From: Paraphysomonas bandaiensis
Taxonomy: Eukaryota; Protista; Chrysophyceae
Assembly: GCA_965644295.1 (NCBI GenBank)
Contig: CBFFRP010000092.1
Span: 1-64,000, forward strand
Direction: 5' to 3'
Length of the DNA: 64,000 bases
Shown here in pieces: positions 1 through 64,000 of the stretch. The notes under the pieces are model-generated. The model was not told the origin of the DNA, did not search any database, and saw nothing but the letters and a program-made list of their open reading frames with translations. A program made the translations under genes and the position numbers. Position 1 is the stretch's first letter, and each line of letters begins with the position of its first letter.

Positions 1-277
1 GTGTCCCAGATGACATCACATCACATCACATCACATGCTACTATTGATATGGTGTTGATGTGATAGAAACTAACTGCACATGGAGATGAAGTGCATGCAT
101 TTCAAAATATGTTCCTCGCACCGGACACATCTAGACATGCATGTGCGCCCAGATCGAGCACGGCGCAGCATAACATATAGAAAAACACGTACAAAAAAAA
201 TTTGAATTTGACCAAAAACGCCCCACAAGAGCGTCGAACACGCGTCATGAGTGTGTGGTGAGGACGCGGTGTGCATC

Positions 278-1140
278 ACACTACACCGCAACCACACTGC
301 ACGAGCAGTGACTACAACACGCACATCTTGACCATAATACATATGCATAACTTAACACACACACACACACATACATACATATAGAGGGATGGATCTTCTG
401 AGTCAGTATCTTCTGGTGCTTAGATGGTGACATTGTTGATGACAGTGAGGAGTGCTCAGGAGGTGTGGTTTATCGGATGAGGTGTTCATTGTTGTGTGGA
501 TCACACCTCCTGAGCACACAGACAGACACACACATACATACACACACCTCCGAATGCTGCAGAGGTCACACCACTCTCAGATGACACTTCTTACTATGTG
601 GTTCAGAGTTGCAGGCTTATAACTGCCTTCCAGGAAGGTCTTCATGACAGTGTTTGGTCACGAGGCTGTAGCACAGAGCCTCATACAGTGGATTGAGGAG
701 TGTGGACTCGTGTAGAGAGGTCCAACAAGTACAAGCAGACGAAACATTATAACATCGTTTGATTGTGCACGTTAGAACACTTCCTATTCCCCCTGCTTTG
801 AGCCCACCTGAACATTGAACCCATCATACTACACCGCAACCACACTGCACGAGCAGTGCTTACAACACGCACATCATGACAATAATATATATATATGCAT
901 AACTTAACACACCATACACATGCATACATATAGAGTGATGCATGTATCTTCTGAGTTAGTATCTTCTGATGTTAATATGGTGACATTGTTGATGACAGTG
1001 AGGAGTGCTCAGGAGGTGTGGTTTATCGGATGAGGTGTTCATTGTTGTGTGGATCACACCTCCTGAGCACACAGACAGACAGACAGACACGTACACATAC
1101 ATCAGATTGCTGCAGAGCTGATACCACTCTCAGACATGGC
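278..1140. repeat. Dispersed direct duplication (~278-580 repeated at ~828-1135)
   Basis: ctacaccgcaaccacactgcacgagcagtg...ggatcacacctcctgagcacacagacagac occurs twice, about 550 bp apart. Confidence 0.85.
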
Positions 1141-1755
1141 GACATATCCAACGACGACCCGGAGGCGGAGGAAGAGATACCACGAAAGTGCACGAGCAGG
1201 GTAAGCAATACTGCTCATAAAGATGGTGACGGGGTCGTATGTCGTATATATGCGGTATTGTTCTGATTATTGTTGTGCGTTGTTACTATACACTGCACTA
1301 ACTGTGTACATATTATGGTGTAGGAGAAGTGCAACGGGAAGAAGAATGTTGTCAACATTCGTGGCGACATATCCAACGACGACCCGGAGGCGGAGGAAGA
1401 GATACCACGAAAGTGCACGAGCAGGGTAAGTAATACTGTTCATAAAGATGGTGACGGGGTCGTATGTCGTATATATGCGGTATTGTTCTGATTATTGTTG
1501 TGCGTTGTTACTATACACTGCACTAACTGTGTACATATTATGGTGTAGGAGAAGTGCAACGGGAAGAAGAATGTTGTCAACATTCGTGGCGACATATCCA
1601 ACGACGACCCGGAGGCGGAGGAAGAGATACCACGAAAGCGCACGAGCAGGGTAAGTAATACTGTTCATAAAGATGGTGACGGGGTCGTATGTCGTATATA
1701 TGCGGTATTGTTCTGATTATTGTTGTGCGTTGTTACTATACACTGTACTAACTGC
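1137..1755 (+). repeat. 225-bp tandem repeat (~2.7 units) with exon-intron structure
   Basis: tggcgacatatccaacgacg at 1137, 1362 and 1587; each unit has GTAAG...TAG plus a 102-nt open exon-like block. Confidence 0.9.
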
Positions 1756-2279
1756 TTATGATCCTTCACCTGCTTATGATCCTCCACCTACTAGCAATGT
1801 GCCCCCAGCGGCTGTTGCCGCGTCGTTTCCGAGCATAGGTACTAATACTACTGTAAGTAGTAGTGGTAAAGATGGCTATATGCGTATGCAATGTATCCGA
1901 AATCAGGCTATTCGGTTGGAGCGTTTGCAGTCTCAAGCGAAGCAGGTGTAGCTATATGAGAATATGATATTACAAAACACAAGTAATAATAGCAGGGCCA
2001 ACTTTTAACGCAATAAATACTGCTAATAACAACTATACTTGCGACTTTTTCTTTATCTTTAACCTCTCAGATACAAATTACAGTAAAATAATAACTCAAT
2101 ACTTATATATGAAACCTGGTGAAATTGCTTTACCAGGTTTTGGTATTACCTCGACTTTATATAACAGTCTACGAATCGTAAGTAACTACGTTACTACATA
2201 TCATCTTCCTTTTCGCACTCCACGGGGACATCAGAGGATCATCTATCTTCTTGCTGCACTTCATGTCGAGTGTTTGCAT

Positions 2280-3600
2280 CCAACTACATGTAATTGGTTA
2301 GTAGGAATAGCAACGACTCTAGACGGTATGGATTCATGTTTCTATACGCTAAGGTGTCATAATCAACTTTTCATGACTAAAGATCCTCTCAACAAAAACA
2401 TTAGATTGTGCTTCGATATGAAGCAAGCTGCGGCAGTTGGACTCATATAAGTACTAAGCCGCAGGGGGAGATAATAATGTATTGCAATATATTGCCAGCA
2501 AAAATAAATAATAATAATAAATATAATATTTTAAAGACCAATAATAATATTAAATATGTTGCAATATATTGCAATATATTGATATAGCTATATTGGGCGC
2601 TAAGAAGAAAAAATTAGCTCGATCGGCAGTAAGGCAGTAACTAGTTTAAAAGAGGGTACAATACATAATGATGAATATCCAATAACAATGCAGCAACTAG
2701 TACTCTTCATCACTGTTGTCCTTATTCTCGTCCTGATCAGACGGTCCATGATGCACAGTCTTTGCGGTCCACAAGCGCTTGTTGAAGCAAAGAAACAACA
2801 GCCGTTCAAGGCGTCGTGGAATCATTCCTTGTCGCAAGTGGGTCATGATAATCTTGGCTCTGCTGAACAAACGCTCCACAACATTTGTTGTACTGTATAC
2901 GTGCTTTGTCGATCGGCACTTGATGTCAAGCTGTCGTCGTAACTTCTTGCTGTCTCTATGGCTTTCAAAAGAAGCAGCGTTTCTTACATTAGCCACTTCG
3001 ACGGCACTATCCGGTGAATCAGCTTCTTCTGCATTCATTCGAAATCTTGCAACCGCTGCTCTCTCTTGACGAGTCAGAGATTCCTCGTATCCATTCTGAA
3101 TCTTCACAATGGCATTTTCGAAAGTAGAGTTTTGAACGATATCAGCATCTATGGAGATGTTTTGGCAGCTCTGACTTCAAATTTTCTTCTACTCTCTCTA
3201 ATCGCATCCATATACTTCAAAAGAATGCTATTACTAAATTTTCTGTAACTTGCAGTTACTCCCGGTTAGAGGTTAGTCAACTAATAAATATAAAGGGAAG
3301 ATTGTCCATGATGATCCATTCTAACCACTTATAGATATTCTCCTTGACTGATACTTCGCGTGCATAAAAATCTACCAACGTATTTGCAGCACCTCCATGA
3401 GGGTGAACAACTGCTTCCCAGCCGCTATGAGACTTTACATATGTGAGCAAGGAGATTGAAATCCAATATAGTTTTACCTGGCCCTGCTAAGACGAGCTCT
3501 CTTGGTGACCTCGTCACTGTTCAGAACATTTTCGTCGTCGTTATTTCTGTCGGATGAGCTAACAGCAATGGAGGAATCCAGTTGCAGAGGACGATGTCTA
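2280..3600 (-). mobile_element. hAT family-B relic (same family as 36869-37958), split by a younger hAT insertion
   Basis: 2280-2453 and 3495-3560 are reverse-complement homologous to contiguous sequence at ~37470-37720. Confidence 0.75.
2462..3486 (-). mobile_element. Non-autonomous hAT element with transposase C-terminal dimerization domain relic
   Basis: CAGGG...CCCTG termini; 8-bp TSD ctaagccg/ctaagacg; ORF 2697-3107 has STTNVVERLFSRAKIIMT...LERLLFL. Confidence 0.8.
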
Positions 3601-5305
3601 ATTTCTCTTCTTGCCTGTCAACTCTCTTTCATCGTTCCATTATATTTTAGACACTACCTTCTTAAAATTTTCACTGGCAACGATGCTTGCATTCGTCGGG
3701 GAAATGTATGGATGAAACGTTTTGTAGAGATAATGTATATTCCAATGTGATAGTAGGGAAATGAACTATTATGCTTGCTGCTGAAAATGAACAGAGTTGC
3801 CAGAAAGTTGCCGTAGAGTTGTAAAAAGATTGCTTGACATTGTTTTGAGTTTATTCGGAGTATAGAAAATATACTATATACTTTGAAAAGTCGTAACTAA
3901 CTCGCTATATACATATTAAAGGTATATGGCACATATCGCTCAAGTAACTTTTATAATTGTTTCATGAAGCTGAAACATAGAACATAGATTTTCATAAGAA
4001 CTCCAGCACGGAATACTAACGTGCTGGGATTTAAGCGGTGTCCCTAGTAATGAACAGGTTTTGTGTCAGTTACAAGCCTTAATATATAATTACGCCTTTT
4101 GAAATATTTTCGTTGTGCACTGTTCTATATTGTGTATTGTGCCATGTTGCGAAAAAGTATAAACATTACATAGTGTGCGCATAATCGCCACGGATAAATC
4201 AACTATACAATACACATGGCGATGCAACACAGTACTATGACACTGCACAATCTACTTCTTTCCCATACTATCCACATCATTCTCACGCCGACCTTTCAAA
4301 AACTCTTTCGGTACTGGTTCAGCAGCTGGATGTTGCATATCTAAACCAAGTTTTTCTTTCAAAAATCGACGATTCTCATCCATCGTATGTGGATTTACAT
4401 AGTATGCAGTCATCACAATAGGCCCTATATGTATAATGTAAGATATAATAAACTCTTAAGGTTATGAACACACCAGCAATATAAAGAGAGAACTTAAATA
4501 TCTCTAAAATATGATTACTTCTCCAAAATGCCCGACTTTTTACCATGATATATTCTGATTTATTAAAGTTGATAGTAAATATGTTAAAGTATGACTATAT
4601 ATGTATCATCACTTGCTCTGTTGTCTTGATAGGAGTGCAGTACGCACTCTGTACTACTATGCACTATACAGCATGTTCACTCTGTACTATACTGTCTACT
4701 GCATATGCCTATATTCGTATAGGTTCACCATACAAAATACAGTGTCTGGATTCCTATTCAGAATTTCACACTGCATTTTTTTACTGAATTTCATATACTA
4801 AATTATGAAAATGTCATATTTTCATGATTCAGTATTCATAAATCCTGTGTTTCTTATAAGGACAGTCCCTACAACGACAGTCTCATGCTACAATCAACAA
4901 GATATAGAAGATGATGCATATCTACCTCGCTTCACATGTCCTATCTCAGGTCTAGTTCTGGGAGTAATCCCTGTGATGTACTCATTGTATGAATAGGATT
5001 ATACCTCTTTTGTAGGTAGTATTAATACCAATACTGTGCGTGCATGTCTAGTAGATGTTTGTTATCATATCGGTATATATATACTTAACACTATTATAAT
5101 CATATACCACTTATAGTTGAGGCTACTTTGAAGCTTATAATAAAGCTCTCCCTCCTTCTCCCTCTGCGTAAAAATTTCGACTTTCAAAAACGTAGGGGAT
5201 ACATTTGGGAGTTACAGCACAGTACGTATTATAGCATCTAACTATAGTTATATTTCCCCTTTACATAAGAGAGCCATTGTTAGTTGTAAGTCACCGGACA
5301 TATAA

Positions 5306-5782
5306 TTATATTTAACCACGGGCAATAAGGAGGCTACATTATCCCGTGCGCAATATTCTTACCTCTATGTTAAATTGTAGTTTATCCTCATAATGTTGAA
5401 ATCAAAATATTTAGAATGTATAGCTATTGTAGCTTGCCTGCTGTATGAAGGAATAGGTGCTCTCTGATAAACATGAGGAAAACTAATCACCTATACAGTA
5501 TCAAGTATCAGAAGTGGAATTTAACTCTCCAGAAATCTTATTGAGGCTACAGTCATTATGAACTTCTACAGGCTACAGCTGACGAAGTATGGAAGATGAC
5601 ATGCGCGCAGTGAACATAATAAAACCACGTACATATTACTGTCAATATTATAATTAAGACAGAAGTGAGCTTTTGTTGTGCCTAATATTGGGGTGAATTT
5701 GAATGTCTTTATTTGTCCGGTACTAATACGAGCATTCTGTTGAGGCCAATTCAGGTCAAAGAAAAATACAAGATGGGGATAA
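5306..5782 (+). mobile_element. Hairpin-headed non-coding repeat family, internally deleted copy 1
   Basis: Begins ttatatttaaccacgggcaataaggaggcta and ends atggggataa, like 49891-50742. Confidence 0.75.
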
Positions 5783-6244
5783 ACGCGTATCCCATGTATT
5801 CACTAATCGTACTGATAGTAAGATAATATTTTTTTAATGTAGTTGGTAGTTGAAGTTGATTGCGTTCTATGATGAAACACAAAGACACAAAGTGTATGCA
5901 TTTTTGTGGTGTATGCTGGGATGCAGTTGAGAATTGGCCAGAACAATGGTATAACATCTGTGTTGGGTATTGTGAGTGGTTATACTTGATAATAAACAGT
6001 TTATGAACATCAAGTAGTCGTAATACTTGACATTATAAATTGTAACATACTCTTTGCTCTGATGCATAATTGTATTGTATCAGCAGCAGATACATACGCA
6101 AAACGACATTTCCTAATTTTTTAGTTTGAAGTCAATGAAATTTTATTACTTTAAATATATACTCAGCTAGTTGTCTATGCTAACAGAGAATTAGAGAATG
6201 ATTACTTGTTAGTTAGACATTCGGCTGATTTTGCCAAACAGAAT

Positions 6245-6822
<578 letters not shown>

Positions 6823-7066
6823 AAAGCAATTATAGTAACAGGTACTGTTGACAGTGTGTTATATTTCGATGATTCGATTCTTCTGACAATAATTCGATTG
6901 CTGTATGCAGTATCGGCATCCTTTGTATATTTTTGTTCAAAGATGCCTCTAATATTGAGACAACAATTATTTGTATTCCAGCCGTAGTTGTATTGCATTA
7001 CTATAGATAATATATGATTCAATTCATTCCCGAAAAATAAGATGCTGACTGCCGGGCCGCGAAGAT

Positions 7067-7274
7067 ACATACACATACATACATACATACATACATTCAT
7101 ACATACATACATACATACATACATACATACATACATACATACATACATACATACATACATACATACATACATACATACATACATACATACATACATACAT
7201 ACATACATACATACATACATACATACATACATACATACATACATACATACATACATACATACATACATACATAC
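7067..7274. repeat. (CATA)n microsatellite array
   Basis: About 50 near-perfect tetranucleotide units. Confidence 0.98.
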
Positions 7275-7640
7275 AGCAGGGTATACGTCGTTGTACGGCT
7301 AAGTTCGTGAGAAGTTCAAGATCAATTCTAGACTTCTTTTTTGGAATGGGATCATAGCATAGCCACCAGTTAACCGTTATTTTAGGCCTTACTATATCAA
7401 ATCAAATGCTTTTCAAGTTTTTTGATTGGCTAATTACAAGTCGATATCCAATGCTTTTAATGACGATGTGATATGACTTGAGGTGCGATGGCATACAAGA
7501 GAACACGATATGACACCATATAGCTATGATCTAACCGCACGACACTATATCTTTCTGTCACAGTCGATCTTGTTTGCGATTGTTACTTGAATTAAGATAC
7601 TGTGATTCGCACCTCATCTCACGAAGTAATCGAGAACCTT

Positions 7641-8084
7641 ATGGATAATAATCATGTAAGGAAGAAGAGGAAGCGCTCTCCTACGGATGAAAACAATTCC
7701 CAGGAAAGTGTACGGTCTGTAACTGTGTTTCAGAGCAACTCTGAACCAATTGACCCGAATAATTACTCGGTGTTGAACTTGCAGCCCAGTCACAAGAAAG
7801 CAGTACACCACAAGGATATTCCTGATATTCTGAGTATATGGAAGACCAATTCACTGCCGCATATTCCCTCGCATTCACAATACTCCCCGTGCACTACCAG
7901 TGAACCTTCTACACTATCCATTGTGGCACAAAACCTTTCATCTTACTCGCATATGGACCAATACTGTCCCCAAGAGTCATCATATTCGAAATATGATGAA
8001 ACATTGTTTGCTATGGAGCAGTTTTTTGAGAGACAGGTGTCGGCTTTGCGGGATGATGATAAGGGCAATATCTCCATTGTTTGA
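7641..8084 (+). CDS. Hypothetical Ser-rich protein with basic NLS-like motif
   Basis: Open frame from MDNNHVRKKRKRS; divergent from HINT across the microsatellite; no family recognised. Confidence 0.4.
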   Translation: MDNNHVRKKRKRSPTDENNSQESVRSVTVFQSNSEPIDPNNYSVLNLQPSHKKAVHHKDIPDILSIWKTNSLPHIPSHSQYSPCTTSEPSTLSIVAQNLSSYSHMDQYCPQESSYSKYDETLFAMEQFFERQVSALRDDDKGNISIV

Positions 8085-8648
8085 CGCCCGTAATTTTGAT
8101 GCATATTTAACTCATGATCTACTATTAACGGGATGATAGACGCAATGCTTCCGCAACATGATGCCTTTGCCTGTATTAGATTATATTCTGTCAGTACATG
8201 ATAGAATGAAGTGACATTAATATGGACACTAGTTCAGGACGTTTGAAGTTATATATATTTCATTTTAGTTGTATGTTGCTTCTCGGCTGCTAAATAATTA
8301 TATCATATATTAGTATTGCTGGAAAGACATGATATTATACCAAGACTTGAAGCAGCTGTAGAGCAGAACGGGGCCTGGCAACCGTCAATGGTAATGTCAT
8401 TATAAATACCAGAACATCTTTCATTAATGCCACTATCATTTCCGGGAACTGGGCACCCAGTAATAGAATTTACTGGTGCTTGATATATAGAAATAAGTGT
8501 TTTTAAGATGCAGTATCTCTTCTATATTCCGAAGAAATTCAAAACAAAGTTAAGCAATGTTTATGCAACTCTACAGCTACTTTGTGGCAACGTTTTTCAA
8601 TGTCAGCCACAAACTTAATGCTAAAGGAGTTAGAAAAAAGTTATATAG

Positions 8649-8755
8649 AAAGTCTTATTACTTAGCAATAGGCGTTAAAAACCTGCACCAATGTAGTGGC
8701 TAGTTGAATGCTAGACATACTATTTAGACCTCTACCCATAACTAATCAGCACAAA
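8649..8755. repeat. ~105-bp dispersed repeat (inverted copy at ~46032-46138)
   Basis: gaaagtcttattacttagcaataggcgttaaaaac...ctacccataactaatcagcacaa; reverse complement present near 46.1 kb. Confidence 0.8.
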
Positions 8756-8769
8756 TTCCATTATCCTAC

Positions 8770-9640
8770 TATTTAGCGCTAGAGAAGCTGCTTGGTCGCC
8801 GCAAGCACCAAGGTGCGACCACTTCCGTTCTTAAGGTTGATTGAGAGTTGAGAGTTTCGCCCTGGTCGTGTGTCCTAGGAGTCACTAGCATGTGTTGTCA
8901 GGGGGGTCTCCCCTTGGGATGAGATTCCACCAGGCTCTGAGGTACAGGGTTCTGTACTAAGGTCCGGAGTGTACCGAGTGCTAGATGTGTGTGCTGAGAG
9001 GTGGGTGGTGTGGTGGAATGTGGCGTTGTTTCAGTGCACCGTTTGGGCGTCAGGCATGGGTGGAGTTGCCGGAGACGGCGTTGTTGTCTGGGGCCTGAAG
9101 GGTTCATGCGGGCCGGTGATATGTTCCTGTATGTATGAGTGGTGGGGTTCGTGTGGGCGGTGGGCGGTGGTCCAGTCTCGGGTCGTCTGTGGACTCCTAG
9201 TAATCGTAGCACCCTTGGGCGTTTCCATTTCTGTCTACGTTTTTGACGCGGTCGCGGGTGTAGCCTAGGGGGTCCTTTGTGTAGGGTAATGTATCGTCGA
9301 CTTCGATCTTGAATCATGAGCTTTGCTGCAGCAAAAAGCGGGAGAAGCAGGCTAATGACCGCTGATTCAAGGTTGCGCAGACCTTGAGATGTCAAGGACT
9401 CATGGATGTGATCTCCAAAAACGTCTCGAGTTGTGCAGTGGTGATGGTGCCTGTTCAGAATCTCTCCACCTGTGGTAAGGAGGGGTTCCAGGCCCTGCTG
9501 GAGAGCCGCTGTAGCGCATTGGTAGTCCAGTGGGGTAGGTCCTGATTTCTCAGGGTCTCTTGAAGCGCGTTTTTGTGACTCCTGTATCTGAGTGATGGTG
9601 TCATTTGTGTGAAAAAAGTTGCTTGAGGACCAACAAAGTA
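8770..9640 (-). mobile_element. 5'-truncated non-LTR (LINE-like) retrotransposon 3' end, degenerate
   Basis: Pro/Thr-rich frame ending PKGRPP followed by a gcacc-tt-ggtgc stem; same architecture at 56060-56700. Confidence 0.55.
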
Positions 9641-10422
9641 CAAACTCATATACCCAAAAAATTAAAAAATTTTAACTAGAAAACATTCATAAAAATACAC
9701 CTTTTCCCCAAGTTTGAAAGAAGCTGAAAAGCCAAGCAAAATAATTATATGATACCATATTATGTTAATGAACGATAATGGCTAAAAATATTAATGAAAG
9801 TACAATTTACAGAGTCTTCTTCCCAGTGGATTCGGAGAATACTTTGTATCATACTTATTTGTTCGTTGTGCAATGATCGCGGCATCCATAGAATGCAAGC
9901 ATTGTTGCCAGTGCAAATTTTCTATAAAGGTAGCTGCTAAAGTTCAAGGGAATGATGAAAAAGAGTTTTTTCCCACTGAACCGGATGATTCTTTTCCAAG
10001 CAGTTCCCCAACTAATATATATACTGTAAGCGTGAAGTCATAAATGTACATGATGTACTAATAATATATTAGCAATATATCAGGTCTGGTATTTATAAAA
10101 TATATAACATCGCGCCCATTACACTGTCTGTGATGATAAAAACAGTTTTCTACCTCCTCTCTAATTTCTCAGTCAGACATAACATCCTGATCTGACTGAT
10201 TGATTCTGTCCTCGTGGAATCAATAGGCAACGATGATTTTCGAGTTGGCCCAGAATAGTCTACACACTTGCAAAGAATCGTATCAGCATAAAAAGTAGAC
10301 CAACAAACCAATTGCATAAACTTCGTGGTCTTAGATACTCGAACGTGATCCCATCGTATCATAGGATAATAATAATGTCAAGTAATATATTTCAAATCAA
10401 ATTAAGTTAAGAAGTTCAGTAC

Positions 10423-10678
10423 TGCCCCATTCAGAGCGCCTGGTGGGGGCTGGGTGGATACCTAACTAAAATACTTGATTTGCTAGCTACCTACTGAACC
10501 CAACTAGCTACATCATTATCACACGGTATTCAGCACTGAATATGCAGTGAGAACCCGGGTGGGGTAGCGCTGAACTAAGCAATAATGTAAACATAGGTAG
10601 AAGTGCGTGGCCGCAGCACTCGGCAGCACCCACTTGGGGGCCGCACGCAGTGATTTGTTATGCTGGCAGTATGGGGCA
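10423..10678. mobile_element. 256-bp TG...CA element (Ginger-type MITE or solo LTR)
   Basis: TIR tgccccat/atggggca; exact 5-bp TSD agtac; second copy at 36011-36294. Confidence 0.88.
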
Positions 10679-11536
10679 AGTACATGCAATGCATTATGTG
10701 TCATCGACATGCAATAACACACGATAATTTGGTTGCATAATGAAGGCCATACTATACAGAAACTACTTCGTTGATGTAAATGTCTGTATAATATAGCAAG
10801 ATTATCAAAATGATGGGTTGAATAGATGAATATAATATTAGGGCAGCGCTTCAACTAATTGACGCAGGTTGTAGTCAATTATATTTTCAATTCTTACTAC
10901 ATAATTATTACGATTAACATACCTAATAGTACTAAAAAGAATAGTACTTCATTTATCAAAACAATATATATTATGTAATACTTATGAAAAAATGATTTGC
11001 CCTCTTACTGCTACTGTCAACAAATTCATCGTCATGAGCAACATGGGTGTAGCTGCCAGCTACACTGTGTTCGAACTACATGAGCTCTTCAACATTACGA
11101 CATAAGTCTACCAACACAACCATCAAAAATATTTCCCCAGTCTTCGTGGCTTCCTTGACTCGAGCATCACCCCTGAACTTTCATTTAGTGTAGTGTATAG
11201 CAACAACCTTAGAATATATCTTTCAATTGCTTTTAAAAGAGAAATACACAACAATAGGTACATCCTATACCAACCTCACTAAATTAGTAAAATGCCTAGT
11301 CAAATCATATTTGTTGCCACTACAGTTTTTAGCATTGTTTTAAACTAGTCAAAAAAAACTTGTAAGAATTGATCACAAAATTATGTTATTACAACCGTTT
11401 CTAAAAATCAGGTTCGTAAAACTTTAAAAATAAGATCGAACCATAAAGAGCAGGATGCTCACAAATACGAACATCTCGAAAAATCAAAATCTTTAACTCA
11501 AACAACAATTGTAACAACAAATATTACTCTCATGAC

Positions 11537-12985
<1,449 letters not shown>

Positions 12986-13095
12986 TTAAAGAGATTTTGT
13001 TCTTTTTCATGTTTTGAATTTTCAATAAAGTATAGATTTTATCGTAGACGACTGATATGATGGACACCATATAAAACACACAACTCAAAACATAA

Positions 13096-14586
<1,491 letters not shown>

Positions 14587-14794
14587 GCATAATATCGTGG
14601 GATGTTATTTGTATGTTGGGTTGTGTTACGTGTATTTTAGTTGACTACTCTAATATCTAATAATGAGGTGTTGTCTTCTACAATATTATCTTTTTATGTC
14701 TATTTTCAGTAACACATCAGTATTTAGCATTTACTTCACTAGAAATATGAAAAGTTACCTTTCGATACTTTTGTGACAGTATGTTTATATTGTT

Positions 14795-16879
14795 CCACGC
14801 GGGGACAGTATATTGATTGTCGTACTGGTCAAATATTCCATCAATAGTGTTTCTGTTAAAAGAGCTCACAATAATATTACAATATATTGTAATCAATATT
14901 ATGATAGTCATATAAGAGAAGAGAGAAGATTCTCAACTGTAGGGTGCAAAATGGATATAAATAACCGAGAAATAGATTACAACATTATAAAGGATAATGA
15001 AGCTGATGTTGACTATTATGCAACTAAAAATCTTCAGTCAGCTCAAAAAATTAAGAAACGTTAAGTCATTAACGGTTTCTTGGTCCTGGTATATACTTCC
15101 AATGCATGGGAACGTCTGGGAAAAATTTAATTTTGGCCCTTTTTGGCCCTCGGCCCGCTAGGGCCCTCGGCCCGCATTTGGCCCTCTACTACAACTAACA
15201 ATAATAACAATAATTCTTAATTAAAAACACACACAACACACACTACAACCACAAGCAACAATAACGCACAAAGCAAAGGGCAGTATTACGCACAAAGCAA
15301 AGGGTCAAATTTAGCAAGAGTTATTAATATCTTAAGCAAGAGCAACTTTATACCAAAACATTTTTCGGAGCTGGGGGCTCCCCACGCTTCGACTCTACGA
15401 GCCGGCGTCCACTGCCCCCAGGCCCCCGCCCCTAAACAACGCCGGGGCCGGCCCCACCGGCCCTATTCCGGCGTTTGGCGCCGGTCTGAGCCCTGCCGGC
15501 GGCAACACAGCATGTCTCAATCTCCTCGGTGAAAGCACAGTCTTCGGCTGTCACTGTAGACTCCTTGCCACATCCAGTGTATTTCACTATCTCCTCAATT
15601 GAAATACAATCATCAGTGGGTACATCGACAACATATCCATTCTGCAGTCGGCACTGCTCGCGATAGCCAACGATGGACCCCTCGTAAAATCCAACTCTCA
15701 CCACCTCGTACATGCACCCATCCTCAGGATCATAGTGGCTCTTCCCAATCAAAAACTTGTATTGGTTGAGCTGCGCAAACTTAGTCCTTTGGACTGACCT
15801 GTCCATTTCAAATGCAGCGTAGTCCTCTGGCAATGTGAATTGCTGGAATGGCAGATGTTTCGGCCGGGATGCATGACCCCTGAGAATTTTGTTTCGAAGT
15901 TCGACGTATTCTTGACTTAGCTTCCGAATAGTACTCACATATAACACCACGGAAGGATGCGCAGTGGGAAAAGCCTCGTTCAGCTTTCTGTTAAACCTTT
16001 CCAGTGGATTGTTGGTTCTATTAATCAAGCGGGATGTTGATGACTCGTCTGTTACAATGCCATGCACATTCCAATCATTAGGATCGTACGAGAGCATCCA
16101 GGTCTTCACGAAGTATTTCCAGAATATGTCAAACTTGGCTCGGTGAACACCTTCGTCAAAATGTTGGCGCACATATGGTATCCCTTTAGGCTCAATATCT
16201 TCAATAGGAATTGTTAATAGAATCGCCTGCTTGATGACAAAATTATTAATGAATTTGTATTAAGTTTTCAAAAAGTCGAAATTAAAAACTAATCACATTA
16301 GTTTTTTCAAAACTCGAAATCTTTAAAAGACAATAACTGAAATAATATAACAAATCAAAATCTTCAGGAGGCAAAAACTGAAAAAAATTAATTTTAGAGG
16401 GCCCGCGGGGGGCCGCGGGCCCGCGAGGGCCGAGGGCCCTGGCGGGCCGCAAAAAAACCTTATCAACGTCTGTTCAGCACAGCTAAACATATTATATCAG
16501 TGTTGCGCAAAAGTATCCATCCTACTTAATAAGCTATTCGACAGTTAGGGCCGGATACTAGCATATTTCAATTAATTCTGTGGATGAATATGGTGATGTT
16601 GACCTCACCGATGATGGCTCAGAGGATGAGGATGAGGATGAGGCGGATTTTTAGTAGCTATAAGCAGCAGTTGGTTTGGTTGTCATGTGATCTTAATGAC
16701 TAATACTAAAAATGAAACCTACGGATGTGTTTACCTACTGATTAGCCATACTAATATATTGCAATACATTGACAATATATTGCAATATATTGTAGTTGTA
16801 TTGTAGGACCGGTTTAAAAAATCCATCAATAGTATTGATGGAACGCTATCTAACAATAGTATATTGTTCCCTATCCCTG
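14795..16879 (+). mobile_element. Degenerate hAT element interrupted by a MULE
   Basis: caatatattg subterminal repeats like 2462-2590; ends CCCTG; SNAWERL|FSTAKHIIS motif split by the insertion; left boundary approximate. Confidence 0.65.
15119..16464 (-). mobile_element. Mutator-like (MULE) deletion derivative with transposase C-terminal part (15432-16190)
   Basis: FWKYFVKTW...WNV...NRTNNPLERFNRKLN motif; GC-rich inverted subterminal repeats (ggcccgcYagggccctcggccc); 8-bp direct flank aacgtctg. Confidence 0.82.
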
Positions 16880-16883
16880 GTTC

Positions 16884-17720
16884 GACGCTCAAAATTATGG
16901 AGCGAGGGCGAAAATCTTGTAGCTTGCTTGTTGTAAGAAGTTATATTGAAAGTCTTTTTATTTATCAATAGGCGTCAGAAAACTGTGCTGTAAGAAGTTA
17001 TACATATATATATATAAAAGGCAGAAAAAGATGATTTCTGATATATATTGAATGTGTATACTGTGTATGCTTTGAGAATAGCTATTGCACTATGGATCAA
17101 CTCAAACAATAAACCCCCAAATTTATATATATAATAGCTACAACAAATGCTCTTCTACCACAGAAGGATACTGAGGGAATGGCAACTGCGAGGTGTTGAA
17201 ATTCGTTCATAAGTGTGATGAATATGACCAGTGACCAGTGGTAGTCGCACGAAACTTTATTAGCATCATCATCACGTTTATATACAATACGCTTAACCTC
17301 ATTGAATGATGTGTGTATGATATGAGGCAAATAATATCCTGATAAGCATAATGTAACCCAAACGCTGAAACAGCTGGATTCCACTGCCCTTAACCCTCTA
17401 TACAACATCAGATATGACACTTAAACTGTCCTGTCCTGTATTATTGTTGAAGATTTTCAAAGTCCTGAAGGTAGATCGCTTGCACTGACATCATTATGAT
17501 CTTCTACAGCAAACGAAGGATGAATTACGGCTTGGAGTGTTAGTAGTCAGCTTTGTATAGTTGGCTCAGGATAGTGGTGTCTCTATAATAATGTACTATA
17601 ATGAATTCACCTACATACATATATACATATGACTGTCAATATCATAATAACTATAGAAGTGAGCTTCTGTTGAACCCAAGTCGGGTTAAAGAAAGCTATT
17701 TTGAGACATAATGGGGATAA
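16884..17720 (+). mobile_element. Hairpin-headed repeat family, copy 2 (5' truncated)
   Basis: Colinear with ~49930-50742 (cgctcaaaatt..gagggcgaaaa...atagaagtgagcttctgtt...atggggataa). Confidence 0.75.
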
Positions 17721-17760
17721 GCAAATATTTAATTGTGATCATCTACAATTTCTTAGCTTA

Positions 17761-19423
17761 TTATTCACTTTTCTCTTTCAAACTCAACTGCCAGCTAACA
17801 AAATAAGTGTAATACCACAACAAGTTACAGCAACCAAAAATAGAAAAAAGTGCAGGGTAAAGGTCTGGATATCTTTCTGGTGGAGAAATTTGCAATTCAG
17901 CAAAGTGCAACAAGAAAAATCCTATGAACATATTAGCACATTTTACTCAACAAACACTAGTAAATACCTGTGACTGATACGAGGAAGTACATGTGTCTAA
18001 TATATGTGATGAAAGGTTGTAACAGTTCGAACCAATGCTTTCTGGAACTTTTATTGTGTGCTTTTGTAACTTGTGTACTCAGAGTACCAATGTGCTTATC
18101 GAATATCCCGAAGAGTAAAGAACAATAAAAGACTAGTGTACAAAAGTAAGGAACGGCCTGACCATCTCTCTTCAGTAAAGGGTATAGCGTCATACCACCG
18201 ACTATTTGAAACCACCCAGCATCAAGTGGGCTCTGGGGAATCAAAAACGACGCCGGGACGAGAGCAAGAAGTAGTGACTTTTCATGCACTTGAAAGGACG
18301 CCAGGAAGAATGACAAAGAACAATTTACTAAAGCTAATAAAGCTCGTGATGGAGTTAGTGGCCGCCGCAATAGGTCGACACATATGGGAAAAAGAAGAAG
18401 TAGGGTAAGACCTAGGCTCGCGCGTACAAGGTGATCAGTCGATACAAGATGTCTGAATTCGAAAGGTACAGACAAACAATACCATATATTCGCGACTTTA
18501 TCTTCAAATATGCCTCGAGAAAAAGGGAACAGACGATGAACTATTTGTAAAAGCGTGGAAGTACAAGTGTTTTCGCCGCTAAGAAACGCGCAGAACGGAG
18601 TCCACAGGGCAGCAAACGTTAGGATGACTGTGCCTCCAACCAGTATTAGATGGACAAGTGAAGGAAATAGTGAGGATTTCATCCTGGACGAGGTATAACT
18701 CTTCAAGAAACATTTCCGAAGAAGTGAAAAAAAAAACATGGGGGCATAATATAGAGACATTTGTTTAAAGTTCAACGATAATGAGAAAAAAATACTGCCA
18801 GCAAAATCTCTGTCCACGAGGATCGCAACAGCACCGAGAAAAGCCAATCCAATACTGACTCCGTTATACTGAAAGTGTCCATGATCAATTAATATCAAAG
18901 GGGGTGCTAATAAAACTATAGCCAATATAGATTCGTACTCAAATGATTTGCAACGCTTTCTTGCAATGAGCACTCTGCACAATGCAACAACAGCAGGAAT
19001 AAGAATCACGAGATCACATAATAAAACAGACGCTCTCATAAAGGCTTTCCCAGTAGATGATTCATGACCGCGGGACTCATGCAAAAGAACAAGTTCAGGA
19101 AATACTGCATGTGCAACAATTCCGAATGCATACGATGTATAGGCAGTAAGTGGTGGATAGTCTAAACCCCAATACAGCAAATCATTATGAGTTGTATTCC
19201 TATACCTATAAATCCATTATAATAGATATAATATCAATATGATTATTAATTACCAATCTTCCATTCTTAATGCAGTGGTAATCTCCATCCAATGCCTCTG
19301 AGCCTCATAGTCTCCATACATTGGAGGATGTTGATATCCTGAGTAACCCCACATACCAACAGACACTCGTATAACAAGACATATTATAAATACACATGTA
19401 CTCCATGGTAATAGTTGTTGCAT
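17761..19423 (-). CDS. ALG6: Dol-P-Glc:Man9GlcNAc2-PP-Dol alpha-1,3-glucosyltransferase; exons 19423-19254, 19205-17968, 17921-17761
   Basis: PPMYGDYEAQRHWMEIT, YWGLDYPPLTAY, IDHGHFQYN, RGIFEDKVAN, FQVHEKS, PPERYPDL; C-terminal KEKSE (KxKxx ER signal). Confidence 0.95.
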
Positions 19424-19779
19424 TGATTAATATTTGGATTATTAGTGTTTAATGTGCCTCTTTGTGGAAATGATTTTGATATGTATATATATATATATGC
19501 ATATATATGGGCACACTTAAGTAAGCATTGTACCTATAAAGTGTACTTATATACATATCTATGTACATACAGTAGTACATGATGTACAGCAGTATACATA
19601 TGTACACATATACATACATAAGTACAAAGGGTTATAGATACAGCAGTACTGTACTGGCGAGTGAGTACCTTCAGTACCTTCAGTGGACTGGTAGCATGCA
19701 TCTCAACTTAAATTATTAACAGTGTAATTGACGATTATACCATAGTTTCATATAGTTTTTTTATCAAGTATGACATAGT

Positions 19780-20578
19780 ATGCCACCCGAAGAGAACGAA
19801 TCACTGATTGAGGTATGTACAATCGATATATATCACGTCCTCAATTATGAATATATTTAATAGACGAGTAATCACAAAATTCCTATTGAGAGCTTGTATA
19901 GTATTCTACAATCATCTCCTAATGGAATGGAAATGACACAGCGGCGTATTCGCCGTGAACTTGATGATATGAATGTTATTCCACCCCCTTTGAAGTGCCC
20001 TGCATGGTTATGTTGCATATTACCATGTTTATTAAAAACAAAAGATATGCAGTATTTCAATGAATGCAGTGCTGAATATGCAGAAGTTATGATAGATAAT
20101 AAATGGGTGAAAATTGATCCAGTTGGGGTGTTGACAGGTGATGTCGTTAGAGTAACTGAAGGGAACCGAGTTCCTGCGGACTTACGAGTAATATCTGTGA
20201 GTATATGCTGCACGATAAAGTAGTGCTAGTTATGACTCTTTTACAGGTAGTTGGGGAAGAGTGCAAATTTGTGCCTACATGTATTACTGGCACATCAACT
20301 CCAAGATCATGTCGGCCTGAATTATTTACGAACTCATATAGAAATTCCCCGAACATGGCATTCGCTGGGTTTATGTGCACAGAAGGTACTATAGTTACTG
20401 TTTTTGTCATTGTTGATTTTTGTTCATTGTTTTATCAGGCGAATGTATAGGAATTGTGATTGCAACGGGCCGAAATACTTTACTTGGGAGAATGATTGAG
20501 ATGAACGAATGGCCCCCGGCTTTAGTAGACGACTCCGCGGTACACGAACGAGATATCAGATTAAATTCTTTCGTGTAA
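19780..20578 (+). CDS. Stand-alone P2-type ATPase N-terminal + actuator (E1-E2) domain protein, ~215 aa; exons 19780-19812, 19864-20196, 20247-20385, 20439-20578
   Basis: GDVVRVTEGNRVPADLRVI, CITGTSTP, NMAFAGFMCTEGECIGIVIATGRNTLLGRM; three canonical introns keep frame; stop soon after. Confidence 0.8.
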
Positions 20579-20845
20579 ATCTTCATAGAGGTGTAATAAT
20601 GTTTCTAATAGTGCCACTAGATAGATTTATGGAACTAGAAATACATCTGCGCTTGTATACTGTATCTGAAATATTAACATCGGTGGGCCGTATTAGGTAC
20701 CTATAGGTACTTTTTCAGAGGTCCACCGATGTTTGTCCAATGTTCTTCACAAATTATGACTGCTGGGCGGTGACATGGTAAATATCAATGTACTTCTATT
20801 CTTCAGCTTGTTTCGTGTTGCTAATACTAAATATCGGTTTATATC

Positions 20846-20990
20846 AGGGCCTGGTAACCATTAATGGCCCATTAATGGTAGTCCAGCTCCCGGCAATTAT
20901 AATGGCATTAATGTAAAATGTCCCGGCAATTATAATGTCCCATTAATACCTACTAACTTAAAGTAGATAGCACCACTCATATAATAGATA
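20846..20990. mobile_element. hAT family-B terminus
   Basis: cagggcctggtaaccattaatgg...; reverse-complement match to ~37826-37958. Confidence 0.8.
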
Positions 20991-21694
20991 CTGTTGTGCT
21001 CCCTTAATTGCTAATTTTTAGTTAAATAGCAGACTACAAATTTTAACTACTTCTCGTTTATATCCGCCACTTTTGGAATACCATATTTTATACAAGTGAA
21101 ATAACGAAACTCTGCAACAAATCATATATAGTACATTTTGATAGGGAGCCTGAACATTTAAAAAAGTATAAATTATATAGATTTACTTCAGCCCATTGAA
21201 AGAAATATTCCAGAAAATAGCATATCAACGATCGAAATTTATATACTCGAATGCTATATACAATATACATCTTTCAGTGGGCAACAATTTAACAATATCT
21301 GTTAACTGGATTTGAGTGGAACATGTAACGTATATACTAAATAGTCTATAGTAAATATTATTTCCATTACTCAAACAGTATCATCAAAATTTGTGGTAAC
21401 AACAAAGTTGCCGTATAATTAGAGATTGCCATAAAAAAAAATCAAAAAATCAATACTTTAATGTATTGTACAATCTAGTTCGTTGCAAGCCTTTCATATT
21501 TCATAATTCTACCTTGATTATAATAATATATAAAGATATAAGGTGCATGTTCAGCGATCACAGTACCTTGATTTGATTAGTCTGGTTTCATCACCACTAT
21601 TAAAATACCAGGGGACAATGATAAAGGGGATTATTCTATGTATTAATATACTTTCGAGATGCTAGCTCGTCCAATAGTACCCTCTTAGTTACCA

Positions 21695-22245
21695 TAGGAA
21701 CAGATCGCGGGACCACTCGAGGTCTCGGAGGCACCGACGGAGTTCGCCTAGTAGTCGGTCCCGACGAAGGAGCAGCAGGTCTGAAAGTCGGGGTTCGAGA
21801 AAGTCTCGACGCTAGGAGAACTCTCGAAGGAGGAGAGACTCCGAACGGGTACATTTGAGATGTTGCAACAGCAAGTGCAGCAGTTGCAGGCAACGTTAGC
21901 AGGCCAACAATCTGCAGGAGGGGTAAGGAGTGGGAGAGCACCTGCCTCATTGCAATATAGCAATACAGGGATTGTTGGCAGAAATCAACGACCGATCCAC
22001 TTCTCACCCACCATCCCTGCATTGCTATATTGCAATGAGGCAAGTGCTCTCCCACTCCTTTCCCCTCCTGCAGATTGTTGGCCTGCTAACGTTGCCTGCA
22101 ACTGCTGCACTTGCTGTTCTCCGAGCGTCGAGACTTTCTCGAACCCCGACTTTCAGGCCTGCTGCTCCTTCGTCAGGACCAACTACTACTACGCGAACTC
22201 CGTGTGTGCCTCCGAGAAATGGAGTGGTCATGCGATCTGCTCCTA
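21695..22245. repeat. Long imperfect inverted repeat (hairpin), arms ~245-290 bp, loop ~16 nt
   Basis: e.g. cagcaagtgcagcagttgcaggcaacgttagcaggccaacaatctgcaggagggg vs cccctcctgcagattgttggcctgctaacgttgcctgcaactgctgcacttgctg. Confidence 0.92.
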
Positions 22246-22900
22246 GCCCGCCGCTCGTAAAGACGAGCAGCTGTGAGATCTCCCCCTAGATCTCCTGAAT
22301 CCTCCTCTTCCCTTGCTTCAGAAGCTTCCCTGCTTCTTCTAGAAACCTCTTCTCTCTCTTGGTTTCTTCTCATCCGAGACTTCAGTTCCCTCCTTCGAGA
22401 CAGTTTTCGACTCCTACTCTCACTCAGAGAGTTATGCTCGCTCTCCCTCTAAGAGCTGGAGTCCTTGAGAAGCACTAACCCTCTTCATCGACTCTCGCCT
22501 CCCCCAGCGAAGTCCATGATGTTACTTCCCACCCAGATTCCTCTTCCGGGTTCCGTACTGTGAGTGTCTCTATCTATGTGTAAAGCACCACACTCATATA
22601 AGAGATAAAAGAAGTGATTATTATGCAACACCGAATTATAAATAATACATCTCCATCTATATATACAATATCAACGGCGGCTAAACTCAAAAAAACAACG
22701 ATAACATTTCCCTACACCCTTTGCGTTGGAAATTCCGAGCTGGGGACAGCTGTCTCCTCCTTCGAGTTGGAAGCAATTGGTTCCTCCTGAACCCCCTCCC
22801 CTTCTTGCTCACATCACTCTTCTTTGCACTTCTCGTGTGTCTAGCCATAATTCACTCAAGTATCGATACTTTCATGCCACAGTAGATACTTTTGTATGTA

Positions 22901-23234
22901 CAGGTTCGGTCAAAAAGAAAACAACAACGTTTTTTTTGAGAATTTAACTTAAGCAAATGTAAAAGCTGTAAAAGCAAAGAAAGAGAGGATGCCTTGATTG
23001 TAAGAGAAGTAAAAAAGAGTTTTAAGCTGTCTGACAATCAACGCATCCTCTCTTGCAGTTGTTTTTCTCTTTCTACCGGTGCCAGGAGTGCGGTTGAAAC
23101 ATTTCGTCGAAATTATTTTGTTGTAAACTCTGCATAAATTGCCGGAATTTAGCTTCATCCGCTTCCCAATATCACGAAACGTTAGTCCGGCATGTCGAAG
23201 TGCGAGTAGCTGCTTGTTGTCAGCACTATAAACT
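22901..23234 (-). mobile_element. Tc1/mariner relic (HTH region plus one TIR)
   Basis: GLTFRDIGKRMKLNSGNLCRVY...PGTGRKRKTTAREDALIVR (GRPR-like motif); TA|CAGGTTCGGTCAAAAA terminus at 22901. Confidence 0.75.
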
Positions 23235-23805
23235 GTATGTATGTATGTATGTATGTATGTATGTATGTATGTATGTATGTATGTATGTATGTATGTATGT
23301 ACGTATGTATGTATGTATGTATGTATGTATGTATGTATGTATGTATGTATGTATGTATGTATGTATGTATGTATGTATGTATGTATGTATGTATGTATGT
23401 ATGTATGTATGTATGTATGTATGTATGTATGTATGTATGTATGTATGTATGTATGTATGTATGTATGTATGTATGTATGTATGTATGTATGTATGTATGT
23501 ATGTATGTATGTATGTATGTATGTATGTATGTATGTATGTATGTATGTATCATGTATGTATGTATGTATGTATGTATGTATGTATGTATGTATGTATGTA
23601 TGTATGTATGTATGAATGTATGTATGTATGTATGTATGTATGTATGTATGTATGTATGTATGTATGTATGTATGTATGTATGTATGTATGTATGTATGTA
23701 TGTATGTATGTATGTATGTATGTATGTATGTATGTATGTATGTATATATATTCTGTATGTATGTATGTATGTATGTATGTATGTATGTATGTATGTATGT
23801 GTGTA
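23235..23805. repeat. (TATG)n microsatellite array, ~570 bp
   Basis: Direct inspection. Confidence 0.98.
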
Positions 23806-23886
23806 TATACCGTAGCTTTGTGCGTAGATGATACATGCATGTCAACTCATTGACTTCCTTCCACTTCACTTCATTATACTTCTATT

Positions 23887-26853
23887 ATGGGTAAACCCAA
23901 TACTAAAAAACACACATCAACCCAACCAGTAAGCTCCACCGCCTCTGGTAATACCACTATCAAGCTCATGTTATCCCTCACATCCTCTAGTATCATACTT
24001 ATCCTTATATTCTATCTTACTCAAACTTCATCGAATCAAACAATAAATTCACTTTCATGGAAATGTGGTAATTCATCATTATGGTATCAAATAGAGAAGC
24101 CTATACGAGCCTATAGCCCTCATAACTTAACATGGGGATCATATCGTCCAGGCGTCTATTTCGGTAATTCGATCATCTCAATACATTCATTGAACTACTT
24201 AAACATATTTTTTAGGTATGAAAACTAAAACAGATCCACTTTTTTTAAGTACAGGAGTGTTATGGGGTGAAGGACAGACTCCTTATAATAGAAACTATAG
24301 ACATAATGTACGACAAGATGAACTTAATCATTTTGAATGGATATATAATGATGGGAAACAATTTGGTATTGAAATGTTAGTTGATCAGAAAGCAGATGCT
24401 GTAGTAAATGCTTCGTTTATTGTGAATGATAATATTAAGGATGGTCGGGGATGGACTCAGCAATTCGATATTCGTAAGGAGAAGGTGTCAGTTGCTCTTC
24501 CGTTTATATTCTATATGGGGGCAGAGTGTGACAAAGATGATAGCAGTGTATGCTTTTCTTCTTCAGATGTACACAGTGTGGAGGTGATTTCTTATGATGT
24601 ACACTCCCTTCGAGCTGTGGGTTACACTTCGCTTTCTGGTTGGTTTTCTCTTGACGTAGTAGTTGACCAGGATAAGGAGCAACAGGTAAACGAAGAGGAT
24701 GATCGCTCCGGCACCTATCCGTCCTTTATTTCCCCTTCGCTTTCCTATCTTTGTCCGGCACGACCTGGTATCCATAGTATTGCAGAAGAAATTGAGAAGT
24801 CCAGCGAGACTAATAGACATCGAATGCTTGCTGCCTCCCGTGGAAAGAGCGGTCGGAAGAGGAAGAAGAATGAGTTAATCGGTGCTGTATTTGACCTCGA
24901 CTCCCAAGAGCTCCCCAACAAAGTTGAAAATTCTGCTACTGGTGTGACGGTACAGGTAATGTCTAAAGTATCATTCCGGATGACTGTCACCTTCACTGCA
25001 CTTCCTGGTTGGACCTCAATAAAAGATGTCTATGACTGGTCACGTCCAGCAGATGGCGTGACTCATGATCAGCGCCTATCCGGACACATAACAGCTTTTA
25101 ACAAGAAATTTGAAACCATATATGGACTGGAAGAGAAAGGATTTGATGAGGACGATATGGATATTGCACGGAAGGCACTTAGTAACACCTTGGGAGGCTT
25201 GGGGTACTTCCACGGTACTCCAGTGATTGGTGACGCCACAGAGTATACTGATAAGAAAAAACAGCAGAAGGGGGCCGCGCTAGCTGATGAGGGCGCTGTG
25301 AACACACCAGAAGTGTCCCTTTCATTGTTTTCTGCTACACCTTCCAGATCATCTTTTCCTCGTGGCTTCTTATGGGATGAAGGTTTCCATCAAATGCTTA
25401 TCAGCCAATGGGATCCTAGTATCACTATGGAAGTAGTATCGCACTGGATGGGATGCATGCTTCATTCGACGTCCTCTGAATGCGATGGGGGATGGATTCC
25501 ACGCGAGCTTATCCTAGGATATGCTGCCACTCGTGTAGTCCCCAGTGAATTTGTTACACAGAGGGTTGATGTTGCTAATCCGCCTACCCTTCTACTGGTA
25601 ATTGAAGGAATGGTGGACAGTCTAGAGCGGATTGATCCTCGCACTTGTCTCGCTAATGAGATGGGCTCATCTTGTGGCGTGGATGAAGATAGAGAATCTC
25701 TTTTTCAATTTTTGGGAGAGTCGTATGGTCGACTTCATGATTGGGTGCAGTGGCTGTTGCATTCCCAGCGCGGGATGATCCCTGGATCATTCCGATGGAG
25801 GGGCAGAAAGCTGGATAATTCGCGGCTTATTACGAACACACTCTCATCCGGGCTGGACGACTATCCTCGCAGCGCATTTCCTTCCGAGGATGAATACCAC
25901 GTAGATATACTTTGTTGGGTGATCGCGTCAGTTCGTGCTATGGGTAAACTTAATGCTGCTCTCACTGCACATGGTGTTAACGACCATTTACTGACTTCAA
26001 CTCGAGATATGTACTCTGATGACGCTTTGGCTTTCTACTCCCAACGATTGGTGGACTTACATTGGTCAGACAAACACGGTATGTTCTTAGACGTAGGCTT
26101 GGTGGGAGAGCAAGAGAAACTTTCAATGACGGCTAGTATTAGATGTGGGGCTGGCGATAGACGCAGGGGGTACGTGGAGGTAGCTGTGGAAGAAGATCAT
26201 TTCATGCATGCCATGCAAACGAAGGACTTTAATTCCCTCTGTCCACGTCAATTCCCAATGTTTATCTCTCCTGCCTATGAGGACAGTGGTGCTCTAAAAA
26301 GTCGCAGAGTTTACGAGACATCCGAGCCACGTGGGTTACGCCACATACCCCGTATTGGGTACGTAAATCTCTTCCCCCTTCTCCTATGCGTATTGGCTCC
26401 AGATTCCCAACAACTCTCGATGGTACTGGATATCCTTGAGTCTCGAGATCACCTTTGGAGTGACCACGGACTGAGATCTATGTCTACCAAGGATTTATTT
26501 TATAAAGTTGAAAATGCGCCTGGTGATGCGCCATACTGGAGGTTGGTGGGAATACTCTTATTGTATGTATTAACCCATTATTTTACAGAGGACCTATATG
26601 GATACCTGTTAACTATTTAGCAATTAAAGCACTCAAATATTACAGTTCAATCGATACATGCATTGAGAAAGAGCGTTCTTTGAGATTGTACACTGAACTT
26701 AGATCCAATGTAATCCGCACGATACTTACGTCGTACAAAGAGACGGGTTACTTCTGGGAGCAGTATGATGACATTAGTGGTAGTGGTATGCGAGGTCATC
26801 CATTTTCCGGGTGGACTGCGCTCTTATTGAATATAATGGCTGAAGCGTATTAA
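23887..26853 (+). CDS. GCS1: Mannosyl-oligosaccharide glucosidase (ER glucosidase I, GH63); exons 23887-24163, 24216-26541, 26589-26853
   Basis: Type II anchor; WGSYRPGVYFG; PSRSSFPRGFLWDEGFH; TLSSGLDDYPR; YWRGPIW; FWEQYDD...HPFSGWT. Confidence 0.95.
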
Positions 26854-27234
26854 GTTTTGATGAAACTAATTGCTAATTAAGTATACGCGAGTTTGTGTTG
26901 GTTAGATTTCCGCACCTTTAGGCAGTCAAGCCGTTGCGCTTTATTACAACTTCGATGGCAGTATTTTACAGTTTTTTACAGTTGGTGTAGTGCACTAAGT
27001 ATATACCGTCTGTTCATGTGGCATATAGTCCTGATAATCTTGTTTCAAAATGGAGAGTACGCTTAACACTTAGAATTACAGAGTAATAATATATGTAGTG
27101 CAGGTAGTACTTACCGAATATATTTAAGGGATCTATAAATCTATATAGTATATAGGACGTAGTCAATTTCCAAGTCACCCCAATATTGGTATGTGTGAAA
27201 ACATAGCATTAAGTAATTCGTAATTCATATATAT

Positions 27235-27455
27235 AAGGTGAACATCCTGGATGCTTGACTTCAGCAGGCAGTCCAGTACCCCAGTTACCCTTCAGGTGGA
27301 CCCAGTCCCGGATGCCTTTGAGGTGGGCCCTGTCCCGGATCCTCTCTGTTTATACGTCAAGGCCCAAAGGTGTCTACACAAGTGACATTTATATTGGTGT
27401 CCTTCTGTACCACACAAGCATTCAGCTATGAGTGAGCAGAAGGCTATCTGCTGTC
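27235..27455 (+). repeat. Dispersed repeat X, uninterrupted copy (interrupted copy at ~36760-38060)
   Basis: aggtgaaca..ggatgcttgac..aggcccaaag joined to tacacaagt..gtaccacacaag..gctatgagtg. Confidence 0.78.
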
Positions 27456-27500
27456 TATGTTTGCGGCTCATGTTAGTTTATCAAGATTCATTTAATATAA

Positions 27501-29085
27501 GTAAACAATATGCAAACATTGGGGAAAAAAAATTTCCACGTTTTTGACGTACATTTCTTGTTAAAACTAGCTAGTTACTAGAGTGCAAATAAATAGTTCT
27601 CTGCATTTGTATTGATATATTATTGACTAATATTGCAAATTAATATTAATTTCAGTATAAAAATGATCTCAACTAACCCTTTGATTGCTATGTACATGAA
27701 TGAGCTACAAACTAGTTCTAGCTAGTCATTGTATAAACTTAAAACCACATAATTATTGAACAGATATGCTACAAAGATGCAATGCACACTCTACTCTTCT
27801 CTATGTTTCAATAACATTCTGCAGAATTCCTTGTTCTTCTCCTTCCGGTTCTCAAGCTCGAGGCGCTGGACTTCAGCTTTGAAGTTGTCACGTTCATAAG
27901 CCATATGAATGTGTTCCAGTAGAAGACTTTCTGTGTAGGAGTTCTTCCTGCTCTTCTTTCTATCTTTGCTTCGGTTTCGACGGGGAGGTCTCATTTTTCG
28001 ACGAAGCTGTTTTCTAGAACTCAATGTAATGGTGCCTCCTCTTCACAACTGCTGCTGGAGTGCCCATCATCAATGCATACGGGCAACTCCTCAGAGCTCT
28101 CCATCTCTTTCATCCGACGACTCTTTCTTAAAGTCGACTTAGAATTAGTCAGGTCATGCACTACAGAAGCTGAAACTTGATATTTTTTTTAGGACTAGGA
28201 ACGTCGGTAGCAGCAACAGCAGTAGCTGGAAGCTTACTTGCTTTGTCCCGCTTTAGTGTCTCAATTTCCCGCTTCATAGACTGCACCAGATTCCTCATTT
28301 CATCAATCTGGGCTTGCATATCCTCCTCTTCTTCTTCCTCCTCCTCTTCCTCCTCTTCCCCCTCCTCCTCCTTATTAGCTTTCATAATACTGGCTCTGAT
28401 AGTAATCGTGGAACTGGTTGTGAGGGAGTCCAACGAGGAGGTGGTAGAGGCCGTGGTAGAGGGCGTAGAAGGAATCGGCGTGTTGTGGAGTCGGACTCCA
28501 GTGATAACGAAGAGAGCGCCGAGGAGGTGCCGGAAGACGACGCAGAGAGTGAGCCGGAAGACGACACAGAGAGCGAGCCGGATAGTGATAACGTAGACAA
28601 CTGCAGTGGCTCAGCGAGTGATGCTAGCAGTTCGGATGATGAAGTCGGAGTATCGTTTGAAGTAGGCAACAAAGTGAGGAATATCAGAGGTCTGAATGGT
28701 GTAGTTACTGCTGTTGTTGGTAAGTTGTATGATGTGAAGTACACTGATGGGCGCACCGATAGATTAAAGCGCAATCAGTTGAAAGCACCTGTAGTTAGAA
28801 AGAGTTCTGCGCCTAGATTGTCGTCTGCTGGGAACTACTCAATAATTGCACATCATGCAGACCAGTGGGTTGGTAGTAGTAGTATTTTAGGACAGACAAC
28901 GTAGTTATTGGTAAAAGGAAACGTGCTGTTGGTGTGTCCTATAAGACCTAAATATTTATTAACACTACTGTACTAGTGCATTCAAGCACTTTTAGAACCA
29001 TTCTACAAAAATTCTTAAAAGTCTAGTAAAATCTACTAGATTTTCCCAAATTTTTGAAAATTTCCCACGTTTGCATATTGTTTGC
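27501..29085. mobile_element. 1.6-kb TIR element without transposase, carrying coding-like cargo
   Basis: TIR gYaaacaatatgcaaac..gggaaa at both ends; 4-bp flanking ataa/ataa. Confidence 0.75.
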
Positions 29086-29667
29086 ATAATAGGATGGTAA
29101 AAGCTTGATAAACGGAACGCAATTTGCAATCAATTCTTTAGTTCTAAATAAATTATGATCAATCTCAACTACCAATCATTTCTTTATACGATCTTACACA
29201 GTGAACTACCATCATCTCAATAGTTCATGTAATACTATGTTTATTTTGGTGCTCTGTATAACAAGCCAATAATTATGTTGTTTGGTGCGAACAAGTATAT
29301 TAGACAGTCAGTACTCAGTGCTCTCAGTGGATATATATATATATATTATAAGAAAGACTAGGTTTAACACTCACTTGACTAGGTTGAATCATTTATATTA
29401 CTTTGACTGGGTTTTGACACCAAATCAGTGTGATTATGTAATTCAACTAATATGACTAGGGTTTTCTTTAGATTTTATCAAAAAAGTATAAACCGTATTC
29501 TACTTAAATATTTCAATAAATTATCATTATCATATTATTTAGTGTATGCATGCATTGAAAACTAGGCCTTATATTATAATAACAATGGAATATGATCTAA
29601 AAACTTTACTCCATTATTTCCGTTTGACTTTACTTGAACCATATCAATTACCAGGACTTATCACTTA

Positions 29668-31776
29668 CTACAATGGTGTGAATATAATATGTCTCTGCGA
29701 AGGAATATTGGATATGCTAGGACCATACAACTGCTCATATTCAAACGAAGATGAGACCTCACTTGGTCCTTTAATTCCAATAGAAACATTTCGAAATCCA
29801 CAGGAATCTCCAATATCATTAGATACGATTATAACTTCGAAAGCTCCATGTGAGTGAATCAAGACTTCTACTGTCACTGCACACGTGGCAGTATATCCAT
29901 AATGCACTATGTTTTCAAAAACAATGGCAACGCTGTCTGAATTAACAGCACCATAGTATACATTTCCAGAATGTGAAGAAGACGGATCTAAATCTGTCCA
30001 CATGAAAGCAAGAGAACTATAGGGATAATTGTCAGCATCTGACAAATCTGATCCACCTCCACTGAATGGGTTCAAGAGCCATTGAGGGAAATATGTCTCA
30101 CAATTGGGACCGAAGTAGTTGTCATTACATATACACATTCCAAACGCACACTCACCATTTCCTGAACAACCTTCTTCGCATTCACCACGTGGGTCACAGA
30201 GTGCATCTGAAATAGATGTCACTGTTGGAGTCGGGCTTTGCAGGATAAGGTTCACCGTTTTACCAGGTGGGGAGTAAATCGCCCCTGCCCTAGCAGAGCA
30301 TTGAATGGCTCGCATTATGTCATCAACCGAGGCAGGATTTGACTCATGGTATGTTTGAGAGAGCCACAAAGCTGCCACTCCTGCTACATGAGGAGTGGCC
30401 ATGGAGGTGCCTGACATGACGGAATACGTATCTGGCACCTCACACGATTGGGAGGCACATGCACTGGTGATGCTACTCCCGGGGGCGAATATATCCACAC
30501 AGGATCCAAATGAAGAAAACTCAGATATATCATCAGTGATAGTGGTCGATCCTACCGTAATGGCGGAAGGTGCAGATGCTGGGGTATATAAACATGCATC
30601 GTCAGCACTATTTCCCGCTGCCACCACCACATGGATGCCGTGTTCCGTTAATTCAGCCACTGCCAGATTCAGACTGTCTGTATCACAGGTAGATCCACAG
30701 TAGCCTCCTAATGACAAAGAAACAACCATAGGCGCTGTGTTACCAGAAAGACGAATACCAAGAATGTGATCAAGGCCTGCTGTGATACTGCTCGTGGATC
30801 CACTGCCCGACCCAGAGAGAACCTTGACACCATACAGATTTGAGAGCGGAGCGACTCCGACATTTTTTCCAGCAACGGTACCAGCACAATGCGTGCCGTG
30901 ACCATGGTCGTCCGTGTCATCACTTACTGATCCAAAGGCATTAAATATATTTTCCACTGTTCGTTCAGTATTAGAAAACTCGGTGTGTGAGGCATCTAAA
31001 CCTGTGTCCACCACATAAATATTCATCCCAGCGCCTAAGTTAGTTTCTTGAGCAGGCACATATGCATTTAAATCTAGAGGAAGATCCGACTGATCGATTC
31101 TATCTAATCCCCAAGAGTATGGTTTAGAGGACGTCTCCGACGAGGCCTTAGAGACCTCTTGCTTAGAGTCATCATTCGCACGACGTAAATAGTCGACGAT
31201 ATCAATCTTACGATCACGATGAACAGTAAATACGTTTTCGTGATCATTAAGATATTCCAGAGCTTCTTTAGAAGGTGCTCTGATAGTAAACATTCTGAGA
31301 TTGGAGTGAACGTGTGTTACACGTGCTAGAAACTTCGTATCATCTTCATCGTGTTTAGTGCGGACTTGTTGAACCAACGAGTCCAATTGAGTAGTCTTCG
31401 AACTGCGATGAAGAACAACCATATAATTCTCATCCTCATCTCTCAATTCATGATTCAAATTGTTATGTCGTTTCGAGATATCTCTCTTCTTATCTCTTAT
31501 ATGATGTGGTGAAGAGGGCTCATTATATGAGCTGAAGGACACCACACCATTACTAGATAAGTACGCATAACTCGTAGATGATCCAAAGAAAGGGAATGAA
31601 AAAGGTAAGTTTATGATAGAAACATCATCATCTTCCATAGTGATTGGTTGGAAATGACTGTAATCGCCATTAAATAAAGATGTAGTGGCATGATCACTGG
31701 TGATAGTGTATGAGTGCTGTGAGGCACTGATAGAGAGAGGGAAGGAGAGGAAGATGATGATGGTAGGATAGAACAT
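29668..31776 (-). CDS. Secreted subtilisin-like S8A peptidase (I9 prodomain, EGF, split NIDO-like domain)
   Basis: Signal peptide from M at 31776; SWGLDRIDQ, VVDTG, HGHGTHCAGT, AAGN, SGTSMATPHVAG; CSGNGEC..C.C...YFGPNC; the 3' end may have a short extra exon. Confidence 0.93.
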   Translation of the reverse strand: MFYPTIIIFLSFPLSISASQHSYTITSDHATTSLFNGDYSHFQPITMEDDDVSIINLPFSFPFFGSSTSYAYLSSNGVVSFSSYNEPSSPHHIRDKKRDISKRHNNLNHELRDEDENYMVVLHRSSKTTQLDSLVQQVRTKHDEDDTKFLARVTHVHSNLRMFTIRAPSKEALEYLNDHENVFTVHRDRKIDIVDYLRRANDDSKQEVSKASSETSSKPYSWGLDRIDQSDLPLDLNAYVPAQETNLGAGMNIYVVDTGLDASHTEFSNTERTVENIFNAFGSVSDDTDDHGHGTHCAGTVAGKNVGVAPLSNLYGVKVLSGSGSGSTSSITAGLDHILGIRLSGNTAPMVVSLSLGGYCGSTCDTDSLNLAVAELTEHGIHVVVAAGNSADDACLYTPASAPSAITVGSTTITDDISEFSSFGSCVDIFAPGSSITSACASQSCEVPDTYSVMSGTSMATPHVAGVAALWLSQTYHESNPASVDDIMRAIQCSARAGAIYSPPGKTVNLILQSPTPTVTSISDALCDPRGECEEGCSGNGECAFGMCICNDNYFGPNCETYFPQWLLNPFSGGGSDLSDADNYPYSSLAFMWTDLDPSSSHSGNVYYGAVNSDSVAIVFENIVHYGYTATCAVTVEVLIHSHGAFEVIIVSNDIGDSCGFRNVSIGIKGPSEVSSSFEYEQLYGPSISNIPSQRHIIFTPL

Positions 31777-31934
31777 GATGAGAGAGATGAAATTGTGATG
31801 AGATTCATGGTTTGTATGTGTTCGATCCAACTGATTTTATAGAACTGACTATTAACAACTGACAACATCCACAACTGAATATCCACACACTGTATCCATA
31901 TCCACATACGGTACCTACCTACTGTACATTGTCC

Positions 31935-32471
31935 ATACATACGTACATACATACATACGTGCATACATACATACGTGCATACATACATACGTGCATACAT
32001 ACATACATACATACATACATACATACATACATACATACATACATACATACATACATACATACATACATACATACATACATACATACATACATACATACGG
32101 TACCTACCTACTGTACAGTGTCCGTACATACATACATACATACATACATACACACATACATACATACATACATACATACATACATACATACATACATACA
32201 TACATACATACATACATACATACATACATACATACATACATACATACATACATACATACATACATACATACATACATACATACATACATACATACATACA
32301 TACATACATACATACATACATACATACATACATACATACATACATACATACATACATACATACATACATACATACATACATACATACATACATACATACA
32401 TACATACATACATACATACATACATACATACATACATACATACATACATACATACATACAGTACATACATA
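31935..32471. repeat. (CATA)n array with duplicated embedded motif tacggtacctacctactgtaca
   Basis: Direct inspection; motif at ~31906 and ~32096. Confidence 0.97.
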
Positions 32472-32836
32472 TCCTTTGGGGTTTTCTAACACAAAACTGT
32501 GGATTTAGCACAAAAACTATGTTTTGTACAAAACACCTGAGGTTTTATAACCAAAATCTTGGTTTTCTAATGGTGGATACTTTCGTTATGGTGGCCAGTG
32601 CACTCTGTACCATACCATCCATATATACAGTCATATACCGGTATACCGGTCGTATTCTGATTGTATATGTATGGATTTATATCCAATGAAAACGCTCCTA
32701 GAGACATGTATATGAAAGTACAGCTACTGCTACTGCTACTGCTGCTGTGCCTGCCTGTCTCCATAGAGCAACATCCATACAGATATATCCATATATATAT
32801 CCATGAGCTCCTATTAACACACACACACCACACACT

Positions 32837-35791
32837 ATGATACACACCCTTCTTCTCATTCATTTCTTTCTTTTATCATATGCTACTTATCTAACCCCCA
32901 ATACATTCACCGTAACTCATCTCCCAGAGCCTGGTTATATTGCTAGTATAGGTAATGCATTCATTGGCTATGATATGGGCTGTCCCTCGACTGATGAATC
33001 AAGTTCATCTGGTTATTTATTTACAGCTGGAACATACTCAGGAAATGGTACCACAACACCTTCACATAGAGCATTAATACCTCATAGACAAGCTGTATAT
33101 GTACATAACATTTCCAATGGAGGTATCCTATTGGCTAACATGACTTGGACGGCTATGTTAGATATACAGAGAGCTATATATGAAAACACTACTACTGTAG
33201 AAGATAATGGTGTTGTTTGTGTTATATCATTATCATGGATTGCTCATAGAATGTATAAAAATGCATCTGTTCTCCATATTAGTACTAATGGATCAGATGA
33301 TGGTTGTGTGTTTTATTTAGCATCATGCAATGGTGATAACTCGTCCGATGTAGACTTGGTTTTGTCCAAGAGTGAAGTAATGGATGGAGAAAATCTATCT
33401 GCTTCGGTATATCAAACTCTTCTTCCAGAAATTCCTGGTGGAAGTCTTGCTAATGTCACGCTTATTGGTAGCGTTTTCCCGACATCTTTTTCAGCCGGTT
33501 TTGAGTATACCTCGATACTGCAGGTGTCGTCATCTGTGTGGGGATATCAAGATGAGACGGACTTAGACTATGCGATGTATCAATATATGTCATACTGGGC
33601 AGACATTACGTGGGACTCGTTGTTGGAGTCTCATATATCGGCGTGGCAGGACATTTGGCGATCAGGAATTGAAATACAGGGAAATGATACCATTGCGGCT
33701 GCGGTTAATGCATCACTATATGCCATTCTATCTTCGGTGGATGCCGCGAGTACTTGGAGTGTGTCACCTGGAGGACTTCCAAAGAACTCTTACAATGGGC
33801 ATGTGTTTTGGGACTGTGAGACTTGGATGCTTCCAGCAATTGTGCCTTTCCACCCGAACATTGCAGAAAGTTTTGTCAAGTATCGAACACTGCGATCAGA
33901 AGCTGCCATGCATCGCGCACTAGAAAGAGGATATCAGGGTATGATGATGCCGTGGGAGTCCGCCTACACTGGCATTGATGTGACGCCTGATGGTAATATA
34001 GAGGGCGACTACGAAATACATGTCACAGCTGATATCCCTCTTTCCATGCGACTGGTTTATTACTGGACACAGAATGAGGCCTGGATTACCAATGATGAAG
34101 TGTGGAGTGTTATCGTAAACTGCTCTGAATATTTCGTTTCTCGAGTAACCTGTCTTTCTCCAACATCGGAAGGCGATGATTGTGACCTCTTCTCGTTGAT
34201 GCTGGTTCAACCCCCTGACGAGCGAGCGGGAATTGTTAACTCTTCCGTTTACACCAATGCCGCTGCAGCTGATCTTTTGTCCTGGGTTGGAGAAGACATG
34301 TCGTACTTGCTACCACAACATGATGGGGAACGGTACACTTCGGTAGCAGACCAAATGTATATTCCCGTGTCAAACAATCTCTACAGCGGTCCTGTACATC
34401 CTGAGTACGAAGGTTATGCGGGTGATCCTATTAATCAGGCCGATGCTGTTCTTCTTCAGTTCCCTCTACTTTTTGCAATGCCAGACCAATTGGCTTACAA
34501 TGATCTACGCTACTATGAAAATAAAACATCTGTACCCGGCGTAACGCGCGGATTTTACACTGGAGATTCCTCGTATTCAATCGCCTACCTCGCTTTGCTG
34601 AGAAAGGGGTTCACTAACACCTCCGGGGAAGACTTAAGGGTCATGGCAGACGATCAGTTTCAACAGGCATTTCTGCATATTGACATGAAATCATTTTTTG
34701 TCTGGCGCGAGAAAGTAGATGGTGGACATGTCAATTTTATCACTGGAGCAGGTGGATTTCTTCAAAACGTGATATACGGCTATGCAGGCCTTGAGGCTAA
34801 TGAGGACGGACTTTATCTCGATTATCCCATTCTACCTCCTGGGTCAGTAGAGATGGTAACTATGAGGGGACTGCGGTATGCAGGAGCCCTTATTGACTAC
34901 AGTTACGATGCAGGAGAAATGCTGTTGTCCATCGCAAATGGGCAACTTGATATATATGGATGCATGGACGGTGATTCCAGGCTGTCATGTACATTTTCTT
35001 TTATTGCAACGATATCATCCATGGACGGGGAGAGCTCAGTGACACTACCACTACAGTATATTCTTGTTACTGCACACTCGAAAAATGGGCATAGTAGTGA
35101 TGACGACATTGAAACTGTATCTTACCTTCCGTTATTTCTCTCATCTGCGGGGTGTATTTCCCTTGTTTTATGCACTATTTGCTTCCTGTTTCGGCCACCA
35201 TCACCTGCAACCTCATGGGGACTACTGTACACACCTCTTGCATTCATATGTAGATGTTGTATTGCCCTCATTGCTGCTGTGCTTCTGACGGGAGATAGCT
35301 ATGGCACACGAACATGTGGGGCACTTCTCTCAGTGCTGTTGTCTTTGGAGTGGTTATTGTCAATTGGTTTTGTTATTCACTCTTTAAGAGAGCTACTACG
35401 GAATGGAGGAAGCTCCCCAGACAAAGTGTGCGATATTTATGGTATCTGTTTGTGCATTATATGTGTTTTCTTTGATTCTCTGATTTCTCTTACCCTTGCG
35501 TTGCATTGGAAAACAAAACATGTAAGTCAGGTTTCGAAATCAGATGATCGCTCAGGCCTTGTCAGCAAGCGGTTGGATCGTCATCCACTACATGGCTTGT
35601 TGTATACTGTGCGCCTTCTTGTTCTTGTATGCACTGTTGTTACTGTTAGTGTTTATGCAACATATTCGCTCCGGTGGAGTACGCTGTTTGTAGTATGCGT
35701 ATGTTTTTGTCTGGTTGATTCGTTATTGCTGAGCGCACGGTTCATCTGGGGAGATTTAGTGCTGTCGCGGTGCATTTCTTCTACCAAGTGA
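32837..35791 (+). CDS. GH65 glycoside hydrolase (PGGHG/acid trehalase-like) with C-terminal multi-pass membrane region
   Basis: Signal peptide; SPGGL..SYNGHVFWDCETW; MPWESA; PPDE; INQADAVLL; NFITGAGGFLQ; several hydrophobic helices after ~aa 760. Confidence 0.88.
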   Translation: MIHTLLLIHFFLLSYATYLTPNTFTVTHLPEPGYIASIGNAFIGYDMGCPSTDESSSSGYLFTAGTYSGNGTTTPSHRALIPHRQAVYVHNISNGGILLANMTWTAMLDIQRAIYENTTTVEDNGVVCVISLSWIAHRMYKNASVLHISTNGSDDGCVFYLASCNGDNSSDVDLVLSKSEVMDGENLSASVYQTLLPEIPGGSLANVTLIGSVFPTSFSAGFEYTSILQVSSSVWGYQDETDLDYAMYQYMSYWADITWDSLLESHISAWQDIWRSGIEIQGNDTIAAAVNASLYAILSSVDAASTWSVSPGGLPKNSYNGHVFWDCETWMLPAIVPFHPNIAESFVKYRTLRSEAAMHRALERGYQGMMMPWESAYTGIDVTPDGNIEGDYEIHVTADIPLSMRLVYYWTQNEAWITNDEVWSVIVNCSEYFVSRVTCLSPTSEGDDCDLFSLMLVQPPDERAGIVNSSVYTNAAAADLLSWVGEDMSYLLPQHDGERYTSVADQMYIPVSNNLYSGPVHPEYEGYAGDPINQADAVLLQFPLLFAMPDQLAYNDLRYYENKTSVPGVTRGFYTGDSSYSIAYLALLRKGFTNTSGEDLRVMADDQFQQAFLHIDMKSFFVWREKVDGGHVNFITGAGGFLQNVIYGYAGLEANEDGLYLDYPILPPGSVEMVTMRGLRYAGALIDYSYDAGEMLLSIANGQLDIYGCMDGDSRLSCTFSFIATISSMDGESSVTLPLQYILVTAHSKNGHSSDDDIETVSYLPLFLSSAGCISLVLCTICFLFRPPSPATSWGLLYTPLAFICRCCIALIAAVLLTGDSYGTRTCGALLSVLLSLEWLLSIGFVIHSLRELLRNGGSSPDKVCDIYGICLCIICVFFDSLISLTLALHWKTKHVSQVSKSDDRSGLVSKRLDRHPLHGLLYTVRLLVLVCTVVTVSVYATYSLRWSTLFVVCVCFCLVDSLLLSARFIWGDLVLSRCISSTK

Positions 35792-36010
35792 ATGCTGGCT
35801 GTGTTTATAATATATTACATAGAATACAAATTGATGATGTGACTGTTCAAGGCATATCTTAATCATTTCGTGTTCTGAGAAACGCATTTCTTAGTCACGT
35901 AGTATGTTGTATCATATATTTTGATGTTGAGTATTTAGGGTTGTGTAAAGAGTTTGTATTTAGTCCACAAATAAATTTTATTGCATAACTCAAATTTGAA
36001 GAGTTCATTT

Positions 36011-36294
36011 TGCCCCATACTGACAGCGTAACTAATCACTGCGTGCGCCCCCCTAGTGGGTGCTGCTGAGTGCTGCGATTGCTCGCCTCTACCTATGTAC
36101 ACATTGCTCAGTTCAGCGGTTCCCCACTCGGGGTCTCACTATATATTCAGCGCTGAATACCATGTGATAATGATGTAGCTAGTTGGGTTCAGTAGGTAGC
36201 TAGCAAATAACATATGGGACTTAAATCAAGTATTAGTTAGGTACCCACCCGGCCCCCACCCGGCTCTACCTAAGTACGCGCTCAGAATGGGGCA
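36011..36294. mobile_element. Second TG...CA element copy (inverted relative to 10423)
   Basis: tgccccat...atggggca; exact 5-bp TSD cattt. Confidence 0.88.
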
Positions 36295-36868
36295 CATTTT
36301 GCAGTGATAAGTTCGAAATATATGCCGTACTTATTTGTTAGTGTGAGCAACGTTTGCTATGAAAGGTCAGACGTATAGACACGTTATTTCGTGCTTAACA
36401 TATTATATATATGTTCGTTGAAATATTATGAATGATACAGATAAACACTTTTGTACTGGTAGTTTTAAATTGCTCAAGTTATTAGTAAGTCATGTCGCAG
36501 TAATAGAGTTCAAGTTCTATTCTACAAGTCAAAATTAATTTCGTAAGACTAGGCAACTAGTAGTAGTGAATGTTTTTACTAGGAACAGACGTATGAGAGT
36601 CAGTGCATATTTCCTATCAATTTAACGCTACGAAAGCTGCTTCTGCTTCACCGTATGCACCAAGGTGCAACCACTCTCGCTCTATCACTCAAAGCAAACG
36701 CAGTGAGCAAGCAGAATATTGATATCTGCCCGACATCTGCTGACTTCAGGATTAGTCGTTAAGGTGAACAGCCGGGATGCTTGACGTCAGCAGGCAGCCC
36801 AATACCCCAGATTTCCTTGAGGTGGACCCATATTCGGATGCCTGTTTATTCGTAAAGGCCCAAAGACG

Positions 36869-37958
36869 CAGGGCCTGGTAACCATTAATAGTAATGCCAT
36901 TATAATTGCCGGTGCACATCATACACCCCCCGCATACGATGCTCTCACTCCCACAATAACAACACATGAGATTAGTGCAAGTTCATGTGCCTTTATGCAT
37001 AATATCTCATAACCTCTATTAGCCTTAACAAGAGGGAAGAGAGAGCATTCATATCCATCAGATGAGAATCACAGAGATAAGCACACAGCCAGAGGAAGGA
37101 GGGACAAGACTCCTCTCTGAACCCTCGGGGAGTAGTTTATTCGATCTGGAGAGGGGCCAAAAAGAAGCATATTCAGACTGCTTCGACCGCCTCTGTTCAC
37201 ACCAGCACAGAGCAGTGCACACACACAGCTGATATGACTGAGAATGAGATCTGTCATCAGATATCTGTCTATTCATGTATTTGTATTTTTTTTGGTGTGA
37301 GTTTGATGTCATCGGAGGTGTTATGTCGAGGTAACGGCTTTGTGTAGAATTTGACTACGCCTTATAATAAACGTTGAATACAGACGTAATATCATTCCTA
37401 TTTCAAGAGCCATTGTGGCAACCGCGTACGAAAGAACTGTGGTGGGGTGGATGGAGGTTGGTGTACCCGACAGAAATAACGAGGACGAGAGTGAAGGAAC
37501 TGAGTTTGCACAGCGTGTTCTGGACAGCGCCGAGGTCACCAAGAGAGCTCGACTTGGTACCTATGAGTCCAACTACCGCTGCTTGCTTCATATTGAAGCA
37601 CAATCTAATGTTGTTAAGAGGCTCTTTAGTCGTGCAAAGTTGATTATGACACCTGAGCGTAGAAACATGAATCCATATCGTCTAGAATCGTTGTTATTCC
37701 TACGAGCCAATTACATGTTGTGAGATGTTTAAACCCTCCATGAAGCCCTCCAAGAAGATCCTGATGTGTCAGTAGAGAGCGAGAAGTAGTTAAAATTTGT
37801 AGTCTGCTATTTAACACAGACAGCACTATCTATTATATGAGTGGTGCTATCTACTTTAAGTTAGTAGGTATTAATGGCCATTATAATTGCCGGGACATTT
37901 TTCATTAATGCCATTATAATTGCCGGGAACTGGACTACCATTAATGGTTTCCAGGCTG
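36869..37958 (+). mobile_element. Non-autonomous hAT element (family B)
   Basis: TIR cagggcctggtaaccattaat / attaatggtttccaggctg; TSD caaagacg/caaagaca; ORF QSNVVKRLFSRAKLIMTPERRNMNPYRLESLLFLRAN. Confidence 0.88.
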
Positions 37959-38619
37959 CAAAGACACTAATCTGCAAAATACACAAGTTACACTAATTAG
38001 TGTCCCTTGTACCACACAAGAATTTGGCTATGAGTGGGCAGTAGGCAGAACAATATCTGCAGACTATATATGTACTTATCACCCAGAGCACTTTCGCAGA
38101 TGGTGTGGTTATGAATTGCAGATGAATCCAAAAAGTAAACCATCGTTATAGCTTCACTATACACTTCTATTTCATGCAACATCCATATCAAAGTCATGCC
38201 GAAAAGGATAAATCCATTATTAATTAGCAAGCTTTTGGTATGTATTAGTTACTATCATATATCATTGCTATATATTGTGATTAGCTTAACAGTACTAATC
38301 CGGTCAATACGTATGGTTTAGTATTAATATGAATCCTATATTTAGCATTGCTCCCTAGTCCAGCTTTTTAAATCGGCCGAACAGTAAACATTGCAATAAC
38401 ACAATAAAGATATAGTTCCCTAACCCTGATTTGTGTATTATATCCCTGAATATGCAATTTGCCCCCAAGATTTCGATGAAAAAATACTTCATCATAAAAA
38501 ATGTTATTTTATTGAAAGCTATAACTTGATTCTTGCGCAACATCATATCGAGTATAATGCTGCAAGTGGAAACTAGCAGTAACGGAATGTCTGCATGCGC
38601 AGATCACACCACAAGGTAT

Positions 38620-39589
38620 CTACAATATTTTCTTCAAGAACTCTTCCATACCATCGCCATCTAAAAAACCTCCTTTCTCTTCCACTTTGTCATTCATGGA
38701 GAGTATCTTCTTCTCAAAGTGTCCAACAGGTGACGATAATCTGAACGTGCAGAGTAAGCTGAGAGCGCTCTCAAAGTTACTAGTAACATTATATATTTCG
38801 TGCACCATATCATTGATGCAGAGAATATTCTTGTCTCCTAGAGCCTTTTCAACTGTCAAGTTGTCAGATAGGATAGTACGCGCGCCACCAAACTCGGTAT
38901 AAGCTCTTCTGTGCATTAGCTCCGAGACGGAATGACGTGTAATATACCCGTAAGCCACGTACGCATCAAGAGGCTTCAATTTTGCTATTTTGAAGAGACT
39001 TTAAAACACCAATGAAAAATATGTAAAATATTACCTATATTTTCAGGGTTTAAGTTTATGAAGATACCATCATATTTTCTAATCAAACCCAAAGCACGAA
39101 GCTCAGCCTTGATCTCGGGAGAAGCGTGTCTCCCGGCATGGATCCTTACCGCAAACCCAACAGTACTCTTCAACGATGAGGGTGGAATAGCCACAGTTGT
39201 TCGTCTTTCAGTAGCTTTCTTACGACGAGTCATCTTATTCTTGGATCCTTCACGCTATTAACAACATATCATTACATATATGCATTAATATAACATCTAT
39301 TTACACATATACACACATAACACACACATACATTTAGATATACATATACTTACAATACGAAATTCTCGTACAAACTGTTCAGGTCGTTTAATTGTTACAT
39401 TTTCACCACGAACAACACGTCTACGCTATAAAAAAACATAATATTAAAAAGTATTTGTATGATAATACTATAAAATACTTTGACTTGTTTCTGTACTGTC
39501 TCAGCACGTCTATAAGCAAGTTCTTCTAAGGTACGCCTGCGTTTTAAAAGTGTTTCAGGGATAAGTGGTGGTTGAGATGGATCATGCAT
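38620..39589 (-). CDS. RLP7: uL30-family ribosome biogenesis protein RLP7/RPL7L1; exons 39589-39479, 39425-39354, 39254-39035, 38984-38620
   Basis: IPETLLKRR, KRPEQFVREFR, FAVRI, YVAYGY, LSDNLTVEKALG..ILCINDMVHEIY; divergent from canonical RPL7. Confidence 0.85.
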
Positions 39590-39812
39590 GATTAAATTAT
39601 TAATTGAGATATATATATATGAGTATTTAATAATCTTTGATTGGGTTATGTATATATATATGTATGTATAGGTATGTGTGGGTTGATTCACTTCTATTCC
39701 ATTCATTAGTCGCTCAGTGGTTGGTGGAGGAGCTGATGGTTGTACCAATCATAGAGAGCCATACATACACCAACCACTATAAAATTACTGTACGTATGTA
39801 TGTGTACTGCTA

Positions 39813-42800
39813 GGAAGGCAGGTACCTATAATGGCCGGTTTACTTTTTTTTTTTTTCGGAATTGGCCGATTTTTATGTGTTGAATCACATCAGAACAACC
39901 TTAAATCTTACTATAAACCATCCTCACATACTTACACAAGAACTAAACTATATATAGTTATATCAGGTAGTGTAAACAGAAATCACTGCTCATGATGACG
40001 TTGTCTGATCTGATTTTCATGCAGAATTGATCGAATATGATGCGAGGACGTCCACAGCGACCCCGAATCACTCATACTCATACTGACAGTCGTATGGACG
40101 AAGTCACATTGCCCCCATTGGGAAAAAGAAATGTTTTGGTTGAGGTTAAGCATGCCAAGCAGTATGGTGTGCTTCCAGGAAATGTACCTCACAAGCGAGA
40201 GGTTAATTTGGTGTTAGAGTCTTTGCCGGATCTGCCGGAAGAGACGAGCAGCTTCCCCAGTATGAAGACTGAAAGGTCGATTCTCAACACAATCGCTAAT
40301 ATCCCTGAGGTAGACGTCAAACGGGGCTACAAAGTATATACCGTTGAGGAGCGTAGGGCAGGACTTATTGCCAGGGTAATAGATGGCAAGAGCGCTGAAT
40401 ATGTTCTCACGGAGTACGGTGTCTCTATCCGCACCCAGGGGCGGGACATGAACGCCATCAGGGAGTTGTATGGACTCACCACGAAGGAGTTCAATGTGTT
40501 TCGGAACGATTCAACGAACCATTCTGTGTTGCGGGAGGCCATCATGGAGCTGGATTACTCCCTGTCTGGTCCTAAAGCTTTGCTCTACTCCATTGCGGAT
40601 CGGGATGTAATGGCTACGAAGATGGACCTTCAAGATAAAGCTGGATATGGGTATGTACATGAAAGTGTATGATGTGTATGATGGCATACAGTGTACGATT
40701 TGTAATTGTTTGTGCAGATATAGCAATGCCCAGATGCAAGCCCTAGCCAGGGAATATTGCCGCGCCCATGCCAGTGCTATACGCACTGCCAATGGAGGCG
40801 AGGACACCCCGGAGTCGGTACGCCTTGATCATGCAAAATGCAGTAAAACCTTTATTCGAGACAACTTTCTCAAGTCGTGCACTTTTGACCTTGGTGAAAA
40901 TTGTTTGCCCGCTTTGACGAAGAAATCTGACCTTTCCTACAAGCGGGCAGCAGCGGCCTGCCCGACACGGGCGAGTACTATGGCCCGTAAGTTCATACAG
41001 CATCTCAGGGAGTGTATAGAGAAAGGGATCTTCCCGTCTTATGGGCCAGACCTGGAGGATATCGAGAACTGGGACGAAATTGGCTTTGACCCTTGGGGGC
41101 ACGCCTTCCCTACCTTCAAACTCTTCCAGGAGCGGAGGGAAAGGCGATTCTCTGCAAGACACGGTGAGCATACATCCTTCTGGGTAACACTTCTGTATGG
41201 TATTCGCCCGGATGGGTCGACAACAAGACCCATCATCATTCACCAGGGTGGTGATGGCGAGGCGATGAGGGGACATTTGCACCTCAACCTCGACCCCACG
41301 TTTCATGTGGATTCTACTCCGTCGGGATATGCTGACCGGAATACCTTTCGAATAGCTGTATCGGAGATGTCAGCGTCAGGCAGGGCTAAGTGGGTCTACA
41401 TTGATGGACATAGCTCACACTTTGACCCCAACTCTATCCGGCACGCTATTTCTCATAAAGTGTATATCAATTTCCTCTGTGCTAACAACTCTGTTAATGA
41501 CGCCCCCATCGATAACGGGCCCAATGCCAAGCTTAAAGCTGCCTATCGGAGGTGCTTTTCCTGGTGGAAGCACAGAAACCCAGGAGAGCCTATGATTGTT
41601 TTTCACTTCAACGAAATAATCAATCAGGCATGGAATGAGTTTACCTCTGACCCCACGCTACCTGGTTGCATCAAGCATGCCTTTGCTAAGACGTTGACTT
41701 GGCCTTTAGTTGATCCCTTGGAGGGAGAGGAGGTGGCCGAGGTTCATAGAGACAAGGTGACATCTAATAGTATTATCTCTGGTGTGTATGATGTGGATGA
41801 ACGGGACATGGACCGTAAGGCATCGGTGCTTTCGGCACCCAGACCAGTCGCTCTCATGGAGCCCAGCGAGGAGAACCCAAATATGAAGCGGGTTCGTTAC
41901 CAGGAGGTCAAGCCTGGGGATATTAACTATTGCGTGCTTATTAGTAGTATTTCGGCACAGTTCTTCCAGTCTAGTTTTCTCGCTCCGGCACGTGAACAGG
42001 CCCAAGCGAGGGCAGAGGAGGCCCGATACAAGAAAGCCTCAATTCCCCGCGGTGCGTTAAGTGTATTGGACGTTGCCCTAGAGAATGAGGTGAGGGGTCA
42101 GGATGCAGAAAGGGAGGGGGGAGGGGTGGACGAGAGGGGTGGTATGCCCAACACCACTACGGGGCACTGTGCAGTGCTGTCAACGGCCGAGCGTATTGAG
42201 GCCTACATGGCTCGGAGGGAGGAAGAGCGACAGGCTAAAGAGCGCCGTAAGGACGAAAAGGAGCGCCGCCAGATGGAAGAATATCACCGACATGTTGAGA
42301 CCGTGGATGCCCTTCTACTCCGTGTGCGCGACCAGCAATATGACTGGCGCACGGCCAATAATGATGCTCTGAGGGCAGCACTAAATGTCCTTCCTAAGGC
42401 AACGACTCCTATTGATCCTGAGCTAAAGGTTGGCACGAAGGCCTACCTCATAGCCAAGCTCGAAGGTCCGATGTCTGACAAGTTGAGACAGCTGCACGGG
42501 GGAGTGGAGAGGGAGAGAGAGGAGGTTTATGTATCGGAATCAGACCGAGAGCCTATCGATGCGGCGTAGGTTACTTGCTATTTAATCGCGTACTTGCGAG
42601 TCTCTTATTTTGTTTTGACCCCACTTGGTCCTTTATTTTCTTTGACCTTCTGGTCGGTCCTTTATTTTCTTTGGATGTTTCGCATGATAAAGTGCATACA
42701 ATTGTAATCACTTCAGCTCATGCAAAGTCAACGCATACATACCACAAACCAGCAGTACATATTCGTATCTACTTTAACTCTGTCGTATGTATGATTTTAC

Positions 42801-44219
42801 GTAGCATCGTTTTTGTTTTGGATTTTTAATATTTTTTTCTCCAGTGTGAAATTTAATTACGAGGTGAATGAAAGTAATAAAGTTCAACACTGATGGCTAC
42901 ATACTTCTTCTTGTTGACCAAACTAAGCCACCCTCAACTACATAGTCAATATCCGATTTTAAGTAAATCTCAATGGGTGTAACATAATATAAATTAAGTA
43001 GTAGAAATAATATATATTAGTGAATATACAAGAGAACAAAAACAATTCAAAATAATAATTTAGTTAATCTAGCACTTGTAGTGCTCCTGTACTACTCGAC
43101 ATCAATGACATATATTTGGAAAGCAAGATTTAGTACTATGAATCGTATGAATACTGAGGTGGCCAGGTTCCCTCTGCCCTTTATCCAGTGCAAGCTATTG
43201 CTGAGCTCCCGCTGTTCCTCTAGAGGGGTACCTTATGTCCCATGGATCAATAGTCGACCCACTATGAGTCTGGGTGTTCAACCATTGAAAAGTTTAGGAC
43301 AGCAATCAGTCATGACGGGGGAAGCGCCAGTTGGTTTGACCACATCCACAGTTCCAATAACATTCGGCCAAGGATCACTGGTGGGCTGCGTCAACATGGA
43401 TCCCTCTACGTTCCACTGCGTGCAGAGCCCCGTGCAATGAATTTCACTGTCTACATGTGCTGTTCCACATGCCTCACCCTGACCCCTGTAGAATAGTGAA
43501 CTTTCAATCCGGGCGTCACCCTGAGCCCTAAATAGCTCCAGAGTCCTCCCCCTTTCCTCCTCAATTCACCAGAGCCTCCATTTCGCTCCAGAGGAGCAGC
43601 ATTAGAGTCATCGTCTGGCTAATCTAAACACACGCTTATTTCAGAAATTTGATGCACAATGCCGCAGAGGAGAGCATATACTCAAATTAGTGTGCTGATA
43701 GAATTGCGCATATAATGAGCAATAGTTGAGTGTATATCTACAGGTCAGTTGAGGTCATTCGCAGGTGTGGTGGGCCGGCGTATCGAAATCGACCCCTTTC
43801 CCCAACCAGAACTTATCACCATAAATACTGCGAATCAGTTGAAAGTAAGAGCACCATCGTGTCAAGCACTATGAATTTAGTCTACCTGTATCGCCACATG
43901 GCCGCTATGAGCAATGACCATCTCCAAATACTCCAATTTAATTAAAGTGACTGTGATTTGCAGTCATCTGAGAGGGAAAAAACGGCCATTTTGAAAAACC
44001 AAAAACTGAAATGAGGTCAAAAATCTCTTAAGGCGCTCACTTTGAGGATGAATATCAAAAGATTCAGATTATGAGTGCAGTTCGTCACTTAGAATGAAAT
44101 ATGGGTAAAATCATTACGTTTCCAATGATGCTTTCACTGCAATCAGACATGCATTGAGTGTTATTTTAAGTGCATCTGAAAAGTGCAAAAAAAACGGCCA
44201 TAATAGATACCTGCCTTCC
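39813..44219 (+). mobile_element. Full-length pogo-type (Tc1/mariner superfamily) DNA transposon, 4.4 kb
   Basis: 25-bp TIRs ggaaggcaggtaYctatWatggccg (23/25 identical), TA on both flanks, internal transposase. Confidence 0.92.
40037..42569 (+). CDS. pogo-like DD35D transposase; exons 40037-40650, 40718-42569
   Basis: NWDEIG, IDGHSSH, APIDNG with 35 residues between the 2nd and 3rd Asp; GT-AG intron joins the two ORFs in frame; C-terminal coiled coil. Confidence 0.88.
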
Positions 44220-44540
44220 TACATTGCTGTATATCATATATACACTACCGTACTGCTGGCTTGTATACATCGTACCTATCTACATATCTACTGTTAGTGT
44301 AACCTACAGGTCTACAGGTACAGTCGTCATGATCTATTAATTTCATCACTCTATTCTTCCACATATCCATCACTTATAAACATTAATAATACACATACCA
44401 TGAAACCACATTGAATTACCATATAATCACTATGAATTACTCATTTCCCTTATCATTATCACCTTCATTCTGATCTACTATCACCATTTATCACAATCAT
44501 ATTATCCTTATGGCTTTATAATAATATATCTCTTATCTCA

Positions 44541-45814
44541 ATGATTACACACAGAGAGATTGGTTATATAGGACTCAGTCTATACTATTCAATATTTATT
44601 GTTACATTATGGAGAACATTTATTCATTTTATTCCATATCATCCACCACTATGGACTGCTCGGAAGATATTTCATGTATTACTACTAGTATATTGTGTGC
44701 TCCAAGGATCGTCATTTATTTCATTCTGTGAAGGATATGAATCGTATACTAAAGCATGTTATATATGTCACCTCTTTGGAATTTTTGCAGAGGTTATTGC
44801 ACTGTCGTCGATCAATGTTTTGTGGTCCAAGGTTTTGTCATCTGGAGGAAAGGCGCGACAGTATGTACTCCCCACCCTTGTCTCTATAAGCATTGCATTT
44901 CTAGTATATATATGCTTCCTCGTTCATAGTATGTGCTCAAGTGATAAATCGTTCAGTGATTGGGCCAAACAGTCCAATTCTTTTCGATATTTCTTGTTAG
45001 TAGAATCCGCGATTCTTACTCTTAATGGGGTAATACTAGTTGTGTTGGGTTCAATGATGTGGACAAAATTATCTCATAGTTCTTACTGGCGTTCCCTACG
45101 TAGAAGTAAACGTCAAAAAATTATTACCCGTTTGGTGTTCACTATTGGGATATGTTTTCTTAGTTTGAGCACGAGAGCGATACTAGAAAGTCTTATATTT
45201 TTCCATCGTGGAGATGATATTACCAATGATGAATGGTGGATATTTTCCACTTGGACGCCCAATGCTCTCCCAGCTGTTATTCTACTTTATGCTATGGTGA
45301 GAATCTAATTATATGATGCAATAGTTCTTTTGTACTCACGATATATTGCACGCAGCGTACACCGGATAAACCTCAAGTGATTATCGATAGCAAATCAGCA
45401 CGGGTTACCTTTACAACAGATAGCGCTCGCATGTTCAGCTACACGTTTTCTGACTATTCTCCACTAGGGGGGAGTAGCAACAACCCCACCTCACCAGACC
45501 TTTTCGATGTGTCGTATATTATTCCACCGGTGCCGGAGAGAAGTTCACAAGAGAGAGATGTGCTGGTGCCGCTGTTGTTAGGAGACCTTAGTGCAGGGGC
45601 GAAGTGGGGAGATGATACAGGTGGACCTCTATATTCTGCTCCGAGGCCACACAATGGTCGTGACCAAACGGATCATATGAATGACCTCTTGCATGCGGCG
45701 GCTTCCGGTCCTGATATGTATGAGGATGGGCTTCTTGTGGGCTCATCTGACGCAGAGAGCCTCCGTGAAGAGGAACTCAACGACGATGCGCCGCTTCGAA
45801 CGGAGGAAATATAG
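44541..45814 (+). CDS. Multi-pass membrane protein, GPR137/TOM1-TOM3-like; intron 45297-45355
   Basis: About 7 hydrophobic helices, WTARKIFHVLL motif, long hydrophilic C-tail. Confidence 0.65.
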
Positions 45815-46312
45815 CGATATTTGTGTACGATGTCATTATAGCAGCGGACAATTGTTTTCTTATCTTAATATTACTATTTGTATACGTAGTGTACATATAT
45901 TTGATGTGGTTAGAATAAGGGTAGCTGTTCTAAACATGAAGTCAAGAACTGTTAATTAGCACAAAGAAAAATCTGGAACTTATTTGAAACAACTCCGTAG
46001 TTAATATAGATTGCAATGACATTACTTTCTCTTGTGCTGATTAGTTATGGGTAGAGGTCTAAATAGTATGTCTAGCATTCAACTAGCCACTATATTGGTA
46101 CAAGTTTTTAACGCCTATTGCTAAATAATAAGACTTTCAATATAATACATTATATTCTACGTACGAACTACAACTTCGATTACATGCTGTTACTGGAAGA
46201 AATCGTGAGCATTTAAACGGCACGATGCAGTAGTTTTTGGTGAACCTCAGTTCAGTTGTACTCAACTTATACTCCTGGCTAAAATTCGATAATTTTTATA
46301 GGTATATTAATA

Positions 46313-47463
46313 TCACTGTACATAAAACATCGAATACTTATTCCGGAGTGCTGATCGATATTCTTCTTCACTTAGACAAATTCCCCCGTCTAGCTCATGT
46401 AAAAGCTCGAGGGCACGATCCTCAGCATATTGCACGTTTCCCCAAGCCCCCCACCCCATCATGAACCGGAAATAGTCGAGCAAAGCTACCTCGTATTGAG
46501 CTTGAAGAATATCCATTGTAAAGCTCCCGTCGTCGCTGTGACCGTGTTCTACGCGGTACCTACAAAATTGACGGTAGTAGTAGGACAATATATCTGCTTC
46601 CGCTCTACGACCGCAGGAGAGAGTATCCTCATCAAGATGTACAGATGTGACTACAAACTTGGCAAGGTCTCGTCCAGGAAATCCACCACCGCAATACTGA
46701 AAGTCAACCGCTGCAGCAGCACACTCCTCCCCGTTCCCTGTTGTAAACAAAAGATTGGCCGCTTTAAAGTCCCCATGTACTATAGTACAATGCTTCAACG
46801 ATGGTTTCAAAATATCAGCCAGAGGCTGAGCGACCATTTTTAAACGACTCCATTGAGTTCCCATTGCCATCAACTCATTTTGCCGAGTATCCAAACGCCA
46901 GTAGCATCCTTCTCGCCACAATCCTGAGTCCTCCCATAATGAATTTCGCTCCCATCCAAATGAATGAAACTTTGCCAGCCAGTCACAAGCGGCAGTAACT
47001 TGATCTCTAGACAAAACCTCAATTTCCCGTTTAGGAAATTCTTCTCTTAAATCATTCATAAAAAACAACAATTTCCCAGTTAAAGCAATTTTCTCACAAT
47101 GAAAACAATGAGGAATCTTAACTCCATATTGATTTAATTCATTTGACATATGAGTGTAGAAAGCAAGCTCAACATCATAGGATTTAAGTTTTCGTATATG
47201 TCCTTCTTCTCCATCTTTATGAGGAGGAGATATGATCTTGACTATATATCTTCTTATACCAGATGTAGTAGTGAGAGTTATCCCTCTAATAGACCTGTAT
47301 ATATATGTATATGAGGTATATGGAGGTCATTACTGTGATATACATACCCATAACCCGCCCATACAGAACAAAACTCTGTGTCTTGTATATGAATGACTTC
47401 TTCATTAGTAAGAGATAATAAAAATTCTTCATTCTTAAGTAATTCGATTAGTCTGGAGTCCAT
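46313..47463 (-). CDS. Ecdysteroid kinase-like / choline kinase-like phosphotransferase; exons 47463-47348, 47294-46313
   Basis: VWAGYG, HIRKLKSYDVE..FY, WLAKFH, YWRLDTR, HGDFKAANLLF, VDFQYCG. Confidence 0.85.
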
Positions 47464-47704
47464 CTTACTAAGATTGAGGGACTATATATAACAACAACTA
47501 ATATCCATATGGATATCTCAGATGCTTAATGTACACACGGTACGATATCATACTGGTACAGTCAGTGTACACAGCAATACACTCCTGCTATATGTACTGT
47601 GTACACTGTACCGCACTTAGTCCGTCCTGTACTTATCATGTTGAGGAAAACCAGGAAAAGTTCAAAAACTAAATGACACTAAAAATCTAAAAAACCCTTA
47701 TTTA

Positions 47705-47772
47705 GGCCGTTCCTTACGGTGGGTAAAAAATAAAAAATTCATTTTTTTTTTACCCAACCGTAAGGAACGGCC
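47705..47772. mobile_element. 68-bp PIF/Harbinger (Tourist-like) micro-MITE
   Basis: TIR ggccgttccttacgg(t/t)gggtaaaaaa; TTA on both flanks. Confidence 0.75.
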
Positions 47773-49048
47773 TTATAGTGTAAAAGTACACAGGACATCC
47801 AGTACGCACTCAACGAAGACGAGGATATGGCTGAGACTCACCATAATGAAGCTATCAAATAGACTATGAAGGCTTCCCATTGACACAACTGCAGATAAGT
47901 TTCTCATTATCACTCTTTCAACTAATGAAGACCTTCCCTTTCTAAATATATATAAATAAGAGGAAACAATGTAACATTATCATGATGGAAAGGTGAACTT
48001 GAGGCAACCAACAGTAATCATGTTAAAGTGTACAGCCGGTATGATATATATGATATGAATGGAGGGAAGGCATCATTGGAATTGGCATGAATTTGTAACA
48101 TGAATCAGTGTGATTTTTTTACCTGTGGCTCTGTGTGAGGACCCGGTACTAGAACTATTTCCTCTCCACTCCAGACTACCTGCTTCTGTGAACACAACGT
48201 TGGAGGGCCATAAAGTCCTGCCGCGTATACAGGAGACATATTTCGAAGACGCGGTTCACAAGTTGTTTATATTAGGACAAGAAGATTGGGTAGGCACGTA
48301 TCGTCCGACGTAAACACGGATTCACCGGATACCCACCCAGCTATCTAATCGTGTTGTATAGTTTAGCACTTGTCAGTTGCAGAAACGTACAAGCTTGTGA
48401 TTTTAACGATAAGACGTTATTATATTGCGCTATTTGCGCAATTAACACATTTCTTAGAAAGGACTGACTTCTTCTCTCCTCATCCTCCTTCTTATTTTTA
48501 CCAGTATTTGTACAACCAAACTCTTCAATTTTTATATATAATAGTTAACAAAAATACAATGAACACTTTAATGAAGTATATCGTTTCTGAGCAGTGTTTC
48601 ATGAATTTTTGTGTCTCAACTCAATAAGTGGCTCGCTCACGGATTTGTTCCGTTAATTTCCATCAAAGCAACCCTTATGATCCCATATTATTTGTTGTTT
48701 CTTGTGTGCTTTATGAATTTTTTTGAATATCCTTAGCGGATTATTACATCGCCCTACTTCCCACTTTATACGAAATCAATATCCACTGAAGGTTCTTGCA
48801 GTGTAAGTCCACTGTTCATTTACTCTTATACTCAACATTTCTTGCATTGAACCATGAAATATTCATTTCTTTATGTTCTTCTTCTCTCCTCAACAAATAA
48901 TATCAGCTTCATTTCTGCTCATTCTATCTTATATTATTACTTAGTTAGTTATTACTCGTGATAAATACAGCATGTAATAGGAAGAGCTGATATACTTCTA
49001 TTACTTAACTATATTAATATTAGCTACGTACTTCAGTTTCTCGGGATC

Positions 49049-49456
49049 TATTATTCAACCTAGTCACACCAAAATTGGTGTATAAACCTAGTCCAGTAGT
49101 TGAAAAACCTAGTCATTTAATAATTCAGTTTTCAATGGCTAGGTTGACTAGGTTGACTAGGTGTTTTAGGGTATTCACCTATAGTCAAAAATAAAAATGT
49201 TCACCCAAACATGGGAGCATACTCTAGCTATCAATTAATGAAAATGCAACCATTGAACACATGCAATACATTGATGCTCTGTGAGCCACTAATACGTTAG
49301 ACAGTCACAGTGTGTAATCAATACATATAAGAACAAAAGAACGACTAGGTTGAATACCAAAATTGACTGGTTGAGTCATTTATTACTTTGACTAGGGTAT
49401 TCCACCAAAAATAGTGTGACTAGGTAATTCAACCAATTTGACTAAGTTGAATAATA
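49049..49456. mobile_element. MITE with gactagg subterminal repeats (partial copy at ~29355-29465)
   Basis: TIR tattattcaacYtagtca; repeated ttgactagg units. Confidence 0.72.
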
Positions 49457-49890
49457 TTTATATAGTAGGTATCATTACATTCTCTTAAAGTATCAGTCGA
49501 CATGTTGTCTAAACCATGGTCACTTTTAAGTTAAGAAATTAAATTTTGAGGTTTCGAATGATAACCGTCACTAAAATAATAGGGAATTTAATGATGCTCT
49601 GTGAGATAGTATGGACAACCTGTCTAACTATGATCAGATAATAGTGATAATCAAGATTTATTGCTAGTCGTAATATTCCATTAGAAGGTAAATTACATGT
49701 GAATACGCAATACATCATTGGAGCATAATGATTAAAACCAATCACATAGCAAGGCATCTTGTACAGTCACGTATCTTCTATTTAGTTGAATAATAATTAT
49801 AAGTCAATTACTATTTTCGTATCTTGTTGTATTCACGGGCACATTTTTCGTTAATGTCGGGAATTGTTTCCCGTTAAAGGGTCATTATAT

Positions 49891-50742
49891 TTATATTTAA
49901 CCACGGGCAATAAGGAGGCTAGATCGTCCCGCGCTCAAAATTTTGAAACGAGGGCGAAAAGCCCGAGTTTTAAAATTTAGACAAGGGACGATACTCCTTA
50001 TCCCTAGGTTAAATTGTAGCTTATCCTCATGACGTTGAAAAGTTGATATTACATTGTATAGCTATTTGTAGCATGCTTGCTGTATTAAGATAGATGTTCC
50101 TTGATTAACATTAATAACACAAATGAGAACTCATATATAGTTTCTAATCAATGATATGTATACTGTAAGTGTGATGATAAATGTAAACAGTTGAAGGTGA
50201 GAGAGAGGCTTCTTATTGCCTTAATTAGCATCATCATCACATTTATATACAGCAGGCTTTACCTCTGCAAGTGCACCTGATCGAAAGATGTGTGTATGAT
50301 ATGAGACACACAATATCCTGAGAAGCACGATACGGCTCCAACCCTGAAACAACTGGGTGCCACTGCTCCTAACCACCTATATAGCATCAGATATGGTACT
50401 TAAACTCTCCTGTAATATTCTTGAAGTTGTTTCGAAGTCCTGGATATGAAGACAGATCACTTGCACTGACCTCATTATGAACAGCAGTAGAAGAATGGAA
50501 TATAACTTGGAGTTAGATGATCTGCTCTTGATATTAGGCTTATGATTGTGGTTTCTCTATAATTGCGTACTATAATGAAATCACGTACATATGACTGTTA
50601 TTATCATAATGAAGATAGAAGTGAGCTTCTGTTCAACTGAATATTGAAGTTGAATGTCTATATTTGCCCGGTGCTGATATGAGCGCCCTGTTGAGTCAAA
50701 ATCAGGTCAAAAAAAGCTTTTTTTGAGACAAAATGGGGATAA
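49891..50742 (+). mobile_element. Hairpin-headed non-coding repeat family, longest copy
   Basis: ~125-bp 5' fold-back around gagggcgaaaagcccgag; 3' end atggggataa; homologous to the 5306 and 16884 copies. Confidence 0.78.
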
Positions 50743-51189
50743 TGGTTAATAATAGCTGCCTATTGAAGTCAAGCATCAGGGCTATTTCACCTCATGGACA
50801 GAGAGCGAAAGTAATTGCACCTTAGTGCTTGAGGTGATTGTGCATCTTTCGTTGCGCAAAATAGTACAAATGTTTGTATTAAGCTAAACTAATAAAATAT
50901 GATAAAAGTCATGTTTTTTTAACTTTACCGAATGAAAACACATGCCCTGCAATGTAAGGCTGAACTATACGTAGGAACAGTTTAAAACTGTGACACGCAT
51001 AGAGTGTATAGTAAACATATATTCTAGTGACATGTTCACTACATACGTGAAAATTACAGGACAGAAGAGTCAATACACACATATAGACAGACCACATATA
51101 GACAGACATTTCTATCTTGAGAAGCATTAAAACTCCAGCAAAGACGAGTCCAGGAATACATCATCGCTTGTTAAGCAATACAACACACG

Positions 51190-51440
51190 AAGAGAAAACT
51201 GTTGACGGAGATAGCAAAAATGTCTCAATCTTCAGGCTGTGAAGGAGAAAAAACACACATATAGGAGAAAACTTTGTTGGCGGAGATAGCACAAATATGT
51301 TGCCATCCTTTGGTTGTGGAGGCTACAAAACAATAAAACACACATTCACATTGCAAAACACACATATAGGAGAAAAACTACAGGCCACGCTTTGTTGGCG
51401 GAGATAACACAAATATGTTGGCATATAGTTGTGGAGGTAA
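51190..51440. repeat. Degenerate ~75-120 bp tandem repeat (3 units)
   Basis: gagaaaact..tgttgRcggagata recurs at ~51192, ~51265 and ~51370. Confidence 0.65.
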
Positions 51441-51489
51441 CGCCTGTTGAGAAGTGTGCACCACTATCCACATCTTGCACTTGAGTACA

Positions 51490-52053
51490 CTACGGAGAGT
51501 CCGGGGAGTCCATGAGTGTGTCCATGTCATTTGCCAGTGACATTTCATTTTCATCTTTCTCGTATTTCTTCGGATAGACCTTCACGCGACAGATTTTCTT
51601 CACCCCTCCCGTGTTTTCATCTCCCACATTGGACTGACGGGAGAAAAGCAACGAAAACAAACTTTTTTTGCGGTTATTGCATCCTTTATCTATTCCCCCT
51701 CGTCTGGTCTTATCTCTATTCTCTTGTGATTTGAAATAAGAAATATTCGAATTAGTGTCCTCTGATTGGCTGTTAGCTTTAAATAAACGAGACACCGCTT
51801 TGATTGGCATAATAAACACTTGACTCATACGACGAACACGGGACACATCTAATGCTTTCATGAGTTCCTCTTGAGTGATACCTTCATCTTCTCCTTTTCC
51901 TGTAGCATGAATAAGTCTGATAGTGTCCTCATCGGTAAGTAATATACGAGCAGCAGTTAAACGAGGCAATAGGACTTTAAGAGGTACACGATGGGAACCA
52001 TCACCTAGTACCCGAAACCATCCTGATACCAGAGAAGCTGTCTCCGGACTCAT
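51490..52053 (-). CDS. Hypothetical protein with a degenerate EF-hand-like pair
   Basis: Open 187-aa frame; IRLIHATGKGEDEGITQEELMKAL resembles an EF loop; divergent from the SPX gene. Confidence 0.45.
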   Translation of the reverse strand: MSPETASLVSGWFRVLGDGSHRVPLKVLLPRLTAARILLTDEDTIRLIHATGKGEDEGITQEELMKALDVSRVRRMSQVFIMPIKAVSRLFKANSQSEDTNSNISYFKSQENRDKTRRGGIDKGCNNRKKSLFSLLFSRQSNVGDENTGGVKKICRVKVYPKKYEKDENEMSLANDMDTLMDSPDSP

Positions 52054-52624
52054 GTTGAATAACACCCTCTACTGATAGTATAGTGTATATATTATATATT
52101 ACATATTGCTTCCTGATACATATATATACGTATATCATGCATATAGAATAGCATGTATGTACGTACAGCGTTCAGATATGTACCAACACAGTATATGAGA
52201 TAGTAATACATCATAGAATACAGAACTAAAATACGTCTTGGTGATGTATGAATAGGAATTCCATAAATCAGTATTCTAGAAATTTAGAATACATCACAAA
52301 AACACTGCATAAATCCACCAAGACTACATACTGTATATATACAGTATATTCTGCACCAGTACCATATACTACAATACACAGTACAACTGTACTACAGTAC
52401 CTCTCTCAATCTGACCATATATATATATGACCGAAGTCGAAGTGTGGTGAGAGAAAGAAAGTGAAGAGTGGACATGCATGTCATTCTCTATACTATCATG
52501 CATGCACTTGAACTCTCTCTATATAATCCCCATCTCCACAGCATGTATATATATATCACTGGAGTGACCTTACATTAATCTACCATATATTAGCATTCTA
52601 TTCATTAATTCATTATAAAGAACA

Positions 52625-55275
52625 ATGAAATTTGGCAAACAATTAGAACTAGGAATGTATCCTCCATGGAAAGATCATGTAATACTATACACTACTGTAT
52701 ATCTATCAGTTTATCTAACTATCACTATATTATGATGTAGTATATTGCATATGGACGATTAAAACGGAAAGTAATGAGACGAAAGTTTGTTTTGGATAAA
52801 ATGGCAGCTAAAGCAGATGCATTGACAAAGATATCAGCCATAGAATCTAAACAAAGTTCACCAAATGCAACTGAATTAACACCATTGAAAAGTGGAACAT
52901 CATCTCGAGATGCTTCTATGGAAAGTTCAATAGATGATGGGGATAATCAAGATTTTGCACATGCTTTAACGGATGAGATTGCAAAGATTAATAAGTTTTT
53001 CAAAGCAAAAGTTAATGGTATAGTTATTGTCACAGTGTATCAACAGCTTAGTCTATTCTATAGAGTTACGTGTGGAGATTGAAGATATTTCTGAAAAGAT
53101 CAATGAAGTTCACCAGTCACATCATGTTAATTTGTCAACTGAAAATGTGAGCAAACTGCGGGATGTATTCATTCAACTACTCGCTCTGCGAGATTATTGT
53201 TCTCTTAACCGCACCGGTACTGATATGATTAGAACAGTTTTATTTTTGCTGTATACTTAGCATTCTTTGCAGGTGTCTATAAAATTGTTAAAAAGCATGA
53301 TAAGGTTCTCGGTGAGAAGACACTGGACAAGTGGCTGACTGCTGTGGACCAAGAAGAGTTCGTCACATCGAATGAGATAGAAGCTCTCATCGATGTTGTT
53401 ACTGGCTATGTCAGCAAGAATAAATTAATGGGTATGATCATATTCAATATTGTTGTTAAGGGATTTTATATCTGGTAGTGTACTGCGTTTACAGTAGTAA
53501 CATGTGCAGTACTGTACTCCTGTCCTGCATACTGATTCATTGGAATTTCTAGAGTGGCAACAAGCGGATTTATTAGCGAAAGAGAGTGAACGTGAGCGTC
53601 TAATTCCAGCCGTGAAGCCCCAGCGGTTGGCTATATGTCTGCTATTATTTATCATTTCCCTCCAATTGCCCACTTTGGAAGAACATAATCCCCACGCTAA
53701 TCGTTGTCTTTCACTGGTGATTGTCTCGGTGTCTCTGTGGCTTACTGTCGCCATCCCTTATTTTGCCACTGCCCTTGTAATACCAGTTATGATCACCGCC
53801 ATGGGTGTGCTTCGGGACGAGAATGAAAAGGCCATGACGCCTGAAGCATCTGCAAAGTATGTGTTAAATAACTTCTTTAATCACACAACGGTGAGGAGTC
53901 AACACGTATTAGTGTCTGAGTTAATATATATTCGTTTACATCTCTTCAGATGCTGCTGCTCGGAGGCTATACCATATCTTGTGCCTTTTCGCGCTGTCAG
54001 TTTGAACTACGCGCTGCTGCATGGATGCAAAAGCGCCTGGGTGCTTCTCCTCGTCTATTCCTGCTAGCTGTCATGTTTCTTGGCCTCTTTCTTTCTACAT
54101 GGATTAGTAATCACACAGCTCCTATACTCTGTGCATCCATCCTGCTTCCGCTTGTGAGAGACCTTCCGAATGATTCCAGGTAGTATAGACGCTTCGTGTT
54201 GTCCAACAATATTTAGTTTTACATATTATAGGTATTCAAAGGCACTTCTTCTTGGGTTGGCTTACGCATGTAATTTTGGTGGTATGATGACTCCTATATC
54301 AAGTCTGCAGAATGCTCTTGCTGTATCTAGTCTTGAAAAAGTTGGTATTGTCGTCTCTTTCTCTGAGTGGCTGTTAGTATCGATTCCATTCGCAAGTTTG
54401 TGCACTGTGTTGGCATGGGTGGTGCTGTGCGTGATAGTGAAGCCTGACGATGTGGATAGTATTCCGATTGTCATCTACAAAAGAGATAACAAGCTTAGTA
54501 AGAGAAATATAGCCGTTCTGGTCATGTCATTTTTGGCTATAATGATGTTTGCATTTTTTGAATACATGAAGCATATTCTCGGCGATATTGCAATGGTTTC
54601 TATGATATATGTCGCAATAATGTTTGGAACTGGAATGCTATCTGAGGTAACATTTCATATAAGACGATATGCATATGTAATGTTTGTTTCTAGTTGGACT
54701 TCAACTCTCTTTCGTGGCATACATTATTCTTGCTGGGTGGTGGTAATGTGCTTGGTAAAGCTGTGCAGTCTTCAGGTCTTCTTGACCATTTAGCTAATGC
54801 GTTCATGAGAGGTACTTGGTTGCTAATTACATTTCTTACAATAGATAATGTAATTCCATGCAGTGATACCAACTCACAGTCCATGGATGGCATTGGTAGT
54901 TGTGTTTCTGTTTGCTATGGTGGTGGCATCTTTTGTATCGCATACAGTGGCCTCTATGATACTTATGCCTTTGATTGCTCAAGTTGGTGTCGATTTTGGT
55001 CTGCCGAAGGTGATGGTTGTAGGAACAGCTTTCGTAGGTAATGTCTTATGGAGTTTAGAGGTGTAACTTAATGCTGCCATGTATGTATAGTTTCCGGAGC
55101 AATGGCACTACCATTTTCATCTTTTCCTAATGTGAACTCTGTTCTAATTGTGGACGACTTCCAGAGGCCGTACTTGAGCACTAAAGATTTTGTGTCGACA
55201 GGACTATTGTTGTCTGTAGTTAGCGTTTTTTTAATGTCGACGCTAGGATATTTCCTCATTGGTGTGATTATGTGA
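52625..55275 (+). CDS. SPX-SLC13 low-affinity phosphate transporter (Pho87/90/91, PTC1-like), multi-exon
   Basis: MKFGKQLE, YIAYGRLKRK, LNRTG|VYKIVKKHDK (SPX); LLLGGYTI, WISNHTA, ACNFGGMMTPISSLQN, FVSHTVA, SSFPNVN (SLC13). Confidence 0.92.
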
Positions 55276-56059
55276 CGCGGCTTCCGTGGTTGGTTCCATA
55301 ATAATTATATAATACCGCTTGAGGTATCCTTGCAATTCTACTATTTGTCTTGCCATCCTTAAAGCATTCCTCGGCGCAACGTCGTATTCTTGGCACCCTA
55401 ATTATATATTAGTCAAACACTAATTTGGAGTCCAGTTGTTTACGATCCACTCCAAGGGTGTACCCTATAGCAGCGTCTGTTTTGTTTGGCATTGTTACTG
55501 TGATGCTGTAGTACAACGTAGCTATTAGCAAGCAAAATTAGTGATTAGTTTCGTACTAAAATCTACCTAGTTTGAATCATTTATAAGTTTTACGAGACGA
55601 AATCCCGTAATTCGTCATATAGTTATGTTTAACATTATATATAATATACATCTATTTAATAGCTGTAATCTTTCACCAGTTTACATATAGATTACAATAG
55701 TCTACATGTGCTATTCATGTCGATCAATAAGCCTTGAATATGTGTATTGTTGAGTCCTGCTATATGAGAGCAATTGAAAGCTGTAGTTATAAGCAGGGTG
55801 TTTAAATTACAGTAGTATACAGTTGTACTCTTATTAATCGTACTGTGAAAATGAATGACGATAACTATATAGTAGTAAAAAGGAATATAGTGACGATGCA
55901 AGTTGTAGTGACAACGTAAGATCGTACGAGATATGAGTGGTGGTAGAGACAACATGAAATTGGTGAATGATAAAGATAATATATATATTGATTATAATTT
56001 TATATTTCTCAGTTGTTACCTTCATTTGTTCAGTTAGTACTTCTTATATAATGTCAACC

Positions 56060-56700
56060 TGTGATATGCATATGTGTATACACGCCCAACCACCCCCCAG
56101 GTTGAGCGCTACTGGACCGGCCACATTACTGCCACACAAATGGCCGACGCATTCGGACGCCACCTATCCAGCTCACTGCTCGAACATCAATTCCACGCCC
56201 TAGAAAAATTCATCGCCTCTATCCTACTCCCCCTATATGATGGAGGGCTCCGCATGCTTAGCAATAGGGGACACGGATACCACAACGTAGACACGGCACC
56301 GGCGACACCGGTCCCGACACACGCAAAGCAACGCCAGCCCCAGGATACCCACCCGACACCAAAAGTACTCCAGCTACTCCAGGCGACATCCACCCCACGA
56401 ACTACACTCTCTGCAAGAGCCCAGACCCGACAGAGGCAAGCGCAACCACTCCGGAAACAACTCCTCCTTACGTGTGGCCGAAACCCCACCTCAACAACCA
56501 GCACCATCTCCACCACCGACTTGCACTCTCATATACATCTCGCCTCACCCACCCCCCACATAATCCATGGTACAGGCCCGCCAGACACATTGCCCAAAGG
56601 TAGAGCCCCCGACTAACCTCACTACAAGGGACGGTAGCACCATGGTGCTCGCAGCGATGCGCAAGCAGTCCCGAGACGGTTGCCCGCCACTAGTAGTATA
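56060..56700 (+). mobile_element. 5'-truncated LINE-like 3' end
   Basis: Frame ends PKGRAPD* followed by a gcaccatggtgc stem; similar to 8770-9640. Confidence 0.55.
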
Positions 56701-58486
56701 TAGCAAATCTAGTTATTAGCTAGTCTATAGACATAAACTAGTTTCTGTACGCAACCGTACGCATGTAATAATCAGACTTTCATATATGTGTATACACGTA
56801 TATGATGTTAATACATATAATAGATTACTATCCCCCCTTTTCTACAGAGAATATAAGTAGTCATGTATGTATAGAGTATAGAGACATTATTTCATTTCAA
56901 GTGATATACACTGCAGATCTGCGGAGTGGTGTTACTCTGTGTCACTGCGTACAAGTGGTAACTGGATTCTTCCTTGAAATCTAACCATAAATCCTGGGCT
57001 ATTGATATGTGTTTTTGCTTAATATACAAATATCTTAATATTCCAATTTTAGCAATAACTACGTGCTTACGGGCTAACACTATGAGCTTTGGAAAAATAA
57101 AATTTCACGATCTTCCAGTCCTATTCACTACAGCTTCTACCTATACCCGTGCTTTTGAAGCTTACGTTTATAGTGTTTCAGATCATTCGAATTGTATATG
57201 TTTTTAGCTCACATACAAAACCACCGCTAAAACTGTGATATACCACTTAAAATATTTAAAAGTTACAACGATCAATATTAAAAGTTTTTCTACGTGTATG
57301 AAACTTATACCAATGCTTGGAAGTGATTATTTTTAAATACATTGGTTAATATGACATGGTGCAGAAGTTGCTGGAATCTTTAACCATATCAATGGACTAT
57401 TAATACCTATTCCTACTACATACAAAATAATAGAAATAGTGGCAGGTTAACATACTATATATTATTATATCCACTAAACTAAAAATTTTGAGGTAACTTA
57501 TTTTCTTTCGAGTTGCATATCTACCAAACCACCACTGTATATCAGGCAGGCCAACTGATTTCCCTTCCGCATTTATTTGCAAAAAACCAATAGAGCAGTG
57601 TTTGATCTATTGGATCATACAGCCCTTTCGGAACCGATTAAAGCAATTCGTTCAGACCTTTCCGCTTTAGCATCATATGACTTGTTGGAATTATCTTTCC
57701 CTTTAAATAGGCCGAAATTTTCCAAATCAAATATAGTTTTGAAGTGCTAATGTTTAAGTATTGTCTAGTTAGCTCCATGACCACAGTGATACCACTCACT
57801 GCTGTTGCTGTAGTCATGTCATATACACCAAATTAATCGCAGCTCTGTCGCAATAAATTAGGCTGAAAGGAGTGCTCCAGGCAATAGGACAAGGAAGCCC
57901 AATTGATGGATCGGACTTTGGTGATGCATATGATGCCTTTGAAGTGTATTAACGATATGGTATCTGAGGCATCAATTAGACTCTCAATCTCATAAGCCAA
58001 GTGCATGACACTCTCTTAGCATGACTTATCAAGCCTGATAGTCTGCGGTGCCTACTAGTTTGACATACAGGGTCTAGGATATCATATTGAATATGAGTGT
58101 CGCTGGTGTTAATAAAGGACTCATACAACATATTAATTCGTTGCACCTGTCATGAACCACATCTGGCATTGACCACACCGAGAAGAGTTAGGCTAATGCC
58201 AACCACCCTGCTGCTGTCTGGATACATACTTCTTTGCATGTATATATAGAGCATAATGGCAGTTGAATATCCATGCTGGATACAGTGTACATGGTATACC
58301 GGGTATACAGCTCTATATGGACCCAGTCTACATGAATGTACCTCCCGGTAAACGGATTACTTACATCCCGTGTACGGATAGTGAGCTAGTTAATAATCAT
58401 CATGTAGAGCTATGCGCTATGCATAGTTTACGACCTTCCATTAACTGCCCTTACACACATACAAGTCATTCTACCACTTATATCTT

Positions 58487-59142
58487 ATGGAAACTTCACC
58501 TATAGAACAATCTTCTTCATCAGATATCTCATGGATAAGTCCAAGAGGATCTGAATATCTTTCTCTTACATATCAAACAATAAATATTGCATCAGTTGTT
58601 ACTATGGTACAAGACAACTCGGCAGGTGCAATTTCAACATTTTTAGGTACTACAAGAAATAATTTTGAAGGTATTATATATACATTTAATTCTTGTATTT
58701 GATGTATTACTCTGGTAGGTAAAGAAGTAGTCTCACTTGAGTATGAAGCGTATAGTGAAATGGCCATATCAGAACTTAAAACATTATGCGATAAGGTGAG
58801 ATGATTATATTGTATGAATATATAGTGTAGAGAAATATTGATTTATTGATAGGTTAGAGCCGAGTGGGAAGTTTGTAAAATAGCTATTGTTCATAAGTTA
58901 GGAAATTGCCCTGTCGGAGACTGTAGTGTCGCCATTGCCATATCGTCAGCTCATAGAAAGGAATCACTACAGGCTGTCGAATTTACTATTAATGAACTTA
59001 AGCGTACCGTACCAATATGGAAAAAGGTATGTCTATTTCTTCTTTTAGTTCTATGTGATAACATAGGTCTTTATATTAGGAGAAGTACAGCGACCATGGC
59101 TCGTCTTGGAAGCGAAATGCGGAAGCTGAGATTCGCAATTGA
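58487..59142 (+). CDS. MOCS2B: Molybdopterin synthase catalytic subunit (MoaE-type), 4 exons
   Basis: [17 protein letters not shown]|[11 protein letters not shown]; IAIVHKLG; ISSAHRKE; [11 protein letters not shown]|E. Confidence 0.93.
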
Positions 59143-59492
59143 CATTTGATTTTAATTAGTATATTGTAATTACTGGTATTAGAGAATTTAAGACTGAACT
59201 TCATTTTTTAAGACTGCTTTTTCTATGAAGTACATATAATTAGAAAATGGAATTCAGAATTCAGTATATGTTTATGTCATTCTACTCAGTACATTGCAGT
59301 CGTGTACTCAATCTTGAATACACGCAACAATAATATGCTACCTCACAAGCCTTGATCATCGAACATTATTATATAAAGAACCCGTTTTCTTTTAAATATC
59401 AAGTTTAGTTACAAGACAATAATTGCATATCATTCACAATTAGAAGCAATCAGAGCAGGGTGCACTACAGATGAAGCACTATACTACCTGTT

Positions 59493-60797
59493 CTACGTTC
59501 TTTTCAATAAACTTTTTATATGACACAACATTTCTCTGAAATGAATTGTTTCAAAGTAATAAGAATCTCGACATTGAAGAAATGGTAGCTTCTTTTCGGC
59601 ATTGTTATAGAGACCTTCAATGGAATGGATGCCGCAATCTAATATTGAATCATATAAATGTCCCAAAGAAAAAGAAAATACAACTTCACGTAAAACGGCT
59701 TCCTCTCTCGCTTTTAAAATTTCTCTTTCCGTACCACACTTCCACTTCAATCTCATTGTGGAATTCAAATCTCGATAAATCTTAAATTTATCTCCAGATA
59801 TAATGCGTACCGAGCGTGGTGGCATGACACCCATTGGGTTGACAGTAGAGTGATCTGCGAACCACGCTGTTACCTCACCTGCGACAAGACGAAAATACTG
59901 CCGATGAACTCCACTAGGAACGGGTAATGATTCGTGGGGTGTTCTATCCGTCATCCACACCAGCTCTCCGGCACGCAGAGTCCGCGTCGGTTGACCTAAG
60001 ATATTTCGACAGCGTTCGATATCACCATGACTTCCAATAATGCTTCCACAACGATCATACACTTTGGCATTCCATACGGCACATGTATCTCCCACATTAG
60101 ATGCCATGAATATTCCTCCTGCAATTGTCTCATTTCTAATAATTCCATTGCCCCAATGATGTAGTGCCGCTGGAGTGTACTCCCTGGACGACACAGACCC
60201 TTTAATAGTTTTACTGGCGGACTTTGGTTTACCGAGCAGTGGAAGAACTCCAGGAGATTCCACATGTAGTCCCGGTCTGCGTTGAGGTGTATTTTCTATA
60301 GTACGCCTTTCATCTATTGTTAAATAGGCAACTCCATAGTGCTCATGTAATCCCATTGCACGAATACAGGAAGATATAAGTGGCCAATACTGCTGACAAT
60401 ACGACGGCAAAGAATCCTTCTCTAGTAACATGAATGGCATCATATTAACATACAATTCTTGAGATTGTGGATTATCAGTTTCATATTTAGACATATTAAC
60501 AGGTGGTGGGAACTCCACACCCTCATCTATCGTCATCAGAGGACATCCTCCACAATGTTGACGATCACCAGCATCTGGATATTCATAACTGTCCATATTA
60601 CTGATATCCATTACTGGTATATCATTATGCATGATGTTATCTAGATCATGTATATGAAGAGCCCACCATTCTTCACATGCTAATGTCCATATATATCGTA
60701 AGATATCAGAGTGACCTCGTAATAATGATAATGGTGATTGGGAATCTAATGTACCAAGTAAAAATATTTCTAATTGTGATGGTGAATTCATATTCAT
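59493..60797 (-). CDS. Intronless protein: putative 2OG-Fe(II) dioxygenase-like core with C-terminal SAM-like helices
   Basis: YLTIDE, QRRPGLHVE, GGIFMASN, WMTDRTPHES, RQYFRL; C-term FSLGHLYDSILDCGIHSIEGL. Confidence 0.6.
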   Translation of the reverse strand: MNMNSPSQLEIFLLGTLDSQSPLSLLRGHSDILRYIWTLACEEWWALHIHDLDNIMHNDIPVMDISNMDSYEYPDAGDRQHCGGCPLMTIDEGVEFPPPVNMSKYETDNPQSQELYVNMMPFMLLEKDSLPSYCQQYWPLISSCIRAMGLHEHYGVAYLTIDERRTIENTPQRRPGLHVESPGVLPLLGKPKSASKTIKGSVSSREYTPAALHHWGNGIIRNETIAGGIFMASNVGDTCAVWNAKVYDRCGSIIGSHGDIERCRNILGQPTRTLRAGELVWMTDRTPHESLPVPSGVHRQYFRLVAGEVTAWFADHSTVNPMGVMPPRSVRIISGDKFKIYRDLNSTMRLKWKCGTEREILKAREEAVLREVVFSFSLGHLYDSILDCGIHSIEGLYNNAEKKLPFLQCRDSYYFETIHFREMLCHIKSLLKRT

Positions 60798-60894
60798 TAT
60801 TAGTTTATAGTGTTGTTTAATCTGCTTATGTAGGTATGTGATGGTGATATGATGCAACTAAGCAACAAGGATATACACGCACTATATCTATGCA

Positions 60895-61152
60895 TACATG
60901 TGTATGTATGTATGTATGTATGTATGTATGTATGTATGTATGTATGTATGTATGCATACATGTGTATGTATGTATGTATGTATGTATGTATGTATGTATG
61001 TATGTATGTATGTATGTATGTATGTATGTATGTATGTATGTATGTATGTATGTATGTATGTATGTATGTATGTATGTATGTATGTATGTATGTATGTATG
61101 TATGTATGTATGTATGTATGTACTCTGATAGGAATATGTACATGTATGTATG
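60895..61152. repeat. (TATG)n microsatellite array
   Basis: Direct inspection. Confidence 0.97.
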
Positions 61153-64000
61153 TGTTACGACCCGTGAGAAAAATGTGCCAGTCGATGAACTGGCAGTGCC
61201 AGTTCATCGACTGGCAGTTTTTGACTATCACTCAAAAACCCACCAAGAAAGTGAACCCGTCAGTGAAGTGGGTTATCCAGCCGTGTTTTTTTTCATTCCA
61301 CCCACATACCATCGTAAGATATCGTAGTTGATGATTATCGCTCAATGCAACAGCATGATAGTAATATAAGTGTAACATATATCATTGTATCAAACAAGAA
61401 GGAATGACATCGGTGGTTAAAACTGTCTCATCAGGGAGCACTGTACGACCAGAAGTTGCATCGTCAGTAGACGACAACACAAGATCTATCACTGATTCCA
61501 TTAAAATTGAAGAACACAAACGGCTGTTCTATCTGAATGCACAAAACGCTTTCGCAAATTCAATTAAAATTTTTTCTCAGTCGAAATACCTTGAGATCGT
61601 CGAGTCGATGAAATCATTTGACTCCAAGCCTCATAGGAACCGCTCCTGTCTAGACTACCGATGGCAGAGGTCGTATATTCTGCTGCTGATTCCTGATGAT
61701 AAAGGTAAAAAAGCAATTTCACAGCGATGAAACTCAAGTGAAGGGAATGAGACGACTTGCTTATATTGACACTATTCGGTATTGCCATGTTGAAGAGGGA
61801 GGTCATCCTGGACCTAGGGGAACCCACGAGGCTGTTTGGACAACATTCTAGAAGAGGTTTTAGTCACCTACCATTCTCAGAAACGTTTCTAGCCAAAATC
61901 CAAACAGAAGAGGATCTAGAAGAGCTTGTAGCTATGAATAATGTTATCGAGGGCCATGAACCAGAGAAATGTACAGTTGTGGCTTCAGCGAATGAGTCTG
62001 TTGCAGTATTGGTAAATGAGGACGGTGATACTCCATCAAGAGGGGCGAAAAGTAAAGCAGTGAGTGCCTCACTAGCTGAACAAGGCGAAAGGATGAAAAG
62101 ATTTTCCACGTCTGGCACTCCAACCGATGAGGCGGAACTCCTACAGGTGGGTAGTGTTGTTTTAGTCAAACCACATCAGGTGGACCGAGGACAAGTTGAT
62201 GAAATCAGGTTTCCAGCTGTTGTTGTTGAGGTTACCCCCAATGAATTACTTCGTCTGTACGCTCCCGGGGGGGGGTTTAAACTCGTGTTATAACCGATCA
62301 GATCTGATTCACGAGCCGAATAAGACCCCTGCTTCATACCAACGTCATCTTGGAAACTATGAGAACTGGAGAAATTCGAAGACTATATCAGAGAGAGAAG
62401 CTGCAACTATGCTTTCTCCATCCCTTGGACAGGGGTTTAGTAATTGTAGTTGCAAGGGTAAGTGCAACAGTAGTAAATGTGTGTGCAAGAAGAATGGATT
62501 TCTCTGTAACTAGATGCCACAAAAGCAATTTGCTTGCGTATTGTAACAAGTAGTTGGTGCCATAGTAAACCACAGACTACTACTTAATTGAGTAGAAAAA
62601 CAACCTTAACAAGTAACATGAATCTTATTTGGTACTGGTTGCATGAATCTTATTAGCAACTAGTGATATATAAATCGCTATTTATTAACATCATCAGTAC
62701 ATCAGCTCTAAGTATTTTAGTAGCTATTTACCTTAATATTGTGTCCACTGTCTGCAGATGATGATGATATACTGTCTGCAGATGATATATGTAATGAATA
62801 GAGTGTAGAAAGCCTATCACATAATAGTCATATTATTGAGTAGATCTTGATTCATATAGAGTCGATATTCATAATAATTGTACATATTCAAACATGGAAT
62901 ATGTACAAGCGAAAGCATATACAATAGAGAGTTCATAGTATAAAATAACCCGATAGCTGGTTACTACAAGTAACATGAATATTATTTGCTACTAGTGATA
63001 TAAACTAACATCACTAGTACATCAGTTATAACTAATGTAATCAGTAGTTATCGTACAGCCTATAAGGAGTATCCGCTGTCATCATATATGTAATGAATAT
63101 AGAGTATCATCTGTACAATAGTACTACATTAATTAAAAACATCAGTATATCAGTTATAAGTAATTTAGTCACTATTTACCTTGTTATCGTGTCCACTGTA
63201 TGGGGAAGTGGACCAACTAATGTCCCCCAGGGACACAGCACTCTGCAGTTGATGTAACGCACATACTGGAAGAATTCCTCACCACGGGTTAATGGCACCG
63301 TCGAAGATCCGATGCGAACTTACTCACAGACATTGGTCCAAAGCTAGGAGATATTACAGACCCCAACCACCAATGGGACCTACATCAATACATCCTCAGG
63401 CGAGACAGCACGTACGCTACACAAACGCAGCGAGACCCGCAGTATTGGACCCGCAGTGGAACGAGGCTCCCACACAAACTCCATCCAATCCGCACCCATG
63501 ACTCCCCTAACACTACATCTCTTTCCCAGACCGCATACGCGAAACGGTATACGTCTGGAACAAATCCTATGCAATGGGAAGAAATCGAGTCAAAAGCAAA
63601 ACCGGGAATGACCAGACAACAGCTGCCGCATGCATAGACTGTAGAATCACCAACCAGAGAATATGACAAACCAAGTTAGTAAGACTATAGATATATACAT
63701 AGCTTCTAGTCACAACCGTTCCCATGTAAAAATAAGATATTCTTATGTCTTATCCATGCTCTCATGAAGAAGGAAGTAGCACTGAAGAGGGATACAGATA
63801 TCTATCTTGATACTGAAGGCTGGTAGGCTGGAAGAGCATCTTGTGGGCTAATAATCAGGAGCTCTTATGATTCTAGTTATGAGATGCTGTCTGATGATAT
63901 CATACGCTGGGAATCCGAGTGGACCTCCTGTATACTTGACTGTATTTCCCGTATATCGTTTCCTTTCAACATCATCAAACCAGTCGATGAACTGGCAGGT
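61153..64000 (+). mobile_element. Ginger2/KRBA2-type integrase-like transposon, integrase core deleted; runs to the window end
   Basis: TGTTAC start; ccagtcgatgaactggca motif at 61178 and again at 63980; CHVEEGGHPG (H2C2), VGSVVLVKPHQVDRG, GQGFSNCSCKGKCNSSKCVCKKNG..CN.RCH; frameshifts. Confidence 0.75.
63200..63720 (+). mobile_element. GC-richer insert within the Ginger-like element, possibly a retroelement fragment
   Basis: Abrupt composition change and C/A-rich coding-like strand as in the other LINE relics; no diagnostic motif. Confidence 0.3.

What the first reader, a model, noticed from the sequence alone, without database searches (positions are those of the whole stretch)
19780..20578. 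Spliced mini-gene encoding only the N-terminal/actuator module of a P2-type ATPase, with a Cys cluster replacing M1-M2
Seen: four exons with canonical ~50-nt introns give an intact ~215-aa protein with the cation-ATPase-N-like start, both actuator halves (VPADLRV, NMAF..G..IATG.NT..G) and a clean stop. The phosphatase motif TGES reads TGTS. There is no DKTGT, N domain or transport helix. Where M1-M2 should lie there is CPAWLCCILPCLL. Known: the A domain dephosphorylates the pump through the TGES Glu. Inference: a catalytically dead, possibly palmitoylated free actuator that regulates a full-length Na+/K+- or Ca2+-type pump in trans.
Basis: partly seen in the sequence, partly recalled or inferred. 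Interest (0 to 1): 0.72.

Follow-up and report, generated by a model that had tools for sequence, protein, structure and literature searches.

The report
Free-standing pump actuator domain protein
This is a real, expressed gene for a 214-residue protein that is only the 'actuator' domain of a sodium-pump-type ATPase, tied together by a short cysteine-rich helix, and it belongs to a large, apparently undescribed family found across stramenopile protists.

Summary
Four exons (19780-20578, introns of 51, 50 and 53 nt, all GT..AG) give an intact 214-aa frame. RNA contigs from three independent data sets carry exactly these three junctions. They end about 230 nt after the stop and never join downstream exons.

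The gene is not a pseudogene. Against a sister organism's transcript there are 5 synonymous and 1 non-synonymous changes (dN/dS about 0.06).

About 145 protein clusters (50% identity level) share the same build:
- a Cation_ATPase_N-like start;
- the hallmark motif P-x-W-[LIV]-C-C-L-L-P-C in place of the M1-M2 hairpin;
- an actuator domain;
- a stop a few residues after a conserved W-P-P.

Named members come from diatoms, chrysophytes, a raphidophyte and a labyrinthulomycete. All are uncharacterised or mislabelled as pumps.

The family profile matches Na,K-ATPase alpha best. A relative folds with high confidence as a complete actuator domain. The catalytic Glu of TGES is kept in only about 20% of members; here the motif reads TGTS.

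Non-catalytic action and membrane tethering through the Cys helix are plausible. Regulation of a pump in trans is untested. I found no description of such proteins in the literature.

The parts
19715..19779 (+). 5' UTR (approximate start), with a trivial two-codon uORF at 19771-19779
   Evidence: RNA contigs X8 and X3 start at 19715 and 19742; X1 reaches about 19730; sequence
19780..19812 (+). Exon 1: start codon and the first 11 residues
   Evidence: The N-terminus is homologous to the starts of P0002 and P0006 (M-x-P-E-E...L-L/I-E). The junction 19812/19864 is present in three RNA data sets.
19813..19863 (+). Intron 1, 51 nt, GT..AG
   Evidence: Spliced out in X1, X3 and X8; retained in DNA run X14
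19864..20196 (+). Exon 2: Cation_ATPase_N-like segment, Cys-rich helix and first half of the actuator domain (GD..V.V, VPADLR)
   Evidence: family profile hit E=2.5e-37
19996..20034 (+). Family hallmark motif C-P-A-W-L-C-C-I-L-P-C-L-L, standing where the M1-M2 hairpin lies in pumps
   Evidence: Invariant in the three-way alignment. Present in more than 100 cluster representatives. The PDB profile alignment shows Na,K-ATPase residues 81-143 replaced by 8 profile positions. It is a helix in the AF2 model of P0010.
20197..20246 (+). Intron 2, 50 nt, GT..AG; position shared with metagenome orthologues L057 and L058
20247..20385 (+). Exon 3: actuator loop region and the N-M-A-F-A-G strand; ends in phase 1
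20286..20297 (+). T-G-T-S at the position of the TGES dephosphorylation motif (Glu replaced by Thr)
20386..20438 (+). Intron 3, 53 nt, GT..AG, phase 1; position shared with L057 and L058
20439..20578 (+). Exon 4: last strands of the actuator domain, C-terminal helix, conserved W-P-P (20510-20518), 19 further residues, stop TAA
   Evidence: The orthologues stop 5-8 codons after W-P-P.
20579..20805 (+). 3' UTR (the end is approximate; contigs cannot show a poly(A) site)
   Evidence: RNA contigs end at 20652 (X8), 20741 (X3) and 20805 (X1), with no further junction

Best explanation
SHOWN. The locus is a single-copy, spliced, expressed gene under purifying selection. Its 214-aa product is a complete actuator (A) domain of a P2C (Na,K-type) P-type ATPase and nothing else. 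It has the N-terminal helix-turn-helix segment, the beta-rich body and the membrane-proximal stalk helices. Everything from M3 onward is absent. The M1-M2 hairpin is replaced by a short helix carrying the near-invariant motif P-x-W-[LIV]-C-C-L-L-P-C. It belongs to a large family with this same build, found across stramenopiles.

INFERRED (about 0.6). The protein sits on the cytosolic face of a membrane in the orientation the A domain has in a pump. The hydrophobic Cys helix would hold it there, by monotopic insertion and/or S-acylation of the three conserved Cys, helped by the C-terminal W-P-P that lies where M3 would enter the bilayer.

INFERRED (high). It acts non-catalytically. It has no phosphorylation, nucleotide-binding or transport parts, and the TGES Glu is Thr here and is kept in only about a fifth of the family.

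INFERRED (about 0.3). Its partner is a P2-type pump, whose cycle it would modulate by occupying A-domain contact surfaces. The genome has one true P2C pump on contig C180 and ATP4/ENA-like pumps.
For: - Gene model and expression. All three junctions occur in three RNA data sets and none in the DNA run; transcripts end 75-230 nt after the stop.
- Selection: 5 synonymous and 1 non-synonymous differences to organism B's transcript, dN/dS about 0.06, P=0.0024.
- Orthologues with the same two intron positions and early stops: L057 and L058.
- Family size and build: 149 clusters at E<=1e-10, all 54-438 aa; only three of the best 150 are pump fragments with M2.
- Domain content: PF00690 positions 2-51 of 69 plus PF00122 positions 1-99 of 181.
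- Origin: the profile matches Na,K-ATPase alpha at 7e-36, against H,K 1e-31, MgtA 1e-24 and SERCA 3e-22, with residues 81-143 (M1-M2) skipped.
- Fold: AF2 model of relative P0010 has pLDDT 92.8 and pTM 0.88, with the motif as a helix. Foldseek gives E=2.6e-15 to Na,K-ATPase. The Atlas search gives TM 0.80-0.83 over 188 of 201 residues.
- TGES Glu: kept in 25 of 118 representatives.
- Taxa: Nitzschia, Hondaea, Fibrocapsa and Chromulina.
- Own genome: the family is single-copy and a resident P2C pump exists.
Against: - No experiment or computation here shows membrane binding, acylation or any partner.
- Displacing a pump's own A domain, which is tethered by three linkers, would be energetically hard.
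- The TGES loop, the part that contacts the phosphorylation site, is among the least conserved parts of the family.
- Gene neighbourhoods in other genomes show no linked pump.
- The fold was computed on a relative about 44% identical, not on the window's own protein, because the joined exon sequence was not submitted to any tool.
- About a fifth of members keep T-G-E, so some clades may retain a catalytic-type contact.
Confidence: 0.6

Rival explanations
1. The protein is a neofunctionalised membrane-surface adaptor that no longer has anything to do with pumps. The A-domain body serves as a generic protein-binding module. The conserved Cys helix is the functional centre, acting as an acylated anchor, a metal or redox site, or a dimerisation element.
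For: The family-specific near-invariant residues are the Cys motif and the W-P-P end, not the TGES loop. No pump lies next to the gene in other genomes. The family is well separated from true pumps: the first pump fragment scores 4.7e-12 against 1e-57 to 1e-20 for members.
Against: The whole A-domain architecture, including the N-terminal segment and all stalk helices, is kept with near-pump geometry (TM 0.80-0.83, rmsd about 3 A). That is more than a generic scaffold needs. About 20% of members keep T-G-E.
Confidence: 0.3
2. The protein is a trans-acting dephosphorylation factor. The free A domain would insert its TGES-like loop into the phosphorylated site of a pump or another HAD-type phosphoenzyme and catalyse hydrolysis.
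For: Some family members keep T-G-E or even T-G-E-S (for example P0038). The A domain is the built-in phosphatase of P-type ATPases (established knowledge of SERCA Glu183).
Against: In this gene the Glu is Thr. The two nearest metagenome orthologues read K-D-N-S and N-G-E-H. The position is variable in about 80% of the family.
Confidence: 0.05
3. The locus is a decaying pseudogene fragment of a P2 pump that happens to keep an open frame.
For: It lacks most of the pump, and no close paralogue exists in the genome.
Against: It is spliced and present in polyA RNA from three studies. dN/dS is about 0.06. Orthologues at 50-54% identity keep the frame, the intron positions and the early stop. There are about 145 family clusters.
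Confidence: 0.02
4. The locus is the 5' part of a longer pump gene whose downstream exons were missed.
For: None beyond the domain order.
Against: The window holds no P, N or TM coding sequence. RNA contigs end after the stop without further junctions. The stop position is conserved in orthologues and in intronless genomic ORFs of about 200 aa.
Confidence: 0.02

Closest known systems
Actuator (A) domain of P2C P-type ATPases (Na,K-ATPase and H,K-ATPase alpha subunits)
   Same: The sequence profile matches best here (7e-36). The fold is the same over nearly the whole length. The N-terminal segment, the stalk helices and the structural motifs G-D..V, V-P-A-D-x-R and N-x-A-F are all kept.
   Different: It is a separate polypeptide of about 200 aa. 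It has no M1-M2 hairpin, no M3-M10 and no P or N domain. The catalytic Glu of TGES is not conserved. It gains an invariant C-C-L-L-P-C helix and a W-P-P end.
Small regulators of P2 pumps (phospholamban, sarcolipin, FXYD proteins)
   Same: If the pump-partner idea is right, this would be a small separate protein tuning a P2 pump at the membrane. FXYD1 is also S-palmitoylated next to the membrane (my own knowledge, not tested here).
   Different: Those regulators are single-pass transmembrane micropeptides unrelated to the pump. This protein is a cytosolic globular domain derived from the pump itself, with no transmembrane span.
Cysteine-cluster lipid-anchored peripheral proteins (SNAP-25, cysteine-string protein, phospholipid scramblase)
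   Same: A tight cluster of Cys lies inside a short hydrophobic stretch followed by basic residues. This is the usual context of S-acylation (my own knowledge).
   Different: There is no sequence relationship, and acylation is not shown here.
Full-length P2C pump of the same genome (contig C180)
   Same: It has the same ancestral subfamily. Its N-terminal exon shows the P-P-x-x-T-P-x-W-V-K-F stretch, homologous to the start of the Cys motif.
   Different: The C180 gene keeps M1-M2 and the rest of the pump. It is only distantly similar to the mini-gene (45% over 22 aa), so the mini-gene is not a recent copy of it.

Membership tests
P-type ATPase (functional pump, P2C subfamily) | Phosphorylation motif D-K-T-G-T in a P domain | tested here: not met
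   Absent from the ORF, the transcript and the whole 64-kb window.
P-type ATPase (functional pump, P2C subfamily) | T-G-E-S dephosphorylation loop with the catalytic Glu | tested here: not met
   Reads T-G-T-S at 20286-20297.
P-type ATPase (functional pump, P2C subfamily) | Transmembrane transport domain (M1-M10) | tested here: not met
   The only hydrophobic stretch is 12-13 residues long. Na,K-ATPase residues 81-143 have no counterpart. The protein ends before M3.
P-type ATPase (functional pump, P2C subfamily) | A-domain fold with the Cation_ATPase_N segment | tested here: met
   Pfam on exon 2 and on relatives. AF2 model of relative P0010 and fold searches. Tested on a relative, not on the window's joined protein.
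Free-standing A-domain proteins with the C-C-L-L-P-C motif (family defined here) | Motif P-x-W-[LIV]-C-C-[LI]-L-P-C directly after P-P-P, in place of M1-M2 | tested here: met
   19996-20034.
Free-standing A-domain proteins with the C-C-L-L-P-C motif (family defined here) | Stop shortly after the conserved [WF]-P-P that follows the last A-domain helix; total length about 190-330 aa | tested here: met
   214 aa, with W-P-P at 20510-20518 and the stop 19 codons later.
Free-standing A-domain proteins with the C-C-L-L-P-C motif (family defined here) | Profile match over the N-terminal segment and the A-domain body | tested here: met
   E=2.5e-37 for exon 2 and 5e-7 for exon 4 against profile A2.
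S-acylated (palmitoylated) peripheral membrane proteins | Thioester-linked fatty acid on the Cys cluster, and membrane association that depends on it | not testable with these tools
   Only the sequence context is suggestive: three conserved Cys in a hydrophobic helix followed by Lys/Arg.

The most novel reading that the evidence does not exclude
Stramenopiles carry an ancient, dedicated 'pseudo-actuator'. This would be a lipid-anchored free copy of the pump's own A domain that docks on P2-type cation pumps and tunes their E1P/E2P cycle in trans, or docks on another phosphoenzyme. It would be the first regulator of a P-type ATPase that is derived from a pump domain.
Probability: 0.25. Interest if true: 0.8.

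Novelty: new variant of a known kind. Interest (0 to 1): 0.62.

Why it matters
P-type ATPases are among the best-studied membrane enzymes, and their actuator domain is known only as a built-in part of the pump. A conserved, expressed family consisting of that domain alone, spread over diatoms, golden algae, raphidophytes and labyrinthulomycetes, has four consequences.

- The isolated A domain is a stable, selectable unit with a function of its own.
- It offers a natural soluble A domain for biochemical work on A-P and A-N domain contacts.
- It points to an unexplored layer of ion-pump or membrane regulation in ecologically dominant algae.
- It exposes a systematic annotation error. Members are labelled 'Na/K-ATPase alpha-1', 'plasma-membrane proton-efflux ATPase' or 'Mg-transporting ATPase', which inflates pump counts in stramenopile genomes.

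Tried and rejected
- Close paralogue in the genome: none. The best match is 36% over 56 aa to a SERCA-like gene, so a recent partial duplication is rejected.
- Downstream pump exons in the window: none found.
- Word-index protein search with exon 2: only two hits, because of its length window. The exhaustive representative search was needed to see the family.
- Conserved gene neighbourhood: rejected. Neighbours differ between contigs and no pump is adjacent.
- Literature: searches for stand-alone or truncated actuator domains, for the motif string, and a 2023 review of P-type ATPases found nothing on such proteins.
- ESM Atlas feature search: it gave a lead to a 227-aa oomycete cluster that I could not verify.
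- Exons were searched one by one by reference, and the fold was made on relative P0010.

Full report
**1. The observation**

- Exon 1 is 19780-19812, exon 2 is 19864-20196, exon 3 is 20247-20385 (ending in phase 1) and exon 4 is 20439-20578, with TAA at 20576-20578.
- The introns are 51, 50 and 53 nt and all are GT..AG. The product has 214 residues.
- Exon 2 alone passes Pfam's cut-off for E1-E2_ATPase (28.9 bits against 28.1) and gives a weak Cation_ATPase_N hit.
- The TGES position reads T-G-T-S (20286-20297). The Cys cluster C-P-A-W-L-C-C-I-L-P-C-L-L lies at 19996-20034.
- tblastn of five full-length P-type ATPases of the same genome against all 64 kb hits only 19867-20193. The window therefore holds no phosphorylation, nucleotide-binding or transport part.

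**2. Expression and gene ends**

One look-up found RNA data sets holding about half of the words of 19400-21000. I laid four runs on 18800-21700.
- All three junctions appear at exactly the predicted places in contigs from X1 (organism A, 922-nt contig), X3 (a polyA marine metatranscriptome) and X8 (organism B, 793-nt contig).
- The DNA run X14 has a colinear contig and no such junction.
- The RNA contigs begin at about 19715-19742 and end at 20652, 20741 and 20805. That is 75-230 nt after the stop and before a high-copy repeat at 20845-20937. None carries a junction to anything downstream.
Contigs cannot give the poly(A) site or expression level.

**3. Selection**

Organism B's transcript differs from the window at six resolved coding positions. 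Five are synonymous and one changes Met to Lys.
- With 22% synonymous sites in this frame, the probability of five or more synonymous changes out of six is 0.0024, and dN/dS is about 0.06.
- A seventh difference, in exon 3, was not itemised by the tool.

**4. Relatives**

*First hits.* The word-index search with exon 2 returned two metagenome proteins at 54% and 50% identity. Both have the same Cys motif and no M1-M2.
- Their contigs, L057 and L058, have the same two downstream intron positions.
- They have stop codons 5-8 codons after a conserved W-P-P.
- Their TGES equivalents read K-D-N-S and N-G-E-H.

*Family size.* A profile of the three sequences was scored against 1.84 billion representatives and gave 149 clusters at E<=1e-10.
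- All of these are 54-438 aa long.
- Inspection shows the motif P-x-W-[LIV]-C-C-L-L-P-C[LI], or a close variant, in all but three of the best 150.
- Those three are pump fragments that contain M2. The first scores 4.7e-12.

*Taxa.* Named members are:
- Fibrocapsa japonica A0A7S2USP6;
- Chromulina nebulosa A0A6T5VPP8;
- Nitzschia inconspicua KAG7341577.1 and KAG7358491.1;
- Hondaea fermentalgiana GBG29915.1;
- complete MMETSP ORFs.

They carry names such as 'uncharacterized', 'Cation-transporting P-type ATPase N-terminal domain-containing protein', 'plasma-membrane proton-efflux P-type ATPase', 'Na/K-transporting ATPase subunit alpha-1' or 'magnesium-transporting ATPase'. The family therefore spans ochrophytes and labyrinthulomycetes. 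An Atlas lead to oomycetes was not verified.

*Other genomes.* Elsewhere the gene is an intronless ORF of about 200 aa with unrelated neighbours and no adjacent pump. In the window's own genome the family is single-copy. I did not test that.

**5. What the protein is**

- Pfam on complete members gives Cation_ATPase_N positions 2-51 of 69 and E1-E2_ATPase positions 1-99 of 181. These are the two pieces that build the A domain, cut before M1 and before M3.
- A 71-sequence family profile matches Na,K-ATPase alpha best (7e-36). H,K-ATPase follows at 1e-31, MgtA at 1e-24 and SERCA at 3e-22.
- In that match, profile positions 7-56 align to residues 31-80 and positions 65-180 align to residues 144-260. 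Eight profile positions thus stand in for the 63 residues of the M1-M2 hairpin.
- The P-x-W start of the motif aligns with the P-E-W-V stretch that precedes M1.
- AlphaFold2 on P0010 (201 aa, about 44% identical to the window's exons) with the family alignment gives pLDDT 92.8 and pTM 0.88. The motif forms a helix (residues 60-70), followed by a second helix, and a C-terminal helix ends at W-P-P.
- Foldseek against the PDB ranks Na,K- and H,K-ATPases first (E=2.6e-15, TM by query 0.74). The Atlas search superimposes 188 of 201 residues on Na,K-ATPase models at 2.6-3.3 A.
- The window's own joined protein was not folded or searched, by rule.

**6. What is conserved**

I aligned 118 cluster representatives. 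They were chosen by the motif, so its own conservation in this set is by construction.
- The residues conserved at 90% or more are structural A-domain residues (G-D, P-A-D, several Gly), the N and P-P-P before the motif, and the motif itself. In the 71-sequence alignment, the Pro of the W-P-P end also reaches 90%.
- The Glu of TGES is present in only 25 of the 118. T-G-E as a whole is present in about 22, enriched in a diatom-like subclade that also has an acidic tail ending in G-I-S-L-L.
- In true pumps this Glu is essentially invariant and is required for dephosphorylation (established knowledge from SERCA Glu183). The family as a whole has been released from that constraint.

**7. Mechanism**

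*Shown.* The gene produces a free, complete A domain that cannot hydrolyse ATP or transport ions.

*Inferred.*
- All three chain segments that lead into the membrane in a pump (pre-M1, post-M2 and pre-M3) are kept. They end in the two family-specific conserved elements, the Cys helix and W-P-P.
- The protein therefore most likely sits on the cytosolic membrane face in pump-like orientation.
- The hydrophobic Cys helix would anchor it. At 12-13 residues that helix is too short to span a bilayer. S-acylation of the three conserved Cys next to basic residues is plausible.
- I put this membrane model at about 0.6.

*Less certain.*
- Modulation of a P2 pump I put at about 0.3. The genome encodes one true P2C pump on C180 with an intact M1-M2, and ATP4/ENA-like pumps on C453 and C319.
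- An unrelated adaptor role I also put at about 0.3.
- Against direct docking at a pump's catalytic site: the loop that would touch it is poorly conserved, and a tethered cis A domain is hard to displace.

**8. Novelty**

Full-text searches found no description of free-standing actuator-domain proteins or of the motif, and a broad 2023 review does not mention them. The searchable library is incomplete, so this is absence of evidence only. I rate the finding a new variant of a known kind: a known domain in a new, conserved, stand-alone architecture with a new hallmark motif.

**9. Verdict**

- The pseudogene and truncated-model readings are refuted.

Noticed in passing
window 20845-20937 (extending to about 21056): A very high-copy dispersed repeat lies just downstream of the 3' UTR. 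Summed contig depth in the DNA run is about 134,000 against about 93 for single-copy flanks, and many RNA and DNA contigs break there. It holds internal palindromic 'CCATTAATGG'-like units, so it looks like a MITE or SINE-type element.
   Followed up: no
window 17957-19423, minus strand: An ALG6/ALG8-family glucosyltransferase gene (Pfam PF03155, E=6e-101) runs divergently from the mini-gene. Its 48-nt intron at 19203-19250 is confirmed by RNA contigs. The two start codons are about 355 nt apart, which suggests a shared bidirectional promoter region rich in (TA/CATA)n.
   Followed up: partly
window 21695-22245: Nested inverted repeats: arms of 112 nt at 96% complementarity with 28 nt between them, plus outer arms of 73 and 84 nt. 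They create mirror-image ORFs on both strands. This is a large hairpin-forming element of unknown nature.
   Followed up: partly
window 23180-23870: A long (ATAC/ATGT)n-type microsatellite of about 650 nt gives artefactual 'TYIH' and 'MYVC' repeat ORFs on both strands.
   Followed up: no
G000 contig C180:41500-47500 (locus L064), minus strand: This is the genome's true P2C (Na,K-type) pump gene. It is multi-exon. Its N-terminal exon has an intact M1-M2, and TIGR01106 exon scores are the densest in the genome.
   Followed up: partly
G000 contigs C453:13786-17232 and C319 (loci L053, L054): Two intronless pumps of about 1,140 aa have as their best solved relative the 'non-SERCA-type Ca2+-transporting P-ATPase' 9n10 (PfATP4-like, E=1.7e-159). 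They are probable ATP4/ENA-type Na+ efflux pumps in a chrysophyte-like protist.
   Followed up: partly
Public records KAG7341577.1, KAG7358491.1, GBG29915.1 and several JGI gene calls: Family members of 200-320 aa are annotated as full pumps (proton-efflux, Na/K alpha-1 or Mg-transporting ATPase). This is a systematic misannotation.
   Followed up: partly
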